Source of the DNA: a virus
Virus record (IMG/VR): IMGVR_UViG_3300044616_001452
Strand: one strand, 5' to 3'
Length of the DNA stretch: 64,000 nucleotides
Below, piece after piece: positions 1-64,000 of this stretch. The translations under genes were made by a program, and so were the position numbers. Position 1 is the stretch's first letter. Each line of letters opens with the position of its first letter. The notes beneath the pieces are model-generated. The model made no database searches and was not told where the DNA came from. It worked only from the letters and a program-made list of their open reading frames with translations.

Positions 1-2
1 AA

Positions 3-734
3 GAATTTTCTTTTGCTACAACCGCTAAGGATCTTCTTGCGAAATATCCCCTTACATATCAAAAAGATGGTTATTACATGTTGTATCCGAGCGGAAGAAC
101 AGGCCCAGGACAAGTAGTTTATTGCGATATGACCACCGATGGAGGAGGATGGATGATGATAGCAAGAAGTCATCCATCCACAGTAAACTATAATGGTCAA
201 AATTGGGGTTGGAGAGGAGGTCCTATAGGATCTATTAAAGACTTTTCTCAGGCATATCAAGCAGGTTGGTTGACATATTGGGATTCGATGGGTCAAACAT
301 TTACAGAATTTATTTTCGGTAATAGAAGTAATATATACAACAACTCATGGGGGCCCTTCATTTATAAAAGAGGTATAACTTATACAGATTTGATTAACAG
401 TGACACACAACAAGGTGGATCAACGTCCACTTTAAAATCAGATACGAATGTTTACGGCACAACATCTTTTCCAGGAATGCAAGGCGCTATAGGTTATCCT
501 GTAACGGGCACCAGTAATAATATTTACTACATGCGAGATTGTTGCGGATTTGCTGGATATGGTGGAACAGCTACATCAATGGTAACCGTATATTGCGGCG
601 CCAACTTCTATTATGCAGGTCCTTGGTGTGGTGGATCTACAACAGATGGTAGTGGCAACTTTCAAAATGGATCTTATGATTCGAATGGGCTAAGATTTGG
701 TGGGACTAACCAATACATGATTATGGTGAGATAA
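3..734 (+). CDS. Fibrinogen C-terminal-like domain virion/fibre protein (5' truncated by window edge)
   Basis: Frame is open from nt 3 (EFSFATTAKDLLAKYPLTYQKDGYYML...); YCDMTTDGGGW is the fibrinogen-C/intelectin signature. Confidence 0.75.
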   Translation, partial: EFSFATTAKDLLAKYPLTYQKDGYYMLYPSGRTGPGQVVYCDMTTDGGGWMMIARSHPSTVNYNGQNWGWRGGPIGSIKDFSQAYQAGWLTYWDSMGQTFTEFIFGNRSNIYNNSWGPFIYKRGITYTDLINSDTQQGGSTSTLKSDTNVYGTTSFPGMQGAIGYPVTGTSNNIYYMRDCCGFAGYGGTATSMVTVYCGANFYYAGPWCGGSTTDGSGNFQNGSYDSNGLRFGGTNQYMIMVR

Positions 735-992
735 ATGGAATATAGATTTCAAATTTTAACAAAAACTGGTATTATAGAATCTTTAGTGCAAAGTGAATCA
801 GATTTTTCTTGTGCACCTTTTGGTTATGTTCCATACCGAGTTATATCGACATGCGAATGTGAACCACAAGTAATAGATGATTTTTGGAATTGTGTGGATA
901 TTGTGCTTCAGAATAATAATGCAACAACTGACGATTATATAAGAGCCGTCAGAGCATATGTAGGTGATACAATTTACGGAGAACATGAATAA
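735..992 (+). CDS. Hypothetical protein
   Basis: 85-aa ORF tightly packed between neighbours. Confidence 0.6.
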   Translation: MEYRFQILTKTGIIESLVQSESDFSCAPFGYVPYRVISTCECEPQVIDDFWNCVDIVLQNNNATTDDYIRAVRAYVGDTIYGEHE

Positions 993-3160
993 TGGGTTTA
1001 GCGCATTCTTCAAGTATAGTCACTAATGGATTGGTTTTTTACTATGATATGAATAATATTAAAAAATCATGGAATGGAAAACCCGTAACAAACTATTATA
1101 CGAATGGACATTTTGCTGGTGGTCAACATGTAACCCAGGCTGCTAATGGTTCTTATTCTAATCCAACAAACACTGTAGTAGAAATGGCTAATCCTGGAGA
1201 CAGTCCATGGTGCTTACAAACAACTTCTGTTGGAGGATCTCCGTACACTGAATATGAATTATATTTGACAAATACGTTGACTACTAATACAACTTACTGT
1301 CTAAATTGTTGGTACGCTTTAACACCAGATTGGGATGGAAATAATACTGTATTTCATTCGAGATGGTTTAATCCTGATGGCAGTGAACAAGGCTCGTTAG
1401 GTGGTACAAGTTGGACTGTGGATCAAACACAAGTAATCGGTGGAATTACATGGAATAGAGTGTACACCACATTCACAACTGGAGCAACCACTAATGGGGC
1501 ACATAGTTGGTATGCAGGTTATCCTGCACAAAATACTAAAGGATATAGGTATTTTACAAATTTTCAAATTGAAGTGGGTTCAACACCCAGTAGATTTTCC
1601 AATGGCACAAGATATGCGAATTCAAACCTAGAATCTTCACCAAGTTATCCTTCATGGAATACACTCTCAGGGTCAAGTTATAGTGGTGGCACTCTAACAT
1701 TCACAGCAGGCTCTTACAACAGTAAAAGCGGATGGGACCTATACAAAACCTACAGTGGATTATCCACAGGTACAAATTATACATGGTCTGCTTTTGTTAA
1801 ATTAGGAACAGCAAGTAATCTAATTATTACAATGAATAACACTTCAGCATGGAACACTGGTCCATCGACTGTTGTGGCTGGTTTATCTAGCACGGATTGG
1901 ACAAGAGTGTATATCACCGGCACCACGAACACAGGATCATTTAATTTACATTTAGGTGCATCTTTCAATACAGAAGTGGCATCAACAGTTCAAAGTGCCG
2001 GCACAGTATTCATACAGGATGTTAGATTAGTTTTATCACAATCACAGACTGCTATTGCAGATATGATGGATAAAAATACGATTAACGCATCAAGTCTGAC
2101 ATATAACTCAGATGGAACTTTTAGTTTCAGTGGTAGTAATTCATTGACCATTTCAGCTAATCCAACAAGTTTTGATTTTAATAGTCAACAAACAATTATT
2201 TTATGGATGACAAATAAATCCACATCTGCAACTAGAAGAAATCCTTATAATCAAGCATATGCAGGTGGAGGAACAATCACACATGAAAACGATGCAGGAT
2301 TTAATTATTATTATGGAACAGGTGGAGGCGACAATGACCCATATACAAGTTTATATTCCTCTTTCAATGTGATTCAAGGTGAAAGAGCCATGATTGCTCT
2401 AACAAGAAACACTTCAACCACATCATGGTACAAGAATGGTGTGTTTAGTAATTCGCATGGTAATCCATACGGCACGGTTGTAACAGGAACAAATGCTATT
2501 ACAATTGGCTCCGGTTATACAACAGGTTTTGTTGGTGAAATACATGCAGTACAATTATATACTAGAGCACTTTCTGCTTCTGAGATTGCACAAAATTATT
2601 TTGCACTTTCAGAACGTTATTTTGGTTATCAGAGAATGAATTACGTTGCTTCTGGTAATGTGACATTAACTAATAACGGAACAGAAGAAGTTACAATGTT
2701 TAAAAATTCTGACAACAATAGTTGGAACGGAGAAGTTAGATCAACCGAAATGTTTACTGCACCCTGCACTATAGAATTTAGTAAAGATGCGGCCGATGGA
2801 GATAACGGAGCAAGTTATGCAATGATTGGATGGAATACTGATCCAACCGCAGATTCTAGTTATACTTCTCTAGACTATGCTTCATATCCATATCGCAAAG
2901 ATAATTATACGGTCTATCATAATGGAAATCAAGTAAATTTTTCAGGAACATGGGAATCTTCAAAACGATTTTATGTAGTTTACGATACAGACGGATATAT
3001 CCGTCATTACAACGGAAATAAATTGTTATACATCGTAAACTATGGAACAGGAAATAAAGTTTATTTTGACTCCTCATTTTATTCTGTTAATTCAACATTC
3101 GGTGGATTCTCAAACGTAAAAGTGTGTAGACGTTCATGGAATGGTTATACGTATGTTTAA
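992..3160 (+). CDS. LamG/concanavalin A-like lectin domain virion protein with inserted carbohydrate-binding-like modules
   Basis: N-term MGLAHSSSIVTNGLVFYYD and C-terminal LamG motif GEIHAVQLYTRALSASEIAQNY; Ser/Thr/Gly/Asn-rich beta protein. Confidence 0.75.
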   Translation: MGLAHSSSIVTNGLVFYYDMNNIKKSWNGKPVTNYYTNGHFAGGQHVTQAANGSYSNPTNTVVEMANPGDSPWCLQTTSVGGSPYTEYELYLTNTLTTNTTYCLNCWYALTPDWDGNNTVFHSRWFNPDGSEQGSLGGTSWTVDQTQVIGGITWNRVYTTFTTGATTNGAHSWYAGYPAQNTKGYRYFTNFQIEVGSTPSRFSNGTRYANSNLESSPSYPSWNTLSGSSYSGGTLTFTAGSYNSKSGWDLYKTYSGLSTGTNYTWSAFVKLGTASNLIITMNNTSAWNTGPSTVVAGLSSTDWTRVYITGTTNTGSFNLHLGASFNTEVASTVQSAGTVFIQDVRLVLSQSQTAIADMMDKNTINASSLTYNSDGTFSFSGSNSLTISANPTSFDFNSQQTIILWMTNKSTSATRRNPYNQAYAGGGTITHENDAGFNYYYGTGGGDNDPYTSLYSSFNVIQGERAMIALTRNTSTTSWYKNGVFSNSHGNPYGTVVTGTNAITIGSGYTTGFVGEIHAVQLYTRALSASEIAQNYFALSERYFGYQRMNYVASGNVTLTNNGTEEVTMFKNSDNNSWNGEVRSTEMFTAPCTIEFSKDAADGDNGASYAMIGWNTDPTADSSYTSLDYASYPYRKDNYTVYHNGNQVNFSGTWESSKRFYVVYDTDGYIRHYNGNKLLYIVNYGTGNKVYFDSSFYSVNSTFGGFSNVKVCRRSWNGYTYV

Positions 3161-3169
3161 GGAAAAATT

Positions 3170-3598
3170 ATGGCACATTACGCAAAAGTAGAAAACGGAA
3201 TTGTTACACAAGTTATTGTAGCAGATCAAGAATTCATTGACTCAGGTGCATTGGGTGATCCTACACAATGGATTCAAACTAGTTACAATACATTTGGTGG
3301 TGTACACAGAAGTGGAGGTACCCCTCTCAGAAAAAACTATGCAGGTGTTGGATATTTGTACATGTCAGATATTGATGCATTTGTTCCACCAAAAGTATAT
3401 GAGAGTTGGGTTTTAAATACTGAGACAGGTTTATGGGATGCTCCTGTGCCTAGACCAGAAAATAAACAATATGTAGTTTGGGATGAAGAAATAAAAAATT
3501 GGAAAGAGACTCCAAGTATATTACCTCCTACTATCACAATCTTTGGAGCAACTCCAACTGAATCAATATCGAGTAACACAGTATTCGGAGAAAACTAA
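3170..3598 (+). CDS. Conserved phage fibre-associated protein
   Basis: MAHYAKVENGIVTQVIVA...WIQTSYNT...RKNYAG.GY.Y...DAF.PP...W family that typically flanks Gly-rich fibre genes in aquatic phages. Confidence 0.65.
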   Translation: MAHYAKVENGIVTQVIVADQEFIDSGALGDPTQWIQTSYNTFGGVHRSGGTPLRKNYAGVGYLYMSDIDAFVPPKVYESWVLNTETGLWDAPVPRPENKQYVVWDEEIKNWKETPSILPPTITIFGATPTESISSNTVFGEN

Positions 3599-6081
3599 TG
3601 GGTGTATCCGCCGGACCAAATGTAGTAAGAGACAGTGATTACCAAGTACACGTTTGTACTGGTTCGGGATCTTTTGTACCCAACTTTACAGGAACAGTTG
3701 AGGTTCTTGTTGTTGCTGGCGGCGGTGGCGGTGGTATGGACATGGGTGGTGGAGGTGGAGGAGGTGGTGTTCTCACTAGCACAACCTATGCAGTCACATC
3801 AGGATCAGGCATAACTGTCACTGTCGGCGCTGGCGGTGTTGGAGCACCTTCAGGTGGACCTCCACAACCATGGGGGCATCAATTTACAGCTAGTGCAACC
3901 TCAGGTGGCAACTCAGTTTTTGGTTCACTAACTGCTGTTGGTGGTGGATACGGAGGAAGTTCTTATTTCGGGTATACTCCAAATAATGGTTATGGTGCAA
4001 ACGGTGGTTCAGGTGGAGGTGCTTCAGGTTATTCAGATGGTAGCACTGGCAGAAATGGATCGGGTACAGTAGGGCAAGGAAATGCAGGCGGCGGTAGCAT
4101 AGGGCAATATTATTCTGGGGGTGGAGGTGGTGCCGGTGCAGCAGGTTCAAACGGTGGCACTGCAAATGGTGGTGCAGGAGTTTTAAACAACATTTTAGGT
4201 GGTGGAAAAAACTATTATTGGGCCGGCGGAGGTGGCGGTTCAGGTTACAGCAGCGGCACTGGCGGGAACGGTGGGTTAGGTGGAGGTGGTGGCGGTACAC
4301 CAGGAGGAACATCTAACGGATTAGGTGACACAAACGGATTAAATCCTGGAAGAAATGGTGGTATGGGACCAGGGGGTAATTGGACTAATGTTCCAGGAGG
4401 TGATGGAGGTAAAAATACCGGTGGTGGCGGTGGTGGTGGGAACCATTATAATCGAAGCAATAGAGGAGGCAATGGTGGTTCAGGAATAGTAATCATACGC
4501 CATCTCAAGTCTTCCGGAACATCAACATTTAACGGGCTTGCAGACAATAGAAGCTCTATTATATTCAATATGGACCCAGCAAATATTGCAAAAGGAATGG
4601 CTGTAGAAGTTTTAGTTGTTGGAGGTGGCGGCGGTGGTGGTATGGACATGGGTGGTGGAGGTGGGGGAGGTGGTGTTGTATATAATCCAGCAATGAGAGT
4701 ACAATTAAATGCTGCTATGACTGTGATAGTCGGTGCAGGAGGCAATGGATCACCTGGTACTTATGGAAGTAATCCTGTGACTGGATTCACTGGAGGAAAT
4801 TCATCAGTTGGAGAAGTTGTTGGCTATGGTGGAGGTGGCGGTGGTTCTGGGCACTCATCAAGCCCAGGATATGCTGGAAATTACACAGGTTCAAGTGGAA
4901 ATGGTGGAGGAGCTGGCGGCGACGCTGCATACTCTGGTGGCGGTAGAGGAATGGGTAGTGATCCTGCACCATTAGATGTACCTCAAGGATATTCGGGAGG
5001 TTCGGCAAAACCATACGCATATGGAGCAGGTGGCGGTGGAGGATCCAATAGACCTGGTGCTGCTGGTAGATATCATGGGCAACAGTCTGGAGGTAATGGC
5101 GGAGACGGGGTATTTTCATCAATTGCTGGAACTGGATATTATTGGGGTGGCGGAGGAGGTGGTGCATCATGGGATGTCACCTCCGGAGGAAGCGGAGGTG
5201 CAGGTGGTGGAGGCGGAGGCAGTGTATACAATGGGTTTACGCCAGGTTCTGGAGATACTAACGGATATAATGCAGGAGGTAATGGAACAGCGGCATCCAG
5301 TTCTAATGGTGGTGCCGGTGGCGCTAACACCGGAGGTGGAGGAGGTGGTGGCACACACTCACACTCTGTTGGCGGAAATGGTGGTTCCGGAATTGTAATC
5401 ATTCGTTACTATGGTTCACAAAAAGCTACAGGTGGAACTATTACTTCTTCTGGTGGATATACAGTACACACGTTTACAAGCTCAGGAACATTTACACCTA
5501 CTGATAATATAGGTGCAAGGGATATGGGACCGTTTAATAATGGATTGACAGCAATTAGTGTCACATATAATGCATCAAATGGAGGATACTTTTCTTGGAG
5601 TGAAGGAGTGAATGCTAGAATACAAAGTTCAAATGCAAATTTTTCATTTGGTACTGGAGATTTTACTTTAGAATGTTGGATAAATCCTACTAATTTTAAT
5701 AATTATACACATATGATAGCACTTCCAGATCAAAACACATTTGCACTCAAAGCAAACGTAAATGATGGAGCAATATATTTTTATAGCCCAAGTTTCTCTA
5801 CTTATCCAACTTCGGGATGGACTCTGACTGCTGGTGTTTGGAACCATGTAGTAATGACCCGTGCTAGTAGTACGTCCTATAGTTATTTAAACGGTGTTCT
5901 TAAAGGATCGAAAGCAGGATTTACAAACTCGTTTGGTGAACAAATATTAAACATTGGTAATGGTTTTAGCAATGAATATACAGCAAAAAGTATAGCAGCG
6001 GTTAAAATATATAACAAAGCACTAACCGCCGATGAAGTGTATCAGAATTTCGTATCCATGCGTGGGCGTTATGGAATATAA
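3598..6081 (+). CDS. Glycine-rich fibre/adhesin protein with two Gly-rich domains and a C-terminal LamG domain
   Basis: Two copies of VEVLVV(A/G)GGGGGGMDMGGGGGGGGV...GGSGIVIIR; LamG motifs FTLECWINP, WNHVVMTR, IYNKALTADEVYQNF. Confidence 0.75.
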   Translation: MGVSAGPNVVRDSDYQVHVCTGSGSFVPNFTGTVEVLVVAGGGGGGMDMGGGGGGGGVLTSTTYAVTSGSGITVTVGAGGVGAPSGGPPQPWGHQFTASATSGGNSVFGSLTAVGGGYGGSSYFGYTPNNGYGANGGSGGGASGYSDGSTGRNGSGTVGQGNAGGGSIGQYYSGGGGGAGAAGSNGGTANGGAGVLNNILGGGKNYYWAGGGGGSGYSSGTGGNGGLGGGGGGTPGGTSNGLGDTNGLNPGRNGGMGPGGNWTNVPGGDGGKNTGGGGGGGNHYNRSNRGGNGGSGIVIIRHLKSSGTSTFNGLADNRSSIIFNMDPANIAKGMAVEVLVVGGGGGGGMDMGGGGGGGGVVYNPAMRVQLNAAMTVIVGAGGNGSPGTYGSNPVTGFTGGNSSVGEVVGYGGGGGGSGHSSSPGYAGNYTGSSGNGGGAGGDAAYSGGGRGMGSDPAPLDVPQGYSGGSAKPYAYGAGGGGGSNRPGAAGRYHGQQSGGNGGDGVFSSIAGTGYYWGGGGGGASWDVTSGGSGGAGGGGGGSVYNGFTPGSGDTNGYNAGGNGTAASSSNGGAGGANTGGGGGGGTHSHSVGGNGGSGIVIIRYYGSQKATGGTITSSGGYTVHTFTSSGTFTPTDNIGARDMGPFNNGLTAISVTYNASNGGYFSWSEGVNARIQSSNANFSFGTGDFTLECWINPTNFNNYTHMIALPDQNTFALKANVNDGAIYFYSPSFSTYPTSGWTLTAGVWNHVVMTRASSTSYSYLNGVLKGSKAGFTNSFGEQILNIGNGFSNEYTAKSIAAVKIYNKALTADEVYQNFVSMRGRYGI

Positions 6082-6108
6082 TAAATATAATTAAAAACAG
6101 GAACATAG

Positions 6109-8508
6109 ATGGCAAATTCAGATAAAAATTTAGTTATCACACCTAATATAAGTTCATCATCAGATGATCCAAAGGTTGTATTCAGCGCCGCTAATACATC
6201 TGGAGGTCCTTTCAACATCACTGCTCGCGCATATCCGACCTCGAACGGAACTCTTTCTTTTGAAGGATCCGCAGGGCAGCTATTCTCGATTACGAACAGT
6301 CTGACGGGAACACTTTTCTCCGTCAATGACATTTCTGGTATTCCATCTATCGAAGTTCTTGATTCTGGTGCAGTCAAACTTGCACAATATTCGGGTAATG
6401 TGTTAGTGGGTGGCACAACCACCGACGGTGTAAGTAAACTTCAAGTTACAGGTTCAGCTAACGTATCTTCTCTAAGAATACAAGGATACGGGCAAGTCAT
6501 CAGCAGTTCAGGTACATGGACAGGACCAAATAGTGGATTGATTGGACCACAAGGTCCAATTGGACCAATCGGACCTATAGGACCCATAGGTCCTATTGGT
6601 CCAACAGGCCCACAAGGTCCAATAGGACCAGGAGGTCCGGGCGGTCCAGGTGGTCCAATCGGTCCTATTGGGCCCATAGGTCCAATCGGTCCTATTGGTC
6701 CAACAGGCCCACAAGGTCCAATTGGACCAGGAGGTCCGGGCGGTCCAGGTGGACCAATCGGCCCCATAGGCCCCATCGGTCCAATTGGTCCTATTGGTCC
6801 AACAGGCCCACAAGGTCCAATAGGACCAGGAGGTCCAGGTGGTCCAATCGGTCCTATTGGGCCCATCGGCCCCATCGGTCCAATAGGTCCTACTGGTCCA
6901 CAAGGTCCAATAGGACCAATAGGACCAATAGGACCAGGTGGACCAATAGGTCCAATTGGTCCCATAGGACCAACAGGCCCACAAGGTCCAATAGGACCGA
7001 TTGGACCAATAGGACCAGGAGGTCCGGGCGGTCCAGGTGGTCCAGGTGGTCCTATTGGGCCCATTGGTCCAATTGGTCCAGTAGGCACTCTAACTGCTCA
7101 GAAAAACTTTGTCGTTACAGATACTAATGTACTTGGAGCATCTGCTTGCTGGAACACATTAATTGGGCAAGGTGCAGGATGCGCGCTTTCATCAGGTGAT
7201 GGAAATGTTTTTATAGGAAAACAAGCAGGAAGATATAATAACGGGCAAGAAAATGTATTTTTAGGTTCATATGCTGGTTACAAATACACAGGAAATTATA
7301 ATATAGCTTTTGGAATTGCAAGTGCTATATGTGCTCAAGGAGCAAATCATAATGTAACTATGGGGTGTAGTGCAGGTAGATATCTTACAACAGGTAGTTA
7401 TAATATTTTCATAGGGAGATTGTCTGGTTTTTATAGTTCAATTGGAACCAGTAATGTTTTTATAGGTGATCAGGCAGGTTTCTGCGCCGGAAATTCTGCT
7501 GTAAAAACTAATAATGTTTTTATAGGTAGAAGGGCAGGATACGCAGGAGCCGGCCGACAATCTATTTTCATAGGGCAATATTCGGGAGAATTTGGTGCAG
7601 GGTCATTACCAAATGCAATTGGAATAGGCAACCAAGCAATGAGGCGTACTCAAGGTACTGCCGCTATTGCCATAGGACATTATGCTGGTGGTTGCTGTTC
7701 AGGAACTTGCGTAATTTCAATTGGTGCAAATGCTGGCATGTATAATGGTGGGCTAGGTAACGTGAATATTGGGCATTGTGCTGGTTGGTGCGCTTCATCC
7801 GGATTAAATGTAATGGTTGGTTATTTGACCGGGCTAATCAACACCGCAGCATGTAATAATTTTTTTGGTTACAACACAGGAAGATTTAACACAACAGGAA
7901 CTATTAATTCTTTTTTTGGCACATTTGCAGGTTACAATAATGCTTCGGGCTCTTGCAACACCGCATTTGGTTCATTTGCGGGTTGCAATATGTCTACCGG
8001 CTCGAATGTAACCACAATTGGATACGACGCGCAACCAAGTTCTGGAACAGTATCAAACGAAGTTACAATAGGAAATGGTGCAGTTACAAGCACAAGATTG
8101 AGGGGGCTAGTTGCAACAGGCAGTGCAATTTTAGAAACTTTTGTTACAGTTGGCGCGGCGACCGGAACAATAAATTATGATGTGTTTTCCCAGAGTGTTT
8201 ATTGGTCAAATTCAAACGCTACAGGAAACTGGACTTTAAACATAAGAGGAAATTCTACCACATCACTTAATAGCGTATTAGCCGTAAATCAAAGCATTTC
8301 TATCGCATTTATAGCACAACAAGGTGCAACAGCATATTATCAAACAGGTTTTCAAATAGACGGGTCGGCGGTAACTCCAAAATGGCAAACAGGTGTGGCA
8401 CCTGCCAGCGGAAATGCAAACTCAAATGATATGTATGTCATCACGATCTTAAAAACTGGATCGGCAGCGTATACTGTATTTGAAACACAGACTAAATTTG
8501 GATTATAA
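6109..8508 (+). CDS. Collagen-like tail fibre protein with beta-helical (YadA-head-like) repeats
   Basis: 60 Gly-Pro-X triplets followed by ~14-aa NxFIGxxAG repeats; preceded by late-promoter-like AATAAATA (6080-6087). Confidence 0.8.
6544..7083 (+). repeat. Collagen-type 9-bp coding repeat, 60 uninterrupted Gly-Pro-X triplets (X mostly Ile, also Gly/Thr/Gln)
   Basis: ggN ccN NNN repeated over 540 nt. Confidence 0.95.
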
Positions 8509-8510
8509 TC

Positions 8511-9191
8511 ATGCCATCATTTGGTAATTTTTCCTCACGAGGGCTAGGGCAAGCAATTTTAATGTATAGATTGCAACTTGGCACCAAAGCTCCAACTTTA
8601 GGTGCAAGTGGAGCAAGTTGGACGCCTTCTGGTTGGACAAGTCTTCAAAACGCATCTGTTGATGATAGTTTTGTTAGTGTTACAATTCCTTCATTTGTCA
8701 TGGGTAGTGCATCTTTTACAACAGCATATATTGGATCCAATACATATATAACTTTTAGTAGCGGATCTACTGTCTTTAGCGGTTTAAATGGGGGCAATCC
8801 AGTATTAAACAAAATTCATTTAGGTGCAGCCGATAATTCATATCAACGAGTTGCTTATAGAAATTCTCCACGTTCTGGTGCATATACTAGAATACGTTAC
8901 GAAGGTACCGCTTCCACGAGTGGAACCGCAGGATCACCAAATATTGTATATGAAGCAACATTTTTTAATATAGCGGACACTGGAGGAATATCAGTTGTAG
9001 AAGTATTATTTGGAACTCATGGTCGTACAAGTGGTGCAGCAGGTATAGCCGGTTTCAATTCATATTACGCAACACCTTCACCTGCTGGATTTTATTCTGC
9101 AAATCAAAGTTACGTTTTCATGGCAAATAACACATCAGGTACGTCTTGGACAATATATACTGGTTATTACTTAGCAGGGACGGATTATTAA
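8511..9191 (+). CDS. Putative virion/fibre-tip protein
   Basis: Ser/Gly/Thr-rich beta protein immediately after the fibre gene. Confidence 0.55.
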   Translation: MPSFGNFSSRGLGQAILMYRLQLGTKAPTLGASGASWTPSGWTSLQNASVDDSFVSVTIPSFVMGSASFTTAYIGSNTYITFSSGSTVFSGLNGGNPVLNKIHLGAADNSYQRVAYRNSPRSGAYTRIRYEGTASTSGTAGSPNIVYEATFFNIADTGGISVVEVLFGTHGRTSGAAGIAGFNSYYATPSPAGFYSANQSYVFMANNTSGTSWTIYTGYYLAGTDY

Positions 9192-9192
9192 A

Positions 9193-9675
9193 ATGTATGC
9201 AAAAATTTTAAACAATGCGGTTGTAAAATACCCCTTCACTTTAGTTGAATTAGAACAAGAAAATCCATATACGAAATATAATATGGATGTGGATTTGATT
9301 GATATCTATCCGAAAACAGAAACAGGAACAAGAGAAAATTCTTTTTTGGTTGAAGTGCATTCTTCAACACCTCCGTCTTTTAATCCTGCATTGGAAAAAA
9401 TAGTCGAATCGAATCCAGTCCTAAGCAATGGGCAATGGGTACAAAATTGGGTCATTGAACAGTTAACAGAGGAAGAAAGGCTTCAAGCAGAAGAAGAAAA
9501 ATCTTCCGAAATTAGAAAACAAAGAAACGAACTTCTATCTGATACTGATTGGACACAATTGAATGATGTTTCTTCAACCGTATCTCAACAATATGCGAAT
9601 TATAGACAAGCATTAAGAGATATGCCACAACAATCAGGATTTCCTTGGAACATTACATGGCCAAATGTGACATGA
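9193..9675 (+). CDS. Phage tail fibre assembly chaperone (Phage_tail_APC-like)
   Basis: C-terminal IRKQRNELLSDTDWTQL...YRQALRDMPQQSGFPWNITWP motif. Confidence 0.85.
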   Translation: MYAKILNNAVVKYPFTLVELEQENPYTKYNMDVDLIDIYPKTETGTRENSFLVEVHSSTPPSFNPALEKIVESNPVLSNGQWVQNWVIEQLTEEERLQAEEEKSSEIRKQRNELLSDTDWTQLNDVSSTVSQQYANYRQALRDMPQQSGFPWNITWPNVT

Positions 9676-9702
9676 TAAATATTATTTTTATGAAGGTGAA
9701 TT

Positions 9703-10344
9703 ATGAAACGTATATTAATTGCTACACCATGTCTTTATGGTAAAGTTGACGCATATTATGTACACAGTTTATGCGAATCAATTAAACTAGGGCTTAAACA
9801 CTCCTTAGCCATCAATGCAATTTTTCTCGCAGAAGAAAGTATACTCACAATTGCAAGAAATGAACTTATCAATTTAGCATATCGAGATGAATATGATGCT
9901 ATGGTCTTTATTGATGATGATGAACTTTGGGCTCCAGAAGCATTGATTGAAATTATTCTTTCAGAAAAGGATGTGGTTGGAGTTCCTGTTGTAAATAAAG
10001 GCGATGCTAAAGTAGAATATAATGTTTCTTATGATAAAAATAAAGTGTATAAAGATAAAGATGATGAGTATATCAAAGTCAGAAGTGTTGGTACAGGTTT
10101 CCTAAAATTATCCAGAAAAGTCATCGTTGATCTGTGTGAATCAAATTCGGAAATTATTTTCAGAAACAAAAAATTAAAAAATGTATTTGAATTTAATTAT
10201 ATAAACGGTGCATTTATAGGTGAAGATATAATGCTATGTCGAAAACTACATGAATTGGGGTATGGTATATGGATTAATCCAAAACATACCGTTTCACATA
10301 TGGGTGTAAAAATGTATAAAGGTGACTTTCAAAAAAATATTTAA
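9703..10344 (+). CDS. Glycosyltransferase-like protein (GT-A fold)
   Basis: ILIATP..., IARNEL, FIDDD (DxD), GTGFL, GED..LC motifs; late-promoter-like GATAAATA at 9674-9681. Confidence 0.75.
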   Translation: MKRILIATPCLYGKVDAYYVHSLCESIKLGLKHSLAINAIFLAEESILTIARNELINLAYRDEYDAMVFIDDDELWAPEALIEIILSEKDVVGVPVVNKGDAKVEYNVSYDKNKVYKDKDDEYIKVRSVGTGFLKLSRKVIVDLCESNSEIIFRNKKLKNVFEFNYINGAFIGEDIMLCRKLHELGYGIWINPKHTVSHMGVKMYKGDFQKNI

Positions 10345-10346
10345 TC

Positions 10347-11108
10347 ATGAAAAATAAAATTGATGTTGTTATACCAACAATGTGGGCATATGAGCCTTTT
10401 CCTAAAATTTTAGAAAAATATTCAAAGTTTGAATCTATCAATAATATTTTTTTAATTGACAATTCACTACATTCAAAAAATAAAAAAACAATCAAACATA
10501 TTGACAAAGTTGTTGAGATTTGCTATGGTAGAAACATTTATGTGAATTCAGCATGGAATGAAGGCTATCATAGATCAAAGGCTGATATACTGTGTCTGCT
10601 TAATGATGATATTTCAGTTGATGAAAGTATATTTGATAAAATGTCAGAGTTAGATTTCTCTGAAATAGATGTTATTGGAGTACATCTAAAAGGTAGTATT
10701 GATAATTATCATATTGTCGAACATGAAACTATTGAGGATGAATTGATAAAACTTAATGTTGATAAAACAAAAGCAATCGGTGGGCAAAGTTATGCTTTTG
10801 GTGTCTGCATGTTCATCAAACGTTCCTCTTATAGAGTTATACCAAGTTTATATAAAATTTGGTATGGAGATGACTACTTAATTCAAAAATGTAAAAACAT
10901 TTATGCTTTGAAAACCAGCAAAATAAAAGGAGAAATTTCAAAAACTATCACTGCATTCGATAAAGACAGTGACATACAAAAACGAATAGAACTGGATTCA
11001 AAAAATGCATACAAGTTTTTTTACCCTGCAAAAAATTGGGATTTAGTACAGAGCTATGCATTGAAAGAACAAAAAACTATACCATTTTTAGAAAGAAGGA
11101 AATATTGA
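10347..11108 (+). CDS. GT2-family glycosyltransferase
   Basis: IDVVIPTM, LIDN, VNSAWNEG, LLNDD, WYGDD motifs. Confidence 0.8.
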   Translation: MKNKIDVVIPTMWAYEPFPKILEKYSKFESINNIFLIDNSLHSKNKKTIKHIDKVVEICYGRNIYVNSAWNEGYHRSKADILCLLNDDISVDESIFDKMSELDFSEIDVIGVHLKGSIDNYHIVEHETIEDELIKLNVDKTKAIGGQSYAFGVCMFIKRSSYRVIPSLYKIWYGDDYLIQKCKNIYALKTSKIKGEISKTITAFDKDSDIQKRIELDSKNAYKFFYPAKNWDLVQSYALKEQKTIPFLERRKY

Positions 11109-11110
11109 TT

Positions 11111-12007
11111 ATGAAATATAGTATTTTTCATTTGCAAGGTGGAATTGGAAAGCATATCGCAGCAACGGCCGTTGCGAAAACAATTAAAAATAATCATCCT
11201 GATAGGAAATTAATTGTTGTCTGCGCCTACCCAGAAATTTTTATTAATCTAAATTTTGTTGATAGAGTTTTTACATTAGGAAATACAAGTTATTTTTATC
11301 AAGAATATATTCAGGATAAAGACTCAATCATCTTTCATCATGAGCCATACTACACCACTAATCACATTCATAAAAGAAAAAAACTTATACCAAACTGGTG
11401 TGAAATGTATGGTTTGAATTACAATAATGAATGGCCAGAACTGAAGTTCAATAAATTGCAATATGATTTATCTAAAAGGCATTGGCTAAGAAAAAAACCC
11501 ATCATGTTAATTCATACCAATGGCGGTATGATGACAATTGATGCAAAATCATATGCATGGACAAGAGATATGCCAGAAAGCATAGCTCAAGAACTGGTCG
11601 ATCACTATAAAAAAGATTATCATATCTATCAAATTACTAAATTGAATTCACCAAAATTAAACGGTGCTGAACATATTTTTGCCACTCAACAACAATCATT
11701 GACACTGATGGAACTGTTTAGTTTAATACTACACAGTAAAAAAAGAATCTTTATTGATTCTTGTATGCAACATGCAGCAGCCGCAATGAAAAGGAAATCA
11801 ACAGTTCTTTGGAATGGCACCAGCCCTAAAGTTTTTGGATATGATGTACATGACAATATAAGCACAGAAATTCCATACGACTTCAAATTACCAGGAAGTT
11901 ATCTTTTTGATTTCGACTTTAATGGTAATGAATTAGAATATCCGTTTACTGATGATGTTAAATTATTCGATATAAATAAAATCATCGAGTCTGTTGATAA
12001 ACAATAG
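11111..12007 (+). CDS. GT9/heptosyltransferase-like (GT-B) protein
   Basis: GGIGKHIAAT N-terminal motif and IDSCMQHAAAA...VLW...P..FGY; start placed at ATG 11111 rather than 11036. Confidence 0.7.
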   Translation: MKYSIFHLQGGIGKHIAATAVAKTIKNNHPDRKLIVVCAYPEIFINLNFVDRVFTLGNTSYFYQEYIQDKDSIIFHHEPYYTTNHIHKRKKLIPNWCEMYGLNYNNEWPELKFNKLQYDLSKRHWLRKKPIMLIHTNGGMMTIDAKSYAWTRDMPESIAQELVDHYKKDYHIYQITKLNSPKLNGAEHIFATQQQSLTLMELFSLILHSKKRIFIDSCMQHAAAAMKRKSTVLWNGTSPKVFGYDVHDNISTEIPYDFKLPGSYLFDFDFNGNELEYPFTDDVKLFDINKIIESVDKQ

Positions 12008-12017
12008 AGGTAAAAAA

Positions 12018-12938
12018 ATGAGCGCAATTGAAAGAAAATATTATTTTATGTCTGGATTACCAAGATCGGGAAGCACTTTGCTTTCGTCATTGTTAAATCA
12101 GAATCCTAGATTTCATTCTGGGCCTAGTTCTCCTGTGGTTCCAACAATTTTAGCTTTGGAAAATTCTTTGTCTCAAGATGAATTATACCTTGCATATCCT
12201 AAACCAGAACAGGCAAGAAGACTTATCGCAAGTGTTTTACAAATCTATTATTCAGATGTAGAAAGACCTGTAATTTTTGATAAAAACAGGTCATGGGTTG
12301 ACAGAATGAATTATATTGAAGGGTATTTTGGTATTCAACCAAAAATTTTATACCCAGTTAGAAACATCGACGAAATTTTAGCCTCATTTATTTCTATGTA
12401 TCGCCGTAATCCATACACAGGAGAAGGTAAAATATCTTTTATGGATGAAATGTTGATTAAAAGTAATCAACCACTAAATGATGATTCTCGTTGTCAAATG
12501 CTTGCCGGTCCAATGGGTATTCTTGGGCAAAGTTACAATGGCTTAAAAACAGTTTTTGAGCAGGGAAAACAAAACTCAATTCATCTTATTGAGTATGATG
12601 AATTGATTAATCAACCAAAAGAAACTATGGAAAAAATATATGACTTCTTAGAAGAAAAATATTTTGAACATGATTATCAGAACATAGAAAATCTGCACAG
12701 AGAAAGAGACAAAGAAGTATATGGGCTTGCTGATATGCATGAAGTTAGAAAATCTCTAGGTAAGTCCTCATTAGATCCTAAAGAATTATTATCAGAAAAT
12801 ATTTTAAACTTATGTAAAGGTGTTGAATTCTGGAGGGACGTGAAAGAATTTGATCCCGCAGAACACGAAGAAGATGAAAACGAAATTAATTTCTTAAACA
12901 GTAACTTTGACAACAACGAAAAAATAATAGGAGCATAA
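12018..12938 (+). CDS. Sulfotransferase family protein
   Basis: 5'-PSB loop GLPRSGSTLL, DKNR.W, VRN...ILAS, IEYDELI..P; start at ATG 12018 after GAGG. Confidence 0.85.
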   Translation: MSAIERKYYFMSGLPRSGSTLLSSLLNQNPRFHSGPSSPVVPTILALENSLSQDELYLAYPKPEQARRLIASVLQIYYSDVERPVIFDKNRSWVDRMNYIEGYFGIQPKILYPVRNIDEILASFISMYRRNPYTGEGKISFMDEMLIKSNQPLNDDSRCQMLAGPMGILGQSYNGLKTVFEQGKQNSIHLIEYDELINQPKETMEKIYDFLEEKYFEHDYQNIENLHRERDKEVYGLADMHEVRKSLGKSSLDPKELLSENILNLCKGVEFWRDVKEFDPAEHEEDENEINFLNSNFDNNEKIIGA

Positions 12939-12939
12939 C

Positions 12940-13239
12940 ATGACTTTAGAGGAAGAAGTGGAACAAAGAGAAGCACACATCAAATCCATAGAAGGAATTA
13001 GAGAAACTATACTACGAGCAAAAGATTCAGTGTGGGTTATCAATAATGAAATTGATAAAAAAAATAATTCAGCAGATGGAAAATTAACTAAAGAAGGAAA
13101 GGGCAACGTTGAAAGAAATGTTGGGCATCTAGAAATTATTTTGGCCACCCAATATATTGCTGAGTCGGGAGAGGACCTTTCTGAATTACAAGCAGCGGTC
13201 GTAACAGGAAAGGCATTACTTGCAGAAGAAACGGAATAA
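12940..13239 (+). CDS. Hypothetical protein
   Basis: 99-aa ORF with GGAG RBS. Confidence 0.6.
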   Translation: MTLEEEVEQREAHIKSIEGIRETILRAKDSVWVINNEIDKKNNSADGKLTKEGKGNVERNVGHLEIILATQYIAESGEDLSELQAAVVTGKALLAEETE

Positions 13240-13241
13240 TT

Positions 13242-14096
13242 ATGAAAAAGATTTTGATTATGGGTCTTCCTGGTTCAGGTAAGACATACTTTGCAGAAAG
13301 ATTGAAAAAATACTTGGAAGAAAATAGTAATTTACATAATGCTCCAGACGGTGCACTATCGAATTATGAAACCGTTCCAATGCACTGGAAGGCAAAAGTA
13401 GATTGGTTCAATGCAGACGAGGTAAGAAAACGTTATAATGATTGGGATTTTAGCCATGAAGGTAGAATTAGGCAAAGCCTGAGAATGGCAGAGTTTGCTT
13501 TAAAGTGTAAAGGTGACTATGTAATCTGTGACTTTGTTGCACCTTTAGTTGAGATGAGAAACAACTTTAAAGCCGATTGGACAATCTGGATGGACACCAT
13601 AGATGCAGGGCGGTTTGAGGATACTAATAAGGTATTCGTATCTCCTGAAGTATATGATTTCCGAATAAACGAAATGAATGCTGAAAAATGGGTTTCTTTT
13701 GTTGGTGAACATATACTAGAAAATAAAAGGCGTCCAAACTTTGACTGGAAAAAAGAAACAGTACAGATGCTAGGTAGATGGCAACCATGGCATGCTGGGC
13801 ACCGTGCGCTTTTTGAACGTGCCATACAGAAAACTGGGCAAGTTGTCATTCAAATTCGTGATTGCCAAGGGTGGCAAGGTACTAATCCATTTGCTATCGA
13901 GCAGGTTAAAAACTACATTCGAAAAGATTTAGACTTGCAATACCAAGGAATGTATACGATTCAAGTTGTTCCAAATATCGTAAATATTACTTATGGAAGA
14001 GATGTTGGTTATAAAATTGAGCAAGAAGTGTTTGAACAATCTATACATGATATCAGTGCAACAAAAATTAGAAAAGGAATGGGTTTCGATAAATAA
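13242..14096 (+). CDS. Adenylylsulfate kinase (CysC)-like P-loop kinase fused to an HxGH nucleotidyltransferase domain
   Basis: MGLPGSGKT P-loop, NADEVR, DFS.EGRIRQ; C-terminal GRWQPWHAGH ... ISATKIR. Confidence 0.75.
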   Translation: MKKILIMGLPGSGKTYFAERLKKYLEENSNLHNAPDGALSNYETVPMHWKAKVDWFNADEVRKRYNDWDFSHEGRIRQSLRMAEFALKCKGDYVICDFVAPLVEMRNNFKADWTIWMDTIDAGRFEDTNKVFVSPEVYDFRINEMNAEKWVSFVGEHILENKRRPNFDWKKETVQMLGRWQPWHAGHRALFERAIQKTGQVVIQIRDCQGWQGTNPFAIEQVKNYIRKDLDLQYQGMYTIQVVPNIVNITYGRDVGYKIEQEVFEQSIHDISATKIRKGMGFDK

Positions 14097-14123
14097 TCCA
14101 TTATATCCTAAAAGGGCAGAAAA

Positions 14124-14900
14124 ATGCCAGCAGTAACTAATAGAAACACATTTAAAGACTATTGTTTACGCAGACTGGGATTTCCTACCATTGAGATAAA
14201 CGTTGATGATGATCAGGTAGAAGATCGTATCGATGACGCTTTACAATATTGGCAAGATTACCACTTTGATGCTTTACAGAAGGTTTATTATATTCGTGCA
14301 TTAAATGCTACGGATATGACAAACAAATATATAAATTTAAGCCCTTCTGTAACGCTAGACACAAGTGGTAACTCAGTTAATATTATTGGCGTTACTCGTG
14401 TATTTCCAATCTCAGACTCAATCAACCAAAACAATATGTTCGACCTCAGATACCAATTACGTCTGAACGAACTGTATGATTTTACGTCTGCATCCTATAT
14501 CAATTATACTTTGACAATGCAGCACCTCCGTTCATTGGAACTTCTATTTACGGGTGAAGTTCCAATACGATTCCAACGTCATATGCACCGTTTGTACTGT
14601 GACTGGGGATGGGGATCCGCTGTTCAACAAGGTACAGTTGTTATCGCAGAATGTTTTGCTCTCATTAAACCTGAAGATTACATCTCTGTATGGAATGACC
14701 GTTGGCTAAAAGAATATGCCACCTCATTAATCAAAAGGAACTGGGGTAGTAACCTTAAAAAGTTTGCAGGAGTTCAATTGCCCGGAGGAGTAATGCTCAA
14801 TGGGCAGGTAATTTATGATGAAGCCGTCGAAGAAATAAAGGGCTTAGAACAAGAAATGCAAAGCAAATATGAACTTCCAGTGGACTTTTATCTAAACTAA
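14124..14900 (+). CDS. gp13: Neck protein gp13
   Basis: YCLRRLG.P.IEINVDDDQVEDRIDDALQ..., KFAGVQLPGGVMLNG; T4 synteny. Confidence 0.93.
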   Translation: MPAVTNRNTFKDYCLRRLGFPTIEINVDDDQVEDRIDDALQYWQDYHFDALQKVYYIRALNATDMTNKYINLSPSVTLDTSGNSVNIIGVTRVFPISDSINQNNMFDLRYQLRLNELYDFTSASYINYTLTMQHLRSLELLFTGEVPIRFQRHMHRLYCDWGWGSAVQQGTVVIAECFALIKPEDYISVWNDRWLKEYATSLIKRNWGSNLKKFAGVQLPGGVMLNGQVIYDEAVEEIKGLEQEMQSKYELPVDFYLN

Positions 14901-15772
14901 TGGCTACCAATCTATATTTTAATAACTTTAATTCAAGCCCAGAACAAAGACTTGTTGAGGACTTGATGATCGAAACCATTAAAATTAATGGTGTCGATTG
15001 CTATTACATTCCAAACATAAATGAAGCGGCTAGGGATCTTCTTTATGGTGAAGATCCACTTAAAAAATTTACTGCTGCTTATCCGCTTGAACTCTATATT
15101 ACAAATGTAGACGGTTACGAAGGCGAAAGAGAGTTCTTCTCGAAATTTGGTTTAGAAATTCGTAACAACATGTCGGTAATTATATCAAAAAGATCATTTG
15201 CTCGTTGGGTTCCACAGACATATCACCGCCCAAGAGAGGGTGATTTAATTTACATACCCTTCTTTGCTCAGACTGGTGAAATGTATGAGATTAAATATGT
15301 GAATTTCTCAGAAGCATTCTATGTTTTGGGTAACAAGTATCCATATTTCTATAAACTTGAACTAGAGAAATTCAAATACTCACAAGAAACTATCGATGTT
15401 GGCATTCCAATTATCGATGAATTGGTTTATCAGGATGCTTACTCAATAGAATTAACAATAAACAAAGCAACTGGCAACGGAAACTTTATACGTGGCGAAT
15501 CTATACATAACACATCGAATACAGTGTACGGAACTGTGACAGATTGGAATGCAAACACAGGCATTATAAAAGTAACCGATCTGTATGGAACTTTTGCTAA
15601 CAGTATGCTTCTGCGTGGAAATACAAGTAATGCTTCCTACACAACGACAGCAGCACCAGATGAATTAAAAGATAATCAAATACGAGAAATGTACGATAAC
15701 AAAGTAATTCAAAACGAAGCTGATGTTATCATAGACACAACAGAAACAAATCCTTTTGGTAGAATATCATGA
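14900..15772 (+). CDS. gp14: Neck protein gp14
   Basis: EQRLVEDLMIETIKING, FSKFGLEI, RPREGDLIY, ETNPFG. Confidence 0.93.
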   Translation: MATNLYFNNFNSSPEQRLVEDLMIETIKINGVDCYYIPNINEAARDLLYGEDPLKKFTAAYPLELYITNVDGYEGEREFFSKFGLEIRNNMSVIISKRSFARWVPQTYHRPREGDLIYIPFFAQTGEMYEIKYVNFSEAFYVLGNKYPYFYKLELEKFKYSQETIDVGIPIIDELVYQDAYSIELTINKATGNGNFIRGESIHNTSNTVYGTVTDWNANTGIIKVTDLYGTFANSMLLRGNTSNASYTTTAAPDELKDNQIREMYDNKVIQNEADVIIDTTETNPFGRIS

Positions 15773-16773
15773 CTACAAACTATTCTTACCATAGAATTAT
15801 CAGAAAGATAATTGTAGCTTTCGGTGATATGTTCAATAGCGTTAAAATTGGAAGATATGACGCTAATGGCAATGAGCTTGAAAAATTTCTTGTTCCTTTG
15901 TTATACGGTGGTAAAGAAAAATATGTCTCCCGTTTAGAAGGTGATCCAGAACTCGACAAAAAGGTTCAGATTACTCTTCCAGTTATGTCTTACGAAATGA
16001 CAAACATGTCATATGATGCAGGAAGAAAACTGAATTCGAATTTCAAAAATATCGGATCAAGTTATTCGCAAAATGCGGCTTTAGCAGTTTATAATCCAGT
16101 GCCATTTGATTTCGATTTTTCTCTTTTTGCTTATGTTCGTAACTTTGAAGATGGTGCTCAAATCATGGAAAAAATTCTTCCATATTTTACACCAGATTAT
16201 ACAATAAATGTAAATTTAATACCAGAATTAGGTATAATTAAACAACTTCCAATCGTACTAAAGAGTGTATCACACGAAAATGATTATGAAGGTGCTTATG
16301 ATTCAGATGTTAGAAGAATAATTTGGACTTTAAACTTTACGGTTAAGGGTTACATATATGGTCCGATATCTGAACCAAAGATTATTAGAACTTCAATTAC
16401 GAATATATTAGATGACAATACATTGAATCAAGAAAGTGTCGTAGGTATAACCATGAATTCTGGAGGGTTTGGTAATTACCAACTATCGGAAACAGTATAT
16501 CAAGGTTACTCGTTTGAAACATCGACAGCTAGTGCAGCCGTAACTAATTGGAATTCCACAACTAAAACTTTGACGATTGGTAAACCGACAGGGCATTTTA
16601 TTAGTGGGCAGAACGTCATTGGATTAACCACGCACTCAACTTGGACAGCCAATACATTCAGTATAAATCCATCGGATCTTGTAACTATCACCATAACACC
16701 AAATCCTTCCAATGTTATTCTTCCAAATAACTATACATATACAACCGTAATAACTGAATTTCCAAATACATAA
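15769..16773 (+). CDS. gp15: Tail sheath stabilizer/completion protein gp15
   Basis: IRKIIVAFGDMFN, VPLLYGGKEK, QIMEKILPYFTP; synteny. Confidence 0.92.
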   Translation: MTTNYSYHRIIRKIIVAFGDMFNSVKIGRYDANGNELEKFLVPLLYGGKEKYVSRLEGDPELDKKVQITLPVMSYEMTNMSYDAGRKLNSNFKNIGSSYSQNAALAVYNPVPFDFDFSLFAYVRNFEDGAQIMEKILPYFTPDYTINVNLIPELGIIKQLPIVLKSVSHENDYEGAYDSDVRRIIWTLNFTVKGYIYGPISEPKIIRTSITNILDDNTLNQESVVGITMNSGGFGNYQLSETVYQGYSFETSTASAAVTNWNSTTKTLTIGKPTGHFISGQNVIGLTTHSTWTANTFSINPSDLVTITITPNPSNVILPNNYTYTTVITEFPNT

Positions 16774-17196
16774 ATGTCAAACTTTGAAAAAAATATGGCT
16801 GAAATTTTTGATGTAGTGCCAGTCGAAAAACCAAATTTACCAGTCGCAAAACAAACACCAAGCACAGAAGGTTTGGAAATAGACCTAGATGCCGACTATC
16901 TAGAATCCAGACAAACATACAAAGAGCTTATTGAAAAGGGCAATCAAGCTATTGACCACCTCCTTGCAATCGCATCAGAGACAGAACACCCAAGAGCATT
17001 TGAAGTTGTAGCCACACTCATTAAAAACACCACTGAGGCAAACGAAAAACTTCTAACTATGCAGAAAATGATGCGAGAAATGAAAGGTATGAAATCTAAT
17101 GATCAAAATAAGGTTTCTGTAGATAAAGCTATATTCATCGGATCGACTGCTGAACTGTCAAAACTGATAAAAGGTAAGAAATCTCTTGATGAATAA
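16774..17196 (+). CDS. gp16: Terminase small subunit gp16
   Basis: DY..SR..Y..LIEKG, EHPRAFEVVATLIK, IFIGSTAEL. Confidence 0.92.
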   Translation: MSNFEKNMAEIFDVVPVEKPNLPVAKQTPSTEGLEIDLDADYLESRQTYKELIEKGNQAIDHLLAIASETEHPRAFEVVATLIKNTTEANEKLLTMQKMMREMKGMKSNDQNKVSVDKAIFIGSTAELSKLIKGKKSLDE

Positions 17197-18835
17197 AGAT
17201 TCTTATAGAGATAATCCTCTACTAAAACGTGCAGGAGTACAGCACAATTATACAGAAGAAGAGATTAAAGAATATATTACGTGTTCGAAAGATCCCGTTT
17301 ACTTTGCGGAAAAATATATCAAAATCGTGAACGTTGATAAAGGTTTGATACCGTTTGATATGTGGCCGTTTCAAAAAGATATGATTCGGTTGTTTCATGA
17401 AAACAGATTTGTAATTACAAAATGCCCCCGACAGGTCGGTAAAACAACCACATCAGTAGGTTACCTTCTTTGGCTAACACTCTTTTCTGATTCTCAAAAC
17501 ATTGCCGTTCTTGCAAATAAAGGTTCTTTAGCTAGAGACATTCTATCCAAGTATCAACTTGCGTATGAGAATTTACCTATGTGGTTGCAACAAGGTGTTG
17601 TGACCTGGAACAAAGGTAACGTCGAACTGGAAAACGGTTCAAAGATTATTGCTGCTTCAACCTCATCTTCTGCCATTCGAGGTGGAGCTTTCAACGTGGT
17701 TTTCTTGGACGAATTTGCGTTCGTTCCAGCCAATATTGCAAACGAATTCTTCAACTCTGTTTACCCTGTTATTTCGTCTGGTAAATCCACAAAAATCATT
17801 ATAGTTTCCACACCAAACGGTATGAATCTGTTCTACAAGCTTTGGATGGATGCTATAGGCAAGAAAAACGGATACAAACCTTTCCAAATTCATTGGTCCA
17901 TGGTGCCAGGTAGAGATGAAAAATGGAGAGAAGAAACAATCAAGAACACGTCCGAAGAACAATTTAGACAAGAGTTTGAATGTGAATTCTTAGGTTCAAC
18001 AAATACACTAATCTCTGGCTCAAAACTTGCGCAACTTGTGTATAGTGAGCCAGTTATTCGGCATGAATTGCTTCATATCTATGAGCCTCCAGTCAAAGGT
18101 GATGATGAAAAAACAAAAGATCATATATATGCTATATGCGTAGACCCTTCAGAGGGTAATAATCTAGACGATTCTGCATTTTCTGTCTTCGATATTTCAA
18201 CGGTACCATATAAGCAAGTAGCAAAATACAACAGTTCTTCTATTTCACCTCTTCTCTTCCCCACGGTAATCTACAATACAGCAAAACTATATAATGATGC
18301 ATATGTTTTAGTGGAGATTAACAATACTCCTCAAATAGCAGACACGTTACATCGTGATTTTGAATATGAAAATGTTGTAAAAGTTGAAACAGGAAATAAA
18401 AAAGCACAATCAATTGGTACGGGTTTTGGTAGAGGTGTACAACTTGGTGTGAAAATGTCTGCGCAGGTGAAAAGAATTGGTTGTTCAAATTTGAAAACAC
18501 TGATTGAATCCAATAAATTAATCATACAAGACTTTGACACGATCTCGCAATTAACAACATTTGTTTCGGCTCATAACAGTTTTAGAGCAGAAGAAGGTTC
18601 GAATGATGATATTGTTATGACACTCGTTATGTTTGCATGGATGACCACTCAGCAATATTTCAAAGAAATCGTAAATCATGATTTAAGAAAACAGATGCAA
18701 TTGGAAATGATGAATCAAAAGGACGAAGAAATACCCTCCTTTGGTTTATATGATGACGGAAAACAAGAAAAATACATCGTTGAAGGTGGTGATGTATGGC
18801 TAGTAAAGGAAGAAGAATCACTATTTAGATTCTGA
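17186..18835 (+). CDS. gp17: Terminase large subunit gp17
   Basis: PRQVGKTT Walker A, FLDEFAF Walker B, STPNG, nuclease DDIVM. Confidence 0.97.
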   Translation: MMNKDSYRDNPLLKRAGVQHNYTEEEIKEYITCSKDPVYFAEKYIKIVNVDKGLIPFDMWPFQKDMIRLFHENRFVITKCPRQVGKTTTSVGYLLWLTLFSDSQNIAVLANKGSLARDILSKYQLAYENLPMWLQQGVVTWNKGNVELENGSKIIAASTSSSAIRGGAFNVVFLDEFAFVPANIANEFFNSVYPVISSGKSTKIIIVSTPNGMNLFYKLWMDAIGKKNGYKPFQIHWSMVPGRDEKWREETIKNTSEEQFRQEFECEFLGSTNTLISGSKLAQLVYSEPVIRHELLHIYEPPVKGDDEKTKDHIYAICVDPSEGNNLDDSAFSVFDISTVPYKQVAKYNSSSISPLLFPTVIYNTAKLYNDAYVLVEINNTPQIADTLHRDFEYENVVKVETGNKKAQSIGTGFGRGVQLGVKMSAQVKRIGCSNLKTLIESNKLIIQDFDTISQLTTFVSAHNSFRAEEGSNDDIVMTLVMFAWMTTQQYFKEIVNHDLRKQMQLEMMNQKDEEIPSFGLYDDGKQEKYIVEGGDVWLVKEEESLFRF

Positions 18836-18909
18836 CTCTAAAATCACCATTTCATAAATATACCATAGGTTAAATTGCCAAAGCAAGATCATATAACAAG
18901 GAGATAAAA

Positions 18910-20838
18910 ATGGCATTTCAGATTTCTCCAGGCGTAAACGTTTCCGAGGTCGACCTAACTACAGTCGTACCTGCGGTTTCTACTACTGCTGGTGCTTTCG
19001 TTGGACCATTTCAATGGGGTCCAGTCAATAAAAGAACACTTGTTACAAGCGAATCTGCGCTTGTAAATACTTTCGGTAAGCCTGACGGAAACACAGCAAC
19101 TTCTTTCTTTTCCGCAGCTAACTTTTTGGCATATGGAAACAATCTTCAAGTTGTTCGTGTGGCTAACACAGGTTCAAATAACGCCATCATTGCAGCCAAT
19201 GTTTCTTTGCAAACTGCGAATTTGGATTCTCTGTTTTATCCAAATGCAAATAATGCTAATGCAGTAGCCAATCTACTTTCAAATCTTTATAGTTACATAA
19301 CTACTTTAAACAATGAAGATGTTTACGATATAAATTATCAAACAGATTCATATTTGGCAACTTTTGCAGCAAGATATCCTGGTGTTTTAGGTAACAGCTT
19401 AAAAGTTGTAGTTTGGGATGCTAACGTTTCAACATCTCAAATTTATACTTCAAATACACAATTACCTTCTGATACTATTACTGGCGGAAATACACAAGCA
19501 CTTCTTGCAAATACTAATACTGCTCCTCAAATATTTTCATCTTGGGCATATAAAAATTATTTCTCGGGTGCTCCGTCTACATCTTCGTACACTAGTGCAA
19601 GAAATGGAGCTAACGATCAGTTTCATATGGTTGTTCTTGATGAAGGTGGTATATTTACTGGGACTAAAGGTGCGATACTAGAAACTTTCCCCTTCTTATC
19701 AAAAGCAGTGGATTGTATTAATGATGATGGTTCTTCAGCATACTATAGAACAGTAATTAGAGATCAATCACGTTATATCTATGCTTTAGGTCCTATGGAA
19801 ACTAGACCACAGGCTAACATTGCAAATGGTGTTACAGCGTTTTCTTCTAGCATCACCAACTGGGGCAATTCAGCCGCCGGCACAAGCTTTATTGGTGCCG
19901 CCATGGGCGCTGCCAATACTGGAGCAGCATTCTCATTCGCCGGCGGTAGATCACTAGCTGTTAACAACGGAACAAAACAATCGGGATATGATTTGTTTGA
20001 TAATCCAGATGAAGTTGATATTTCATTAATTGTAACCGCTGATGCAAACACATCTGTACAACAAACTGCAATTGATTTAGCAGGTTCTAGAAAAGATTGT
20101 ATAGCTTTTGTATCTCCAGAATATGTAAATGTTGTCAACACTGCAACGCCGGCAACCAGTATTGCCACTTGGGCAAGCACACTGTCAAGAGCATCAACTT
20201 ATGCAGTCGCAGATTCGGGTTGGAAATATCAATTCGATAAGTACAATAATGTTTATCGTTGGATACCATTAAATGGTGACATTGCTGGTTTGTGTGCAAG
20301 AACGGATCAAACAAATGATCCTTGGTTCTCTCCTGCTGGTGTAAATCGTGGTGCAATTAAAAATGTCGTAAAACTGGCATGGAATCCAACACAAGCAGAT
20401 CGTGATAATATTTACTCTATCGGTGTAAACCCTGTTGTATCCTTACCAGGGCAAGGCACCATTCTGTATGGCGATAAAACACTAACAACACAGCCCTCTG
20501 CTTTCAGTAGAATTAATGTTCGCCGCCTGTTTATTGTACTTGAAAAAGCAATTTCAACTGCTGCCAAATTCTCACTGTTTGAACTGAACGATGAATTTAC
20601 TAGAGCGCAATTTGTAGCAATCGTTGAGCCATACTTACGTGACGTTAAAGGTCGCCGTGGTATTTACGATTATCGTGTTGTTTGCGATACAACTAATAAT
20701 ACTCCACAAGTAATTGACTCGAACCAGTTTGTTGGTGACATTTACATCAAGCCTGCTCGTTCTATCAACTATATTCAGTTGAACTTCATAGCAGTGCGTA
20801 GTGGTGTAAGCTTCAGTGAAATCGTCGGTTCTGTCTAA
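18910..20838 (+). CDS. gp18: Tail sheath protein gp18
   Basis: SPGVNVSEVDLT, PWFSPAG.NRG, RINVRRLF, IKPARSINYI. Confidence 0.97.
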   Translation: MAFQISPGVNVSEVDLTTVVPAVSTTAGAFVGPFQWGPVNKRTLVTSESALVNTFGKPDGNTATSFFSAANFLAYGNNLQVVRVANTGSNNAIIAANVSLQTANLDSLFYPNANNANAVANLLSNLYSYITTLNNEDVYDINYQTDSYLATFAARYPGVLGNSLKVVVWDANVSTSQIYTSNTQLPSDTITGGNTQALLANTNTAPQIFSSWAYKNYFSGAPSTSSYTSARNGANDQFHMVVLDEGGIFTGTKGAILETFPFLSKAVDCINDDGSSAYYRTVIRDQSRYIYALGPMETRPQANIANGVTAFSSSITNWGNSAAGTSFIGAAMGAANTGAAFSFAGGRSLAVNNGTKQSGYDLFDNPDEVDISLIVTADANTSVQQTAIDLAGSRKDCIAFVSPEYVNVVNTATPATSIATWASTLSRASTYAVADSGWKYQFDKYNNVYRWIPLNGDIAGLCARTDQTNDPWFSPAGVNRGAIKNVVKLAWNPTQADRDNIYSIGVNPVVSLPGQGTILYGDKTLTTQPSAFSRINVRRLFIVLEKAISTAAKFSLFELNDEFTRAQFVAIVEPYLRDVKGRRGIYDYRVVCDTTNNTPQVIDSNQFVGDIYIKPARSINYIQLNFIAVRSGVSFSEIVGSV

Positions 20839-20864
20839 TAAATAATAGGAAATAGGAGAAAACA

Positions 20865-21407
20865 ATGGCTTTTAATGTAGCAGAGTTCAGAGCAAATCTT
20901 GTAGGAGATGGTGCTCGTCCAAATCTGTTCCAAGTCACAATGACTTTTCCAACATTTAGTACAGAGGCCGCATCTTCTGCACAAGCACTGACATTTTTAT
21001 GTAAGAGCGCACAGTTGCCAGGTTCAACACTTGGCACTGTACCACTGTTCTACTTTGGGCGCGAATTGAAATTTGCTGGAAATAGAAATTTTGCTGACTG
21101 GACGATTACAATAATCAACGATGAAAACTTTAAAGTTCGTAAAGCTTTTGAATCTTGGATGAACGGTATTAATTCACATACAACTAATTTGAGAAACGGA
21201 GTTGCAGGAACACCAGCAGGTTATTCTGTCGATGCGAAAGTAAATCAGTATGATAAAGGTGGAAATATTATTAAAGCATATAACTTTGTAGGTGCATTCC
21301 CTGTTGACTTAGCACCAATTGATCTTGACTGGGGTTCGAATGATGCAATCGAAGAATTTTCGGTGACCCTAGCATATCAGTGGTGGGAATCGGATACTAC
21401 TTCTTAA
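20865..21407 (+). CDS. gp19: Tail tube protein gp19
   Basis: GARPNLFQV, GRELKFAG.R.F.DWTITI.NDE, IEEFSVT. Confidence 0.96.
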   Translation: MAFNVAEFRANLVGDGARPNLFQVTMTFPTFSTEAASSAQALTFLCKSAQLPGSTLGTVPLFYFGRELKFAGNRNFADWTITIINDENFKVRKAFESWMNGINSHTTNLRNGVAGTPAGYSVDAKVNQYDKGGNIIKAYNFVGAFPVDLAPIDLDWGSNDAIEEFSVTLAYQWWESDTTS

Positions 21408-21461
21408 TATAGAGGGGCTTATGCTCCTCATTATGTTTAATTTGAAAAGAAAGAGAAATCA

Positions 21462-23153
21462 ATGGCTTTGAACTTGTTCGGCTTTCAAATCTCAAGACAA
21501 AAGACTGAAGTACAACAACAGTCTGAGAAAACTTTTGCCGTCCCATCTAATGAGGACGGTGCATTAACTATTTCTGCCGCAGCATATTATGGCACGTATG
21601 TTGATTTAGACGGTACAGCAAAAAACGAGGTCGAATTAATTTCTCGTTATCGAGAAATGGCAATGCAGCCAGAAATCGAATCGGCGATTGATGATATTGT
21701 CAACGAAGCAATTGTTCAAAACGACAATGGGCAATCGATTCGAATTATTATGGACGATCTAAAGCAACCAGACAGAATCAAAAAAGCCATCGAAGAAGAA
21801 TTCAAAATTATATTAAGAGTATTGAATTATAATAACATGGCCACGGATATTTTCCGTAGATTCTATGTTGATGGTAGATTGTTCTATCACATCATTATAG
21901 ACCAAGAAAATCCACAGTCTGGTATTAAAGCACTTAGATATATTGATCCAAGAAAAATACGAAAAGTTCGTGAAGTTAAAAAAGAAAAAGATAAATCAAC
22001 AGCAGCGGATGTGGTAACAACTGTAAATGAATATTACATTTACAATGACAAAGTAGTTTCAGGCACTTCATCCAGTTATGGACCTGTAGGCGTTCGTATT
22101 GCAAAAGACTCTATCATCAATATCAATTCAGGATTGATGGATTCTCGTCGTGCAGTTGTGCTTTCATATCTTCATAAGGCAATCAAACCACTCAATCAGT
22201 TACGTATGATTGAAGATGCTACAGTAATTTACCGTATATCAAGAGCACCAGAACGTAGAATTTTCTATATCGATGTAGGCAATTTGCCTAAGTTAAAGGC
22301 TGAACAATACCTACGCGACATTATGGTCAAGTATAAAAATAAACTTGTCTATGATGCTCAGACAGGTGAGGTCCGTGATGATAGAAAATTCCTGTCAATG
22401 ATGGAAGATTTCTGGTTACCTCGCCGAGAAGGCGGTAAAGGTACAGAAATTACAACATTACCTGGTGGGCAGAATCTAGGTGAACTAGAAGACGTTAAAT
22501 ACTTTGAAAAGAAATTGTACAAAGCATTAAATGTTCCAGTGTCACGTTTAGATCCAAATCAAACTGGGTTTTCACTTGGCAGAGTTGGTGAAATTACACG
22601 TGATGAAGTAAAGTTTTCAAAGTTTGTTGATCGCCAAAGACAAAAGTTTGCAGAAGTTTTCGATCAAGCACTGCGTGTGCAATGTGTACTAAAAGGTATT
22701 TGTACATCTGATGAGTTCGACGAATTTAAAGAGTACATATACTACGATTTCTTAAAAGACAATAATTTTGCCGAATTAAAAGAAGCAGAATTGGTAAGAG
22801 AACGTCTGTCACTTCTTGGTTCCGTAGACCCATATGTCGGGCGCTATTATTCGATGGAGTGGATACAAAGAAATGTATTGAGAATGACGGATGAAGATAT
22901 CAAAGAAATGCGTGAACAAATTGATGATGAAAAAGAAGCAGGATTAATTTTAGATCCAATGCAAATAGCACAGCAGGGTCAAGCAGAATTAGCTGCTGAT
23001 GCGGCCGATGCAAAAACTGGAAATGCTCCAACATCTCCTGCAATTTCAAATGCTTCACCAGTATCCGGAGATACAGCAGATAATAAACCAATAAAAGGTG
23101 ATTTGAGTTTGAAAGAATCTCTCGCATTGCGTATGCTGAAAAGAGTGGTATAA
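21462..23153 (+). CDS. gp20: Portal vertex protein gp20
   Basis: IYRISRAPERRIFYIDVGNLP, EDFWLPRREGGKGTEITTLPGG. Confidence 0.98.
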   Translation: MALNLFGFQISRQKTEVQQQSEKTFAVPSNEDGALTISAAAYYGTYVDLDGTAKNEVELISRYREMAMQPEIESAIDDIVNEAIVQNDNGQSIRIIMDDLKQPDRIKKAIEEEFKIILRVLNYNNMATDIFRRFYVDGRLFYHIIIDQENPQSGIKALRYIDPRKIRKVREVKKEKDKSTAADVVTTVNEYYIYNDKVVSGTSSSYGPVGVRIAKDSIININSGLMDSRRAVVLSYLHKAIKPLNQLRMIEDATVIYRISRAPERRIFYIDVGNLPKLKAEQYLRDIMVKYKNKLVYDAQTGEVRDDRKFLSMMEDFWLPRREGGKGTEITTLPGGQNLGELEDVKYFEKKLYKALNVPVSRLDPNQTGFSLGRVGEITRDEVKFSKFVDRQRQKFAEVFDQALRVQCVLKGICTSDEFDEFKEYIYYDFLKDNNFAELKEAELVRERLSLLGSVDPYVGRYYSMEWIQRNVLRMTDEDIKEMREQIDDEKEAGLILDPMQIAQQGQAELAADAADAKTGNAPTSPAISNASPVSGDTADNKPIKGDLSLKESLALRMLKRVV

Positions 23154-23156
23154 ATA
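23149..23156 (+). promoter_or_regulatory. T4-type late promoter TATAAATA
   Basis: Exact consensus just upstream of prohead core genes; variants (xxTAAATA) at 14088, 18853, 20837, 26887, 28345, 43307 and 45876. Confidence 0.8.
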
Positions 23157-23181
23157 ATTTATATTTAATGGAGAAAAAATA

Positions 23182-23439
23182 ATGCCAGATGAAAATATTC
23201 AAGCAGTGGTTGACAACGCTCTCGTCGATAACGCCACAGAAATGAGAGCTGCGTTTTATAATGCAATCAATGATAAAATTTTTGACGCTCTAGAACAACG
23301 TAAACAAGAGATGGCAAGAAACTTTATTTCTCAATATGATTCCGATAATGAAGAAGAATCAGAAGAACAAGAAGAAGATTCTGCTGAAGAAGGGCAAGAA
23401 GAACAAAATACGGAAGATTCAGAAGAAACGCAGCAATGA
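23182..23439 (+). CDS. Prohead core protein (gp67-like)
   Basis: Small acidic protein directly after portal, as in T4. Confidence 0.65.
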   Translation: MPDENIQAVVDNALVDNATEMRAAFYNAINDKIFDALEQRKQEMARNFISQYDSDNEEESEEQEEDSAEEGQEEQNTEDSEETQQ

Positions 23440-24143
23440 AAAGATTAAAAGACTTTCTTCAAACAAAGATTGACGAAGATGGTTCTCCTGATGTAGACGG
23501 AGATGGTTGGCTTTCACCATCAGAATTACATCAGCATTTAGATATTCAGAAAAGAGGAAAAGTCGATCTTGGTGATTATGCTGCGCATGTAATGTTTCAT
23601 GCTCACCACCCAGAATACCTTGCACCATATGTCGCATCATTTAATGATGTGCAAAAAAGGCACGCTGAAGGTCAACACATGTGTGACCACGATCCGGTCT
23701 TCAAAAAATTAATCAACAAGGATTCTTTGGTTGCAACAAATTATCCTGTATATGAAGGAAGAGAAGCTGGGCATTCCGAGCAAGATCCTCCAGCGGTTTT
23801 AATTATGAGAAGAAAATCTATTCGTTTATTCCCGAATGGGCAAAAAGTTGCTTTGTATTACGTTGATAAAATTAACAAGTATGTCACTGTGCCATATGAC
23901 GGTATTATGCAACTGTCTACCGAAGAAACGATATTAGATAAAATTAAAATTGTTGCAGAACAAAAACAAAAAATGGTTGTTGAACATTTAGATGGTTCAA
24001 CATCCGAAATCACTCCAGAAATAGCAAACAATATAATGGCTGTTTATAAAAAAATCAATGAGGCAAACAAAGAAAAAATGGCCGATATGCTAGAAGCTAG
24101 TGCAAAACATTTTCAAACTATAGTTAAGTTTTCCAAGGAATAA
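23436..24143 (+). CDS. Prohead-region protein with EF-hand motif
   Basis: DVDGDGWLSPSE matches the 12-residue EF-hand loop; lies between gp67-like and gp68/gp21. Confidence 0.6.
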   Translation: MKRLKDFLQTKIDEDGSPDVDGDGWLSPSELHQHLDIQKRGKVDLGDYAAHVMFHAHHPEYLAPYVASFNDVQKRHAEGQHMCDHDPVFKKLINKDSLVATNYPVYEGREAGHSEQDPPAVLIMRRKSIRLFPNGQKVALYYVDKINKYVTVPYDGIMQLSTEETILDKIKIVAEQKQKMVVEHLDGSTSEITPEIANNIMAVYKKINEANKEKMADMLEASAKHFQTIVKFSKE

Positions 24144-24145
24144 AA

Positions 24146-24691
24146 ATGGCAAACAAATTCTCATATCAAGTTTTAAAAGACGATACGCAACACGCCGTTA
24201 TTAAACTTACGGCAGATTTCGATGGATCAGGGCAAGAAGATAATGTTGCAAGAATTAAAGCTAATTCTTTATATGGTGCATTGGCAACAAACGGATTCCC
24301 TGTTGCAAACGTCTGGGGCGGTTCTGCTAACACTACTCTATCGTATTACGGTTTAACCGTAAATAGAATTTGGTATGACACATACGGCACTGGTGGTACA
24401 GTTCAACTATATTGGTCAAACACAGAATTTCAAACAGCAAACAGTGGTGTGCCACTTTTCTTCTTACATGGAAATGGAGAATATGATGGCGAGGGCAATT
24501 GGATTACAGTAAAAAATACTTCAGTTGGAGAAAACAATAACGGTGATATAGGAATTTATACTAAAGGTCAAATTGCAAATTCTAGCTATAGCATTGTTAT
24601 TGAACTGAGAAAAGATAATACTTATTATCAGCGCGGGCAATTTAATGATCCTGCTGCATTTAACTATGGTGCATTTTCACTTAAACCATAA
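24146..24691 (+). CDS. Putative head-associated structural protein
   Basis: 181-aa beta-rich ORF inside the head gene cluster. Confidence 0.55.
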   Translation: MANKFSYQVLKDDTQHAVIKLTADFDGSGQEDNVARIKANSLYGALATNGFPVANVWGGSANTTLSYYGLTVNRIWYDTYGTGGTVQLYWSNTEFQTANSGVPLFFLHGNGEYDGEGNWITVKNTSVGENNNGDIGIYTKGQIANSSYSIVIELRKDNTYYQRGQFNDPAAFNYGAFSLKP

Positions 24692-25014
24692 TGTCAATAA
24701 TTAAAGAAAGAATTGAGCGTTTATTTGAAAAGAAGTTGCTCGAATTAAATGAGGGCAACGTACAAAAATTTGGTAGAACAAAATTAGTAAAAGTGAGAGT
24801 ACGAGGCGGTAAGGTACAAAGAAGAAGAAAGTTTTCTAGCGTTCCAGGTTATACAATTAGAGGTGGCAGACTTGTTAGAATGTCACCTCAAGAAAGACGA
24901 AGAAGAAAGATGGGTGCTAGAAAAGCTAAGATTAAACGTAAAGGCAAATTAAACACAATTCTTCGTAAAAGAAGAATGTCACTTAGAAGAAGGGCGTCTT
25001 TGGGGGTAAGATGA
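24691..25014 (+). CDS. Basic prohead core protein (gp68-like)
   Basis: Arg/Lys-rich small protein immediately upstream of gp21. Confidence 0.7.
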   Translation: MSIIKERIERLFEKKLLELNEGNVQKFGRTKLVKVRVRGGKVQRRRKFSSVPGYTIRGGRLVRMSPQERRRRKMGARKAKIKRKGKLNTILRKRRMSLRRRASLGVR

Positions 25015-25655
25015 AATTAATAAAAGAAATCACAGAATCGGTACAATACCTTACAGAAGAAAAGGACGGAAAGAAGTCACTTTTTATTGAAGGTCCTTTC
25101 CTTGTAGCCGAGAGACAAAATAAAAATAAACGCCTCTACGAATACAATACTTTGAAAAAAGAAGTAGATCGTTATACCCAAGAATATATCAATAAGAATC
25201 GAGCTTTTGGTGAATTAGGGCATCCTGATTCACCAACTATTAATCTGGATCGCGTATCACATATGGTTACCGGTTTGAGAGAAGATGGTACGCAATGGGT
25301 TGGTAAAGCAAAGATTCTCGATACACCAATGGGTAACATTGCAAGAAATCTAATCGAAGGTGGAGCTATGCTAGGAGTTTCATCAAGAGGTATGGGTTCT
25401 CTTAAAATGGTCAACGGTGTCAATGTTGTACAACCCGATTTTTATCTAGCCACAGCGGCAGATATTGTGGCCGACCCTTCTGCACCAGGTGCATTTGTGC
25501 AGGGAATTATGGAAGGCAAAGAATGGATGTTAGTAGAGGGTAAATGGACTGAAGTTCATCTTCAAGAGGCAACGAAAGAAATTCGTAAGGCTTCGAGAAA
25601 ACAAATTGAACAAGTAAGTTTACAAATATTCGAAAACTTCATTAAAAAATTATAA
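25011..25655 (+). CDS. gp21: Prohead core scaffold protease gp21
   Basis: GELGHP, INLDRVSH, GVSSRGMGS, ADIVADPSAP. Confidence 0.97.
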   Translation: MKLIKEITESVQYLTEEKDGKKSLFIEGPFLVAERQNKNKRLYEYNTLKKEVDRYTQEYINKNRAFGELGHPDSPTINLDRVSHMVTGLREDGTQWVGKAKILDTPMGNIARNLIEGGAMLGVSSRGMGSLKMVNGVNVVQPDFYLATAADIVADPSAPGAFVQGIMEGKEWMLVEGKWTEVHLQEATKEIRKASRKQIEQVSLQIFENFIKKL

Positions 25656-25658
25656 TAT

Positions 25659-25666
25659 TATAAATA
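25659..25666 (+). promoter_or_regulatory. T4-type late promoter TATAAATA
   Basis: Exact consensus upstream of gp22. Confidence 0.85.
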
Positions 25667-25694
25667 TTCCACATATAACCAAGGAGATTTCCAA

Positions 25695-26891
25695 ATGGGT
25701 AAGAAGTTCAATTTATCTGAAGCTGCCGCTGAAATTCTAAACAAAAGTATCAGCACAGCTAAAAAAGATGCGCCAGGCCGTCTGCCAACCTCAGTCGTTT
25801 CTGGTCAAAAAGAAGTAGGTGACATTGGCACCGAAGTTACAAAAACTACAGATGGTGGTCCAGATGCAACTAAAGGTGTTCCAACAGCAACACCTCCAGG
25901 TGCAACACCTCCAGTTGGTGCTGAGCCAATGAAAAAACTAAAAGGTCAACCTGCTGAACAAGGTTCCGTTGAAAGCCCAGAAGGAAAATCAGGGCGTCAA
26001 ATGATGGACAAAAACAAAGGTGCCACATTTCAATCGTATGGTGGGCAGCACGAAGAAGTTGATGCTGATGAAGAAGATATGATTGAAGAAGAAAAAGAAG
26101 AAGGACATGAAGATGAGAAAGAAGATAAGAAGCTCATGAAAAAAATGGTCAAAAAAGATAGCATGAAAGAAGATATTGATGCGCTTATGCAAGGTGAAGA
26201 CTTGTCTGAAGAATTCGTTCAAAAAGCAACAACAATTTTTGAAGCAGCGGTTATGTCTCGCGTACAGGAAATTGTTGAAGAAATGGAAACAGAATATGAA
26301 GAACAATTCGATTCTGCTCTTACCGAACTCAGAGAAGATTTTGCAACAAAGATTGATGACTATCTGAACTATATGGTTCAAGAATGGATGGAAGAAAATC
26401 AACTTGCCATCGAATCTGGGCTTCGTTCAGAAATCGTAGAAGACTTTATCGTTGGTCTACGCAACCTGTTTGCTGAACACTACATTGACATTCCAGAGGA
26501 AAAAGTTGATGCAGTGGAAGAACTTGCTGGTAAAGTTGAAGAATTGGAAGAAGAACTTAACGAACAGATTCAACGTTCTGTTGAGCTTTCCAAAACAATT
26601 AATGAATACAAAAAAATTCAGGCCGTGCAAGCAGTTTGCGAAGGCCTAACGCAGACTCAGGTAGAGAAACTTAAATCACTCGCAGAGAGTGTCGAGTTCA
26701 CTTCTGAGGAAGATTTCACCGAAAAGCTTAATACGCTGAAAGAAGCATATGCTCCTTCAACAGTTAAAGCTGGTGAAAAGTCTGCCCTAGAAGAAGGCGT
26801 TGAAGTACCAGAAGACAAACCAACAAAGTTGTCATCTGACCCACTCGTAGACGCTGTAGCAAAAACAATCTCAAAATCGGTATTAAAATAA
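25695..26891 (+). CDS. gp22: Prohead core scaffolding protein gp22
   Basis: LSEEF..KATTIFEAAV, YLNYMVQEWMEEN.LAIE.GLR. Confidence 0.93.
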   Translation: MGKKFNLSEAAAEILNKSISTAKKDAPGRLPTSVVSGQKEVGDIGTEVTKTTDGGPDATKGVPTATPPGATPPVGAEPMKKLKGQPAEQGSVESPEGKSGRQMMDKNKGATFQSYGGQHEEVDADEEDMIEEEKEEGHEDEKEDKKLMKKMVKKDSMKEDIDALMQGEDLSEEFVQKATTIFEAAVMSRVQEIVEEMETEYEEQFDSALTELREDFATKIDDYLNYMVQEWMEENQLAIESGLRSEIVEDFIVGLRNLFAEHYIDIPEEKVDAVEELAGKVEELEEELNEQIQRSVELSKTINEYKKIQAVQAVCEGLTQTQVEKLKSLAESVEFTSEEDFTEKLNTLKEAYAPSTVKAGEKSALEEGVEVPEDKPTKLSSDPLVDAVAKTISKSVLK

Positions 26892-26924
26892 ATAATACCA
26901 TAATTAACACATAGGAGTATTTAA

Positions 26925-28274
26925 ATGTACCTATCTGAAGAAATTCAATCAAAATGGAAACCAGTTCTTGAGCATCCAGAGCTGGAAGCAATTAAGGATC
27001 CATATCGTAAAGCCGTCACTGCAATGGTTCTTGAGAACCAGTCACAGGCAATGGCATCTGATCGCGCTCAAATGGGCATGCTTACAGAAACAACAAGCGT
27101 AGGACCAACAAACGTTACTGGTTCTGGCGTTCAGAACTTTGACCCTATTCTTATTAGCCTGGTTCGCCGTGCGCTTCCTAACCTGATCGCTTATGACGTT
27201 GCTGGCGTTCAGCCAATGACAGGTCCCACTGGTCTTATTTTTGCAATGCGCGCACGTTATGGTCAGAACATGACTTCTGGTTCAGAAGCCTTCTTCAATG
27301 AAGCTAATACACAGTTCTCTGGTATCGGTTCAGATACAAACCGTTTCGGTTTCGCCAACAACACAACTGGTGACACAATCACCAATCCAGTTGGTAACGG
27401 TTTTACAACTGCTAATACCTTCACAACTGGTATCGGTATGCCAACTGCTACTGCTGAATTCTTGGGTTCTGAAAGCAACACAGCATTTGGTCAAATGGCA
27501 TTCTCAATTGAGAAAGTTACTGTTACTGCACAAAGCCGTGCGCTGAAAGCTGAATACTCACTAGAACTTGCACAAGACCTGAAAGCAATTCACGGGCTTG
27601 ATGCTGAGACAGAACTTTCAAACATTCTGTCAACAGAAATTCTTGCTGAGATCAACCGTGAAGTTATCCGTACAATCTACACTGTTGCTAAGAACGGTGC
27701 TCAGTATGGTACGACAACCGCTGGTGTATTTGACCTTGACACAGATTCAAATGGTCGTTGGTCAGTTGAGCGTTTCAAAGGTCTGATTTTCCAGATCGAA
27801 CGTGATGCTAACGTTATTGCTAAAGAAACTCGTCGTGGTAAAGGTAACGTTCTGATCGTTTCTTCAGACGTTGCTTCTGCAATGGCCATGGCTGGTGTTC
27901 TTCAGTACACACCTGCTCTGTCAGCCGATCTACAAGTTGATGACACTGGTAACACTTTTGCAGGTCTTCTGCATGGTCGTATCAAGGTTTACATCGATCC
28001 ATACTTCGGTGGCTATACAAGCAATCAAGAGCTTGTTACAATCGGTTATAAGGGTTCTTCACCTTATGACGCTGGTCTGTTCTACTGCCCATACGTTCCT
28101 CTCCAGATGGTTCGTGCGGTTGATCAGTATACCTTCCAGCCAAAGATTGGTTTCAAGACTCGTTACGGCATGGTAGCAAACCCATTTGCTGGTGGTCCTA
28201 ACGCTGATCTGGGTCAGTTGTACTCTAAGCGTAACACATACTACCGCATCTTCCGTGTTGCTAACCTGATGTAA
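26925..28274 (+). CDS. gp23: Major capsid protein gp23
   Basis: GVQPMTGPTGLIFAMR, SRALKAEYSLELAQDLKAIHGLDAE, FQPKIGFKTRYG. Confidence 0.98.
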   Translation: MYLSEEIQSKWKPVLEHPELEAIKDPYRKAVTAMVLENQSQAMASDRAQMGMLTETTSVGPTNVTGSGVQNFDPILISLVRRALPNLIAYDVAGVQPMTGPTGLIFAMRARYGQNMTSGSEAFFNEANTQFSGIGSDTNRFGFANNTTGDTITNPVGNGFTTANTFTTGIGMPTATAEFLGSESNTAFGQMAFSIEKVTVTAQSRALKAEYSLELAQDLKAIHGLDAETELSNILSTEILAEINREVIRTIYTVAKNGAQYGTTTAGVFDLDTDSNGRWSVERFKGLIFQIERDANVIAKETRRGKGNVLIVSSDVASAMAMAGVLQYTPALSADLQVDDTGNTFAGLLHGRIKVYIDPYFGGYTSNQELVTIGYKGSSPYDAGLFYCPYVPLQMVRAVDQYTFQPKIGFKTRYGMVANPFAGGPNADLGQLYSKRNTYYRIFRVANLM

Positions 28275-28313
28275 TAGTAGTATCGATAAAACCACCGTTA
28301 AGAGTGGTCTTTC

Positions 28314-28341
28314 AGAGGAGCCTTCGGGCTCCTCTTTTTTT
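28314..28341 (+). terminator. Rho-independent terminator after gp23 with cUUCGg tetraloop
   Basis: AGAGGAGCC-TTCG-GGCTCCTCT followed by T run. Confidence 0.92.
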
Positions 28342-28370
28342 ATTCCTAAATAGTAGATAAGGAGGAAACT

Positions 28371-28853
28371 ATGAGTGGGCTAATCACAAAACCTAAGAAT
28401 ACTAATCTATTACAACCTACCAAATATTCTGTTAGTTTTCCAGAAATTTCAGATACGATTTATTTTTGCCAAAAAGTAAATTTACCTGGTGTTCAAGTCA
28501 GTGAATTACCACATGTAACTCCTAATCTCGATCTTTTTGTAGCTGGTACCAAAATCACATATGGTTCTTTTGATATAGAATTTTTGGTAAATGAGGATTT
28601 GACCTCGTGGCTGTATATTCATAATTGGATAAAAGGTATTACGACAGACATGAACTATCGATCATTTCCAAAAGTTCAAGCCATATTAACCATTTATTCT
28701 AATCAAAACAATCCAAAATTCAGAATAAAATATAATGATATTTTTCCATTAAATTTGGGGGACATAGAATTCGATACCACTTTATCGGCTGAAGACCATC
28801 TAATATCTAGTGCATCTTTCCGTTTTAATTATTTTGACATTGAAAGACTTTAA
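28371..28853 (+). CDS. gp3: Tail completion / tube terminator protein gp3
   Basis: NLLQPTKY, YFCQKVNLPG, FLVNEDL..W..IHNW; typical position after gp23. Confidence 0.85.
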   Translation: MSGLITKPKNTNLLQPTKYSVSFPEISDTIYFCQKVNLPGVQVSELPHVTPNLDLFVAGTKITYGSFDIEFLVNEDLTSWLYIHNWIKGITTDMNYRSFPKVQAILTIYSNQNNPKFRIKYNDIFPLNLGDIEFDTTLSAEDHLISSASFRFNYFDIERL

Positions 28854-28862
28854 TGTTAAAAT
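28834..28862 (+). promoter_or_regulatory. Sigma70-type promoter for uvsY-uvsW
   Basis: TTGACA-17 nt-TAAAAT with extended TG. Confidence 0.65.
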
Positions 28863-28885
28863 AAAGGTTTATAAATGGATTAGTC

Positions 28886-29326
28886 ATGGAAAATCTTGAA
28901 CAAATTATGAAGTTGTGGGAAGAAGACTCTATCATTGACTCGACTGAACCTGGTAAAGAACTTCTTAAAATACCAACTCTGCACAATAAGTATTTGAAAA
29001 TATTAGTGAAACATAGAATCTCAAATAAAAAACTTAATTTTGATTATTCTAGGCAAAGAAAGATCAAAGAAGAATACTACAATGGTAGTCTGTCTCAAGA
29101 AGAACTAGAAGAATATGGCTGGGAACCTTTTCTTCTTAACATTAAAACGAAGCAAGGCATAGAACGATATATAGATTCAGACAAAGATTTAATTAGATTA
29201 CTAGAAAAAAAGATGCATCATGAAGAATGCATTTCAGTATGCGAATCTATTCTTCAAGAATTGAAAAGTAGAACTTATCAACTAAGAGATTATATTTCAT
29301 GGGAAAGATTTATAGGTGGAAACTAA
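28886..29326 (+). CDS. uvsY: Recombination mediator UvsY
   Basis: W.EDS.ID, IP.LHNKY, I.WERF..G; precedes uvsW. Confidence 0.9.
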   Translation: MENLEQIMKLWEEDSIIDSTEPGKELLKIPTLHNKYLKILVKHRISNKKLNFDYSRQRKIKEEYYNGSLSQEELEEYGWEPFLLNIKTKQGIERYIDSDKDLIRLLEKKMHHEECISVCESILQELKSRTYQLRDYISWERFIGGN

Positions 29327-30845
29327 AATAATAGTTAAAAAGAGTAACGAAGCCTACGTTAAAGTAGAGTGTGATCGTAGCACAGCACAAGAACTATCCG
29401 ACTATTTCACGTTCTTTGTTCCAGGATTTCAATTTACACCAGCTTTTAGAAATAAAATTTGGGACGGTAAGATAAGGTTGTTCGATCAAAGAAGTAATGA
29501 ACTATATCATGGGTTATATTCATTAATTGAAACATTTGCAAGTGAAAGAGATTATTCTGTAGAATACAGGGATCCACGCCCAGACCTCGTTGATGATTTT
29601 TCAGAATACTTAGCAGACAAATATATACAACAGTTAAACGCACATTCAAGAGGCCAAAAGTTAACTGTAGATTCTCATCAAAAAACTGCATTTATACATG
29701 CAATGAGAAAAAGAAGATGCTTACTACTTTCTCCGACAGCATCAGGCAAATCATTAATCATGTACATGATTGTACGCCAATTATTAGACTATCACTGCAA
29801 AAAAGGTCTGATAATTGTACCAAGAACATCTTTGGTTGAACAACTTTATTCTGATTTTGCCGACTATTCTTCAGAGAACGAATGGGATGTATCAAACACA
29901 ATACATAAAATTTACCAGGGCAAAGAAAAAACAACACAACTACCTTTGATAATAACAACTTGGCAATCAATCTATCAATTTCCTAAAGAATATTTCGAAC
30001 AATTTGATTTTGTTATAGGTGATGAAGCTCACCTTTTCAAATCACAATCGTTAACATCAATACTGACCAAGTGTATCAATGCAAAATATAGAGTAGGTTT
30101 GACAGGTAGTTTAGATGGCACTAAAACCCATAAGTTAGTTTTAGAGGGGCTTTTTGGTCTAGCCGAAAGAGTTGCCACCACAAAAGAACTGATGGACAAA
30201 AACAGACTTGCAGAGTTTGAAATCAAATGTTTGGTTCTAAAACATAATGATGAAATTTGTGAGTTAATGAAAAAAACTACGTACCAAGAAGAAATTGAAT
30301 ACCTGATATTGAATGAAACGAGAAACAAATTCATCAAAAATTTAGCGGTATCATTAAAAGGTAATACACTCATATTGTACCAATACGTTGACAAACATGG
30401 GAAAATACTATATGATCTTATCACCAATACAAAAAATATTGGTGACAGAAAAGTTTTCTTCATATATGGAAAAACAGATGTTGAAACGAGGGAGAATGTC
30501 CGCAGTATAACAGAAAAAGAAGAAAATGCAATCATTATCGCATCGTATGGTACGTTCTCTACCGGTATTAATATTAGAAATTTGCATAATGTGATTTTTG
30601 CTTCACCATCAAAGTCTAGAGTACGTAATCTTCAATCGATAGGTAGGGCACTTAGAATAGGTGATAAAAAAGAAAAAGCAATATTATATGATATAGCAGA
30701 TGATTTGAGATACAAAAACCATATGAATTATACACTCAAACATTTCGTGGAAAGAACAAAGATATATAATGAAGAGAAGTTTGTTTACAAACTCTATAAA
30801 ATAGGACTAAAAAATGGAAAGAGTTCAAGTAATCAAGTTGTATAA
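29316..30845 (+). CDS. uvsW: DNA helicase UvsW
   Basis: WDGKIRLF, SPTASGKS, GDEAH, LQSIGRALR. Confidence 0.95.
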   Translation: METKIIVKKSNEAYVKVECDRSTAQELSDYFTFFVPGFQFTPAFRNKIWDGKIRLFDQRSNELYHGLYSLIETFASERDYSVEYRDPRPDLVDDFSEYLADKYIQQLNAHSRGQKLTVDSHQKTAFIHAMRKRRCLLLSPTASGKSLIMYMIVRQLLDYHCKKGLIIVPRTSLVEQLYSDFADYSSENEWDVSNTIHKIYQGKEKTTQLPLIITTWQSIYQFPKEYFEQFDFVIGDEAHLFKSQSLTSILTKCINAKYRVGLTGSLDGTKTHKLVLEGLFGLAERVATTKELMDKNRLAEFEIKCLVLKHNDEICELMKKTTYQEEIEYLILNETRNKFIKNLAVSLKGNTLILYQYVDKHGKILYDLITNTKNIGDRKVFFIYGKTDVETRENVRSITEKEENAIIIASYGTFSTGINIRNLHNVIFASPSKSRVRNLQSIGRALRIGDKKEKAILYDIADDLRYKNHMNYTLKHFVERTKIYNEEKFVYKLYKIGLKNGKSSSNQVV

Positions 30846-31188
30846 TGGTGACCAAATCATTTGCTATGCCGAAGAGGAAAAAGAACAGATTGTTGTTAAA
30901 AAGCCCCTTCAATTCTTTCTAAAAATTGATAGAAGTGGTGCGCATAATATTTCAATGGACTTTTGGTTACCCTACCCAGTCACTAAATCAAATACTGCTT
31001 CTATTAAACGGGATCAGATTATTGCTGTGCTTGATCCTTCTGATGACTTTGAAGAATACTATGAGAATGCATTAGATGCTCTTGAGAAATCTAGAGAAAG
31101 TGATTCATCTTTTGAAGATGAAAATGAAGATAAGTTGAAAGTATTACTGGAGGCACTCCAGATACCTAAGGAAAGATTTATTAATTAA
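30814..31188 (+). CDS. Conserved T4-like hypothetical protein (Sm-like fold)
   Basis: IKLYNGDQIIC N-terminus; conserved position between uvsW and gp55. Confidence 0.6.
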   Translation: MERVQVIKLYNGDQIICYAEEEKEQIVVKKPLQFFLKIDRSGAHNISMDFWLPYPVTKSNTASIKRDQIIAVLDPSDDFEEYYENALDALEKSRESDSSFEDENEDKLKVLLEALQIPKERFIN

Positions 31189-31246
31189 CATGCAGAGGGT
31201 ACATAGTGGAGTGTAGACCTTTGTCAAGTGGAAATCAATACTTATT

Positions 31247-31795
31247 ATGGTGAACAATATGACAAATACCAAAAAACATTACATAAACAATGCTGATTTT
31301 TGCAAAGCATTGGTCGATTACAAAGAAGCGGTAGCTCTTGCAAAAAAAGAGAGACAACCAAAACCTATTATTCCAAATTACATTGGTGAGTGTTTCATGA
31401 AGATTGCTGAAGGGCTTTCTCACAAACCAAACTTCATCAACTATACCTATCGTGATGAAATGATCGCAGATGGTATTGAAAACTGTCTGATGTATTTTGA
31501 AAACTTTGACCCTCAAAAATCCAATAACGCATTTGCCTATTTTACTCAAATCATATATTATGCTTTTCTCAGGAGAATACAGAAAGAGAAAAAACAACTC
31601 TATGTCAAATACAAATCAACTGAAAATTTTGGTATTCTAGATGAGTCTGAACTCATGGGTTTCGATGAAATTAATTCCAAACCATTTGAACTGTACGACA
31701 ATATATCAGAGTTTATTGAAAATTTCGAAGAGACCAAAAAGAAAAAGAAAATCGTGAAAAAAGAAAAGGGTATTGAAAAATTTCTTGAAGACTAA
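31247..31795 (+). CDS. gp55: Late sigma factor gp55
   Basis: HYINNADF, YIGECFMKIAEGLSHKPNFINYTYRDEMIADGIENC, NAFAYFTQI. Confidence 0.96.
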   Translation: MVNNMTNTKKHYINNADFCKALVDYKEAVALAKKERQPKPIIPNYIGECFMKIAEGLSHKPNFINYTYRDEMIADGIENCLMYFENFDPQKSNNAFAYFTQIIYYAFLRRIQKEKKQLYVKYKSTENFGILDESELMGFDEINSKPFELYDNISEFIENFEETKKKKKIVKKEKGIEKFLED

Positions 31796-31797
31796 TT

Positions 31798-32862
31798 ATG
31801 AAAATAGCATTGATAACTGACCAGCACTTCGGTGCAAGAAACGATTCACTTCATTTCCTAGATTTCTATGAAAAATTTTATAATCTTTTTTTCTTAGAAA
31901 TCGATGATAGAGGTATCGACACCGTTGTAATATTGGGAGACACATTCGACCGTCGCAAGTATGTAAACTTTTATACCTTGCAGAGGTCAAAGAAAATGTT
32001 TTTTGAAAGACTAAAAACACGAGGTATAAAAGTTTACATGCTGGTGGGTAATCATGATACCTATTACAAAAACACGAACGAAGTTAATTCACCAGACCTG
32101 ATGCTGAGTGAATATGATAACATCACCACCATAAACGATCCTCAAACGATACAGATTTCTGACTATCCAGTCACCATGATGCCATGGATTTGTTCAGAAA
32201 ATTATGTCGCATCTATGGAAGAATTAAAAAACACGACAGCACCTATTTGCATGGGTCATTTTGAAATTGAAGGTTTTCAAATGTATAGAGGAGCACCTTC
32301 ACATGAAGGGCTCGATCCTAAATTATTCGATAGGTTTGATGTAGTTTTTTCTGGGCATTATCACCACAAATCTTCAAAAGGCAATATTCATTATCTTGGT
32401 AATCCATATGAATTAACCTGGCAAGATTACGATGATAAAAGGGGCTTTCATATTTTCGATCTGAAAACTCACGAATTGGAATTTATACCTAATCCTTATA
32501 GAATGTTCCATAAGTTAACATATGACGATAAGGTTTCATCTATAAAAGAGATACAGGAAATGGATCTTGCTCCTTTTGCATCAGTATATGTAAAAGTTGT
32601 TGTCATAAACAAAACCAATCCATACCTATTTGATATGCTGATTAATAAATTATATCAAGTGAATCCAATAGACATTACTATTGCAGAAGATTTTACCGAT
32701 GTAGAAGATATTATGGATGATGACATTGATCAAGCTGAAGATACCATTACCATATTGAACAAATATGTAGATAACTTGACAACTGATTTAGAAAAGAGTA
32801 AACTAAAAACTCTATTTCAAGAAATTTATATTGAAGCTTTAAATGAAGGAGAAACATCATGA
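31798..32862 (+). CDS. gp47: Recombination endonuclease subunit gp47 (Mre11/SbcD-like)
   Basis: DQHFG, GD.FDRRK, GNHD, SGHYH. Confidence 0.95.
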   Translation: MKIALITDQHFGARNDSLHFLDFYEKFYNLFFLEIDDRGIDTVVILGDTFDRRKYVNFYTLQRSKKMFFERLKTRGIKVYMLVGNHDTYYKNTNEVNSPDLMLSEYDNITTINDPQTIQISDYPVTMMPWICSENYVASMEELKNTTAPICMGHFEIEGFQMYRGAPSHEGLDPKLFDRFDVVFSGHYHHKSSKGNIHYLGNPYELTWQDYDDKRGFHIFDLKTHELEFIPNPYRMFHKLTYDDKVSSIKEIQEMDLAPFASVYVKVVVINKTNPYLFDMLINKLYQVNPIDITIAEDFTDVEDIMDDDIDQAEDTITILNKYVDNLTTDLEKSKLKTLFQEIYIEALNEGETS

Positions 32863-33488
32863 GCCATGCTACCAGATTGGTTAATAACCCTTTGGATAAA
32901 CTTTTATTTTTTCCAAGCATGCATGTTGACACAGGGTTTTTTACAAGCCAAGAGGTTGACATTATTTCAAATTACTGTTCTTCTTTACCTTTAGGTAAAG
33001 GGCAACTATTTGACGGCACTGACGTTTACAGCACACGAAATGCTAAAACAGCATTCATAAATTCACCGGATAATAACAACAGATGGATTTATGAAAAATT
33101 AAATACATTGATAGGATTCTATAATGACACAATGTTTGGCTTTGACCTATTAGGATTTGATTATATGCAATATGCTGAATATGATGTTACAGGAAAACAT
33201 GAATTTCATATGGATATTGCAATGAATACACCACAGAATATAACATACAGAATTAATGAACATTTAAGAAAAATGACCATTGTATTAATGTTGAATCAAC
33301 AAGGTGTTGATTTTGAAGGTGGAGACTTTCAAGTGAATCTTTCTGAAGAAAGACTTCCTGTAAATGTAAACATGAACAAAGGTCATGTTCTTTTACTGCC
33401 CTCTTTTTTACTTCACAGGGTTACACCAGTCACAAAAGGAATTAGAAAAACTCTTGTTTCTTGGGTTATTGGGCCAAAATTTAGATAA
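32859..33488 (+). CDS. 2OG-Fe(II) oxygenase (prolyl-hydroxylase-like)
   Basis: HMD...RKMT...FEGGDF...PSFLLHRVTPVTKGIRKTLVSW. Confidence 0.88.
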   Translation: MSHATRLVNNPLDKLLFFPSMHVDTGFFTSQEVDIISNYCSSLPLGKGQLFDGTDVYSTRNAKTAFINSPDNNNRWIYEKLNTLIGFYNDTMFGFDLLGFDYMQYAEYDVTGKHEFHMDIAMNTPQNITYRINEHLRKMTIVLMLNQQGVDFEGGDFQVNLSEERLPVNVNMNKGHVLLLPSFLLHRVTPVTKGIRKTLVSWVIGPKFR

Positions 33489-35203
33489 TGATTATATTTA
33501 AAAAATGTAGGTGGAAAAATTTTCTTTCCACGGGAAACTCATTTACAGAGGTTGATCTAAATCAATCAACTAACACATTGATTATTGGGCAAAATGGTGC
33601 AGGCAAATCTACCATATTAGATGCTCTTACGTTTGGTTTATTTGGCAAACCTTTTAGGAAAATAAACAAGCCACAGCTATTGAACTCTATCAATAACTCA
33701 AACTGTGTTGTTGAAATTGAATTCTCTATTGGTAAAAAAGAATATAAAATTATTCGAGGAATAAAACCTAATGTATTTGAAATCTATTGCAATAATGTTT
33801 TAGTAAATCAAGATGCCAAAGCAAAAGATTATCAAGAACATCTCGAAAAATTTATTCTGAAATGGAACTTAAAAGCCTTTACTCAAATTGTAGTTTTGGG
33901 TTCCGCATCTTTCGTACCATTCATGCAATTGACTCCGGCAGATAGACGAACTATTATTGAGGACCTATTAGATATACAAATATTTTCTTCAATGAATAAC
34001 ATTGTCAAAAATAAAATTAGTGCAATTAAAGATTCACAAAAAGACTACGAGTATCAAATAAAATTAATTAACGAAAAAATACAACTTCAAAAACAAAATC
34101 TTGAAGAGCATAGAAAAAATTTTGAATCGGAAATTCAAAAGAAAAAAGAAGAAGGAATAAAAAATCAGGAGTTTGTGGAAAAGACAACCCGTGACATTGA
34201 GTTAATTCAAAAACATATCGAACAGTTACAGAATAGTATTTCGGATGAAAAAAATATTCATTCAAAAAGTACCAAAATTGTAACATTACAATCAAAACTT
34301 TCTGATAACATTAAAAAATTAAATAAAGAAATAGATTTTTTTGAAAAGAATAATGATTGCCCAACATGCCATCAGATCATTACTCATGATACTAAAACTA
34401 ATCACATCACAACCAAAAAAGATAAAATACAAGAAATCGATGTGGCAAGTGAAAAGCTTTCTGATGAATTGAATAAATTACATTCCCGTTTGGATCAAAT
34501 TCAAAAAATACAGAAACATATTAATGAACATAACTCTGAAGTAGTTAAATTAAATACACAGATTTTTAGCGTTAATAAGTATAACCTTAAACTAATTGAA
34601 GAAATAAAATCTCTAGAACAGAATACATTTTTTACAGAGAATGATAATGAAAAACTAAAAACTTTAAATGATGAATTAAAGAATGCAGAAACAAATGGTA
34701 ATGAATTATCTGTTCAAAAACAATATCATGAATTTGCTGCTACTCTTTTAAAAGATACAGGCATCAAGACTAAAATTATTAAGCAATATTTGCCAATAAT
34801 GAATAAGTTGATCAATAAGTATTTAACTGCAATGGACTTTTTTGTTAATTTTAATCTAAATGAAAACTTCGAAGAAACTATTAAGTCAAGGCATCGTGAT
34901 GTTTTTTCTTACGCTTCCTTTTCTGAGGGAGAAAAGATGCGAATTGACCTCGCTCTATTATTTACGTGGAGACAAATAGCAAAATTAAAAAATTCAACTA
35001 ATACCAATTTGCTTATTCTAGATGAAGTTTTTGATTCTTCATTAGATGGTGTTGGCACAGAAGAATTTATGAAGCTTTTGAATACACTAGATAATAACAC
35101 TAACGTTTTTGTTATCTCACATAAGGGAGATCAACTGTTCGACAAGTTTAGATCCGTAATTAGATTTGAAAAGAAAAATAATTTTTCACAGGTGGTAAAA
35201 TGA
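33488..35203 (+). CDS. gp46: Recombination endonuclease subunit gp46 (Rad50/SbcC-like)
   Basis: GQNGAGKST, CPTC zinc hook, FSEGEKMRID, LDEVFDSSLD. Confidence 0.96.
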   Translation: MIIFKKCRWKNFLSTGNSFTEVDLNQSTNTLIIGQNGAGKSTILDALTFGLFGKPFRKINKPQLLNSINNSNCVVEIEFSIGKKEYKIIRGIKPNVFEIYCNNVLVNQDAKAKDYQEHLEKFILKWNLKAFTQIVVLGSASFVPFMQLTPADRRTIIEDLLDIQIFSSMNNIVKNKISAIKDSQKDYEYQIKLINEKIQLQKQNLEEHRKNFESEIQKKKEEGIKNQEFVEKTTRDIELIQKHIEQLQNSISDEKNIHSKSTKIVTLQSKLSDNIKKLNKEIDFFEKNNDCPTCHQIITHDTKTNHITTKKDKIQEIDVASEKLSDELNKLHSRLDQIQKIQKHINEHNSEVVKLNTQIFSVNKYNLKLIEEIKSLEQNTFFTENDNEKLKTLNDELKNAETNGNELSVQKQYHEFAATLLKDTGIKTKIIKQYLPIMNKLINKYLTAMDFFVNFNLNENFEETIKSRHRDVFSYASFSEGEKMRIDLALLFTWRQIAKLKNSTNTNLLILDEVFDSSLDGVGTEEFMKLLNTLDNNTNVFVISHKGDQLFDKFRSVIRFEKKNNFSQVVK

Positions 35204-35847
35204 CTGATGTAATTAAAGAAAACGATGTTATCCGAATTAATACAGATCCATATAAAAATGAACCTTCCGTTTTACAAGAAAAGATTCGTATTTTCGATCT
35301 GGTGCCTGAAGCCCATCCTGCTTTAAAAAAAGTTTTACCAGATTTTGATTTTAAAAAGCCACCAGTTGACCCTAATTTTTTCGCCAGTTCGTTGGTTGAA
35401 ACCTGCAAACTTCATAATGGATTGGGGCTGTCAGCTAACCAATGCGGATTTGAATATCGAGTGTTTGTAATGGGTTCTGCTGACAACTATGTGGCATTTT
35501 TTAATCCTAAAATTTTAAAGTCTTCCGAACAGCAAAGTAAAATGGAAGAAGGTTGCTTATCCTACAAAGGTTTGTTTTTGAACGTAGAAAGACCAGCAGA
35601 AATTGAGGTAGAATACCAAGATTTTAATGGTATTTTAAGGCAAGCAAAGTTTACCGGTATGACTGCTAGATGTTTTCAACATGAACTTGACCATATGAAC
35701 GGAATCACGTATCATAGTCATGTAGGCACCGTATCAATACAACTTGCTCAGAAAAGACGAAGCAAGTATCTAAAACTATTATCCAAAACTTTGAAAGAAA
35801 CAAATAATGGAAACAATCGAAGCGGAAATTACAGAAACATTCGATAA
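35200..35847 (+). CDS. def: Peptide deformylase
   Basis: All three PDF motifs: GLGLSANQ, EGCLS, QHELDH. Confidence 0.93.
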   Translation: MTDVIKENDVIRINTDPYKNEPSVLQEKIRIFDLVPEAHPALKKVLPDFDFKKPPVDPNFFASSLVETCKLHNGLGLSANQCGFEYRVFVMGSADNYVAFFNPKILKSSEQQSKMEEGCLSYKGLFLNVERPAEIEVEYQDFNGILRQAKFTGMTARCFQHELDHMNGITYHSHVGTVSIQLAQKRRSKYLKLLSKTLKETNNGNNRSGNYRNIR

Positions 35848-37180
35848 AGAAAAATGGCCAGATTTTGTAAAAAAACAATGGGAAGATTGGAGTTCTAAAA
35901 ACCCGTGTTCAAATTTTGAACACATTGATACAAATCAGCTAACAGAAATACTTACCAGTGACCTGTCATATGCGTCAAAAATGGACGTAAAAGAGTACAC
36001 GTTATATCAAAAGTGGTGTGAAATTCAAGAGAAGTATCCTGTAAAAGAAACTACGTCAGTTTTTGGTGATGTAGAAAAGCATCTTGTAGATGCTTCTCAA
36101 GAGCAATATATTAATTTTGTTAAAAATAACATTTGGATTCCAGAATCTCCTGACGATTTTATAAAACTTAAACCCGTCATGGAATACACCGATGATTCTG
36201 GTGAAGTTTTTGTTACTGCTGTTGATGGATCTAAAACAAAGAAAGACAAAAAAAGAACAAAAGATTTACCTGTAATTTGGAATACCGCAAGAACATTTAT
36301 TTCCACCATGAAAAACAATTCTAATATCGGAAGAAATTTGAACTTCATGGTAAAGGATGACGTAACAGGTAAATACTTGGGTGTTATTTGTATCTCATCC
36401 GACTTTCTTGATTTGACACCAAGAGATAAGTTTATTGGATGGGAACGTGAAAAGAAAACACAGGGTGGTATGATCAATTATACTGCTATTGGTTCTTCGA
36501 TAGTACCATTTCAGCCTCTAGGGTTTAATTACATGGGTGGCAAATTGCTTGCCCTTCTATGTCTCTCTGATGATGTACAGAGAATTTGGAAAGAAAAATA
36601 TGGTAATACTTTGGTCGGAGTGACCACAACTTCACTTTACGGAAATACAAAAGCAAACGGATTGAGTCAATATGATGGGCTGGAATATTGGCAGAAAATG
36701 GGTTTTTCTTCAGGTTCAGTAGCATTTGAACCGAGGAAAAATACACTTCAAATGCTTTGGAACTGGTTGAAAGAAAACCATACTGAAAAATATTTTGAAT
36801 GGTGGGAAGCTAAGAACGCACAAGGTTTGCCGTTTAAGCGTGATCACAAGAATCGTTCTTTGCATTTTGCATATCCTAAATTTGGTATTCCAAAAGAACT
36901 TACGAAAACAGACCATCAAAGAGGAATTTATTTTTCACCTCTGTATAATAACACCTGTGAATTTCTGCGTGGTGAAATAACTGAGGATAAACTTGTTAAA
37001 TCTTTTGATACAAGCTGCGAAGCATTATCGGAAATCTGGAAAACTAAGTATGCAAAACCCAGGATTTCTATGCTGAAGAAGAAAAATAATGTTTCCAAAG
37101 AATCTCTTTTCTATGATGATTTGATCTATCTTACATGGGAAGAAGCTAAACAAAAATATTTGCCTCAGGTTGGTCGGTAA
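35807..37180 (+). CDS. DUF4338 (Druantia DruA-like) domain protein
   Basis: GRNL.F.V.D, RD..IGW, GGKLLALL, TTTSLYG..SQY motifs recalled for DUF4338. Confidence 0.65.
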   Translation: METIEAEITETFDKEKWPDFVKKQWEDWSSKNPCSNFEHIDTNQLTEILTSDLSYASKMDVKEYTLYQKWCEIQEKYPVKETTSVFGDVEKHLVDASQEQYINFVKNNIWIPESPDDFIKLKPVMEYTDDSGEVFVTAVDGSKTKKDKKRTKDLPVIWNTARTFISTMKNNSNIGRNLNFMVKDDVTGKYLGVICISSDFLDLTPRDKFIGWEREKKTQGGMINYTAIGSSIVPFQPLGFNYMGGKLLALLCLSDDVQRIWKEKYGNTLVGVTTTSLYGNTKANGLSQYDGLEYWQKMGFSSGSVAFEPRKNTLQMLWNWLKENHTEKYFEWWEAKNAQGLPFKRDHKNRSLHFAYPKFGIPKELTKTDHQRGIYFSPLYNNTCEFLRGEITEDKLVKSFDTSCEALSEIWKTKYAKPRISMLKKKNNVSKESLFYDDLIYLTWEEAKQKYLPQVGR

Positions 37181-37206
37181 TAATCAATGTTTACCTCACA
37201 AACCCA

Positions 37207-37235
37207 TTGACAAATATACTACATAGTAGTATGAT
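37207..37235 (+). promoter_or_regulatory. Sigma70-type early promoter
   Basis: TTGACA-17 nt-TATGAT. Confidence 0.8.
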
Positions 37236-37289
37236 GTGCGTACTCGTTTGATCGAGTTTTATTTTTATTTTTTGATATAGGAGTTAGTT

Positions 37290-37562
37290 ATGAGTAAAAC
37301 CAGTGCAAAAGAACGTATGCTTAATACTTTGAAACAGACTAAAGGATATAATACCTTTAGTGTTGCACAAGCTCGTGTTCGGTTTGGTGTTAAAAATGTT
37401 GCTGCTCGAATCCATGAACTCCGTAAGGAAGGGTATGCAATTTATACCAACACTCGGATTCGTGGTAATGGTACTAAAGTATCCGTTTATCGCCTAGGAA
37501 AACCTTCAAAATCTATGAAGGCTCAGTTCCGTTCTATGGGTGTACGCGCACAAACCGCTTAA
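37290..37562 (+). CDS. Small winged-helix DNA-binding protein
   Basis: FGVKNVAARIHELRKEGYAI...YRLG wHTH pattern; strong AGGAG RBS. Confidence 0.75.
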   Translation: MSKTSAKERMLNTLKQTKGYNTFSVAQARVRFGVKNVAARIHELRKEGYAIYTNTRIRGNGTKVSVYRLGKPSKSMKAQFRSMGVRAQTA

Positions 37563-37576
37563 TAATGGTTTGATAC

Positions 37577-37612
37577 AGGAGAGGTCATTAATTTGGTGAC
37601 CTCTCCTTTTTT
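37577..37612 (+). terminator. Rho-independent terminator
   Basis: AGGAGAGGTCA-loop-TGACCTCTCCT followed by T run. Confidence 0.88.
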
Positions 37613-37626
37613 ATTTTGGAGTGCAA

Positions 37627-38445
37627 ATGGAAATTCAAATAAAAACAGATGAACTTAGAAAGAAAAGTCTATTTGTTGCTACACCCATGTATGGTGGTAT
37701 GAACCATGGTTTGTATATGAAAGCATGCCTTGATCTTCAAGGTATGTGTATTCAATACGGTATCAATGTTAAATTTTCCTTCTTATTTAATGAATCACTA
37801 ATTACTAGGGCGAGAAATTATCTTGTAGATGAATTCTACAATCGTTCAGAATGCACACATCTACTTTTCATCGATTCGGATATCTGTTTTAATCCGCAAG
37901 ATGTTATTGCCATGTTGGCTCTAGACAAAGATGTTATTGGCGGACCTTATCCTAAAAAAGCGATTAAGTGGAAAAGCGTTCAAAAGGCTGCGCTTCTTCA
38001 TCCAGAAATTGCACCACACGACCTAGAAAAGGTTGCTGGTGATTTTGTATTTAATCCTGTTAAAGGTACTGCACAATTTCAAGTTTCTGAGCCACTAGAA
38101 GTTATGGAAATTGGAACAGGTTTCATGTTAATTAACCGTGAAGTCTTTCCGAAAATGGAAGAAGCATATCCTCAGCTTCGTTATAAACCAGATCATGTTG
38201 GGCAACAACATTTTGACGGTTCACGTTACATTCATGCTTTCTTCGATACTATTATTGACACAAAAGATTCTGCAACTGGTGGCGGTTCAGATCGTTATCT
38301 GTCAGAAGATTATATGTTTTGTCAACTTTGGAGAAAAATTGGTGGAAAAATTTGGTTGTGCCCATGGATGAGAACACAACATATCGGAACTTATCACTTT
38401 CATGGTGATATGCCTGCTGTAGCAAGTTTTGTTGGTGAAATGTAA
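37627..38445 (+). CDS. Glycosyltransferase-like protein (GT-A), conserved in T4-like phages
   Basis: LFVATPMYGG, ESLITRARN, LLFIDSDI, GTGFMLI, YLSEDYMFC. Confidence 0.75.
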   Translation: MEIQIKTDELRKKSLFVATPMYGGMNHGLYMKACLDLQGMCIQYGINVKFSFLFNESLITRARNYLVDEFYNRSECTHLLFIDSDICFNPQDVIAMLALDKDVIGGPYPKKAIKWKSVQKAALLHPEIAPHDLEKVAGDFVFNPVKGTAQFQVSEPLEVMEIGTGFMLINREVFPKMEEAYPQLRYKPDHVGQQHFDGSRYIHAFFDTIIDTKDSATGGGSDRYLSEDYMFCQLWRKIGGKIWLCPWMRTQHIGTYHFHGDMPAVASFVGEM

Positions 38446-39119
38446 TGATCGTTGGTGTAGTAGGGTTCATCGGTTCCGGAAAAGGAACCGTTGGTGATTT
38501 TCTAAAAACTGAATTTGGATTTCACTCATTAAGCTTTGCTTCACACTTAAAAGACGTTGCTTCAGTCCTCTTCGGTTGGGAAAGGAATCTTTTGGAGGGT
38601 GATACAGAAGAATCTAGAAAATTCAGAGAAAGACCGGACGGTTTTTGGTCTAAAAAAATCGGTGAACACTTTACACCACGATTAGCACTTCAACTACTTG
38701 GTACAGAAGCAGGAAGAAAAGTCTTTCATGAAGACTTTTGGGTTTATGCATTAGAAAATAAAATCAATAACTTAGGAGCAAATCAAAATGTGGTGGTAAC
38801 CGACGTTAGATTTAAAAATGAAATTGAATGGATAAAAAGCAAAGAAGGTATTCTAATTGAAGTTAGAAGAGGTTCAAGACCTTCTTGGTTTCATATTGCA
38901 GCCGATGCCAATAAACACGGTGGTTCTGTTTTTTCGGAAAAATTTATGTTGGAAAAATCTGGTGTTCATGAATCAGAATGGAGATGGATTGGAAGTGGAA
39001 TAGATTACATTATTGATAATATTGGCACACTGGAAAACTTGAAAGAAAGAGTCACTGAATGCTTGAAAAGTTATTACGGAAGTAATATAATTGAATCCCT
39101 TAGACAAAGGAGTTTGTAA
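38445..39119 (+). CDS. gp1: Deoxynucleoside monophosphate kinase gp1
   Basis: GFIGSGKGTV, TPRLALQLLGTE, TDVRFKNE, HESE. Confidence 0.9.
   Translation: MIVGVVGFIGSGKGTVGDFLKTEFGFHSLSFASHLKDVASVLFGWERNLLEGDTEESRKFRERPDGFWSKKIGEHFTPRLALQLLGTEAGRKVFHEDFWVYALENKINNLGANQNVVVTDVRFKNEIEWIKSKEGILIEVRRGSRPSWFHIAADANKHGGSVFSEKFMLEKSGVHESEWRWIGSGIDYIIDNIGTLENLKERVTECLKSYYGSNIIESLRQRSL
39063..39091 (+). promoter_or_regulatory. Sigma70-type promoter upstream of gp45
   Basis: TTGAAA-17 nt-TATAAT. Confidence 0.6.
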
Positions 39120-39799
39120 TGAAGTTGACAAATAATACCATGAATGTATTGAAGAATTTTTCTACAATTAATCAAAACATTTATGTTAAACCTGGTAATG
39201 TTATTGAAACTGTTTCAAAGCAGAAAAATATTTTGGCTAAAGCAACAGTGGAAGAAAACTTTCCACAAGAGTTCGGCATTTACGATCTAAACAATTTTTT
39301 GGGCGTTCTATCCCTTTCTAAAGGTACTTTACCTGAACTTGATTTTGAAGATCAAAAAATTATTATCCGCAATCGAGTAGGCAAAAGTAGCACGACATAT
39401 CATCAATCTAAAAAGGAACTTTTACTTCTTGCACCTGAGAAAAAGGTCAGCATGGAAAATGCTGAAATTATTTTCACCATCACAGAAGAGGATCTTGATT
39501 GGTGTTTGAAAGCTGCATCTGCACTTAACTCAACGAATATCGCTTTTGTTTCTGATGGTGTAAATGTCACGGTTGATGTTTTTAATGTAAAAGATGATTC
39601 ATCTAACGTAAATACAACAACTATTGCAGAAGGTGATGGCAAAACTTTTAAAATGATTTTTGCTATAGAAAATTTTAAGTTTATTCTTGGTTCATACGAT
39701 GTTACAATTCATTCTCGTGGAATTGGGCACTTTAAAAACAAGTCTGTACCAATTGAATATTGGGTCACCACTGAACCTGGTTCTACTTACGGAGCTTAA
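39119..39799 (+). CDS. gp45: Sliding clamp gp45
   Basis: LKNFSTINQ, FGIYDLNNFL, GSYDV, YWVTTE. Confidence 0.93.
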   Translation: MKLTNNTMNVLKNFSTINQNIYVKPGNVIETVSKQKNILAKATVEENFPQEFGIYDLNNFLGVLSLSKGTLPELDFEDQKIIIRNRVGKSSTTYHQSKKELLLLAPEKKVSMENAEIIFTITEEDLDWCLKAASALNSTNIAFVSDGVNVTVDVFNVKDDSSNVNTTTIAEGDGKTFKMIFAIENFKFILGSYDVTIHSRGIGHFKNKSVPIEYWVTTEPGSTYGA

Positions 39800-40077
39800 T
39801 GATGACTGATATTGTTACACAATATGGTACTTTTAAAGAAGAAGATTTGAAATCGATCAAAGAAGCTTTGAATGAAATTTCAAATGAGCTTGACATTATC
39901 TCTCAGCATAAAGATGCAATCAAAGATGTTATCAATGCAGTCTTTGATAATTATAAAATCCCTAAAAAAGTAATTCGCCGTTTGGCAAAAGCACATCATA
40001 AAAATTCTTTTCAGGAAGAACTTGCGCATGATAGTGAATTTGAGACCCTCTATATCGGGCTTACGGAGGCAAAATGA
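39799..40077 (+). CDS. dsbA: Double-stranded DNA-binding protein (T4 DsbA-like)
   Basis: Helical ~90 aa with IPKKVIRRLAKAHHKNSFQEE...FETLY pattern. Confidence 0.7.
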   Translation: MMTDIVTQYGTFKEEDLKSIKEALNEISNELDIISQHKDAIKDVINAVFDNYKIPKKVIRRLAKAHHKNSFQEELAHDSEFETLYIGLTEAK

Positions 40078-40406
40078 ATGAAGAACGTAGAGGGTTTACT
40101 AAAGGTTTAGGTCTAGCAGGATTTGTTGCAGTTGGAATTGCTGGTTATAAAGAAGCAAAAGAAAGGATTGTTTATAAACAGGATGAAATTCCAACACCTG
40201 AGTTAGAAAAACAATTAGAAACAAAACCCGTTCTACAATTGTCCGCTACTTACGGAGAAGAAATGCCTCCTTCATCTGACTTATACGTATTCTCATTTGG
40301 TCCAAATTACAAACCTGGAACAGAAAACCATGTAAATGTTAAAATTGTTCCTGGTCCCGATGGCAAACTATACGTAAAAGAAAACGATAGTTGGAGAAAA
40401 ATATGA
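40074..40406 (+). CDS. Hypothetical protein with twin-arginine-like N-terminal signal
   Basis: ERRGFTKGLGLAGFVAVG. Confidence 0.55.
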   Translation: MNEERRGFTKGLGLAGFVAVGIAGYKEAKERIVYKQDEIPTPELEKQLETKPVLQLSATYGEEMPPSSDLYVFSFGPNYKPGTENHVNVKIVPGPDGKLYVKENDSWRKI

Positions 40407-41146
40407 ATGTAGCAATGATTGCTTCCGGGCAACCTCGATACAAAAAATATATTTTCGACAATTATTATAAAATAAAAGACGCAACTAGCATAGAACTTTA
40501 TTTCTATATGTGGAGTAATTATTACTTAGAAAACGATGATAAAAATATTTTTGAAGGTGGAGGTTCGGTTGAGGAACAAATAATTAAGGGGCTACCTAAA
40601 CACTGCATCATAAAAAAATTCATAACTGAAAATGAACCTTCTATTGAAAAATTATTTAATAATGAACTAGAAATATTAGTAGAAAAAACTCTTGGAGCAA
40701 ATCATATATTTGAGCCTGATAGAATGAGAACCAGTCTTATTGATCTATATTATCAAAGATATTCAGCAATGAAAGCTTTTGAATTACTTGACAAAGAATA
40801 TGATTGTGTTATAAGATATAGACCCGATTGTTACCTCGCTGATGATGTTTACTTAAAGGAAGTAGATTTAGATAAAGGAATTTATGTTCCTAGGAACATG
40901 GGAGGAGGAGGTATGAACGATCAATTTGCAATCGGAAATATGAAAAATATGAAGGTATATTTTGATGCGTTCAACAGTTTATTTGTCGATCAAATGGAAA
41001 ATAAAGAGTTGGTTCAACAGGAAACTTCTTTAAAATATCATCTATCAAAAAATAATATTAATATTCATGGACTACCTAATAATGCACGATATTTTATGGT
41101 AAGAATAGAAAAAGGAGATGGTGGAAAAAAACTTCAAAGAATTTAA
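40403..41146 (+). CDS. Hypothetical protein, possible glycosyltransferase-like; paralog of 46426-47169
   Basis: VAMIASGQPR, YDCVIRYRPD, NDQFAIG. Confidence 0.55.
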   Translation: MNVAMIASGQPRYKKYIFDNYYKIKDATSIELYFYMWSNYYLENDDKNIFEGGGSVEEQIIKGLPKHCIIKKFITENEPSIEKLFNNELEILVEKTLGANHIFEPDRMRTSLIDLYYQRYSAMKAFELLDKEYDCVIRYRPDCYLADDVYLKEVDLDKGIYVPRNMGGGGMNDQFAIGNMKNMKVYFDAFNSLFVDQMENKELVQQETSLKYHLSKNNINIHGLPNNARYFMVRIEKGDGGKKLQRI

Positions 41147-41177
41147 AGTATTTCATTTTACATTATGGAGATTGTGA

Positions 41178-42119
41178 TTGGAAAATAAACAAATTTTATG
41201 GGTAGAAAAATATCGCCCGAATAAAGTTGAAGACTGTATACTTCCCGAAAACATCAAAACTATATTTCAAGAATATGTCAACAGAAAAGAAATCCCAAAT
41301 TTGTTACTTGCTGGATCCGCAGGCGTTGGTAAAACAACAATCGCTAAAGCCCTCTGCGAAGAAATTGGCTGTGATTACATCATCATCAATGGGTCAGATG
41401 AAAGCGGCATTGACACATTCCGCACCAAGATCAAAAACTATGCATCAGCAATGAGTTTTTCTGGTGACCGGAGGGTCATCATCATTGATGAAGCAGACTA
41501 TCTAAATCCCAATTCTACACAGCCCGCCCTACGTGGTGCCATTGAAGAGTTTTCAATTAATTGTTCTTTTATTTTCACTTGTAATTTTAAGAATAGGATT
41601 ATTGAACCTCTTCATTCACGTTGTTCCGTTATTGAATTTAAACTTCAAAATGGGCAAAAGGCTAAGATGGCGGCTCAGTTCTTTAAACGTGTTGAATGGA
41701 TCTTAAAACAAGAAAACATTCCATATGAAAAAGATGTTGTTGCAGCCGTCATTACAAAATACTTTCCTGATAACCGACGCATTCTAAATGAATTACAACG
41801 ATATTCAGTTTCAGGAGCAATCGATAAAGGTATTTTGTCAAATGTTTCAGACGTAAACATTGCAACGCTTATCAAATCCATTAAAGAAAAAGATTTTGGA
41901 TCAGCAAGAAAATGGGTCACTTCGAATCTTGACAATGATGCAGCAACCATAATCAGAAAAATATATGATTCGATGTATGAATATTTAACTCCTGACAGCA
42001 TTCCACCTGCTGTTTTAATTTTGTCAAAATACCAATATCAATCTGCATTCGTGGCGGATCAGGAAATTAACTTAATGGCCTGTTTGACCGAATTTATGGT
42101 TGAATGTTCCTTTAAGTGA
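41178..42119 (+). CDS. gp44: Clamp loader large subunit gp44 (TTG start)
   Basis: WVEKYRP, GSAGVGKTT, IIDEAD, PLHSRC. Confidence 0.96.
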   Translation: MENKQILWVEKYRPNKVEDCILPENIKTIFQEYVNRKEIPNLLLAGSAGVGKTTIAKALCEEIGCDYIIINGSDESGIDTFRTKIKNYASAMSFSGDRRVIIIDEADYLNPNSTQPALRGAIEEFSINCSFIFTCNFKNRIIEPLHSRCSVIEFKLQNGQKAKMAAQFFKRVEWILKQENIPYEKDVVAAVITKYFPDNRRILNELQRYSVSGAIDKGILSNVSDVNIATLIKSIKEKDFGSARKWVTSNLDNDAATIIRKIYDSMYEYLTPDSIPPAVLILSKYQYQSAFVADQEINLMACLTEFMVECSFK

Positions 42120-42541
42120 GAAGGAACATGTTTCAAACGAAAATATATGATTTATTTGGTGATGAAATTCTTTTGAATAGTAAAAGCTGTGTTTATTGTG
42201 GAATACAGAAAAAAATAATAGAGTTTCCTAAACATATTCATCGAAATGATGGATACGATTCTAGATGCAAAGAATGCAAAAATAAAAGAGGAAAACTTGT
42301 AGATCAAATAAGAAAAAATTCTCCACCAAAACCTGAAATATGTGATTGTTGTGGAAAAAAACCTAAGGAAGGCAATGGTAGAAGAAAAATTGGATTAGCA
42401 CTTGATCATTGCCCTAAAACTAATACCTTTAGAGGTTGGCTTTGTTTTGATTGTAATCTTGGGATTGGTTTATTAGGTGACGATACTCAAGGATTAAAAA
42501 GAGCTTTAGACTATTTGGTGAAACATGACCGACCTATTTAA
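42116..42541 (+). CDS. Endonuclease VII-family nuclease, probable free-standing homing endonuclease
   Basis: CDCC...LALDHCPKTNTFRGWLCFDCNLGIG plus an N-terminal CxxC...CKEC zinc module; sits between gp44 and gp62. Confidence 0.8.
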   Translation: MRRNMFQTKIYDLFGDEILLNSKSCVYCGIQKKIIEFPKHIHRNDGYDSRCKECKNKRGKLVDQIRKNSPPKPEICDCCGKKPKEGNGRRKIGLALDHCPKTNTFRGWLCFDCNLGIGLLGDDTQGLKRALDYLVKHDRPI

Positions 42542-42905
42542 AGAAATCTTACCAAGCATTCTTCAAACGAAGAAAGACGTTCTAGAAAATGAATCTGATT
42601 ATAAACCTTTTATCATAAATCGCTCACTCTCATATCATATGGATTGTATTTTATATGCAAATCAAATGAATATGTGTGGAAATTTACCTCCAAAACTACA
42701 ATACCAATATTTTCTAAATACCGTAAGACCAATGAAACGTAAGTTTCAGTCTTGGCAAAAGCAAGAGACCATCAAAAATTTAGATTGCGTTAAAGAATAT
42801 TTTGGTTATTCAAATGAAAAAGCCAAAGAGGCCTTGCGTATTCTAACCGATGAACATATCGCTTTCATAAAAGAACAATTAGAAAAAGGTGGAGTGAAAA
42901 AATAA
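42525..42905 (+). CDS. gp62: Clamp loader small subunit gp62
   Basis: YKPFIINRSLS, ANQMN, EYFGYSNEKAKEALRIL. Confidence 0.93.
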   Translation: MTDLFKEILPSILQTKKDVLENESDYKPFIINRSLSYHMDCILYANQMNMCGNLPPKLQYQYFLNTVRPMKRKFQSWQKQETIKNLDCVKEYFGYSNEKAKEALRILTDEHIAFIKEQLEKGGVKK

Positions 42906-43315
42906 TGGTAAAAATAGAAAACATGGTAGAGGTGACTCTAAAGGAAAAAGATGACTTTTTAAAAGTTCGTGAAACTTTAACGCGAATCGGTGTCGCTTCC
43001 AAAAAAGAAAAAGTTCTTTACCAGTCTTGTCACATTCTACATAAGCAAGGCAGATACTACATCGTACACTTTAAAGAACTTTTTGCATTAGATGGTAAAA
43101 ATACAGACTTTTCCGAGAACGATATTGCAAGAAGAAATACAATTGCAAAATTGTTGGAGGACTGGGAACTGTTAAAAATTGTTGATAAGAATATGGTTGA
43201 AGACCCCATAGTTTCTTTATCTCAAATTAAAATTCTTTCGCATAAAGAAAAAGAAGATTGGCAATTAATTACCAAATATAATATTGGTAAAAAAGCACAG
43301 AACGTGAATAAATAA
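42905..43315 (+). CDS. regA: Translational repressor RegA
   Basis: DDFLKVRETLTRIGVAS, LYQSCHILHKQG.YYIVHFKELFALDG. Confidence 0.97.
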   Translation: MVKIENMVEVTLKEKDDFLKVRETLTRIGVASKKEKVLYQSCHILHKQGRYYIVHFKELFALDGKNTDFSENDIARRNTIAKLLEDWELLKIVDKNMVEDPIVSLSQIKILSHKEKEDWQLITKYNIGKKAQNVNK

Positions 43316-43430
43316 CCATATCCCAATCGGGATGGGCTAGCCTACCGAGGTTAAGGCTAGTAAAATAAACCTCGGACCAACGCCTTATGGGTTGGTATTT
43401 TATTAACTCGCTTATTTTAAGGAGAAAAGC
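43316..43430 (+). promoter_or_regulatory. Structured 5' leader of hsp20: hairpin, H-type pseudoknot, hairpin and ROSE-like SD-sequestering hairpin
   Basis: CTAGCCT/AGGCTAG plus CCGAGGTT/AACCTCGG pseudoknot; CTCGCTTA-TTT-TAAGGAG covers the SD. Confidence 0.7.
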
Positions 43431-43874
43431 ATGACTCTTCACTACGGCAAATCTTTGCTGCCTGCAACTGTTGGTTTCGAACGTCTTCTTAGCACATTTG
43501 AAGAATTTGATAGGGCGGTCAAACCACAAACCTACCCTCCATACAATTTAGTAAAAACAAGTGATACCAATTGGACTATTGAAATCGCTATTGCGGGGTT
43601 TACCCGAGATGAAATTGATATTACTCTTGACGATGGTAAACTTTTGGTCACAGGTAAAAGTGCCGATAAAGATACTACTCGTGAATTTATCCACTATGGT
43701 ATTGCAAAGCGGGACTTCAATCATCGATTTATTTTGGCACAAACGGTACAGGTAAAATCTGCTAATATTGTCGATGGGCTTCTTATAATTGAACTGGAAA
43801 ATATTATTCCAGAAGAAAGAAAGCCAAAGAAAATTCAAATTGGTAGCAAAAATACAACACTCTTGACAGAATAG
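43431..43874 (+). CDS. Small heat shock protein Hsp20 (IbpA-like)
   Basis: YPPYNL, IEIAIAGF, GIAKRDF..F.L, A.IVDGLL.IELE..IPEE.KP..I.I. Confidence 0.94.
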   Translation: MTLHYGKSLLPATVGFERLLSTFEEFDRAVKPQTYPPYNLVKTSDTNWTIEIAIAGFTRDEIDITLDDGKLLVTGKSADKDTTREFIHYGIAKRDFNHRFILAQTVQVKSANIVDGLLIIELENIIPEERKPKKIQIGSKNTTLLTE

Positions 43875-43891
43875 TCATTTTCGAGTATAAT
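43863..43891 (+). promoter_or_regulatory. Perfect-consensus sigma70 promoter
   Basis: TTGACA-17 nt-TATAAT. Confidence 0.88.
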
Positions 43892-43916
43892 TTTATTATG
43901 GATGCGGTGAGTTAAC

Positions 43917-44048
43917 ATGGAAACATACTTGACAATGACAACTTTTACTGCCTTTGCTTTGGGTGCCTTTCTTGGTGCACTAGTTGGAAGGTTGGTAACA
44001 TTTTGTCTCATGTCAGTATGTTTCCTTTTCTTATTGTTTAAGCTATGA
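43917..44048 (+). CDS. Small hydrophobic membrane protein (43 aa, not in ORF track)
   Basis: METYLTMTTFTAFALGAFLGALVGRLVTFCLMSVCFLFLLFKL; first ORF after a strong promoter; ATGA overlap with the next gene. Confidence 0.6.
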   Translation: METYLTMTTFTAFALGAFLGALVGRLVTFCLMSVCFLFLLFKL

Positions 44049-44236
44049 ATACAAAAGATCAACCAATTAAAATGCGCAATCGCTTTAATTTGACGGATGT
44101 TTATTACACATTAGCGCACTGGCCGTCTAAAGAAATTGATGGTGTTTTGTTTCTACCTGTAGTAAAAAATTATCCTTCAAATCAAAAACAACCTTTACAT
44201 TATATCCGAAAAGATTCTTTGGAAAAAACTAAATGA
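44045..44236 (+). CDS. Hypothetical protein
   Basis: 63-aa ORF overlapping both neighbours. Confidence 0.6.
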   Translation: MNTKDQPIKMRNRFNLTDVYYTLAHWPSKEIDGVLFLPVVKNYPSNQKQPLHYIRKDSLEKTK

Positions 44237-45012
44237 AAATTGCACTTGCATCTGACGTTCATCTGGAATTCGGTACTACATCATTCAATAACACTGATAA
44301 TGCAGATGTTCTTATTTTATCGGGTGATATTTGTGTCGCTAACAATTTTCATCCTACAGATAAAAAATTTTTTCGTGAATGTTCTGAGCGTTTTCCAAAT
44401 GTGATTTATATCATGGGAAACCATGAACACTACAATGGTGATTATACACTGACCGAAAATCTTCTTCGTGAAGAGTTGGAAGAATTTACAAATATTCATC
44501 TGCTTGAAAAGCAAACGGTTGAGATCAATGGCTACACTTTTATTGGTGCTACTCTTTGGACCGACATGAACAAAAACGATCCTAATACTTTGTGGCATGT
44601 TAGCCGTGTAATGAACGATTTTCGTATTATTCGTAATAGTGGAGCGATTGAAGATCGAGAAAAACTTACTCCAATGTTTGTGTATAATGAACATGTGAGT
44701 ACAATGCACTATATCAAGAGTGTCATTGACGCTAACCCTGAAGGTAAGTTCGTAGTTGTTGGGCATCATGCACCATCTAAGAAGTCAGTGAAACCTCGCT
44801 ATCATGGCGATATTCTTACGAACGGTGCTTATTCTTCGGACTTGTCGGAGTTTATTCTTGACCACCCACAAATCAAACTATGGACGCATGGGCACACTCA
44901 TGATGTTTTTGATTATATGATCGGTGATACTCGTATATTGTGTAATCCTCGTGGATATGCTCTATACGAAGAGCGCGCTGATGAATTTGAATTGCTTTTT
45001 ACGGAGATTTAA
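44233..45012 (+). CDS. Calcineurin-like metallophosphoesterase
   Basis: SDVHLE, SGDI, GNHEHY, GATLWTD, HHAP, WTHGHTH, CNPRGY. Confidence 0.9.
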   Translation: MKIALASDVHLEFGTTSFNNTDNADVLILSGDICVANNFHPTDKKFFRECSERFPNVIYIMGNHEHYNGDYTLTENLLREELEEFTNIHLLEKQTVEINGYTFIGATLWTDMNKNDPNTLWHVSRVMNDFRIIRNSGAIEDREKLTPMFVYNEHVSTMHYIKSVIDANPEGKFVVVGHHAPSKKSVKPRYHGDILTNGAYSSDLSEFILDHPQIKLWTHGHTHDVFDYMIGDTRILCNPRGYALYEERADEFELLFTEI

Positions 45013-45013
45013 A

Positions 45014-45295
45014 ATGCCTATTTTTATGATTGATACTGTTCACACTTTTCGCCATAAGTGGCTGATTGAAGCAGAGACATTGGAACACGCTTACGATGAA
45101 ATGGTGATGACTGAACATGATCGTAAGTTTGATGAACTGACACAAAAATGTCTCGGTGAAATGATTATTGATGGGCGTGAAGTGACACGTGAAGAAATTG
45201 ATAAAGTAGTTGCAACTCTTAAAGAGGACAAGGATGAATGGGTAAATCATTGGCTTGTGGATAAATGTATTCATAAAGTCGATTATTCTAAATAA
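45014..45295 (+). CDS. Hypothetical protein
   Basis: ATG 45014 after GGAG RBS. Confidence 0.6.
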   Translation: MPIFMIDTVHTFRHKWLIEAETLEHAYDEMVMTEHDRKFDELTQKCLGEMIIDGREVTREEIDKVVATLKEDKDEWVNHWLVDKCIHKVDYSK

Positions 45296-45300
45296 TATTT

Positions 45301-45375
45301 CTGGCCGTCGTTCAATGGATAGGACAGCATTCTTCTAAAGTGCGAATGGGGGTTCGATTCCCTCCGGCCGGGCCA
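45301..45375 (+). tRNA. tRNA-Arg(UCU)
   Basis: CTGGCCG/CGGCCGG acceptor, loop CTTCTAA, TTCGATT T-loop, encoded CCA. Confidence 0.93.
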
Positions 45376-45392
45376 AACAATTTCGAGGTTTT

Positions 45393-45851
45393 GTGAAAGA
45401 AAAATTTATTAATGCATATATGAAGGTAGCCGAAACGTTTGCCGAATTGTCATCGGCTCGGCGCCTTCATGTTGGCGCGATTATTGTAAAAGATGATCGT
45501 ATCATTTCCATTGGTTATAATGGAATGCCCTCTGGTTGGGACAATGATTGTGAGGATTTAGTTGTCTATAGAAAAGAAATCGAACCTGGCATTTTTAACA
45601 ACGAATATAAACATGAATGGAAAACAAAACCCGAAGTCCTTCACGCTGAGACGAATGCAATTGCTAAGTTAGCTAAATCTACCGAATCTGGAAACGGCTC
45701 AACTTTATTTGTTACGCATGCACCTTGTATGGATTGTGCAAAACTAGTTTATCAAAGTGGCATTAGTTCAGTTTACTATAGAAATACTTACCGTTCCGAA
45801 GATGGTATTAATTTTTTAAATGCTGCTGGAGTGAACGTAAACAGAGTATAA
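45393..45851 (+). CDS. cd: dCMP deaminase
   Basis: VGAIIVKD, GYNGMP, HAETNAI, PCMDC. Confidence 0.92.
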   Translation: MKEKFINAYMKVAETFAELSSARRLHVGAIIVKDDRIISIGYNGMPSGWDNDCEDLVVYRKEIEPGIFNNEYKHEWKTKPEVLHAETNAIAKLAKSTESGNGSTLFVTHAPCMDCAKLVYQSGISSVYYRNTYRSEDGINFLNAAGVNVNRV

Positions 45852-45908
45852 TTCACCAGATGAAAAATCCATTGCTCTAAATAAAATGGAGCATACCTGG
45901 AGGATTAT

Positions 45909-46424
45909 ATGCATCTCAGAGTGATCAATAGTCCAGAAAAAAATTTCACCCCATTTGTAAGAAAAGCCTCACTTTTTTATGCGGAATATCTGATGCCAAG
46001 TAAAAGGCTCAGAGATAACGTGCATCTAAAAATAAAGTTCAATAAAAAAAGTAACTATTGGGGTTTGGCATACATTGATGATAATAATGATGCTAAAAAA
46101 CCTAGAAAGTTTGTAGTAGAATTACATCCTTGGATCGGCGCAAGAGAAATTTTTATAACCTTAGCACATGAAATGGTGCACATTCGACAATATGTCAAGG
46201 GTGACACCAATGAAAATTTATCCAAATGGAAAGGTGAAAGAATCAATTCAGAAGTGATGGATTATTACCATCATCCATGGGAAATGGAAGCTTATAGTTT
46301 AGAAACTTGTCTATATACCAAGTTCGCTATAAAAGAACAATTATGGTATGTTTTTAAAGATATAGGTAATCCAGAATTACCAATCAAAGAAGAAAAAATA
46401 AAATGGAGAAGTAAACCAATTTAA
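45909..46424 (+). CDS. Putative zinc metallopeptidase-like protein
   Basis: TLAHEMVHIRQ (HExxH) and PWEMEA; late-promoter-like TCTAAATA upstream. Confidence 0.65.
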   Translation: MHLRVINSPEKNFTPFVRKASLFYAEYLMPSKRLRDNVHLKIKFNKKSNYWGLAYIDDNNDAKKPRKFVVELHPWIGAREIFITLAHEMVHIRQYVKGDTNENLSKWKGERINSEVMDYYHHPWEMEAYSLETCLYTKFAIKEQLWYVFKDIGNPELPIKEEKIKWRSKPI

Positions 46425-46425
46425 T

Positions 46426-47169
46426 ATGAAAACTGCTTTATTATTGACAGGTAATCCAAGATTTTCAAAAGACTTCGATTCACAGATACATAATCTAAAA
46501 AATAGCGAAATAGATTGGTATATTTGTTTTTGGAAAAGAGAAGAAGGTTTTGATCCAAAAATATCCAAAAATTGGCATGTGAAAAATTCTTGGCAAGTGT
46601 TGGAAAAAATAAAACCTTTTCTTCCACCTGGGCATAGAATTAAATATATTGAACTTCTCGATCCTAACGATTACTCCGTTTTGCCTTACGATTATCAAGA
46701 CTATTACAGTAATCCAATAAACATCTGGCAACAATATAAAATATTACAATATTGTGATAGGTGGAGAAGAGAATTAGATTCTTATGATTTAGTTATTCGT
46801 TCAAGAACAGATTTAGGGCTTAGTGAAAATATCGATTTAAAATTGGCGTACAGTTGTTTGTCTAAAGATTCGAAGGTCATTTATACACCTAATAATCAAA
46901 GAAACGGCTATATAGCAAATGTCGGTGGTTATCAAACCGGATTTTGTGACCAATTTGCAATAGGGTTACCACACATAATATCGGCATATTGTGATTCTAT
47001 AGATAAATTTCATGATTTGTATATGTCAGGCACAAAATACAATCCGGAATATCTTTTACAAACTGCACTGATGAACGAAGGTATAACTTGGCCTCCAACT
47101 TCTTTTGAGATAATAAGAGAAAATATACACTGGCAACCTATTGACCATGGAAAATGGGCGAACGTGTAA
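46426..47169 (+). CDS. Hypothetical protein, possible glycosyltransferase-like; paralog of 40403-41146
   Basis: ALLLTGNPR, YDLVIRSRTD, CDQFAIG. Confidence 0.55.
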   Translation: MKTALLLTGNPRFSKDFDSQIHNLKNSEIDWYICFWKREEGFDPKISKNWHVKNSWQVLEKIKPFLPPGHRIKYIELLDPNDYSVLPYDYQDYYSNPINIWQQYKILQYCDRWRRELDSYDLVIRSRTDLGLSENIDLKLAYSCLSKDSKVIYTPNNQRNGYIANVGGYQTGFCDQFAIGLPHIISAYCDSIDKFHDLYMSGTKYNPEYLLQTALMNEGITWPPTSFEIIRENIHWQPIDHGKWANV

Positions 47170-47235
47170 ATATTTTTATAAAAAATTAATAAAAAGCCTA
47201 TATACCTGTATATTAAATTTTTTACGGAGATTTTT

Positions 47236-47340
47236 GTGTTAGTCTTATCCAAACCTACCTTTACAACATGCGAGTATCGCCCAAGCATTGCCGGCGATAA
47301 TCTGTCATGGATACAAGGTACAAGGGGTTTGATGAGTTAA
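47236..47340 (+). CDS. Putative attenuator leader peptide (34 aa, GTG start; not in ORF track)
   Basis: GGAG 6 nt upstream of GTG; MLVLSKPTFTTCEYRPSIAGDNLSWIQGTRGLMS*; 3' end contains anti-terminator AGGGGTTTGA. Confidence 0.7.
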   Translation: MLVLSKPTFTTCEYRPSIAGDNLSWIQGTRGLMS

Positions 47341-47366
47341 AGTTCCAAAAAGTTCCAAAAATTCTC

Positions 47367-47398
47367 AAACCCCTAGATCGAAAGACTAGGGGTTTTTT
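47367..47398 (+). terminator. Intrinsic terminator upstream of the tRNA array (candidate attenuator)
   Basis: AAACCCCTAG-a-TC-GAAA-GA-CTAGGGGTTT-TTT. Confidence 0.88.
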
Positions 47399-47401
47399 GT
47401 T

Positions 47402-47474
47402 GTTGTATAAAAACAACAGTGTATTGCCAAGACAAGCAAATGCTACTATAATACACATATACGTTCTTTAAAAA
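47402..47474 (+). promoter_or_regulatory. tRNA-array promoter 1 with upstream GTTG-N8-CAAC box and downstream boxA-like site
   Basis: GTTG-TATAAAAA-CAAC (47402-47417); TTGCCA-17-TATAAT (47424-47452); GTTCTTTAAAAA (47463-47474). Confidence 0.8.
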
Positions 47475-47489
47475 TTAGATGTAACTTGT

Positions 47490-47563
47490 TGGGGTGTGGT
47501 GAAATGGTATCACACAGGATTTTGATTCCCGTATTCTTGGTTCGATTCCAAGCACCCCTGCCA
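47490..47563 (+). tRNA. tRNA-Gln(UUG)
   Basis: Cloverleaf, loop TTTTGAT, CCA; U1-U72 mismatch. Confidence 0.9.
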
Positions 47564-47570
47564 AAATTTA

Positions 47571-47658
47571 GGAAGCGTGGTCGAGTGGTCTATGGCGCCA
47601 GTCTTGAAATCTGGAGGTCCGAAAGGGTCCGTGAGTTCGAATCTCACCGCTTCCGCCA
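47571..47658 (+). tRNA. tRNA-Ser(UGA)
   Basis: GGAAGCG/CGCTTCC, loop CTTGAAA, long V-arm, CCA. Confidence 0.93.
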
Positions 47659-47666
47659 AATTTAAT

Positions 47667-47756
47667 GGAGTGATCCCATAATGGTATTGGAGCGGATTGC
47701 TAATCCGTCGGTTTGCGAAAGCAGGCTTCTGGGTTCGAGTCCCAGTCACTCCGCCA
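47667..47756 (+). tRNA. tRNA-Ser(GCU)
   Basis: GGAGTGA/TCACTCC, loop TTGCTAA, long V-arm, CCA. Confidence 0.93.
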
Positions 47757-47758
47757 AC

Positions 47759-47853
47759 GGTAGGTAGCACTGGTGTGCGGCTGAGTCTTATAAGCTCGGG
47801 AGATCGGTCAGATGGGCTGAAACGGAAGGGTTCGAATCCCTTACCTACTACCA
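47759..47853 (+). tRNA. tRNA with UAU anticodon (Ile) and atypical long variable arm
   Basis: GGTAGGT/ACCTACT acceptor, loop CTTATAA, AAGGG-TTCGAAT-CCCTT T-arm, A73, CCA. Confidence 0.8.
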
Positions 47854-47860
47854 AATACAT

Positions 47861-47938
47861 GCACAGGTGGCAGAGAGGCCCAATGCAAGAGTCTGCAAAA
47901 CTCTAAAGCCGTCGGTTCGAATCCGACCCTGTGCTCCA
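47861..47938 (+). tRNA. tRNA-Cys(GCA)
   Basis: GCACAGG/CCTGTGC, loop CTGCAAA, U73, CCA. Confidence 0.93.
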
Positions 47939-48054
47939 GTTGCAATAAAACAACGTTGTAAAAATACAACAAAATCGAAGTTGACAACGGTACCAATACC
48001 TGTATAATTGATTCTGTTGTCGATGCAGTAGTGATAACAAACGATCTTTAAAAA
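47939..48054 (+). promoter_or_regulatory. tRNA-array promoter 2 with tandem GTTG-N8-CAAC boxes and boxA-like site
   Basis: Boxes at 47939-47954 and 47955-47970; TTGACA-16-TATAAT (47981-48008); GATCTTTAAAAA (48043-48054). Confidence 0.78.
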
Positions 48055-48069
48055 AAATAGCTGTTCAAT

Positions 48070-48144
48070 GCACGGTTCGTCTATCGGTTAGGACGCTAGC
48101 CTTTCACGCTGGAAAGACGGGTTCGATTCCCGTACCGTGTACCA
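48070..48144 (+). tRNA. tRNA-Glu(UUC)
   Basis: GCACGGT/ACCGTGT, loop CTTTCAC, CCA. Confidence 0.93.
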
Positions 48145-48266
48145 TATTGAAGCACATTAGAATCTGTAAAAAGATCCAGGGTTGGTACACCTCATGACTT
48201 TCGGCCGTGCTGAGTTTACGGAAACAAGCGGAAGCATGCATAGACCGTAGTGTGTTTCAATATGGT
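48141..48266 (+). ncRNA. Candidate ncRNA closed by an 18-bp stalk (copy 1)
   Basis: ACCATATTGAAGCACATT pairs with AGTGTGTTTCAATATGGT. Confidence 0.6.
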
Positions 48267-48267
48267 A

Positions 48268-48429
48268 ATAGGGTTCTGTCCCGTAAGGGAATGGTAACGA
48301 AAGTGCCTTCCAATATGTTCGGTGGCCAACGAGCATAGATGCGGAATGTATGAGTAGAGAGGTGAACGAAAGTTTGCGATAAAGCCCCGGTAGGCCTAAG
48401 CATGTAATGTGTACAAAGTACATCCCTGT
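48268..48429 (+). ncRNA. Candidate multi-hairpin ncRNA
   Basis: Several GNRA-capped hairpins (TCCC-GTAA-GGGA, GTGAAC-GAAA-GTTTGC) inside a closing ATAGGG/CCCTGT helix; no credible ORF. Confidence 0.5.
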
Positions 48430-48439
48430 ATCAATTTTC

Positions 48440-48526
48440 GGGTGCGTAGCCAAATGGTTGACGGCAGCAGACTGTAAATCTGTGACATAAGAAACGCTGG
48501 TGGTTCGAATCCATCCGCACCCACCA
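48440..48526 (+). tRNA. tRNA-Tyr(GUA)
   Basis: GGGTGCG/CGCACCC, loop CTGTAAA, V-arm, CCA. Confidence 0.93.
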
Positions 48527-48528
48527 AT

Positions 48529-48602
48529 GCGGGTATAACTTAGTGGTAAAGTAGCTGGCTTTTAACCAGCAAATCCGAGTTCGATTCTCGGTGCCCGTAC
48601 CA
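48529..48602 (+). tRNA. tRNA-Lys(UUU)
   Basis: GCTGG-CTTTTAA-CCAGC, CCA. Confidence 0.93.
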
Positions 48603-48606
48603 AATT

Positions 48607-48683
48607 GCCCTCTTACTCCAATTGGTAGAGAGGACGGTCTTAGAAGCCGTAGAGTCTCAGTTCGAATCTGAGAGAGGGCACCA
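48607..48683 (+). tRNA. tRNA-Leu(UAG) with short variable loop
   Basis: GCCCTCT/AGAGGGC, loop CTTAGAA, A73, CCA; 77 nt. Confidence 0.88.
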
Positions 48684-48779
48684 TATTGAAGCATTCTAAA
48701 CTGGACGCAGGATCGGGGAAAGTCAAAAGCGGGTTGATCACCACAAGTAGACTGGAGATCAAGAGTGCTTTAATATGGT
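48680..48779 (+). ncRNA. Candidate ncRNA closed by an 18-bp stalk (copy 2)
   Basis: ACCATATTGAAGCATTCT pairs with AGAGTGCTTTAATATGGT. Confidence 0.6.
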
Positions 48780-48851
48780 TCCATAGTATATCGGCGAGTA
48801 TAGCGCCCTGTCACGGCGCAGGAACGGGTTCGAATCCCGTTGGGACCGCCA
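48777..48851 (+). tRNA. tRNA-Asp(GUC)
   Basis: GCGCC-CTGTCAC-GGCGC, G73, CCA. Confidence 0.93.
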
Positions 48852-48853
48852 AT

Positions 48854-48927
48854 ACCTGATTAGCTCAAAGGTAGAGCACCCGGCTGATAACCGGAAGACA
48901 CTGGATCGTTACCAGTATCAGGTACCA
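48854..48927 (+). tRNA. tRNA-Ile(GAU)
   Basis: ACCTGAT/ATCAGGT, loop CTGATAA; atypical T-loop ATCGTTA; CCA. Confidence 0.88.
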
Positions 48928-48933
48928 GATTTA

Positions 48934-48982
48934 GTTGTTTATATACAACAGTATTGCCAAGTTCGATATATAGTTATATAAT
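48934..48982 (+). promoter_or_regulatory. tRNA-array promoter 3 with GTTG-N8-CAAC box
   Basis: GTTG-TTTATATA-CAAC (48934-48949); TTGCCA-17-TATAAT (48954-48982). Confidence 0.8.
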
Positions 48983-49051
48983 GTTTTTCAAGTCGGGAGA
49001 CTTTAAGAAGTACGCCGTTTCCTTCGGGTAACCCTGTATACGGTAAGCAGG

Positions 49052-49250
49052 ATTTTTATTGTTGTCGTTTTGGAAAATACCTGTGAACGCAGGTTAGTGA
49101 ATCTGTCAATGTGTGGTTAATTCGAATAGACCACGTATACAGTTGTTATCAAGTGAAGACCTTTTGGACGCATTAGGAATAAGCTTGGTCGTTAAAATCA
49201 AACGCCAGTACGGTGAAGGCTGGCTATAACGAAACGACAACAATAAAAAT
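49052..49250 (+). ncRNA. Candidate ~200-nt structured ncRNA closed by a perfect 19-bp stem
   Basis: ATTTTTATTGTTGTCGTTT (49052-49070) / AAACGACAACAATAAAAAT (49232-49250) with internal hairpins. Confidence 0.65.
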
Positions 49251-49251
49251 T

Positions 49252-49326
49252 GGGCTGCTAGTGATAATGGGAGCACGCCGCCTTTGCACGGCGGAGGTTG
49301 GAGTTCGATCCTCCAGCGGTCCACCA
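49252..49326 (+). tRNA. tRNA-Ala(UGC)
   Basis: G3-U70 pair, loop TTTGCAC, CCA. Confidence 0.93.
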
Positions 49327-49332
49327 AGTTTC

Positions 49333-49406
49333 GCCCCTATAGTTAAATGGTATAACAGTTGACTTGTAATCATCAATTTCCAGTTCGATTCCGGGTGGGG
49401 GCACCA
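49333..49406 (+). tRNA. tRNA-Thr(UGU)
   Basis: GCCCCTA/TGGGGGC, loop CTTGTAA, CCA. Confidence 0.9.
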
Positions 49407-49414
49407 ATTTTAAG

Positions 49415-49492
49415 CCGAGTGTAGGATAGTCCGGTCATTCCGCCTGCTTTGGGAGCAGGAAATCGTGTGTTCGAATCACACCACTCGGACCA
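49415..49492 (+). tRNA. tRNA-Pro(UGG)
   Basis: CCGAGTG/CACTCGG, loop TTTGGGA, CCA. Confidence 0.93.
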
Positions 49493-49498
49493 GTTTAT

Positions 49499-49574
49499 TC
49501 CGGAGTAGCACAGAGGTAGTTGCGTCTGACTGTTAATCAGAATGTCGTTGGTTCGATCCCAGCCTCCGGAGCCA
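49499..49574 (+). tRNA. tRNA-Asn(GUU)
   Basis: TCCGGAG/CTCCGGA, loop CTGTTAA, CCA. Confidence 0.93.
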
Positions 49575-49580
49575 GTTGAA

Positions 49581-49655
49581 GGTAATGTAGCATAACGGTA
49601 GTGCGCCTCCTTCATACGGAGAAAAGTGTTGGTTCAACTCCAACCATTACCACCA
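49581..49655 (+). tRNA. tRNA(CAU), probably elongator Met
   Basis: GGTAATG/CATTACC, loop TTCATAC, CCA. Confidence 0.85.
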
Positions 49656-49667
49656 AAGGAGATTATT

Positions 49668-50555
49668 ATGTTGTTGGATGAAATTATTTCTGTTCCATAT
49701 ACTACTCATCCTAAGATGACGAAAAATAAAGGCAACATTTTCAACAAAACTCCAAATTTAGATTATATTCGTTCTAAAGAAAAAGAGTTAAAACAATTTG
49801 CTCCTGATTTGTGTGCCGAGACATTTGAAAATATCTCAAAGCAACTTGTTCGAAAAAGTTCAATCTACTGTGGTGTACCACAAACAGATTCAATGATTGA
49901 ATTTGCAATGAATTTTGAAGAAGATGTTGCAATTATGCATAACGGAAAATTATCAGGAATTTGTTTCTGTTTTCCAAGCAGTTGGATTCCTAAAAAACGC
50001 ATAGGTATGTCTCTAGAAGATATTCATTCACAAGTTGCGGATAATGAAAGACTTATAAAAATGAGCGCAAAAATTGCAAGCACAATGGCTGATCCTGTTT
50101 TAGGTTCTTTTCGAAGATATGTATGGACGATTACAAATAATCCTGAATTGAGTAATCATCCAAAAAGAAAAAGTATGATTGTTCCTAAAAGTTTAGATGA
50201 TTTGTATTTTAGACTTGAAACTCAAACAACTGCACCTATAGGTGACTGTGTGACAAGTTTGTTCTTTGTTAAAGTTCAAGTAATTCCTCTTAGTCATGTC
50301 TGGGGAAGTTACGGTAAACTAATTACTAACAGTGTAAATTCTATGAGTGATGCAATCTTGGAATACAAAAATCTAAAGCATATTAAAACGGTCCTTAGTT
50401 CAATGGATCAGAACACCGGGCTACGAACCCGTGAGGTTGGGAGTTCGAATCTCTCAGGACCGGCCAACCATAATTTGAAAGATGAGTATTATGATATTCT
50501 TACAACTGAAGATTGTTTAGTTAAAGATTCTCCCAGTGGTGTAAAGGCAACATAA
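49668..50555 (+). CDS. DUF3445 / heme-dependent oxidative N-demethylase alpha-subunit-like protein; frame runs through tRNA-Arg(ACG) into tRNA-Trp
   Basis: EEDVAIM, CFCFPSSW.P..RIG..L..IH..V, R..WTI, YFRLETQT motifs; AGGAG RBS before ATG 49668. Confidence 0.7.
   Translation: MLLDEIISVPYTTHPKMTKNKGNIFNKTPNLDYIRSKEKELKQFAPDLCAETFENISKQLVRKSSIYCGVPQTDSMIEFAMNFEEDVAIMHNGKLSGICFCFPSSWIPKKRIGMSLEDIHSQVADNERLIKMSAKIASTMADPVLGSFRRYVWTITNNPELSNHPKRKSMIVPKSLDDLYFRLETQTTAPIGDCVTSLFFVKVQVIPLSHVWGSYGKLITNSVNSMSDAILEYKNLKHIKTVLSSMDQNTGLRTREVGSSNLSGPANHNLKDEYYDILTTEDCLVKDSPSGVKAT
50389..50466 (+). tRNA. tRNA-Arg(ACG)
   Basis: CGGTCCT/AGGACCG, loop CTACGAA, CCA. Confidence 0.9.
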
Positions 50556-50603
50556 GAGTCTCCAAAACTTTTGATTGCGGTTCGAATCCGTACTGGGAGG
50601 CCA
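50530..50603 (+). tRNA. tRNA-Trp(CCA)
   Basis: CTCCCAG/CTGGGAG, loop CTCCAAA, G73, CCA. Confidence 0.9.
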
Positions 50604-50621
50604 TTTTATCAGAGGTGGATT

Positions 50622-51092
50622 ATGTACAACAAAAAAATTAATCTAGAAGAAGTTAAATCGTTTATTGAAAGCTGTGGTCCCAATACCAAAGTTTATCTTG
50701 GTTGTGACTCGGAAAAAGTTAAAATGAATGGTGTTTGGCATGCTGATTATATTATAGCCATTGTTGTGCATATGAATAGCAAAAATGGTTGTAAAATTTT
50801 CGGGCAAATCACTCGTGAACGTGACTATGATCAAGCTCGCAATAAGCCACGTATGCGTCTGATGAATGAAGTTTATAAAGTTGCAGAAATGTATCTGAAT
50901 CTTGCGGCAATCATTGATGTGGATATTGAAGTACATCTTGACATTAACCCAAATGAAGAGTATAATTCAAATATCGTAATTAATGAAGCAATTGGCTATA
51001 TAAAAGGCATGTGTAATGTTGTTCCTCTTGTAAAACCAAATGCTTTTGCTGCGTCTTATGCAGCAGATAGATTGAAGAGTCTTGCAGCATAG
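50622..51092 (+). CDS. RNase H-like protein, YkuK/DUF458 family
   Basis: VYLGCDS, RLMNEV, EVHLDIN, VKP.AFAASYAAD; ATG 50622 after GAGG. Confidence 0.8.
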   Translation: MYNKKINLEEVKSFIESCGPNTKVYLGCDSEKVKMNGVWHADYIIAIVVHMNSKNGCKIFGQITRERDYDQARNKPRMRLMNEVYKVAEMYLNLAAIIDVDIEVHLDINPNEEYNSNIVINEAIGYIKGMCNVVPLVKPNAFAASYAADRLKSLAA

Positions 51093-51098
51093 AATATA

Positions 51099-51173
51099 GC
51101 GGGTATGATGTTAACGGTAGCATGACAGCCTTCCAAGCTGATCGAATCGGTTCGAATCCGATTACCCGCTCCA
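51099..51173 (+). tRNA. tRNA-Gly(UCC)
   Basis: GCGGGTA/TACCCGC, loop CTTCCAA, U73, CCA. Confidence 0.93.
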
Positions 51174-51179
51174 AAATTT

Positions 51180-51256
51180 GCGGCTATGGTGTTTAACGGT
51201 TAGCACGAGACCTTGCCAAGGTTTAGGTTCCAGTTCGAATCTGGATAGCCGCTCCA
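51180..51256 (+). tRNA. tRNA-Gly(GCC)
   Basis: GCGGCTA/TAGCCGC, loop TTGCCAA, CCA. Confidence 0.93.
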
Positions 51257-51262
51257 ATCAAT

Positions 51263-51337
51263 GGTGTCTATGGTGTAGTGGAAGCATTACTCTCTGTGAA
51301 AGAGTAGGTACGAGGTCGGTACTCGTTAGACACCCCA
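51263..51337 (+). tRNA. tRNA-His(GUG) with encoded G-1
   Basis: G-1:C73, loop CTGTGAA; atypical T-loop GTCGGTA. Confidence 0.9.
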
Positions 51338-51338
51338 G

Positions 51339-51412
51339 GCTTCGTTAGTTTAATGGTAGAACACCGCCCTTACAAGACGGTTACGGCAGTTCGATTCTGT
51401 CACGAAGCACCA
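51339..51412 (+). tRNA. tRNA-Val(UAC)
   Basis: GCTTCGT/ACGAAGC, loop CTTACAA, CCA. Confidence 0.9.
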
Positions 51413-51416
51413 ATTT

Positions 51417-51492
51417 GCCGCTTTAGCTGATGTGGTCATAGCAACGGTCTGAAGAGCCGTGGAATCTGGTTCGATTCCAGAAGGCGGTACCA
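51417..51492 (+). tRNA. tRNA-Phe(GAA)
   Basis: Loop CTGAAGA (G37), CCA. Confidence 0.9.
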
Positions 51493-51493
51493 T

Positions 51494-51522
51494 TTGACAA
51501 GTTACATTTAATTTGATATAAT
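51494..51522 (+). promoter_or_regulatory. Perfect-consensus sigma70 promoter (tRNA promoter 4)
   Basis: TTGACA-17 nt-TATAAT. Confidence 0.85.
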
Positions 51523-51532
51523 GTTTTATAAT

Positions 51533-51620
51533 GCGGATGTGGCGAAATTGGTGAAACGCAGCAGACTTAAAATCTGCCACATTAGAAACACTGCGGGTTC
51601 GAATCCCGCCATCCGCACCA
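51533..51620 (+). tRNA. tRNA-Leu(UAA)
   Basis: GCGGATG/CATCCGC, loop CTTAAAA, V-arm, CCA. Confidence 0.93.
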
Positions 51621-51628
51621 AGTTTAAA

Positions 51629-51707
51629 GGGCCTCTAGCTCATGCATGGTTAGAGCAGCGAACTCATAATTCGTTGGTGCGGGGTTCGACTCCCCGGGGG
51701 CCCACCA
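51629..51707 (+). tRNA. tRNA(CAU), probably Ile2 (lysidine-type)
   Basis: GGGCCTC acceptor typical of Ile2, loop CTCATAA, CCA. Confidence 0.8.
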
Positions 51708-51715
51708 GATTCAAT

Positions 51716-51789
51716 CGCGGGTTAGAGAAACGGTATCTCAGAAGCCTCATAAGCTTCAGTTGTTGGTTCGACTCCAGCACCCGCTACCA
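51716..51789 (+). tRNA. tRNA(CAU), initiator fMet-like
   Basis: CGCGGG 5' end, C1-U72 mismatch, loop CTCATAA, CCA. Confidence 0.85.
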
Positions 51790-52302
51790 CTTTCCTGCTT
51801 CTCTACCAAAATCAAAAAACCATACACAAAATCGTATTGCAACTGTTAATGTAATAATAAGAATTATTCCCCAAAAAGTATTTTCAATAAATCTCTTTCT
51901 TCGAATTGCTTGATCACGAATCATTCTTTCTCTTTTTTCACGTATGTCTCTTCTTAAATGAAGAAACTGACTGTAACCTTCTGCACCAAGATGTTGAAGT
52001 TCCCCATAGTAAAACATATGATATATCTCTGCTTCCATTTCACGGAGTTTTTGTTGTGCAATGATAATATCAAATGCTTCGGCTGTTTCGCTTTGCCCAA
52101 ATCCTATCTTTTCAAATAAACCTAATTTTCTCTCACCCGAATCATTTTTACTATTGTTTATAAGTTGTTGTAATTGCCCAGCAGCATCAGCCCATTTTGA
52201 AAGCTGTCGATAAACACCTTCAATTTCTTGCCCAACTTTAACCGCAGCCTTTAAGCCATTAAAGGCGGCTGTCACTGTTCCCATTAGAGTTATTGGATCC
52301 AT
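51784..52302 (-). CDS. Hypothetical helical protein with C-terminal transmembrane segment
   Basis: MDPITL..V.AAF..LK N-terminus, coiled-coil, C-terminal hydrophobic helix. Confidence 0.65.
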   Translation of the reverse strand: MDPITLMGTVTAAFNGLKAAVKVGQEIEGVYRQLSKWADAAGQLQQLINNSKNDSGERKLGLFEKIGFGQSETAEAFDIIIAQQKLREMEAEIYHMFYYGELQHLGAEGYSQFLHLRRDIREKRERMIRDQAIRRKRFIENTFWGIILIITLTVAIRFCVWFFDFGREAGKW

Positions 52303-53306
52303 CAGTTTACCTTTACAAGGTTATTCCTAAAAATACGCCATGCATTCTCCCAACTCCATTCTTTACTCTTTTCAAGTACAACATCTCGGTTTAAATTTAA
52401 ACAATCATCCACTGCGATTGAAAGATTGTCGTTCATATATCCAGTTAGTCCTTGTGATACTATGTCTTTAGGTCCTCTACATGGATATGCCGCTATAGGT
52501 GTTCCGCATGCCATAGCCTCAATCATGACGATACCAAATGTTTCCCATTTGCTCGGAAAAACAAATACATCAGCATTAGCATAATAATATGCTAAGTCTA
52601 AACCCGTTTTAAAGCCAACGAATTCAACGTCTGGATAATTCTTTTCATATACATCTCGCATAGGTCCATCACCCACCATAATCTTGTGAGAATTCGGATA
52701 ATCGATATTAAAGAAATCTTCTAGATTTTTTTCTTTACTAACTCTACTCACACATACAAGCAATTTTTTATCATCAGACTTGTTGCGCTGACTAGGATTA
52801 AATATTGCCCTATCAACTCCTCTTGTCCATGAAATTAGCTCACCATCAAACCCATTTTCGCGTAGATGCTTTACCATCGTATCTGTAGTAGTTAATACTT
52901 TTCCCGAATGCTTGTGAAACCAACGTATTAAAGGCCAAGTAAGGGCTTCAGGAATTCCAAAAAGTTTTCTAAGTCCTTCCGGAAAATTAGTGTGATAAGC
53001 AGTATTGTACCGATAACCGCGTTTGTCAAGATATTGTCGAGCACACAAACCAAGAGGACCCTCGGTGGCGATATGGATATGATCCGGAGATATCTCCTCA
53101 ATCTTCTCGCCGATTTTCCTGGGATAGGCAATCTTGACTTCGTTGTAGCCAGGGCAATCAATGTAGTTGAACCACCCGGGATTAAGATATACAAAACGAT
53201 AACCGTCCAAAAGCGCACAAGCCTCGATATTTTTGTAGGTTGTGACCACTCCATTTATTTGATCCTGCAAGTTGTCTGTAATAATTAGTACAATTTTTTC
53301 AGACAT
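52302..53306 (-). CDS. GT4-family glycosyltransferase (Agt/MgtA-like diacylglycerol glycosyltransferase)
   Basis: QINGVVTT, HIATEGPLG, YHTNFPE, VSRVSKEKNL, ETFGIVMIEAMACGTP. Confidence 0.88.
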   Translation of the reverse strand: MSEKIVLIITDNLQDQINGVVTTYKNIEACALLDGYRFVYLNPGWFNYIDCPGYNEVKIAYPRKIGEKIEEISPDHIHIATEGPLGLCARQYLDKRGYRYNTAYHTNFPEGLRKLFGIPEALTWPLIRWFHKHSGKVLTTTDTMVKHLRENGFDGELISWTRGVDRAIFNPSQRNKSDDKKLLVCVSRVSKEKNLEDFFNIDYPNSHKIMVGDGPMRDVYEKNYPDVEFVGFKTGLDLAYYYANADVFVFPSKWETFGIVMIEAMACGTPIAAYPCRGPKDIVSQGLTGYMNDNLSIAVDDCLNLNRDVVLEKSKEWSWENAWRIFRNNLVKVN

Positions 53307-54063
53307 TCTCCACTTCCTCTTCTATTTCTTTCAACCATGTTACTATTTCCCATCTGCCGTCATAGTGTTCAACTAATGCTGTACAACTTTCTACCCAATC
53401 ACCGTCATTCATATAAACTACGCCGTTAATGGTTTTTATCTCAGCCAAATGAATGTGCCCACATATGACGCCATCAAATTTTCTTTTCTTACAATATTCT
53501 GAAAGCGTATTTTCAAACTTAAAAATAAAGTCTACTGCTCTTTTCACCTTCACTTTAAGAAATTTTGATAAACTCCAGTAGCCGAATCCTAACCTTCTTC
53601 TAAACCAATTAAACTTAGTGTTGAAAGATAATATTGCATCATATGCTGAATCACCTAAGAACGATATCCATTTATGCAATCGTACAACGCCATCGAAAAA
53701 ATCTCCGTGAGTAACAAGATATCTTTTACCGTCTATACCTAAGTGAGTACACTGATTTACGACTTCAATATTACCGAAGTTTGTATTATAGGGTATCAAC
53801 AATCTTAGAAACTCATCATGATTACCCGCTACGTAAGTTACTTTGGTGCCGCTTTTTGCGAATCCCAGAATTTTTCTTATGACTCTCGTATGTGATTCTT
53901 TCCATTTTAATTTATTTTTCTTAACTTTCCATCCATCGATAATGTCACCAACAAGATATAATTCATCACATTGATTGTGAGTTAAAAAATTTAATAAAAG
54001 ATTTGCTTTGCAATCTTTTGTTCCAAGATGAACATCGCTGATGAATATTGATTTGTATTTCAT
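53299..54063 (-). CDS. PlcP/LpxH-like metallophosphoesterase (phospholipase C-type)
   Basis: ISDVHLGT, LVGDIIDGW, GNHDEFLR, HGD.FD, YWSLS..LK.KVK.AV, CGHIH, NDGDWVESCTALVEH.DG. Confidence 0.85.
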   Translation of the reverse strand: MKYKSIFISDVHLGTKDCKANLLLNFLTHNQCDELYLVGDIIDGWKVKKNKLKWKESHTRVIRKILGFAKSGTKVTYVAGNHDEFLRLLIPYNTNFGNIEVVNQCTHLGIDGKRYLVTHGDFFDGVVRLHKWISFLGDSAYDAILSFNTKFNWFRRRLGFGYWSLSKFLKVKVKRAVDFIFKFENTLSEYCKKRKFDGVICGHIHLAEIKTINGVVYMNDGDWVESCTALVEHYDGRWEIVTWLKEIEEEVENV

Positions 54064-54729
54064 TTAATTTGCCAGAGGATTATCCAATGCTTTCTTAATC
54101 TTATCATCCACTTCACGGCGAATAGTTCTAAGTTCAGCATTTGTTTCACGCTCAATACGATTGACACGCTCATTAACATTTTGTACGGTAGAGTCAACTT
54201 GCTTTTGCATCTCTCTTACTTGTGAATCAGCACTGCGGCGAATCTCTTTTATTTCTGCTTCAGTACCAAGTCTAATTTCTTTTATTTCACTGTCAATCTG
54301 TCTTCTAATTTGGTTTATATCTTTTTCAACTTCACGTTGAGCAACTTTCGATCCGCGTTCAACACCTTCCAGTACAGTCTCAGTTCTACGAATATCACCT
54401 TTTAAATTTTGATTAATATCGCGGGTATATCCGACAACTTTTTCGCTGTTCTCTTCTAATTTAATAATACGTGCTTCATACTCACTGAAGTCGGGAGCAA
54501 CATAATTTGCAATTTTCTTCTTCATGCCCTCATAATCTTTATACGCTTCGAATACACCGTACATACCACCAATCACAGATGAAACAATACCAAAAGCAAT
54601 CATAAGTTTTGCAGGTGTAAAACTATAACCACCAATACTGATAACAGTATCTTTACTAGCATACTTCTTCATTGCATCTTGAAGTTCATCGACTTTTTTA
54701 TCAACGTTTTTATCTTCTGTACTGCTCAT
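54064..54729 (-). CDS. Membrane-anchored coiled-coil protein
   Basis: One TM helix (LMIAFGIVSSVIGGMYGVF) then 11-residue-periodic coiled coil; ends ALDNPLAN. Confidence 0.65.
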   Translation of the reverse strand: MSSTEDKNVDKKVDELQDAMKKYASKDTVISIGGYSFTPAKLMIAFGIVSSVIGGMYGVFEAYKDYEGMKKKIANYVAPDFSEYEARIIKLEENSEKVVGYTRDINQNLKGDIRRTETVLEGVERGSKVAQREVEKDINQIRRQIDSEIKEIRLGTEAEIKEIRRSADSQVREMQKQVDSTVQNVNERVNRIERETNAELRTIRREVDDKIKKALDNPLAN

Positions 54730-56401
54730 CTACCATCTCCTTATGGATTCTATCTGATCTTTGATTAAGTTGCCTTAAAGCTCTTGCGTTATCACTAATA
54801 GTTGCTCTCTTATAAATATCTTCTGCTTTGTAAAAAGGCAGGTCAGGCAATTTCGCCTGTTCATACGCACTAAAACCAGGAACAGTCGATAATGAAGCCA
54901 TCACATCATCTTGTGGGTCCTTTTGAGCGTTTCTTTGGGAAGATTGTTGACTTCTCTGTTGATCACCCGCGCGTCGTTGTTGTTCTCTTATTTGTTGCCT
55001 TTGTTGTTGGGGTGACTGTGGCGAAACATTACGACTTGTTATACCAGTTCCTAGTTGCTGAGATTGTTGGTTAGAACTCAGGGCTTGATTAACAATTGGA
55101 TCACTTGTTACTTGTGATGTAGTTAATAACTTTGCAACATCTTCATTACCCACCGAAGGCACAGGAAGTGATGTTGTTGTAGTTACTGTGTTAATTTGCT
55201 GTGCAGTGGTATAACCTGGGCACTGTGGATTGCTTTGTGGGTTAGCAGAACATGCATCAGCAATTTGTTTCTTTCTAAAAGCGTCGGCATATCCTGGGCA
55301 ACCAGAATTGTATAGAGGATTTATTGTGCATTGTTGATTGAAGTATGCCTGTTGGTACAGTGGGCAAGATGTAGAAAAAAGGGGATTAGAAGTACACTGT
55401 TGGTTTAAATATGCTGATTCATAAAGTGGACATGATGTACTCGAAAGCGGATTTTCATTGCAGGTCTTATCAAATAAGGCTTTAGCATATCCTGGACAAG
55501 ATGAGTTATAAAGAGGATTTGCTGTGCATTGTTGGGTAAAATATGCTTGTTGATATTCAGGACATAAAGGAGAAAATAGTTGATTTAAACTACATTGTTG
55601 TGCTTGATAAGCAGCAGCATAGCCTGGGCAATTCGATCCAAATAGGGGATTTGCTGAACATTGTTGATTGAACCATGCTTGTTGCCACCCCGGGCAAGAC
55701 TGACTGTAAAGTGGACTAATTGCACATTGTTGCTGTAGAAATGCCTGTTGATAACCTTCGCATGTTGGTGATGCGAGAGGATTTGCACCGCAAGGATCAA
55801 CAGAATATCTTAAACGAACATCTATATCTCTTATTTCAGGACCATAATAACCTTTCCATTGCCCATCATCTCGACTTGAAATATCTATGGAAACATTTCC
55901 TACAGATGCTAAACTATACTTATTTTTAAAATCTTCAATTCCCGTAAATCGTGTCCAGTCATTAATACGTCTACCATAATCGAAAGTTTTATTTTCTATG
56001 ATGTTGATATTCGTATTATCGTAAAGAGATACACGAATAGTTAAAGGATCAAAAGATGGGTTTTGATTTGATCCTGCATTAGCATTTTTAATAGTCCAGC
56101 CGTATTGATACCCACGAACCTGAATACCAGTTCCAGATAGTGCTTGATTGACGGCTATGTTTTGGTGTAAAATTGAGCCGCCATAGCTAAAAAGTATAGC
56201 TCCGTCTGCTGACCTTTGAACTGGGCAAGGACCTCCTGTTGTACCACCCCAAATCATTCCGTTATGCTGAGTTAAACATCCTTGCCAACCTGTTTGGTTG
56301 ATTATGTTTGAGGATGTTTGTATATCCTGAGCGTTACAGAAGAAGGAGAAGAACAGCCAAGACGCCAAGCCCAGCAGAAACTTTTTGCCAGAAACTTGCA
56401 T
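54710..56401 (-). CDS. Secreted Cys-rich repeat protein
   Basis: Signal-peptide-like N-terminus; ~9 repeats of C..NPL(Y/F)..(S/N)CP(G/L)Y..A...QQ; Gln-rich linker. Confidence 0.7.
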   Translation of the reverse strand: MQVSGKKFLLGLASWLFFSFFCNAQDIQTSSNIINQTGWQGCLTQHNGMIWGGTTGGPCPVQRSADGAILFSYGGSILHQNIAVNQALSGTGIQVRGYQYGWTIKNANAGSNQNPSFDPLTIRVSLYDNTNINIIENKTFDYGRRINDWTRFTGIEDFKNKYSLASVGNVSIDISSRDDGQWKGYYGPEIRDIDVRLRYSVDPCGANPLASPTCEGYQQAFLQQQCAISPLYSQSCPGWQQAWFNQQCSANPLFGSNCPGYAAAYQAQQCSLNQLFSPLCPEYQQAYFTQQCTANPLYNSSCPGYAKALFDKTCNENPLSSTSCPLYESAYLNQQCTSNPLFSTSCPLYQQAYFNQQCTINPLYNSGCPGYADAFRKKQIADACSANPQSNPQCPGYTTAQQINTVTTTTSLPVPSVGNEDVAKLLTTSQVTSDPIVNQALSSNQQSQQLGTGITSRNVSPQSPQQQRQQIREQQRRAGDQQRSQQSSQRNAQKDPQDDVMASLSTVPGFSAYEQAKLPDLPFYKAEDIYKRATISDNARALRQLNQRSDRIHKEMVDEQYRR

Positions 56402-56882
56402 TCGAATTCTCGCTTATAGGTTTAGGTTTACGATCTGGAGATGATTCCCAAATTCTTTTAGCATCCTCACCTATTCTACCATCAACTGGGCATGGGGTTC
56501 CAGCATTCATCATGGCATCAAAAACTCTATCATCTTGGCATAAAGTAGCCACAGCAGCAACCTTCATACCCATATCGTATAAGTTTTTGGCAAGTTTTAA
56601 TCGTTCGCAATTTAAATCACGAACCATTGTTCCACCAGAAATACCCAAAATTTGTGTTTGAACGGCACCACCCACTCCTACGGTACATAAATCATTATTG
56701 AGTACATTAAAAGAAGGAGAGATAGCCGAAGCTGGAGGAGACCTAACAGTGGTATCATTCACACTATTAGAATTTGTAGTTACTGTGCTGGTACTTTTCG
56801 AATCAGTAACTATCACATCAGATTGAGCAAACGTTAATGAAGACATGACAAAAAGTACCAAGAAGGTTAACTTTTTGTACAT
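56334..56882 (-). CDS. Secreted/membrane Cys-containing protein
   Basis: Start at ATG 56882 (MYKKLTFLVLFVMSSLTFAQ signal peptide); SAISP, C..G..G..QT...G.S.G, DLNCER.K, GMKVAAV..LCQD, AGTPCP; C-terminal TM. Confidence 0.7.
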   Translation of the reverse strand: MYKKLTFLVLFVMSSLTFAQSDVIVTDSKSTSTVTTNSNSVNDTTVRSPPASAISPSFNVLNNDLCTVGVGGAVQTQILGISGGTMVRDLNCERLKLAKNLYDMGMKVAAVATLCQDDRVFDAMMNAGTPCPVDGRIGEDAKRIWESSPDRKPKPISENSNASFWQKVSAGLGVLAVLLLLL

Positions 56883-56896
56883 TTTACATCCTTTTC

Positions 56897-56932
56897 TTGA
56901 CTTTATAGACTTATATGATATAATATATTTAT
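56897..56932. promoter_or_regulatory. Divergent promoters: plus-strand sigma70 and minus-strand late ATAAATA
   Basis: TTGACT-16-TATAAT with TGn (56897-56924); TATTTAT at 56926-56932 reads ATAAATA on the minus strand. Confidence 0.55.
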
Positions 56933-56968
56933 GAATATATAATGTTATAATTTCATTAAGGTGATAAA

Positions 56969-57529
56969 ATGACTCCATCAATTATGTTATTCGATAATTT
57001 TTATGCAAATCCGACTGATGTTAGAAACTTTGCTCTCAGTATGGATTTTAATATTTCCGGTAATTTTCCTGGGTTTAGGACTAAACCTTTGGATGGTGAA
57101 AACAATAAAAACGCTAAACTATTAATGGAAAATATAATAAAAAAGAAAATAGTTTGGTGGCCAGAAGAGTATAATACTGCCTTTCAGTATACAACTGAAA
57201 ATGATGAAACATGGATTCATTACGACCCTACTAATTGGGCAGCCGTTTTGTATCTAACTCCTGATGCACCACTTGATTCTGGAACAGCCATTTACATGCA
57301 TAATGAAACTAAAATTTATATGTTGGACAGAAATGATCCAAAAACAGATTTGAATCAATATGGTAGAGATTTAACACAATGGACACCTATTGCTAAGGTT
57401 TCAAATATTTTTAATAGATTGGTTGTATATCGTGGCAATTATTATCACAGAAGTGTCAAACCAGGGTTTGGGCAAAACCAACACAATGGTAGACTTTTTC
57501 AAACTTTCTTTTTCAATACTGAGGATTAA
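56969..57529 (+). CDS. 2OG-Fe(II) oxygenase-like protein (DUF6445-like)
   Basis: DNFYANP..VR, FPG.RT, WIHYD, AAVLYLTP, SGT, FNRLV.Y, YYH, GRL.QTFFF. Confidence 0.75.
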   Translation: MTPSIMLFDNFYANPTDVRNFALSMDFNISGNFPGFRTKPLDGENNKNAKLLMENIIKKKIVWWPEEYNTAFQYTTENDETWIHYDPTNWAAVLYLTPDAPLDSGTAIYMHNETKIYMLDRNDPKTDLNQYGRDLTQWTPIAKVSNIFNRLVVYRGNYYHRSVKPGFGQNQHNGRLFQTFFFNTED

Positions 57530-57532
57530 AAA

Positions 57533-57844
57533 ATGAATATTTTAGGAATTAAACTTGTGACTGGTGAAGAAATCGTTGCAGATGTAACTTTCACTGAAGA
57601 TGGTAGATTCAAATTAACAAACAGTGTTCAACTCAGGCTTATGCCACCGCAAAGACCTGGAACTGAACCGTCGATGGGATTTGCACCGTTTCCTGCTCTA
57701 GCAAAACAAGGTAAAGATGTTACGACCGTTATTGAACCTTTACATATTGTGTATACTTATGAGCCAGAAGATGTTATAATTGACAATTATCGGGCAGCTT
57801 TTTCAGGCATCGTAACTCCAACCAAACAGATTATTACAGGATAA
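57533..57844 (+). CDS. Conserved hypothetical protein (Sm-like) upstream of gp43
   Basis: IKLVTGEEIVA...Y..AFSGIVTP pattern. Confidence 0.65.
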   Translation: MNILGIKLVTGEEIVADVTFTEDGRFKLTNSVQLRLMPPQRPGTEPSMGFAPFPALAKQGKDVTTVIEPLHIVYTYEPEDVIIDNYRAAFSGIVTPTKQIITG

Positions 57845-60378
57845 TGACAAACTTTTACACAAATGTGCAAGCCGTTGGTAGCAACATACTTTTCAGAGGT
57901 GTTGTAAACGGCAAAAAAATCAAAAATAAGATCGCCTATCAACCAAGACTTTTCGAACTTGCAAAAAAGGTTACACCATATACCACTTTAAATGGTGAAT
58001 ATCTTCAAGAAATAAAATTCGATTCGATGAGAGAAGCCCGAGATTACCTTCGTCAATTTGAAGGTGTCTCTGGCAAAAAAATCTATGGCAATTCAAGATT
58101 CGAATATGCATTCATTGCTGACCAATATAAAGGTATGATCGAATGGGATTTAGATAAAATTTCAATCGCTATTCTAGATATTGAGGTCGGATCAGAGAAT
58201 GGATTTCCAGATCCATATCAAGCAAATGAACCAGTTACAGCAATTTCTGTCAAGTATGTAAATGGTGATATTTACGTTTTTGGTTGTGGTGACTATAAAG
58301 TAAAGGGTGAAGAACGTTACACTAAATGTGTAGATGAATATAATCTTCTAAAGTTCTTTTTGAAATTGTGGGAACAGAAATGCCCAGATATTCTAACAGG
58401 CTGGAATACTAAGTTTTTTGATATTCCATATCTTGTTAATCGCATGAGGAAAATTCTAGGTCCTGATGAAGCAAAAAAGCTTTCACCTTGGAATATGATT
58501 TCTGAACGGGAAGCATATGTCATGAATCGAAAAATGACTGTGTATGAATTGGTTGGTATTGGTGATTTTGATTATCTTGAACTATACAAGTGGTATTCAC
58601 CCAGCGGCAAATCACAGGAATCATACCGTCTAGATAATATTGCAAACGTAGAAATTGGTGAAAAGAAGATTGATTATTCAGAATACGAATCATTACATCA
58701 ACTTTATAGACTCGATTTTCAAAAGTTCATTGAATATAACATTAAAGACGTAGAACTTATTTTGAAACTTGATGACAAGTTGAAGTTGCTTGAACTCGGT
58801 ATTACTCTTGCATATGACACAAAGTGTAACTATGATGATGTGTTTGCACAAACAAGAATGTGGGACGCACTGACGTATAATCATCTGCTTGAAAATAAAA
58901 TTATAGTTCCGCCAAGAGTAATTAAAGAAAAAGATGCCGCATTTGAAGGTGCTTATGTAAAAGAGCCTCAAGTCGGAATGCATGAATGGGTTGCATCATT
59001 TGACCTTAATAGTCTTTACCCACACCTCATGATGCAGTATAATATTTCACCAGAGACTCTTATCGAGCCAGAGAAATACACTCAAGAAATGAGAGATGTA
59101 CTATCTCAAGGTGTTTCTGTCGATAAACTTTTGCATAAAAAAATCGATACATCAAGTTTGGAAAATGTGACTTTGACTCCCAATGGGCAATTTTTTAGAA
59201 CTGATTTTCAGGGCTTTCTACCAAAAATGATGGAAGAAATGTACGAAGACAGGAAAAAATTTAAGAAGTTAATGTTAACCGCCAAACAGGAGAAAGAAAA
59301 AGAAACAAATGAAAGCAAAAAATATGAGATTGAAAAGCGTATTGCTCGTTACAACAATCTACAACTTGCAAAAAAAGTTTCTCTAAACTCCGCTTACGGT
59401 GCTTTGGGAAGTCAGTATTTTCGTTTCTATGATTTGCGCATGGCTCTTGGTGTTACAACTGCTGGGCAATTAAGTATTCGTTGGATCGAAAAGAAGATGA
59501 ATGAATATATGAACAATCTGTTGAAGACGGATAAAGATTTCATAATTGCTTCCGATACTGATTCGATTTATTTGAGATTGTCAGAACTTGTGTATAAAGT
59601 TTATGGTGCTGAAAACAAGATTGAATTGCCTAAAAGCAAAGTCATAGAGTTTATGGATCGTGTATGTGAACAAAAGATTCAACCATTTATTGATAAATCA
59701 TATGAAGAATTGGCACATTACGTTCATGCATATGCACAAAAAATGCAAATGAAGCGCGAAGCTTTGGCTGACAAAGGTATCTGGACGGCAAAGAAACGTT
59801 ACATTATGCATGTATACAATAATGAAGGTGTACAGTATTCTGAGCCTGACATGAAAGTGATGGGTCTAGAAATGATTAAATCTTCCACGCCGGCGCCTGT
59901 GCGTGGTAAAATGAAAGAAGCTTTGCAGATAATGATGAAAGGTAAAGAAAGTGATATTCATCTTTTCATCGAGAACTTTAGGAAATATTTTAAAACATTG
60001 CCACCAGAAGATATTTCATTCCCCAGAGGTATAAATGGTTTGAAGGAGTACCATAACAAAACCACAATTTATTCAAAAGGTACGCCAATTCATGTTAAGG
60101 GTGCATTGCTATATAATAAGTATCTTGAAGAAAAATCATTGACAAAAAAATATCCTTTTATTCAAGAAGGTGAAAAGATAAAGTTTGCATATTTAAAACA
60201 GCCAAATCCAATTAAAGATACCGTAATTTCTTTTCCAAATATTTTACCACCCGAATTCAATCTTCAAAGCTTTATTGATTATGATATGCAATTCGAAAAA
60301 ACTTTTTTAGATCCAATTAAAGTTGTTTTGGAATGTATGGGTTGGTCTACACATAAAACCGTTTCATTATTTGACTAA
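57844..60378 (+). CDS. gp43: DNA polymerase gp43 (family B)
   Basis: DIEV exo I, SFDLNSLYP, K..LNSAYG, SDTDS, KKRY. Confidence 0.98.
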   Translation: MTNFYTNVQAVGSNILFRGVVNGKKIKNKIAYQPRLFELAKKVTPYTTLNGEYLQEIKFDSMREARDYLRQFEGVSGKKIYGNSRFEYAFIADQYKGMIEWDLDKISIAILDIEVGSENGFPDPYQANEPVTAISVKYVNGDIYVFGCGDYKVKGEERYTKCVDEYNLLKFFLKLWEQKCPDILTGWNTKFFDIPYLVNRMRKILGPDEAKKLSPWNMISEREAYVMNRKMTVYELVGIGDFDYLELYKWYSPSGKSQESYRLDNIANVEIGEKKIDYSEYESLHQLYRLDFQKFIEYNIKDVELILKLDDKLKLLELGITLAYDTKCNYDDVFAQTRMWDALTYNHLLENKIIVPPRVIKEKDAAFEGAYVKEPQVGMHEWVASFDLNSLYPHLMMQYNISPETLIEPEKYTQEMRDVLSQGVSVDKLLHKKIDTSSLENVTLTPNGQFFRTDFQGFLPKMMEEMYEDRKKFKKLMLTAKQEKEKETNESKKYEIEKRIARYNNLQLAKKVSLNSAYGALGSQYFRFYDLRMALGVTTAGQLSIRWIEKKMNEYMNNLLKTDKDFIIASDTDSIYLRLSELVYKVYGAENKIELPKSKVIEFMDRVCEQKIQPFIDKSYEELAHYVHAYAQKMQMKREALADKGIWTAKKRYIMHVYNNEGVQYSEPDMKVMGLEMIKSSTPAPVRGKMKEALQIMMKGKESDIHLFIENFRKYFKTLPPEDISFPRGINGLKEYHNKTTIYSKGTPIHVKGALLYNKYLEEKSLTKKYPFIQEGEKIKFAYLKQPNPIKDTVISFPNILPPEFNLQSFIDYDMQFEKTFLDPIKVVLECMGWSTHKTVSLFD

Positions 60379-60387
60379 GGGCACAAA

Positions 60388-61437
60388 ATGAGTATTCTTG
60401 AAAAAATTAAGAAAAATTCTAGCATTAAAGAATCTGCTATTCTTTCTAAGTCAAAATTTTTTACACAGAAAGATATGATTCCTACTTCTATTCCTATCAT
60501 CAATGTGGCTTTGAGTGGGCGTCTCGATGGTGGGCTAACACCAGGGCTAACGATGTGGGCAGGTCCATCAAAACATTTCAAGACGGCTTTTAGTTTACTG
60601 ATGGCAAAATCTTATTTGGAAAAATATGAAGATTCCGCACTATTGTATTATGATTCAGAATTCGGTACACCTCAATCGTATTTCGACACTTTTGGTATTA
60701 ACACTGATAGAGTTCTACATACTCCCATAACAGATATTGAACAACTAAAATTCGATATTATGAACCAACTTCAAAATTTAGAACGAGGTGAACATCTAAT
60801 TATTATCGTCGATTCAATTGGCAATCTTGCTTCAAAAAAAGAAGTTGAAGATGCCCTCGAACAAAAATCCGTTGCAGATATGAGTAGGGCAAAACAAATT
60901 AAATCTCTTTTTCGTATGGTAACACCCCACCTTACGATGAAGGATATTCCAATGGTAGTTGTAAACCACACTTACAAAGAAATTGGAATGTTCCCTAAAG
61001 ATATTGTTGGTGGCGGAACAGGCTCTTATTATTCTGCTGACAATATTTTCATTATTGGCCGACAACAAGAGAAAGAAGGAACAGAAATTGTCGGGTACAA
61101 TTTTATCATCAACGTCGAGAAATCAAGATATGTCAAAGAAAAATCTAAAATACCTGTTACTGTATCTTTTGATGGTGGCATTAGTAAGTGGTCTGGCCTT
61201 TTGGATATCGCATTGGAATCCGGGCATGTTATCAAGCCATCAAATGGTTGGTATTCAAAAGTAAACATGGAAACTGGAGAAATGGAAGACCAGAAATTCC
61301 GGGAAAAAGATACAAACACAAGGGATTTTTGGATGCCGATCTTGAAGCAAGAATCATTTCAAAATTTTATTAAAAACAAATATCAAGTTGCAGCCGGTGA
61401 AATAATCCAATCTGAAGAGGAAGAAAATGCAATTTAA
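60388..61437 (+). CDS. uvsX: RecA-like recombinase UvsX
   Basis: GPSKHFKT, YDSEFG, DSIGNLASKKE, ADMSRAK. Confidence 0.96.
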   Translation: MSILEKIKKNSSIKESAILSKSKFFTQKDMIPTSIPIINVALSGRLDGGLTPGLTMWAGPSKHFKTAFSLLMAKSYLEKYEDSALLYYDSEFGTPQSYFDTFGINTDRVLHTPITDIEQLKFDIMNQLQNLERGEHLIIIVDSIGNLASKKEVEDALEQKSVADMSRAKQIKSLFRMVTPHLTMKDIPMVVVNHTYKEIGMFPKDIVGGGTGSYYSADNIFIIGRQQEKEGTEIVGYNFIINVEKSRYVKEKSKIPVTVSFDGGISKWSGLLDIALESGHVIKPSNGWYSKVNMETGEMEDQKFREKDTNTRDFWMPILKQESFQNFIKNKYQVAAGEIIQSEEEENAI

Positions 61438-61750
61438 AGAAGGTGTTGATTACAACTATGTAATTCCAGAAAACGAAAGTACAACAGTTGGTATAAAATT
61501 ATTAACAGGTCCTTTTAGAGATGTTGTGTATCAATATGGTAAAGTAAAGTTTGAAGAGGGCGCTAATGATGACATTTATCTAGGATTCATTTATAATGTC
61601 ATAGAGTCACCTTACGAAAAAGATTATTTGAACGAAAAATTCAAAAATTATATTGGTGACATTCTTGTGGAAATTATGTCGCAAAACATTGAAAAAGGAC
61701 TTCTAGATGAGGCTGGAACAGACTATATTGAGGACTCTGATACAAAGTGA
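61427..61750 (+). CDS. Hypothetical protein at the T4 gp40 position
   Basis: Between uvsX and gp41; IKLLTGPF.DV.Y.YGKV.F. Confidence 0.55.
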   Translation: MQFKEGVDYNYVIPENESTTVGIKLLTGPFRDVVYQYGKVKFEEGANDDIYLGFIYNVIESPYEKDYLNEKFKNYIGDILVEIMSQNIEKGLLDEAGTDYIEDSDTK

Positions 61751-63086
61751 AGATTTCCTTAGAAAAGTTCTTCCGTTTATTAAAGATGAATATTTTTCCG
61801 ATAGAGTTGAAAAGTATATCTTTAAAGAAATAAATGTATATGCTAACCAATACAACACCACTCCGTCTGTAGAAGCTTTGATTCTTGCTTCAAAGGAAAG
61901 TAAGAATATTACTGATGAAGAATTTAAGAGTTGTGAAGAATACCTTAAAGAAATCGATAAGCATAATCGTGAGCTGGAAACACCGAATCAGGAATGGCTA
62001 ATCGACAAAACGGAAAAATTTTGTCAGGAAAAGGCCATTTACAATGCAGTTCGTAATTCAATCACAATCTTAGAAGGAAAAGATAAAACGAACGACAAAG
62101 GTTCAATACCAAAACTATTGTCAGATGCTCTTGCTGTAAGCTTTGACAATTCAATTGGGCATGATTATTTGGAGAACTCCGATGAACGATATGAATTCTA
62201 TCACCGAAAAGAGGAACGAATCCCGTTCGACCTTGAATTTTTCAACAAGATCACCAAAGGAGGTCTCCCTGCCAAGACACTTAACATTGCTCTTGCTGGG
62301 ACCGGTGTTGGTAAGTCTCTTTTCATGTGTCATGTTGCCGCTGGTTGTATGTCGCAAGGAAAAAATGTTCTATACATCACCCTTGAAATGGCAGAGGAAA
62401 AAATAGCCGAACGTATTGATGCGAATCTATTAAATGTATCAATAGACAATTTAATGGAGTTGCCGAAAGATATATATGATAAGAAAGTGAAACGTGTCAA
62501 AGAAATGACAACGGGCAAATTGATTATCAAAGAATATCCAACGGCATCAGCTTCAGCAATCCACTTTAGAACACTTCTGAATGAACTCAACCTTAAAAGG
62601 AATTTTGTTCCTGATATCATTTTTATTGATTATCTTAACATCTGCTGTTCTTCACGAATTAAAGCGGGAGCGAATGTTAACTCTTATACTTACGTCAAAT
62701 CTATTGCAGAAGAGTTACGAGGATTGGCTGTTGAGTTTGGGGTGCCAATTGTTTCAGCTACCCAAACAACACGAAGCGGATACACAAACTCAGATCCAGG
62801 GCTTGAAGACACCAGTGAAAGTTTTGGTTTGCCGGCTACAGCAGACCTGATGTTTGCTTTGATTTCATCAGAAGAACTTGAGGCACTCAATCAAATCATG
62901 GTCAAACAGTTGAAGAATCGATATTCTGATCCGACAACACACAAAAGGTTTGTTCTTGGTATTGATAGGTCGAAGATGAAGTTATATGATGTCGAACAAG
63001 ATGCTCAAATAGGTATTGCGGATGCTGGGCAACAATATGTGCCGCAGGAAAAACCCAAAAATAAATTTGGTGGATTTAAAGTATAA
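61707..63086 (+). CDS. gp41: Replicative DNA helicase gp41
   Basis: AGTGVGKS, YITLEMAEE.IAERIDAN, IDYLNIC, SESFGLPATAD, KQLKNRY. Confidence 0.97.
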   Translation: MRLEQTILRTLIQSEDFLRKVLPFIKDEYFSDRVEKYIFKEINVYANQYNTTPSVEALILASKESKNITDEEFKSCEEYLKEIDKHNRELETPNQEWLIDKTEKFCQEKAIYNAVRNSITILEGKDKTNDKGSIPKLLSDALAVSFDNSIGHDYLENSDERYEFYHRKEERIPFDLEFFNKITKGGLPAKTLNIALAGTGVGKSLFMCHVAAGCMSQGKNVLYITLEMAEEKIAERIDANLLNVSIDNLMELPKDIYDKKVKRVKEMTTGKLIIKEYPTASASAIHFRTLLNELNLKRNFVPDIIFIDYLNICCSSRIKAGANVNSYTYVKSIAEELRGLAVEFGVPIVSATQTTRSGYTNSDPGLEDTSESFGLPATADLMFALISSEELEALNQIMVKQLKNRYSDPTTHKRFVLGIDRSKMKLYDVEQDAQIGIADAGQQYVPQEKPKNKFGGFKV

Positions 63087-63089
63087 ATA
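63082..63089 (+). promoter_or_regulatory. T4-type late promoter TATAAATA
   Basis: Exact consensus 24 nt before ATG 63113. Confidence 0.8.
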
Positions 63090-63112
63090 TCTCCATCATT
63101 AGGAGATATAAA

Positions 63113-63940
63113 ATGGCTCAAAAAGGTTTTGAATATGAACAAAATGCATATAATGCATTAGCAAAATATGGCATAACGACCGGTGGTGTTGCTGGTGCAT
63201 CACATGATAAACCCGATTTAACTATGGGTGCTGGAAATATAAAAACTGGTTGTGAACTAAAAAATTCACCCACTGCCGCAGGTTCTTTAGTTATGAAATA
63301 TTATAATGGAAAATGGGATTTTGGTGACTATAAAGGTGAAGCAGAAAAGGAAATGTTAGTAAGCATAGCAAAAAAAGTGAATTTGTTGCGTGAAATGAAC
63401 ACTTCAGGTTCAGCGGGAAAACTATGGAGAGAATCTGTACCGATTTTACAAAATGATAATTCTGGTAAAAAGAGGTTACTCATAGGTGACATTAAAAAAC
63501 TTGCTGATAAGAAAAAAGCATATTCGATTGACATAGAAAATTACGGTGGAAAAAAAGAAGTTCATATTGATGTTGGCTCAAAAGCGATATGTGATTATTA
63601 CATAACAAAAAAATGTTCGTATATTAATATCGGTACACATGGTTTCTTTACATTAGGCAGAGACGATTTACGTTTAAATGAAAAAATGAAAAGACTAGGA
63701 TTGGATCCAATACCAAACTTTGCAACAAATTCAAAAACAATTATTAGAGTCAGATGCCAACCAAAAAGTATATCGAAAATGGATTATCAATTCGCTTTAA
63801 CTTTACAGTTTAGTTCCGTTAAAATGTCTCCATATAATTTAGCTCCACTAAAAAAAGGTTCAAAAGCAGAAATTGATACTGAGGCATTACAACAGGATAG
63901 TTTACGTAAAGTCTTTTTAGCATTCTATTCATTAATGTAA
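63113..63940 (+). CDS. Putative PD-(D/E)XK nuclease-fold protein
   Basis: GFEYE helix, KPDL...CELK spacing typical of the restriction-like fold. Confidence 0.5.
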   Translation: MAQKGFEYEQNAYNALAKYGITTGGVAGASHDKPDLTMGAGNIKTGCELKNSPTAAGSLVMKYYNGKWDFGDYKGEAEKEMLVSIAKKVNLLREMNTSGSAGKLWRESVPILQNDNSGKKRLLIGDIKKLADKKKAYSIDIENYGGKKEVHIDVGSKAICDYYITKKCSYINIGTHGFFTLGRDDLRLNEKMKRLGLDPIPNFATNSKTIIRVRCQPKSISKMDYQFALTLQFSSVKMSPYNLAPLKKGSKAEIDTEALQQDSLRKVFLAFYSLM

Positions 63941-63954
63941 TCTGAAGATATATT

Positions 63955-64000
63955 ATGAAACCTTTGATCACAATCATAACACCGACAACAGGTAATTCAC
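63955..64000 (+). CDS. GT2-like glycosyltransferase, N-terminus only (truncated by window)
   Basis: MKPLITIITPTTGNS resembles the GT2 N-terminal strand. Confidence 0.5.
   Translation, partial: MKPLITIITPTTGNS

Follow-up and report, generated by a model that had tools for sequence, protein, structure and literature searches.

A probable ribosome-dependent attenuator before the tRNA arrays of uncultured T4-like phages, with a leader ORF that samples nearly all amino acids

Leader peptides that control transcription have long been known to report on the supply of particular amino acids. The trpL leader carries two tandem Trp codons and the hisL leader carries seven His codons, each of them sensing one amino acid, while the 32-codon ilvGMEDA leader senses Ile, Leu and Val, and the thr leader senses Thr and Ile. 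The T-boxes of Gram-positive bacteria bind one specific uncharged tRNA directly and do not need a ribosome. The erm, cat and toiL leaders respond to ribosome-targeting drugs, mostly by means of translation attenuation or Rho. Why phages carry tRNA genes at all is a fifty-year-old question. Codon compensation, the replacement of degraded host tRNAs and escape from tRNA-cleaving defences are the current ideas (PMC10264068, PMC11464382, PMC12409363). How the expression of a phage tRNA array is controlled is stated in none of the papers that we found, and the literature searched contains no description of attenuator control of such arrays, as an earlier note on this DNA had also supposed, with the proviso that work in subscription journals may exist. 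Here, we describe an element that, judged from its sequence and that of its relatives, is probably a ribosome-dependent leader-peptide transcription attenuator placed before a phage tRNA array.

The window, which is the whole stretch of 64,000 nucleotides that we analyzed (IMG/VR record IMGVR_UViG_3300044616_001452), belongs to a T4-like myovirus, as identified by its sheath, portal, major head protein, large terminase and DNA polymerase; the polymerase is ~50% identical to cyanomyovirus enzymes. The phage is uncultured and occurs in lake-water metagenomes. When the window's element and two other variants were compared with cultured phages by blastn, only the tRNA-Gln matched and no close cultured relative of the window phage was found. 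An Rfam scan at a permissive E-value returned sub-threshold matches at chance level and no T-box.

The features of the element and its surroundings are listed in Table 1. The predicted P1 transcript begins a few bases 5′ of the GGAG sequence, and the terminated leader transcript would be ~170 nt long. Region 3 is perfectly complementary to the ten nucleotides at 47323–47332, and five of its bases also belong to the 5′ arm of the terminator hairpin, whose folding energy is −12.9 kcal/mol. A simple terminator scan misses this hairpin because it is bulged. The leader region as a whole has a minimum free energy of −56.8 kcal/mol (z = −4.2 compared with shuffled sequences). Together with a separate tRNA-Arg (45301–45375), the array covers all 20 amino acids. 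The earlier note had located the GGAG, the GTG-to-TAA ORF, the complementary 10-nt segments, the terminator, a sigma70 promoter 3′ of it and a 26-tRNA array ~90 nt further on, and all of these placements are correct. Its proposal that late-like motifs feed the leader is not upheld, and the leader instead has a sigma70-type promoter of its own, P1. An overlapping ORF (47307–47471), which runs through both the terminator and P2, was considered and dropped.

Table 1. Features of the leader element and the adjoining tRNA array in the window
Feature	Position	Strand	Details
P1, sigma70-type leader promoter	47186–47214	+	9/12 consensus matches, 17-nt spacer
10–11 nt motif within P1 spacer	47196–47206	+	conserved in alignment
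Shine-Dalgarno GGAG	47226–47229	+	6 nt 5′ of GTG start
Leader ORF, 34 codons + stop	47236–47340	+	GTG at 47236, TAA at 47338–47340
Region 1 (predicted anti-antiterminator)	47245–47261	+	codons 4–9; from folds
Internal hairpin between regions 1 and 2	47267–47309	+	from folds
Region 2, antiterminator 5′ half	47323–47337	+	last five ORF codons
Leader stop codon	47338–47340	+	14 nt past first G of region 2
A-rich spacer, 11-nt unit twice	47341–47364	+	from sequence
Region 3	47365–47374	+	partner of region 2, or of region 4 via last five bases
Intrinsic terminator	47370–47398	+	hairpin 47370–47392, then six T (47393–47398)
GTTG-N8-CAAC palindrome	47402–47417	+	just 5′ of P2
P2, sigma70-type promoter	47424–47452	+	11/12 matches; between terminator and array
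26-tRNA array	47490–51789	+	tRNA-Gln first, at 47490

We propose that these features would act together as follows. P1 would start a short transcript, and the 34-codon ORF would be translated at once. Region 2, formed by the last codons, can pair with region 3, whose C-run belongs to the 5′ arm of the terminator. A fast ribosome that reaches the stop codon would cover region 2, the terminator would form and transcription would end before the tRNA genes. A ribosome delayed within the first ~25 codons would leave region 2 exposed, so that it pairs with region 3 once the latter is transcribed, and the 2:3 pairing would block the terminator and let RNA polymerase read into the tRNA genes. In the absence of any ribosome, region 2 is predicted to be sequestered by region 1, and termination would again follow. 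Since the ORF samples essentially every amino acid without runs of any, it would report on the overall supply of aminoacyl-tRNAs, or on decoding speed, rather than on one amino acid. Slow decoding would thus raise the output of the complete tRNA set, and the output would fall as the phage tRNAs fill the pool. Read-through is expected to respond to translation, and presumably in this direction.

We searched for relatives of the element (47186–47398) in IMG/VR and metagenomes by using the terminator hairpin and looser forms of its pattern, the protein encoded upstream and the promoter context. The members came from searches keyed on the terminator or the downstream context and not on the ORF. 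At least 23 distinct relatives were found, in ~11 peptide clusters with less than 45% identity between them, all on contigs of uncultured, normally sized T4-like phages. L002, L012 and the nearest record, G001, denote one and the same contig. The yield differed greatly among searches: a 15-base AT-rich tRNA-promoter pattern matched more than 110 loci that were almost all unrelated, and a metagenome scan returned mostly the ends of 5S rRNA genes followed by terminators, together with a handful of true members. A first set contains 17 distinct versions in nine peptide clusters, with a peptide identity of 12–43% between clusters. Members have in common their own promoter, an ORF of 32–46 codons, a covarying antiterminator helix and an intrinsic terminator. 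In every member with enough 3′ sequence, an array of up to 32 tRNAs follows within ~130 nt; a member-like element without trailing tRNAs, L194, lies on a 1.2-kb contig.

The ORF is maintained across this family even as its peptide changes. From the start codon to region 2, the stop codons summed over all 17 members number 0, 30 and 39 in the three forward frames, and no conserved ORF exists on the reverse strand across the family, so that a gene on the opposite strand was rejected. A start signal is retained in every member, in more than one form. Nine members have GGAG followed after 6–7 nt by a GTG or TTG start. In at least nine others, an ATG lies 6–7 nt past the −10 hexamer of a good promoter, which is the geometry of a leaderless mRNA; leaderless initiation requires ATG, and these members use ATG without exception. 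L161 and L173 instead place their ATG after a ribosome-binding site of the AAGGA type. There is little conservation among the peptides, whose conserved residues coincide with RNA motifs, and the sequence outside of the switch helices is also poorly conserved. The upstream gene in L006 and L008 differs from the window's. Four close relatives (L004, L005, L068 and L101) retain the window's upstream gene together with the palindrome, P2 and the array but lack the whole 230-bp element, which indicates that the element is accessory and dispensable. The earlier note had named conservation in relatives as a test of its attenuator reading. The comparison turned out as it predicted, with a diverse short ORF, a variable peptide and a covarying antiterminator and terminator.

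We now turn to the RNA structures that would carry out the switch. Because a MAFFT alignment shifted region 2 by one column in three rows, base pairs were counted without gaps, with the G-run of region 2 and the C-run of region 3 serving as anchors. The first eight pairs of the 2:3 helix form in all 17 members, and its seventh position is GC in nine of them, TA in five, AT in two and GT in one. Over positions 7–12, 75% of the cells are paired. When partners were exchanged between clusters, only 48 ± 4% were paired and none of 2000 shuffles reached the observed value, and when the partner was slid by 1–3 nt, 37–48% were paired. Positions 4 and 5 of the terminator stem also covary across the family, and the 2:3 helix and the terminator arm compete for the same C-run.

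Region 2 is conserved as nucleotides and is read in codon phases 0, 1 and 2 across members, and therefore the C-terminal residues differ. In all 17 members, the stop codon follows the first G of region 2 by 10–20 nt, and it precedes region 3 by 21–31 nt across the family. In folds of the nascent RNA up to the terminator loop, the 2:3 helix is predicted in 14 of the 17 members. In single-sequence folds of the leader alone, region 2 is predicted to pair with the early, C-rich region 1 in most members, and a short C-rich motif recurs at the region 1 position in most of them. In the alignment of the close subfamily, the two arms of the internal hairpin that separates regions 1 and 2 are conserved or change together. 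Overall, the 1:2, 2:3 and 3:4 alternatives all appear to be present in these models, with the 1:2 pairing coming from single-sequence folds only.

The composition of the leader peptide is also unusual. A recount agrees with the earlier note that the window's ORF encodes 19 of the 20 amino-acid types (all except His) with 30 distinct codons. Compared with 34-codon windows drawn from the phage's own genes, which contain 14.7 ± 2.1 amino-acid types and 22.3 ± 2.8 distinct codons, both counts are high (P(≥19) = 0.008 and P(≥30) = 0.0004). Of the 174 small ORFs of 30–38 codons in the six frames of the window, two reach 19 types and one reaches 30 codons. Once the peptide is given, the codon count becomes ordinary (29 of 33, versus 27.3 ± 1.6; P = 0.23), and therefore the excess is one of amino-acid coverage. 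The simulation that the earlier note had called for thus confirmed that 30 codons are rare when set against the phage's own genes, but not when set against the peptide. A spread over synonymous codons beyond amino-acid coverage is a weak trend. The note's broader idea, that the leader samples nearly every tRNA, holds for the amino acids, whose coverage is conserved, and less well for the isoacceptors. A single ORF selected for its high diversity is unconvincing when taken alone.

The 17 members encode 18–20 amino-acid types in 32–46 residues, and seven of them encode all 20, where length-matched null means are 14.7–16.4 types and the P values of individual members lie between 0.0001 and 0.048. 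When each of the nine clusters is represented by its least favourable member, Fisher's method yields a combined P value of about 6e-13, which is to be read as an order of magnitude and not as an exact probability because the clusters are not strictly independent. The window's cluster, which is the sole one chosen for amino-acid diversity, contributes 6 of the 98 chi-square units. The absent residue varies among members (His, Val, Ala, Arg or Cys); most members lack one residue, which still has a tRNA in the array, as His does in the window. Compared with the proteome, the rare amino acids are overrepresented, Cys by 3.8 fold, Trp by 2.0 fold and His by 1.9 fold. Even when the count is restricted to codons with an A site more than 12 nt 5′ of region 2, 17–20 types remain in 24–36 codons. 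There is no regulatory run or cluster of codons in these leaders, where each of the 18–20 types appears one to three times, and the window's leader has no tandem codon repeats. The conserved property is the coverage of the 20 amino acids.

Next, we extended the comparison out of sample with a further scan of IMG/VR that used a fresh terminator pattern and kept the matches with a tRNA within 400 nt. Retention by tRNA proximity alone makes this selection blind to the ORF. Nine matches bear the family's region 2 signature, and each of the nine encodes 20 of 20 amino acids. Two new clusters were also found, L283 and L291, with 36% and 32% identity to earlier members; they do not have the region 2 signature, their folds contain an antiterminator pairing of their own, and they likewise encode 20 of 20 amino acids.

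The same scan also gave four unrelated phage loci with small ORFs of 13–15 amino-acid types before a terminator, and there the content of the ORF follows the tRNAs that come after it. In L047, 22 of 32 leader residues are Gln, Arg, Ile, Asp or Ser (P = 1e-6), precisely the set of five that the next seven tRNAs carry. In L270, Pro, His and Gln account for 8 of 26 residues (P = 2e-3), while Arg, Leu and Gln account for 11 of 24 in L275 (P = 2e-4), and Gln, Phe and Arg for 10 of 30 in L300 (P = 2e-3). We call this the roster rule: at four loci, the small ORF draws mainly on the amino acids that the following tRNAs carry. L047, a weak relative with only 13 amino-acid types, fits the rule and also shows that full coverage is not universal. 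The window's leader is the limiting case, a complete leader (19 amino acids) before a complete array (20 amino acids). The roster rule independently links what the ORF encodes to the tRNAs, and it argues for sensing.

The promoters determine how tightly such an attenuator could gate the array. The P1-equivalent site in L133 and L134 has a consensus −35 hexamer and a 17-nt spacer, with a −10 hexamer that is perfect in L133 and matches 5/6 in L134. The motif in the P1 spacer is better conserved than the promoter hexamers themselves; the window contains no second exact copy of it, and with a single copy it is not callable as a promoter class. In L161, L009 and L011, a T4-type late motif replaces the sigma70 promoter 5′ of the leader. 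The palindrome upstream of P2 has four copies in the window, each of them at a tRNA-array promoter, and it is retained in relatives, including those that lack the leader element. P2 is conserved in the window's close subfamily and absent in the L195 type and L136. In the window and its close subfamily, with P2 placed 3′ of the terminator and 5′ of the array, read-through from P1, the weaker of the two promoters by sequence, would only add to P2 transcription.

The gate may be tighter elsewhere in the family. In the L195 type, to which L293, L297 and L309 belong by sequence, and in L136, the first tRNA begins ~40–50 nt past the terminator, and a consensus scan sees no promoter in this interval. 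With no intervening promoter, the array in these phages should be reachable only through the attenuator. Transcript evidence comes from metatranscriptome contigs, which cover mainly tRNA parts and relatives. One low-depth contig of 242 nt, from an L009-like relative, links region 2 to tRNA-Gln by spanning the terminator and P2, and it may derive from carried-over DNA.

Several other explanations account for parts of these observations. The element could be an ordinary small phage gene, with the 34-residue peptide as its product and the 2:3 pairing serving only to shape or stabilize the 3′ end of its mRNA. The ORF is indeed conserved with its start signals and has its own promoter and terminator, P2 can drive the window's tRNAs independently, and relatives dispense with the element. 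A functional peptide is nevertheless difficult to reconcile with the low identity between clusters, with a region 2 that is read in three codon phases to give unrelated C-termini, and with conserved residues that coincide with RNA motifs, and the peptide matches no Pfam or PHROG profile. In such a gene, a helix that competes for the terminator's C-run would be purposeless, and neither the 18–20 amino-acid types in every cluster nor the constant site before tRNA arrays, including in members without a second promoter, would be explained. We regard this explanation as unlikely. Even less support is found for a chance ORF beside the terminator of the upstream gene (46426–47169). ORFs of 34 codons are not rare in AT-rich DNA, as the window's own count of small ORFs attests, but conservation over ~11 diverged clusters extends to the ORF with its start signals, to where its stop codon lies and to the helices, and two members have a different upstream gene. 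The comparative data in practice refute this explanation, and it is scarcely credible.

Two further explanations retain the RNA structures and assign them other roles. The terminated ~170-nt RNA could itself be the product, a small or dual-function RNA that acts in trans, with the control of read-through being secondary or absent. A discrete unit from promoter to terminator with a strong fold would suit such an RNA, and a precedent exists in liberated attenuator RNAs with functions in trans (PMC6614838, PMC7968998), among them rnTrpL of Sinorhizobium (PMC6614838). An RNA with targets in trans would leave unexplained the amino-acid coverage and the single open frame, and the element is poorly conserved outside of its switch helices. 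Such a role is compatible with attenuation rather than an alternative to it, and as a replacement for attenuation we consider it quite unlikely. Alternatively, the terminator could insulate P2 and the array from upstream transcription, with the ORF and the helix adjusting its tightness according to translation and with no sensing of amino acids. In the window's subfamily, the terminator does lie directly 5′ of P2 and the palindrome. However, some members have no P2 to shield, a dedicated P1 lies immediately upstream, the amino-acid coverage is conserved, and leaders matched to their rosters precede other tRNA blocks. We consider this explanation very unlikely. The explanation that we prefer remains a ribosome-dependent attenuator, which joins the covarying and mutually exclusive helices, the position of the stop codon, the amino-acid coverage and the location before tRNA genes in one mechanism.

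From this attenuator, we tentatively extend the argument to a broader possibility, which we consider slightly less likely than not: that phages carry a general sensor of translation capacity, in which a mini-ORF lists the amino acids of the tRNAs that follow it (all 20 in the present case), slow decoding of any codon class calls up a replacement tRNA set and expression is switched off once decoding is restored. The natural trigger might be a poor host tRNA pool, the cleavage of tRNAs by a host defence, or simple self-limitation. If the broader proposal is true, a phage measures decoding speed and adjusts its tRNA supply by feedback, and the replacement hypothesis for phage tRNAs becomes directly testable, as depleting any one aminoacyl-tRNA is predicted to raise read-through. 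The element would be the first known ribosome-mediated attenuator on tRNA genes and the first with a complete amino-acid roster. It would extend classical attenuation to a target made of RNA genes, to complete coverage in place of codon runs and, for part of the family, to leader transcripts that are leaderless mRNAs. It would also be a compact natural part for reporting global translation capacity.

Compared with the systems introduced above, the element shares its architecture with some and its input with others. Like the T-boxes, it would sense tRNA charging, choose between an antiterminator and a terminator, and control genes of the translation apparatus; T-boxes bind tRNA directly, whereas the design here would depend on the ribosome and has no Rfam match. 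As in the erm, cat and toiL leaders, a short ORF would report on the general progress of the ribosome, but none of those leaders is linked to tRNA genes. The trpL and hisL leaders share the placement of region 2 at the end of the ORF, of region 3 over the terminator arm, and the outcome that fast translation leads to termination; in contrast, they read a single amino acid through tandem codons, of which the window's leader has none. In logic, the nearest published relatives appear to be the multivalent ilv and thr leaders. These also combine a short translated leader, comparable in length, with alternative 1:2, 2:3 and 3:4 hairpins and an intrinsic terminator, their stop codon is placed so that a finishing ribosome blocks the antiterminator, and more than one amino acid is sensed. 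The ilv and thr leaders, however, use clustered regulatory codons to control biosynthetic enzymes, while the element described here, in a phage, has no codon runs, spreads over the 20 amino acids, precedes tRNA genes and, in some members of its family, appears to begin a leaderless mRNA.

The genomic distribution of the probable attenuator element was examined by comparing the window with phage contig loci (L-numbers) from IMG/VR and metagenome searches. At four loci (L004, L005, L068 and L101), the entire leader-terminator block is absent, with a junction corresponding to window positions 47170 and 47399, and the upstream gene's stop joins directly to the GTTG-N8-CAAC palindrome and to P2, the sigma70-type promoter between the terminator and the tRNA array. 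The upstream protein at these loci is about 80% identical to the window's. Gain or loss affects the whole element at once. A member-like element is also found on a 1.2-kb contig (L194), flanked upstream by an AhpD-like gene fragment and downstream by a small ORF instead of a tRNA; its 40-codon ORF contains all 20 amino acids.

Among the members, the loci carrying the element, the first tRNA behind it is in the majority of cases tRNA-Gln (anticodon TTG), and otherwise Ser (L007 and L008 type), Glu (L136), Gly (L283) or Tyr (L291). In the window, the spacer that runs from the leader's stop codon to region 3, the downstream half of the antiterminator, holds an A-rich tandem repeat that is conserved in L009 and L011 and absent from other members. 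Within the array, riverine metatranscriptome contigs of relatives place tRNA-Ile(TAT) immediately after tRNA-Ser, skipping window positions 47650-47758, and array order therefore varies among strains.

Features of the element, its variants and the tRNA array
Feature	Locus	Coordinates	Strand	Remarks
tRNA-Ile (anticodon TAT)	window	47759-47853		95 nt, long extra arm
Tandem repeat, 11-nt A-rich unit	window	47341-47362		spacer, leader stop codon to region 3
GTTG-N8-CAAC palindrome	window	47402-47417, 47939-47954, 47955-47970, 48934-48949
P1 spacer motif	window	47196-47206		10-11 nt; matching position in L006, L007, L008, L130, L132, L133, L134
T4-type late promoter motif TATAAATA	L009	~4020-4060		upstream of leader
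	L011	~4860-4900		upstream of leader
	L161		minus	upstream of leader
Member-like element	L194	615-857		promoter, probably leaderless ORF, antiterminator, terminator
ATG close behind -10	L136	357-385	minus
	L195	1480-1517
	L151, L177, L260, L271, L287, L194
Small ORF preceding terminator	L047, L275, L300		minus	composition matches downstream tRNAs
	L270			composition matches downstream tRNAs

The window contains four copies of the palindrome, against 1.3 expected by chance, and each copy has a sigma70-type promoter of the tRNA array directly downstream. It is conserved among relatives, including those without a leader, and may serve as an operator through which a dimeric regulator acts on the tRNA promoters.

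The leader's own sigma70-type promoter, P1, contains a spacer motif that is more conserved than its -35 and -10 hexamers and has no second exact copy in the window; in L132, this motif occupies the expected -10 position, with an ATG 6 nt downstream. In L009, L011 and L161, a T4-type late promoter motif stands in for the sigma70 promoter before the leader, so transcription of the attenuator there may fall in the late phase of infection. The same motif is found in the window 23-36 nt 5' of the ORFs starting at 11994, 25695 and 63113.

On further phage contigs, small ORFs mirror a narrower set of tRNAs. Gln, Arg, Ile, Asp and Ser are abundant in the L047 ORF, behind which lie three tRNA-Gln and then tRNAs for Arg, Ile, Asp and Ser. 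By their composition, the small ORFs of L047, L270, L275 and L300 are predicted roster-limited leader attenuators of tRNA sub-arrays.

In one subfamily, to which L136 and L195 belong, only 6-7 nt separate the -10 hexamer from the leader's ATG, and its leader mRNA is therefore probably leaderless, an arrangement for which we know of no example among leader-peptide attenuators.

What the first reader, a model, noticed from the sequence alone, without database searches (positions are those of the whole stretch)
48141..48779. Twin 18-bp stalks that swallow tRNA CCA ends and enclose unrelated cargo RNAs
Seen: directly after tRNA-Glu and tRNA-Leu(UAG), the same 14-mer ACCATATTGAAGCA (beginning with the tRNA's own ACCA) pairs with a downstream arm ending AATATGGT. 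Each forms an 18-bp helix, with G-U pairs partly at different positions in the two copies, which suggests selection on RNA structure. The loops (about 90 and 64 nt) differ in sequence. In copy 2 the 3' arm also overlaps the first bases of tRNA-Asp. Inference: RNase III-type processing stalks that release small RNAs (antisense sRNAs, antitoxin or crRNA mimics) and/or couple tRNA maturation to their release; a modular sRNA expression cassette.
Basis: partly seen in the sequence, partly recalled or inferred. Interest (0 to 1): 0.7.

Follow-up and report, generated by a model that had tools for sequence, protein, structure and literature searches.

The report
Swappable stalk-closed RNAs in phage tRNA operon
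Between the tRNA genes of this uncultured lake T4-like phage sit two small RNAs clamped by the same 18-19 bp stem; the same stem holds about 200 different exchangeable RNA inserts in the related phage contigs sampled, and what the inserts do is unknown.

Summary
Two helices (48141-48266, 19 bp; 48680-48779, 18 bp) start on the ACCA of tRNA-Glu and tRNA-Leu. They share a 14-nt start, have G-U pairs at different positions, and enclose unrelated 88- and 64-nt interiors. The second overlaps tRNA-Asp by 3 nt.

This is not chance. Three scans of IMG/VR gave 201 loci with tRNAs, all with single-strand tRNA clusters, holding 453 such elements (322 distinct). In tRNA-sense orientation G-U outnumbers A-C 519:68. 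All ten variable stem positions covary beyond 1000 shuffles.

The interiors fall into 195 families. They are swapped between near-identical flanks, including at this window's first stalk, and the largest family has covarying helices.

In related phages, the intervening segment of permuted tmRNA genes, which is removed on maturation, is closed by the upper part of this stem.

Best reading: an RNA-level excision and clamp module that releases stem-capped accessory RNAs while freeing the neighbouring tRNA ends. A host double-strand endonuclease such as RNase III probably takes part. No expression data were available, so cleavage and cargo function are inferred.

There was no Rfam match, no arm match above chance in the cultured-phage collection, and no paper found. 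Earlier agents of this scan reached similar readings on other genomes.

The parts
47981..48008 (+). Sigma-70-type promoter that drives the transcription unit holding both stalks
   Evidence: 12 of 12 consensus match. The next promoter-like site on this strand is at 48954-48982, and no terminator-like site lies between them.
48070..48144 (+). tRNA-Glu(UUC). Its discriminator A and CCA (48141-48144) are the first four bases of stalk 1.
   Evidence: ARAGORN; Rfam 56.9 bits.
48141..48159 (+). Stalk 1, 5' arm (19 nt)
   Evidence: Inverted repeat I4; fold; family consensus.
48160..48247 (+). Cargo 1: an 88-nt interior found only in this window. Near relatives carry unrelated interiors of 45 and 91 nt at the same site.
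   Evidence: Identity to four relatives breaks at 48162 and resumes at 48249. A third cargo occupies the same site in L195. No homologue among 319 distinct elements of 200 nt or less.
48248..48266 (+). Stalk 1, 3' arm (19 nt)
48267..48439 (+). Non-tRNA spacer of about 170 nt between stalk 1 and tRNA-Tyr. It is hairpin-rich with GAAA loops and is co-transcribed. Its function is unknown.
   Evidence: 97.7% identical in relative L001; folds into several hairpins; no Rfam match.
48607..48683 (+). tRNA-Leu(UAG). Its ACCA (48680-48683) begins stalk 2.
48680..48697 (+). Stalk 2, 5' arm (18 nt)
48698..48761 (+). Cargo 2: a 64-nt interior, identical in four near relatives and absent elsewhere in the sample
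48762..48779 (+). Stalk 2, 3' arm (18 nt). Its last 3 nt are the first 3 nt of tRNA-Asp.
48777..48851 (+). tRNA-Asp(GUC). An RNase P cut at its 5' end would make the 3' end of the cargo-2 RNA.
   Evidence: The cut itself is inferred.
49052..49250 (+). A third stem-closed RNA with the same architecture but a different stem sequence: a perfect 19 bp stem enclosing 161 nt. It ends 1 nt before tRNA-Ala.
   Evidence: Inverted repeat I2; fold z = -4.3. It is wholly absent from four near relatives as a clean indel. A homologue in L024 has a covaried stem that starts with ACCA.

Best explanation
Each stalk with its interior is one module of a large family of RNA cassettes carried in the tRNA operons of uncultured T4-like phages.

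**Proposed mechanism**
1. The module is transcribed with the tRNAs from the promoter at 47981.
2. The constant 18-19 bp helix forms in the RNA. It starts on the ACCA of the upstream RNA and ends at, or a few nucleotides before, the 5' end of the next tRNA.
3. RNase P cuts at the downstream tRNA. A second cut in or at the base of the helix frees the upstream CCA. This second cut is most likely made by a host double-strand-specific endonuclease of the RNase III type, because a stable helix abutting the CCA would otherwise block single-strand endonucleases and 3' exonucleases.
4. The interior is released as a small structured RNA whose ends are protected by what remains of the stem.
5. The constant arms also act as portable homology, so interiors are exchanged between phages.

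**Shown:** the RNA-level helix, its family, its placement relative to tRNA ends, cargo modularity and cargo structure.

**Inferred:** excision, the enzymes involved, stability of the product, and any trans function of the cargo.
For: **The helices are real and robust.**

**The family is large and tied to tRNA clusters.**
- 201 IMG/VR loci with tRNAs were analysed, each with a single-strand tRNA cluster. They hold 453 elements, 322 of them distinct, and 451 of 453 lie within the tRNA span plus or minus 1.5 kb.
- In five contigs of 144-202 kb, good arm matches occur only as pairs in or next to the region where the tRNA-cluster loci lie.

**The structure forms on the tRNA-sense strand.**
- Stem cells: Watson-Crick 5126, G-U 519, A-C 68, other 83.
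- Position 12 has G-U 143 against A-C 5. Position 17 has U-G 248 against A-C 0.
- Ten of ten variable positions are paired more often than in any, or all but one, of 1000 shuffles. This holds with one sequence per cargo family.
- An arm pairs better with its own partner than with the neighbouring element's arm in 133 cases against 13.

**Placement fits processing.**
- 198 of 453 elements share ACCA with a tRNA.
- 132 end no more than 12 nt before the next tRNA, and 47 of these overlap it by 3 nt.

**The tmRNA link.** In the six loci where ARAGORN finds a permuted tmRNA, the intervening segment begins right after ACCA. It is closed by a helix that in L007 is letter-identical to stalk positions 9-19 and in L095, L037 and L183/L197 is a variant of it. 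Such segments are absent from mature tmRNA and are cut out by tRNA processing enzymes (PMC11915505, citing Keiler et al. 2000).

**Modularity.**
- 195 cargo families.
- 12 independent swaps at flanks at least 90% identical, and 46 families found in unrelated flanks.
- Breakpoints against four relatives fall at the arms of stalk 1.

**The cargo is under structural selection.** The largest family has five internal pairs with double-sided compensatory changes.

**Precedent.** T4 rnaC and rnaD, and T5 RNAI, RNAIII, RNAIV and others, are annotated stable RNAs of unknown function inside tRNA clusters. T5 RNAIII and RNAIV also close with terminal stems.
Against: - There are no expression or end-mapping data, so no cut, no enzyme and no stable product has been seen.
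- The host is unknown.
- The phages encode no RNase III.
- The helix (18-20 bp) is at the short end for RNase III, and the tmRNA version is only about 11-13 bp.
- The lower 11 bp are almost invariant in sequence. That is more than a generic double-strand nuclease would require, and it points to an unidentified sequence-specific partner or to constraints I have not identified.
- At stem position 9, A-C mismatches (35) outnumber G-U (1). Simple helix stability does not predict this.
- More than half of the elements do not touch an annotated tRNA. tRNA maturation therefore cannot be the only role.
Confidence: 0.55

Rival explanations
1. The elements are pure spacers or insulators. The helix only keeps neighbouring tRNAs folding independently and provides a processing site. 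The interiors are tolerated filler that is degraded after excision and has no function of its own.
For: - Cargo is extremely diverse: 135 of 195 families are singletons.
- Cargo 1 is unique to this window and is replaceable without change to the flanks.
- No motif is shared by all cargos.
- No antisense target was found in the window.
Against: - Cargo families are conserved across phages whose flanks are unrelated (46 families).
- The largest family keeps its helices through compensatory changes.
- Interiors range from 25 to 161 nt (median 58 nt) and carry their own predicted hairpins. A spacer would need neither.
- Elements also stand in tandem with no tRNA next to them.
Confidence: 0.2
2. 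The constant stalk is a handle for a dedicated sequence-specific RNA-binding protein. The interiors are displayed modules such as decoys, aptamers or tRNA mimics, for example against tRNA-targeting host defences, in the manner of Y RNAs. Processing is secondary.
For: - The lower 11 bp of the stem are nearly invariant in sequence across about 200 contigs, while everything around them diverges.
- A U-G wobble at position 17 is conserved in 248 of 322 elements, and an A-C occurs recurrently at position 9.
- 22 of 195 cargo families carry a T-loop-like motif next to the 3' arm, as in tRNA-like domains.
- T5 annotates tRNA-like stable RNAs in the same setting.
Against: - No candidate protein was identified.
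- There is no Ro/TROVE gene in five large contigs.
- No Rfam Y RNA or other family matched.
- Neither of the two cargos in this window has a T-loop motif.
Confidence: 0.15
3. This is a DNA-level element: a miniature inverted-repeat transposon, a REP or attC-like recombination site, or a recombination linker like the PeSL cassettes of T4-like phages. The inverted repeats would matter as DNA and the RNA helix would be incidental.
For: - Whole elements and interiors are gained, lost and exchanged between near-identical genomes, with breakpoints at the arms.
- The palindromic ends are conserved around a variable centre of 25-161 nt.
- Arm variants cluster within genomes, for example in L013.
Against: - Mismatches are strongly strand-biased toward G-U on the transcribed strand (519 against 68). 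All 201 tRNA-bearing loci carry the elements in the tRNA orientation.
- No tyrosine integrase and no IS200/IS605 Y1 transposase was found in five large contigs, one of them a complete genome.
- No target-site duplication is visible at the window's indels.
- Elements occur nowhere outside the tRNA region.
- Single-stranded DNA hairpins would also favour G-T, so this rival is weakened but not excluded.
Confidence: 0.07

Closest known systems
Stable small RNAs of unknown function in phage tRNA clusters: T4 species 1 and 2 (rnaC, rnaD); T5 RNAI, RNAIII, RNAIV, RNA1, RNA2 and RNA2H
   Same: - They are non-tRNA RNA genes on the tRNA strand inside the tRNA operon, directly abutting tRNAs.
- Their size is similar, about 100-170 nt.
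- T5 RNAIII and RNAIV fold with a terminal stem joining the 5' and 3' ends.
- T4 rnaC has a T-arm next to its 3' strand, like 22 cargo families here.
   Different: - There is no sequence similarity. A BLAST of the region found only tRNA matches.
- The T4 and T5 RNAs each have their own terminal stem.
- Here one nearly invariant 18-bp stem is reused for about 200 unrelated interiors, starts on the ACCA itself, and is exchanged between phages.
RNase III processing stalks (pre-16S and pre-23S rRNA stems; phage T7 early-mRNA sites). Cited from established knowledge.
   Same: A long helix formed by sequences flanking a transcript segment, placed between mature RNAs of a polycistronic precursor. At 18-20 bp it is close to two helical turns.
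   Different: - Cleavage has not been shown.
- The helix encloses the by-product or cargo rather than the major mature RNA.
- The sequence is far more conserved than known RNase III sites need to be.
- Known RNase III stalks do not share bases with a tRNA's CCA.
Intervening segment of circularly permuted (two-piece) tmRNA genes
   Same: It is a segment that begins right after a CCA end, ends a few nucleotides before an RNase P site, and is removed by tRNA-processing enzymes (PMC11915505). In related phages this segment is closed by the upper half of this same stem.
   Different: The window has no tmRNA gene. Here the module sits between ordinary tRNAs or stands alone, and its helix is 7 bp longer.
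Integron attC sites and PeSL shuffling cassettes of T4-like phages (PMC4122927; title and abstract only)
   Same: Arrays of units separated by imperfect palindromes with conserved ends and variable centres. Content is shuffled modularly between related genomes.
   Different: - No integrase is present.
- The stalk contains no promoter or terminator.
- The units are RNA genes, not ORFs.
- The evidence points to a structure on the RNA.
Bacterial Y RNAs (YrlA) and other stem-plus-module scaffolds. Recalled from memory, not tested beyond Rfam.
   Same: A long stem formed by the two ends of the RNA carries a variable, sometimes tRNA-like, module.
   Different: There is no Rfam Y RNA match and no Ro/TROVE gene in five large phage contigs. 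The stem sequence is unrelated.

Membership tests
RNase III processing stalk | Uninterrupted or near-uninterrupted double-stranded helix of about two turns | tested here: met
   Copy 1 has 19 bp and copy 2 has 18 bp. Across the family, 18 bp are paired in 97% of cells, position 19 in 81% and position 20 in 49%.
RNase III processing stalk | Staggered double-strand cleavage by RNase III, giving 2-nt 3' overhangs | not testable with these tools
   No RNA run was listed for this sequence. This needs in vitro cleavage or a comparison of rnc mutants.
RNase III processing stalk | An RNase III enzyme is available in the infected cell | tested here: inconclusive
   There is no PF14622 match in five large phage contigs, one of them complete, so the enzyme would have to come from the host. 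The host is unknown.
Phage tRNA-cluster stable RNAs (T4 rnaC and rnaD; T5 RNAI, RNAIII, RNAIV) | Non-tRNA RNA gene co-oriented with tRNAs and embedded in the tRNA operon | tested here: met
   Both elements lie between the promoter at 47981 and the next at 48954, on the tRNA strand. No ORF explains them and no Rfam family matches.
Phage tRNA-cluster stable RNAs (T4 rnaC and rnaD; T5 RNAI, RNAIII, RNAIV) | Accumulates as a discrete stable RNA in infected cells | not testable with these tools
   No RNA data were available.
Phage tRNA-cluster stable RNAs (T4 rnaC and rnaD; T5 RNAI, RNAIII, RNAIV) | Sequence homology to the T4 or T5 RNAs | tested here: not met
   BLASTN of 47900-49300 against 50,697 phage records matched only tRNAs. 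The arm alone gave only chance-level hits.
Any Rfam 15 family, including self-cleaving ribozymes, Y RNA, tmRNA, GOLLD and ROOL | Covariance-model match | tested here: not met
   No match at E up to 1 over 44000-53000 apart from tRNAs and tRNA look-alikes. None was found on stalk elements of seven related loci at E up to 0.1.
Integron attC / gene cassette | IntI-type tyrosine recombinase in the same genome | tested here: not met
   PF00589 is absent from five large contigs, including a complete 202 kb genome.
MITE / REP (IS200-IS605 or RAYT-associated palindromes) | Cognate Y1 transposase, strand-neutral decay of the repeats, and dispersal over the genome | tested here: not met
   No PF01797 match. 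G-U outnumbers A-C 519 to 68 on the transcribed strand. Elements are confined to the tRNA region.
Y RNA / YrlA | Ro (TROVE) partner and a Ro-binding helix; a tRNA-like module | tested here: not met
   No TROVE gene in five phage contigs and no Rfam Y RNA match. T-loop-like motifs occur in only 22 of 195 cargo families and in neither cargo of this window.
Permuted-tmRNA intervening segment | Lies between the CCA of the acceptor piece and the 5' end of the coding piece of a tmRNA gene | tested here: not met
   ARAGORN finds no tmRNA in the window. The relation is a shared helix sequence and shared placement logic seen in related loci.

The most novel reading that the evidence does not exclude
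The constant stem is the handle of an RNA cassette system. A dedicated factor, from host or phage, would recognise its nearly invariant sequence. The tRNA operon would then serve as an expression array for a pan-phage library of hundreds of structurally distinct accessory RNAs. These could be decoys, aptamers or tRNA mimics aimed at host defences or at the translation machinery. They would be traded between co-infecting phages by recombination in the arms, an RNA-gene counterpart of integron cassettes or morons.
Probability: 0.25. Interest if true: 0.85.

Novelty: new variant of a known kind. Interest (0 to 1): 0.62.

Why it matters
Phage tRNA clusters are now studied as counter-defence and translation-takeover devices. 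The non-tRNA RNAs embedded in them have remained without a function since their discovery decades ago (T4 species 1 and 2; the T5 stable RNAs).

This family offers a handle on that question. One recognisable stem marks hundreds of such RNAs across uncultured freshwater T4-like phages, shows that they are under structural selection, and shows that they are exchanged as modules.

If the stem is a defined processing or binding signal, three things follow:
- It would explain how tRNAs whose CCA is buried in a helix are matured.
- It would give a natural, portable scaffold for expressing small structured RNAs.
- It would make the function of the cargos testable by swapping them.

If the cargos are only spacers, the finding is still a tidy example of a conserved processing element, with little wider reach.

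Tried and rejected
- **RNA-seq evidence.** No RNA holder was listed for 45000-52000.
- **Rfam.** No family matched the stalks or cargos.
- **Literature.**
  - Searches for T4 species 1 RNA, stable RNAs of T4-like phages, inverted repeats in phage tRNA clusters, and the arm sequence itself gave nothing relevant.
  - The T4 genome review was not held.
  - The S-CREM1 cyanophage paper lists only Rfam ncRNAs.
  - The SegB paper does not discuss rnaC or rnaD.
- **Cultured phages.** The 3' arm gave only chance-level hits in 50,697 records.
- **Bacterial and archaeal genomes.** There was one hit in 185,579 species genomes: a 1.4 kb contig of a Candidatus Planktophila MAG. It is most likely misbinned phage DNA and is not used as host evidence.
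- **Antisense role within the phage.** The longest complementary matches of cargo 1 and cargo 2 to the rest of the window (9-11 nt) are no longer than for shuffled cargos. The host could not be tested.
- **Shared cargo motif.** No k-mer was enriched beyond shuffles, apart from T-loop-like words in a minority of cargos.
- **Alternative pairing.** Pairing the 3' arm of one element with the 5' arm of the next, which would enclose the tRNA, was rejected 133 to 13.
- **Candidate partner genes in five large contigs.**
  - RNase III, tyrosine integrase, Y1 transposase and TROVE are all absent.
  - The PF04308 RNase H-like gene is present in only 2 of 5 and absent from the complete genome, so it is not an obligate partner.
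- **Self-cleaving ribozyme.** Rejected. The only conserved part is a plain helix with no conserved unpaired nucleotides, and no ribozyme model matched.
Full report
**1. Observation**

The window carries 27 tRNA genes on the + strand. tRNA-Glu ends at 48144 and tRNA-Leu(UAG) at 48683. In both, the discriminator A and CCA are the first four bases of an identical 14-mer (48141-48154 and 48680-48693).

- Copy 1: arm 48141-48159 pairs with 48248-48266. This gives 19 bp, with G-U at stem positions 12 and 17, around 88 nt.
- Copy 2: arm 48680-48697 pairs with 48762-48779. This gives 18 bp, with G-U at positions 9 and 15, around 64 nt. Its last three bases are the first three of tRNA-Asp (48777).
- The helices dominate the predicted folds (z = -4.1 and -5.2; 0 of 200 shuffles as stable). 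They persist when the flanking tRNAs are folded with them.

**2. Setting**

The window belongs to a T4-like myovirus. It encodes tail sheath, portal, scaffold, major head protein, UvsW-type helicase, gp46-like nuclease, DNA polymerase and a replicative helicase. The nearest cultured relatives by major capsid protein are Methylophilales phage Melnitz and the pelagibacter myophages, at about 62-65% identity. The host is unknown.

Three strong sigma-70-type promoters face the tRNA array. Both stalks lie in the unit that starts at 47981-48008 and runs to the next promoter at 48954, with no terminator-like site between. The order is: promoter, tRNA-Glu, stalk 1, a 170-nt hairpin-rich spacer, tRNA-Tyr, tRNA-Lys, tRNA-Leu, stalk 2, tRNA-Asp, tRNA-Ile.

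**3. The stalk defines a large family**

- Of 205 loci analysed, 201 contain tRNA genes, in every case all on one strand.
- A relaxed search in the tRNA-sense orientation (each arm within three substitutions of consensus, arms not required to pair) found 453 elements of 61-200 nt, 322 of them distinct, with one to eleven per locus.
- 451 of 453 lie within the tRNA span plus or minus 1.5 kb.
- In five contigs of 144-202 kb, one of them a complete genome with terminal repeats, good arm matches occur only as facing pairs within one or two short stretches, at most about 10 kb apart, where the tRNA-cluster loci lie. Elsewhere there are only scattered three-mismatch hits at control level.
- The consensus is ACCATATTGAARCACATT ... 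AGTGTGYTTCAATATGGT.
- One scan of 185,579 species genomes found a single 1.4 kb MAG contig.
- The arm alone gives only chance hits in 50,697 GenBank phage records.

The family therefore appears confined to uncultured phages.

**4. The helix is selected in the RNA, or at least on the transcribed strand**

- Over stem positions 1-18 of the 322 distinct elements there are 5126 Watson-Crick, 519 G-U, 68 A-C and 83 other cells.
- The scan pattern allowed all four purine-pyrimidine combinations at position 12. The result is G-U 143, A-U 99, G-C 75 and A-C 5.
- Position 17, which lies outside the pattern, is U-G 248, C-G 49, U-A 19 and A-C 0.
- Double-sided compensatory changes occur at positions 8, 9, 10, 13, 14, 15, 16 and 18.
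- At each of the ten variable positions, the observed number of pairs exceeds all (in one case all but one) of 1000 shuffles of the 3' partners. This also holds with one sequence per cargo family.
- Where neighbouring elements in a locus differ in arm sequence, an arm pairs better with its own partner than with the adjacent element's arm in 133 cases against 13.
- One unexplained detail: at position 9, A-C (35) outnumbers G-U (1).

**5. The interiors are modular and exchanged**

- The 319 distinct elements of 200 nt or less carry interiors of 25-161 nt (median 58) in 195 similarity clusters, 135 of them singletons.
- The same cargo family occurs behind different tRNAs (for example Leu, Lys, Thr and Glu for the largest family) or behind no tRNA. 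Forty-six families occur in pairs of loci whose flanks are unrelated.
- Conversely, twelve independent cases have both 60-nt flanks at least 90% identical but cargos of different families.
- The window is one of these cases. Against four near relatives at 97-98% identity, similarity stops at 48162 and resumes at 48249. A 45-nt interior replaces the 88-nt one, and locus L195 has a third interior at the same site.
- Cargo 2 is identical in those relatives, although the tRNA-Leu gene just upstream differs.

**6. The interiors look like real structured RNAs**

- The largest family (10 variants, about 90 nt) keeps three internal helices, with five pairs showing double-sided compensatory changes. 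Smaller families show the same by eye.
- Twenty-two of 195 families have a T-loop-like motif just before the 3' arm, so the stem continues a T-arm as an over-long acceptor stem. T4 rnaC has the same arrangement.
- No motif is shared by all cargos.
- No Rfam family matches.
- The window's two cargos have no complementarity to the rest of the window beyond chance.

**7. Why I read the stalk as an excision module**

- *Placement.* 198 of 453 elements start on a tRNA's own ACCA. Elements with no tRNA upstream usually still start with ACCA. 132 end within 12 nt of the next tRNA, and 47 overlap it by three bases, so U falls at position -1 of the RNase P site.
- *The tmRNA case.* Six loci carry a circularly permuted tmRNA gene. 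In each, the intervening segment begins directly after the acceptor piece's ACCA and ends 3-4 nt before the coding piece. It is closed by a helix that in L007 is letter-identical to stalk positions 9-19 and in L095, L037 and L183/L197 is a variant of it. This segment is by definition absent from mature tmRNA and is cut out by tRNA-processing enzymes (PMC11915505, citing Keiler et al. 2000).
- *Logic (inference).* Once RNase P has cut at the downstream tRNA, the upstream tRNA remains joined through its CCA to a stable hairpin. That hairpin offers neither a single-stranded RNase E site nor a usable 3' tail.
- *Source of the enzyme.* The phages do not supply RNase III (0 of 5 large contigs), so it would come from the host.

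None of this has been observed. No RNA run could be listed.

**8. Rivals**

- A pure spacer or insulator role for the whole element is weakened by the conservation and covariation of the cargos, but not excluded.
- A dedicated protein handle is suggested by the near-invariance of the lower 11 bp and the fixed U-G. I found no partner. There is no TROVE gene. The RNase H-like PF04308 gene embedded in many of these clusters, including here at 50571-51092, is absent from a complete stalk-bearing genome.
- A DNA-level element is disfavoured by the strand bias, by the uniform orientation, by the absence of integrase and Y1 transposase, and by confinement to the tRNA region. The arms clearly do act as recombination breakpoints, which I take to be a consequence of their repetition.

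**9. Comparison with what is known**

- The nearest known things are the stable RNAs of unknown function in the tRNA clusters of T4 (rnaC, rnaD) and T5 (RNAI, RNAIII, RNAIV, RNA1, RNA2, RNA2H, RNA3, RNAX). T5 RNAIII and RNAIV also fold with terminal stems of 12 and about 9 bp.
- The difference is that here one stem sequence is reused for about 200 interiors, starts on the CCA, and is shared with tmRNA intervening segments.
- A third element in the window (49052-49250; a perfect 19 bp stem of unrelated sequence around 161 nt, ending 1 nt before tRNA-Ala) has the same architecture. It is a clean indel against the relatives. Its homologue in L024 has a stem that has covaried and begins with ACCA. 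Stem-closed inter-tRNA RNAs therefore appear to be a general design in these phages, with this stem sequence the most widespread.

**10. Verdict**

I found no Rfam family and no paper describing the stem. Earlier agents of this scan reached similar conclusions on other genomes, so the scan has found this before on other DNA. I file it as a new variant of a known kind, namely the non-tRNA stable RNAs and processing spacers of phage tRNA operons.

Noticed in passing
window 50571-51092 (+): A 173-aa ORF inside the tRNA cluster matches PF04308 (RNase H-like, formerly DUF458; E 1.4e-17) and phrog_11311. Homologues at 57-64% identity sit inside the tRNA clusters of 12 other stalk-bearing loci. The gene is present in 2 of 5 large contigs and absent from the one complete genome. 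It is a candidate RNA-processing nuclease of unknown role.
   Followed up: partly
window 49052-49250 (+): A third stem-closed RNA: a perfect 19 bp stem of a different sequence around 161 nt, ending 1 nt before tRNA-Ala. It is absent as a clean indel from four relatives that are 98% identical. Its homologue in L024 (77% identity) has a covaried stem that starts with ACCA.
   Followed up: partly
window 48267-48439 (+): A 170-nt non-coding spacer between stalk 1 and tRNA-Tyr. It has several hairpins with GAAA loops and is 97.7% conserved in the near relatives. It has no Rfam match and no homologue in the other loci.
   Followed up: partly
L007 13937-14332, L095 8460-8834, L100 8323-8716, L037 4489-4876, L183 10000-10403, L197 8969-9372 (tRNA-sense coordinates of my script): These related phages encode circularly permuted (two-piece) tmRNA genes. 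Their intervening segments are closed by the upper half of the stalk sequence, directly after the ACCA.
   Followed up: yes
window 48607-48683 versus L001 about 1856-1940: The tRNA-Leu(UAG) upstream of stalk 2 is only 77 nt long in the window, short for a tRNA-Leu. In the 97%-identical relative an unrelated, longer tRNA-Leu(UAG) gene occupies the same position. The right-hand breakpoint lies at the 5' arm of the stalk.
   Followed up: no
window 47759-47853 (+): A 95-nt tRNA with anticodon UAU and a long extra arm. ARAGORN calls it tRNA-Ile. The best Rfam model is tRNA-Sec at 31 bits, below the gathering threshold.
   Followed up: no
window 49626-50555 (+): A 309-aa ORF inside the tRNA array matches PF11927 (haem-dependent oxidative N-demethylase alpha-subunit-like; E 4.6e-20). 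This is an unexpected metabolic gene between tRNA genes. Among the first 48 related loci searched, it was found only in the near relative L001.
   Followed up: no
L013 189-441 (- strand, original locus coordinates): A group I intron match (49.3 bits, gathering threshold 50, E 1.6e-9) on the tRNA strand of a related phage's tRNA cluster.
   Followed up: no
L209 348-421 (CAZQNP010000058.1): This is the only stalk element found in 185,579 species genomes. It lies on a 1.4 kb contig of a Candidatus Planktophila (freshwater actinobacterial) MAG. It is probably misbinned phage DNA but could hint at the habitat or host.
   Followed up: no
L013 380-1320, L009 5160-5660, L026 100-800 (tRNA-sense coordinates): Stalk elements also stand in tandem, separated by GC-richer non-tRNA segments of 60-200 nt. 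Some of these segments contain T-arm-like pieces. These tRNA clusters therefore hold many more unannotated structured RNAs than the stalk cargos alone.
   Followed up: partly
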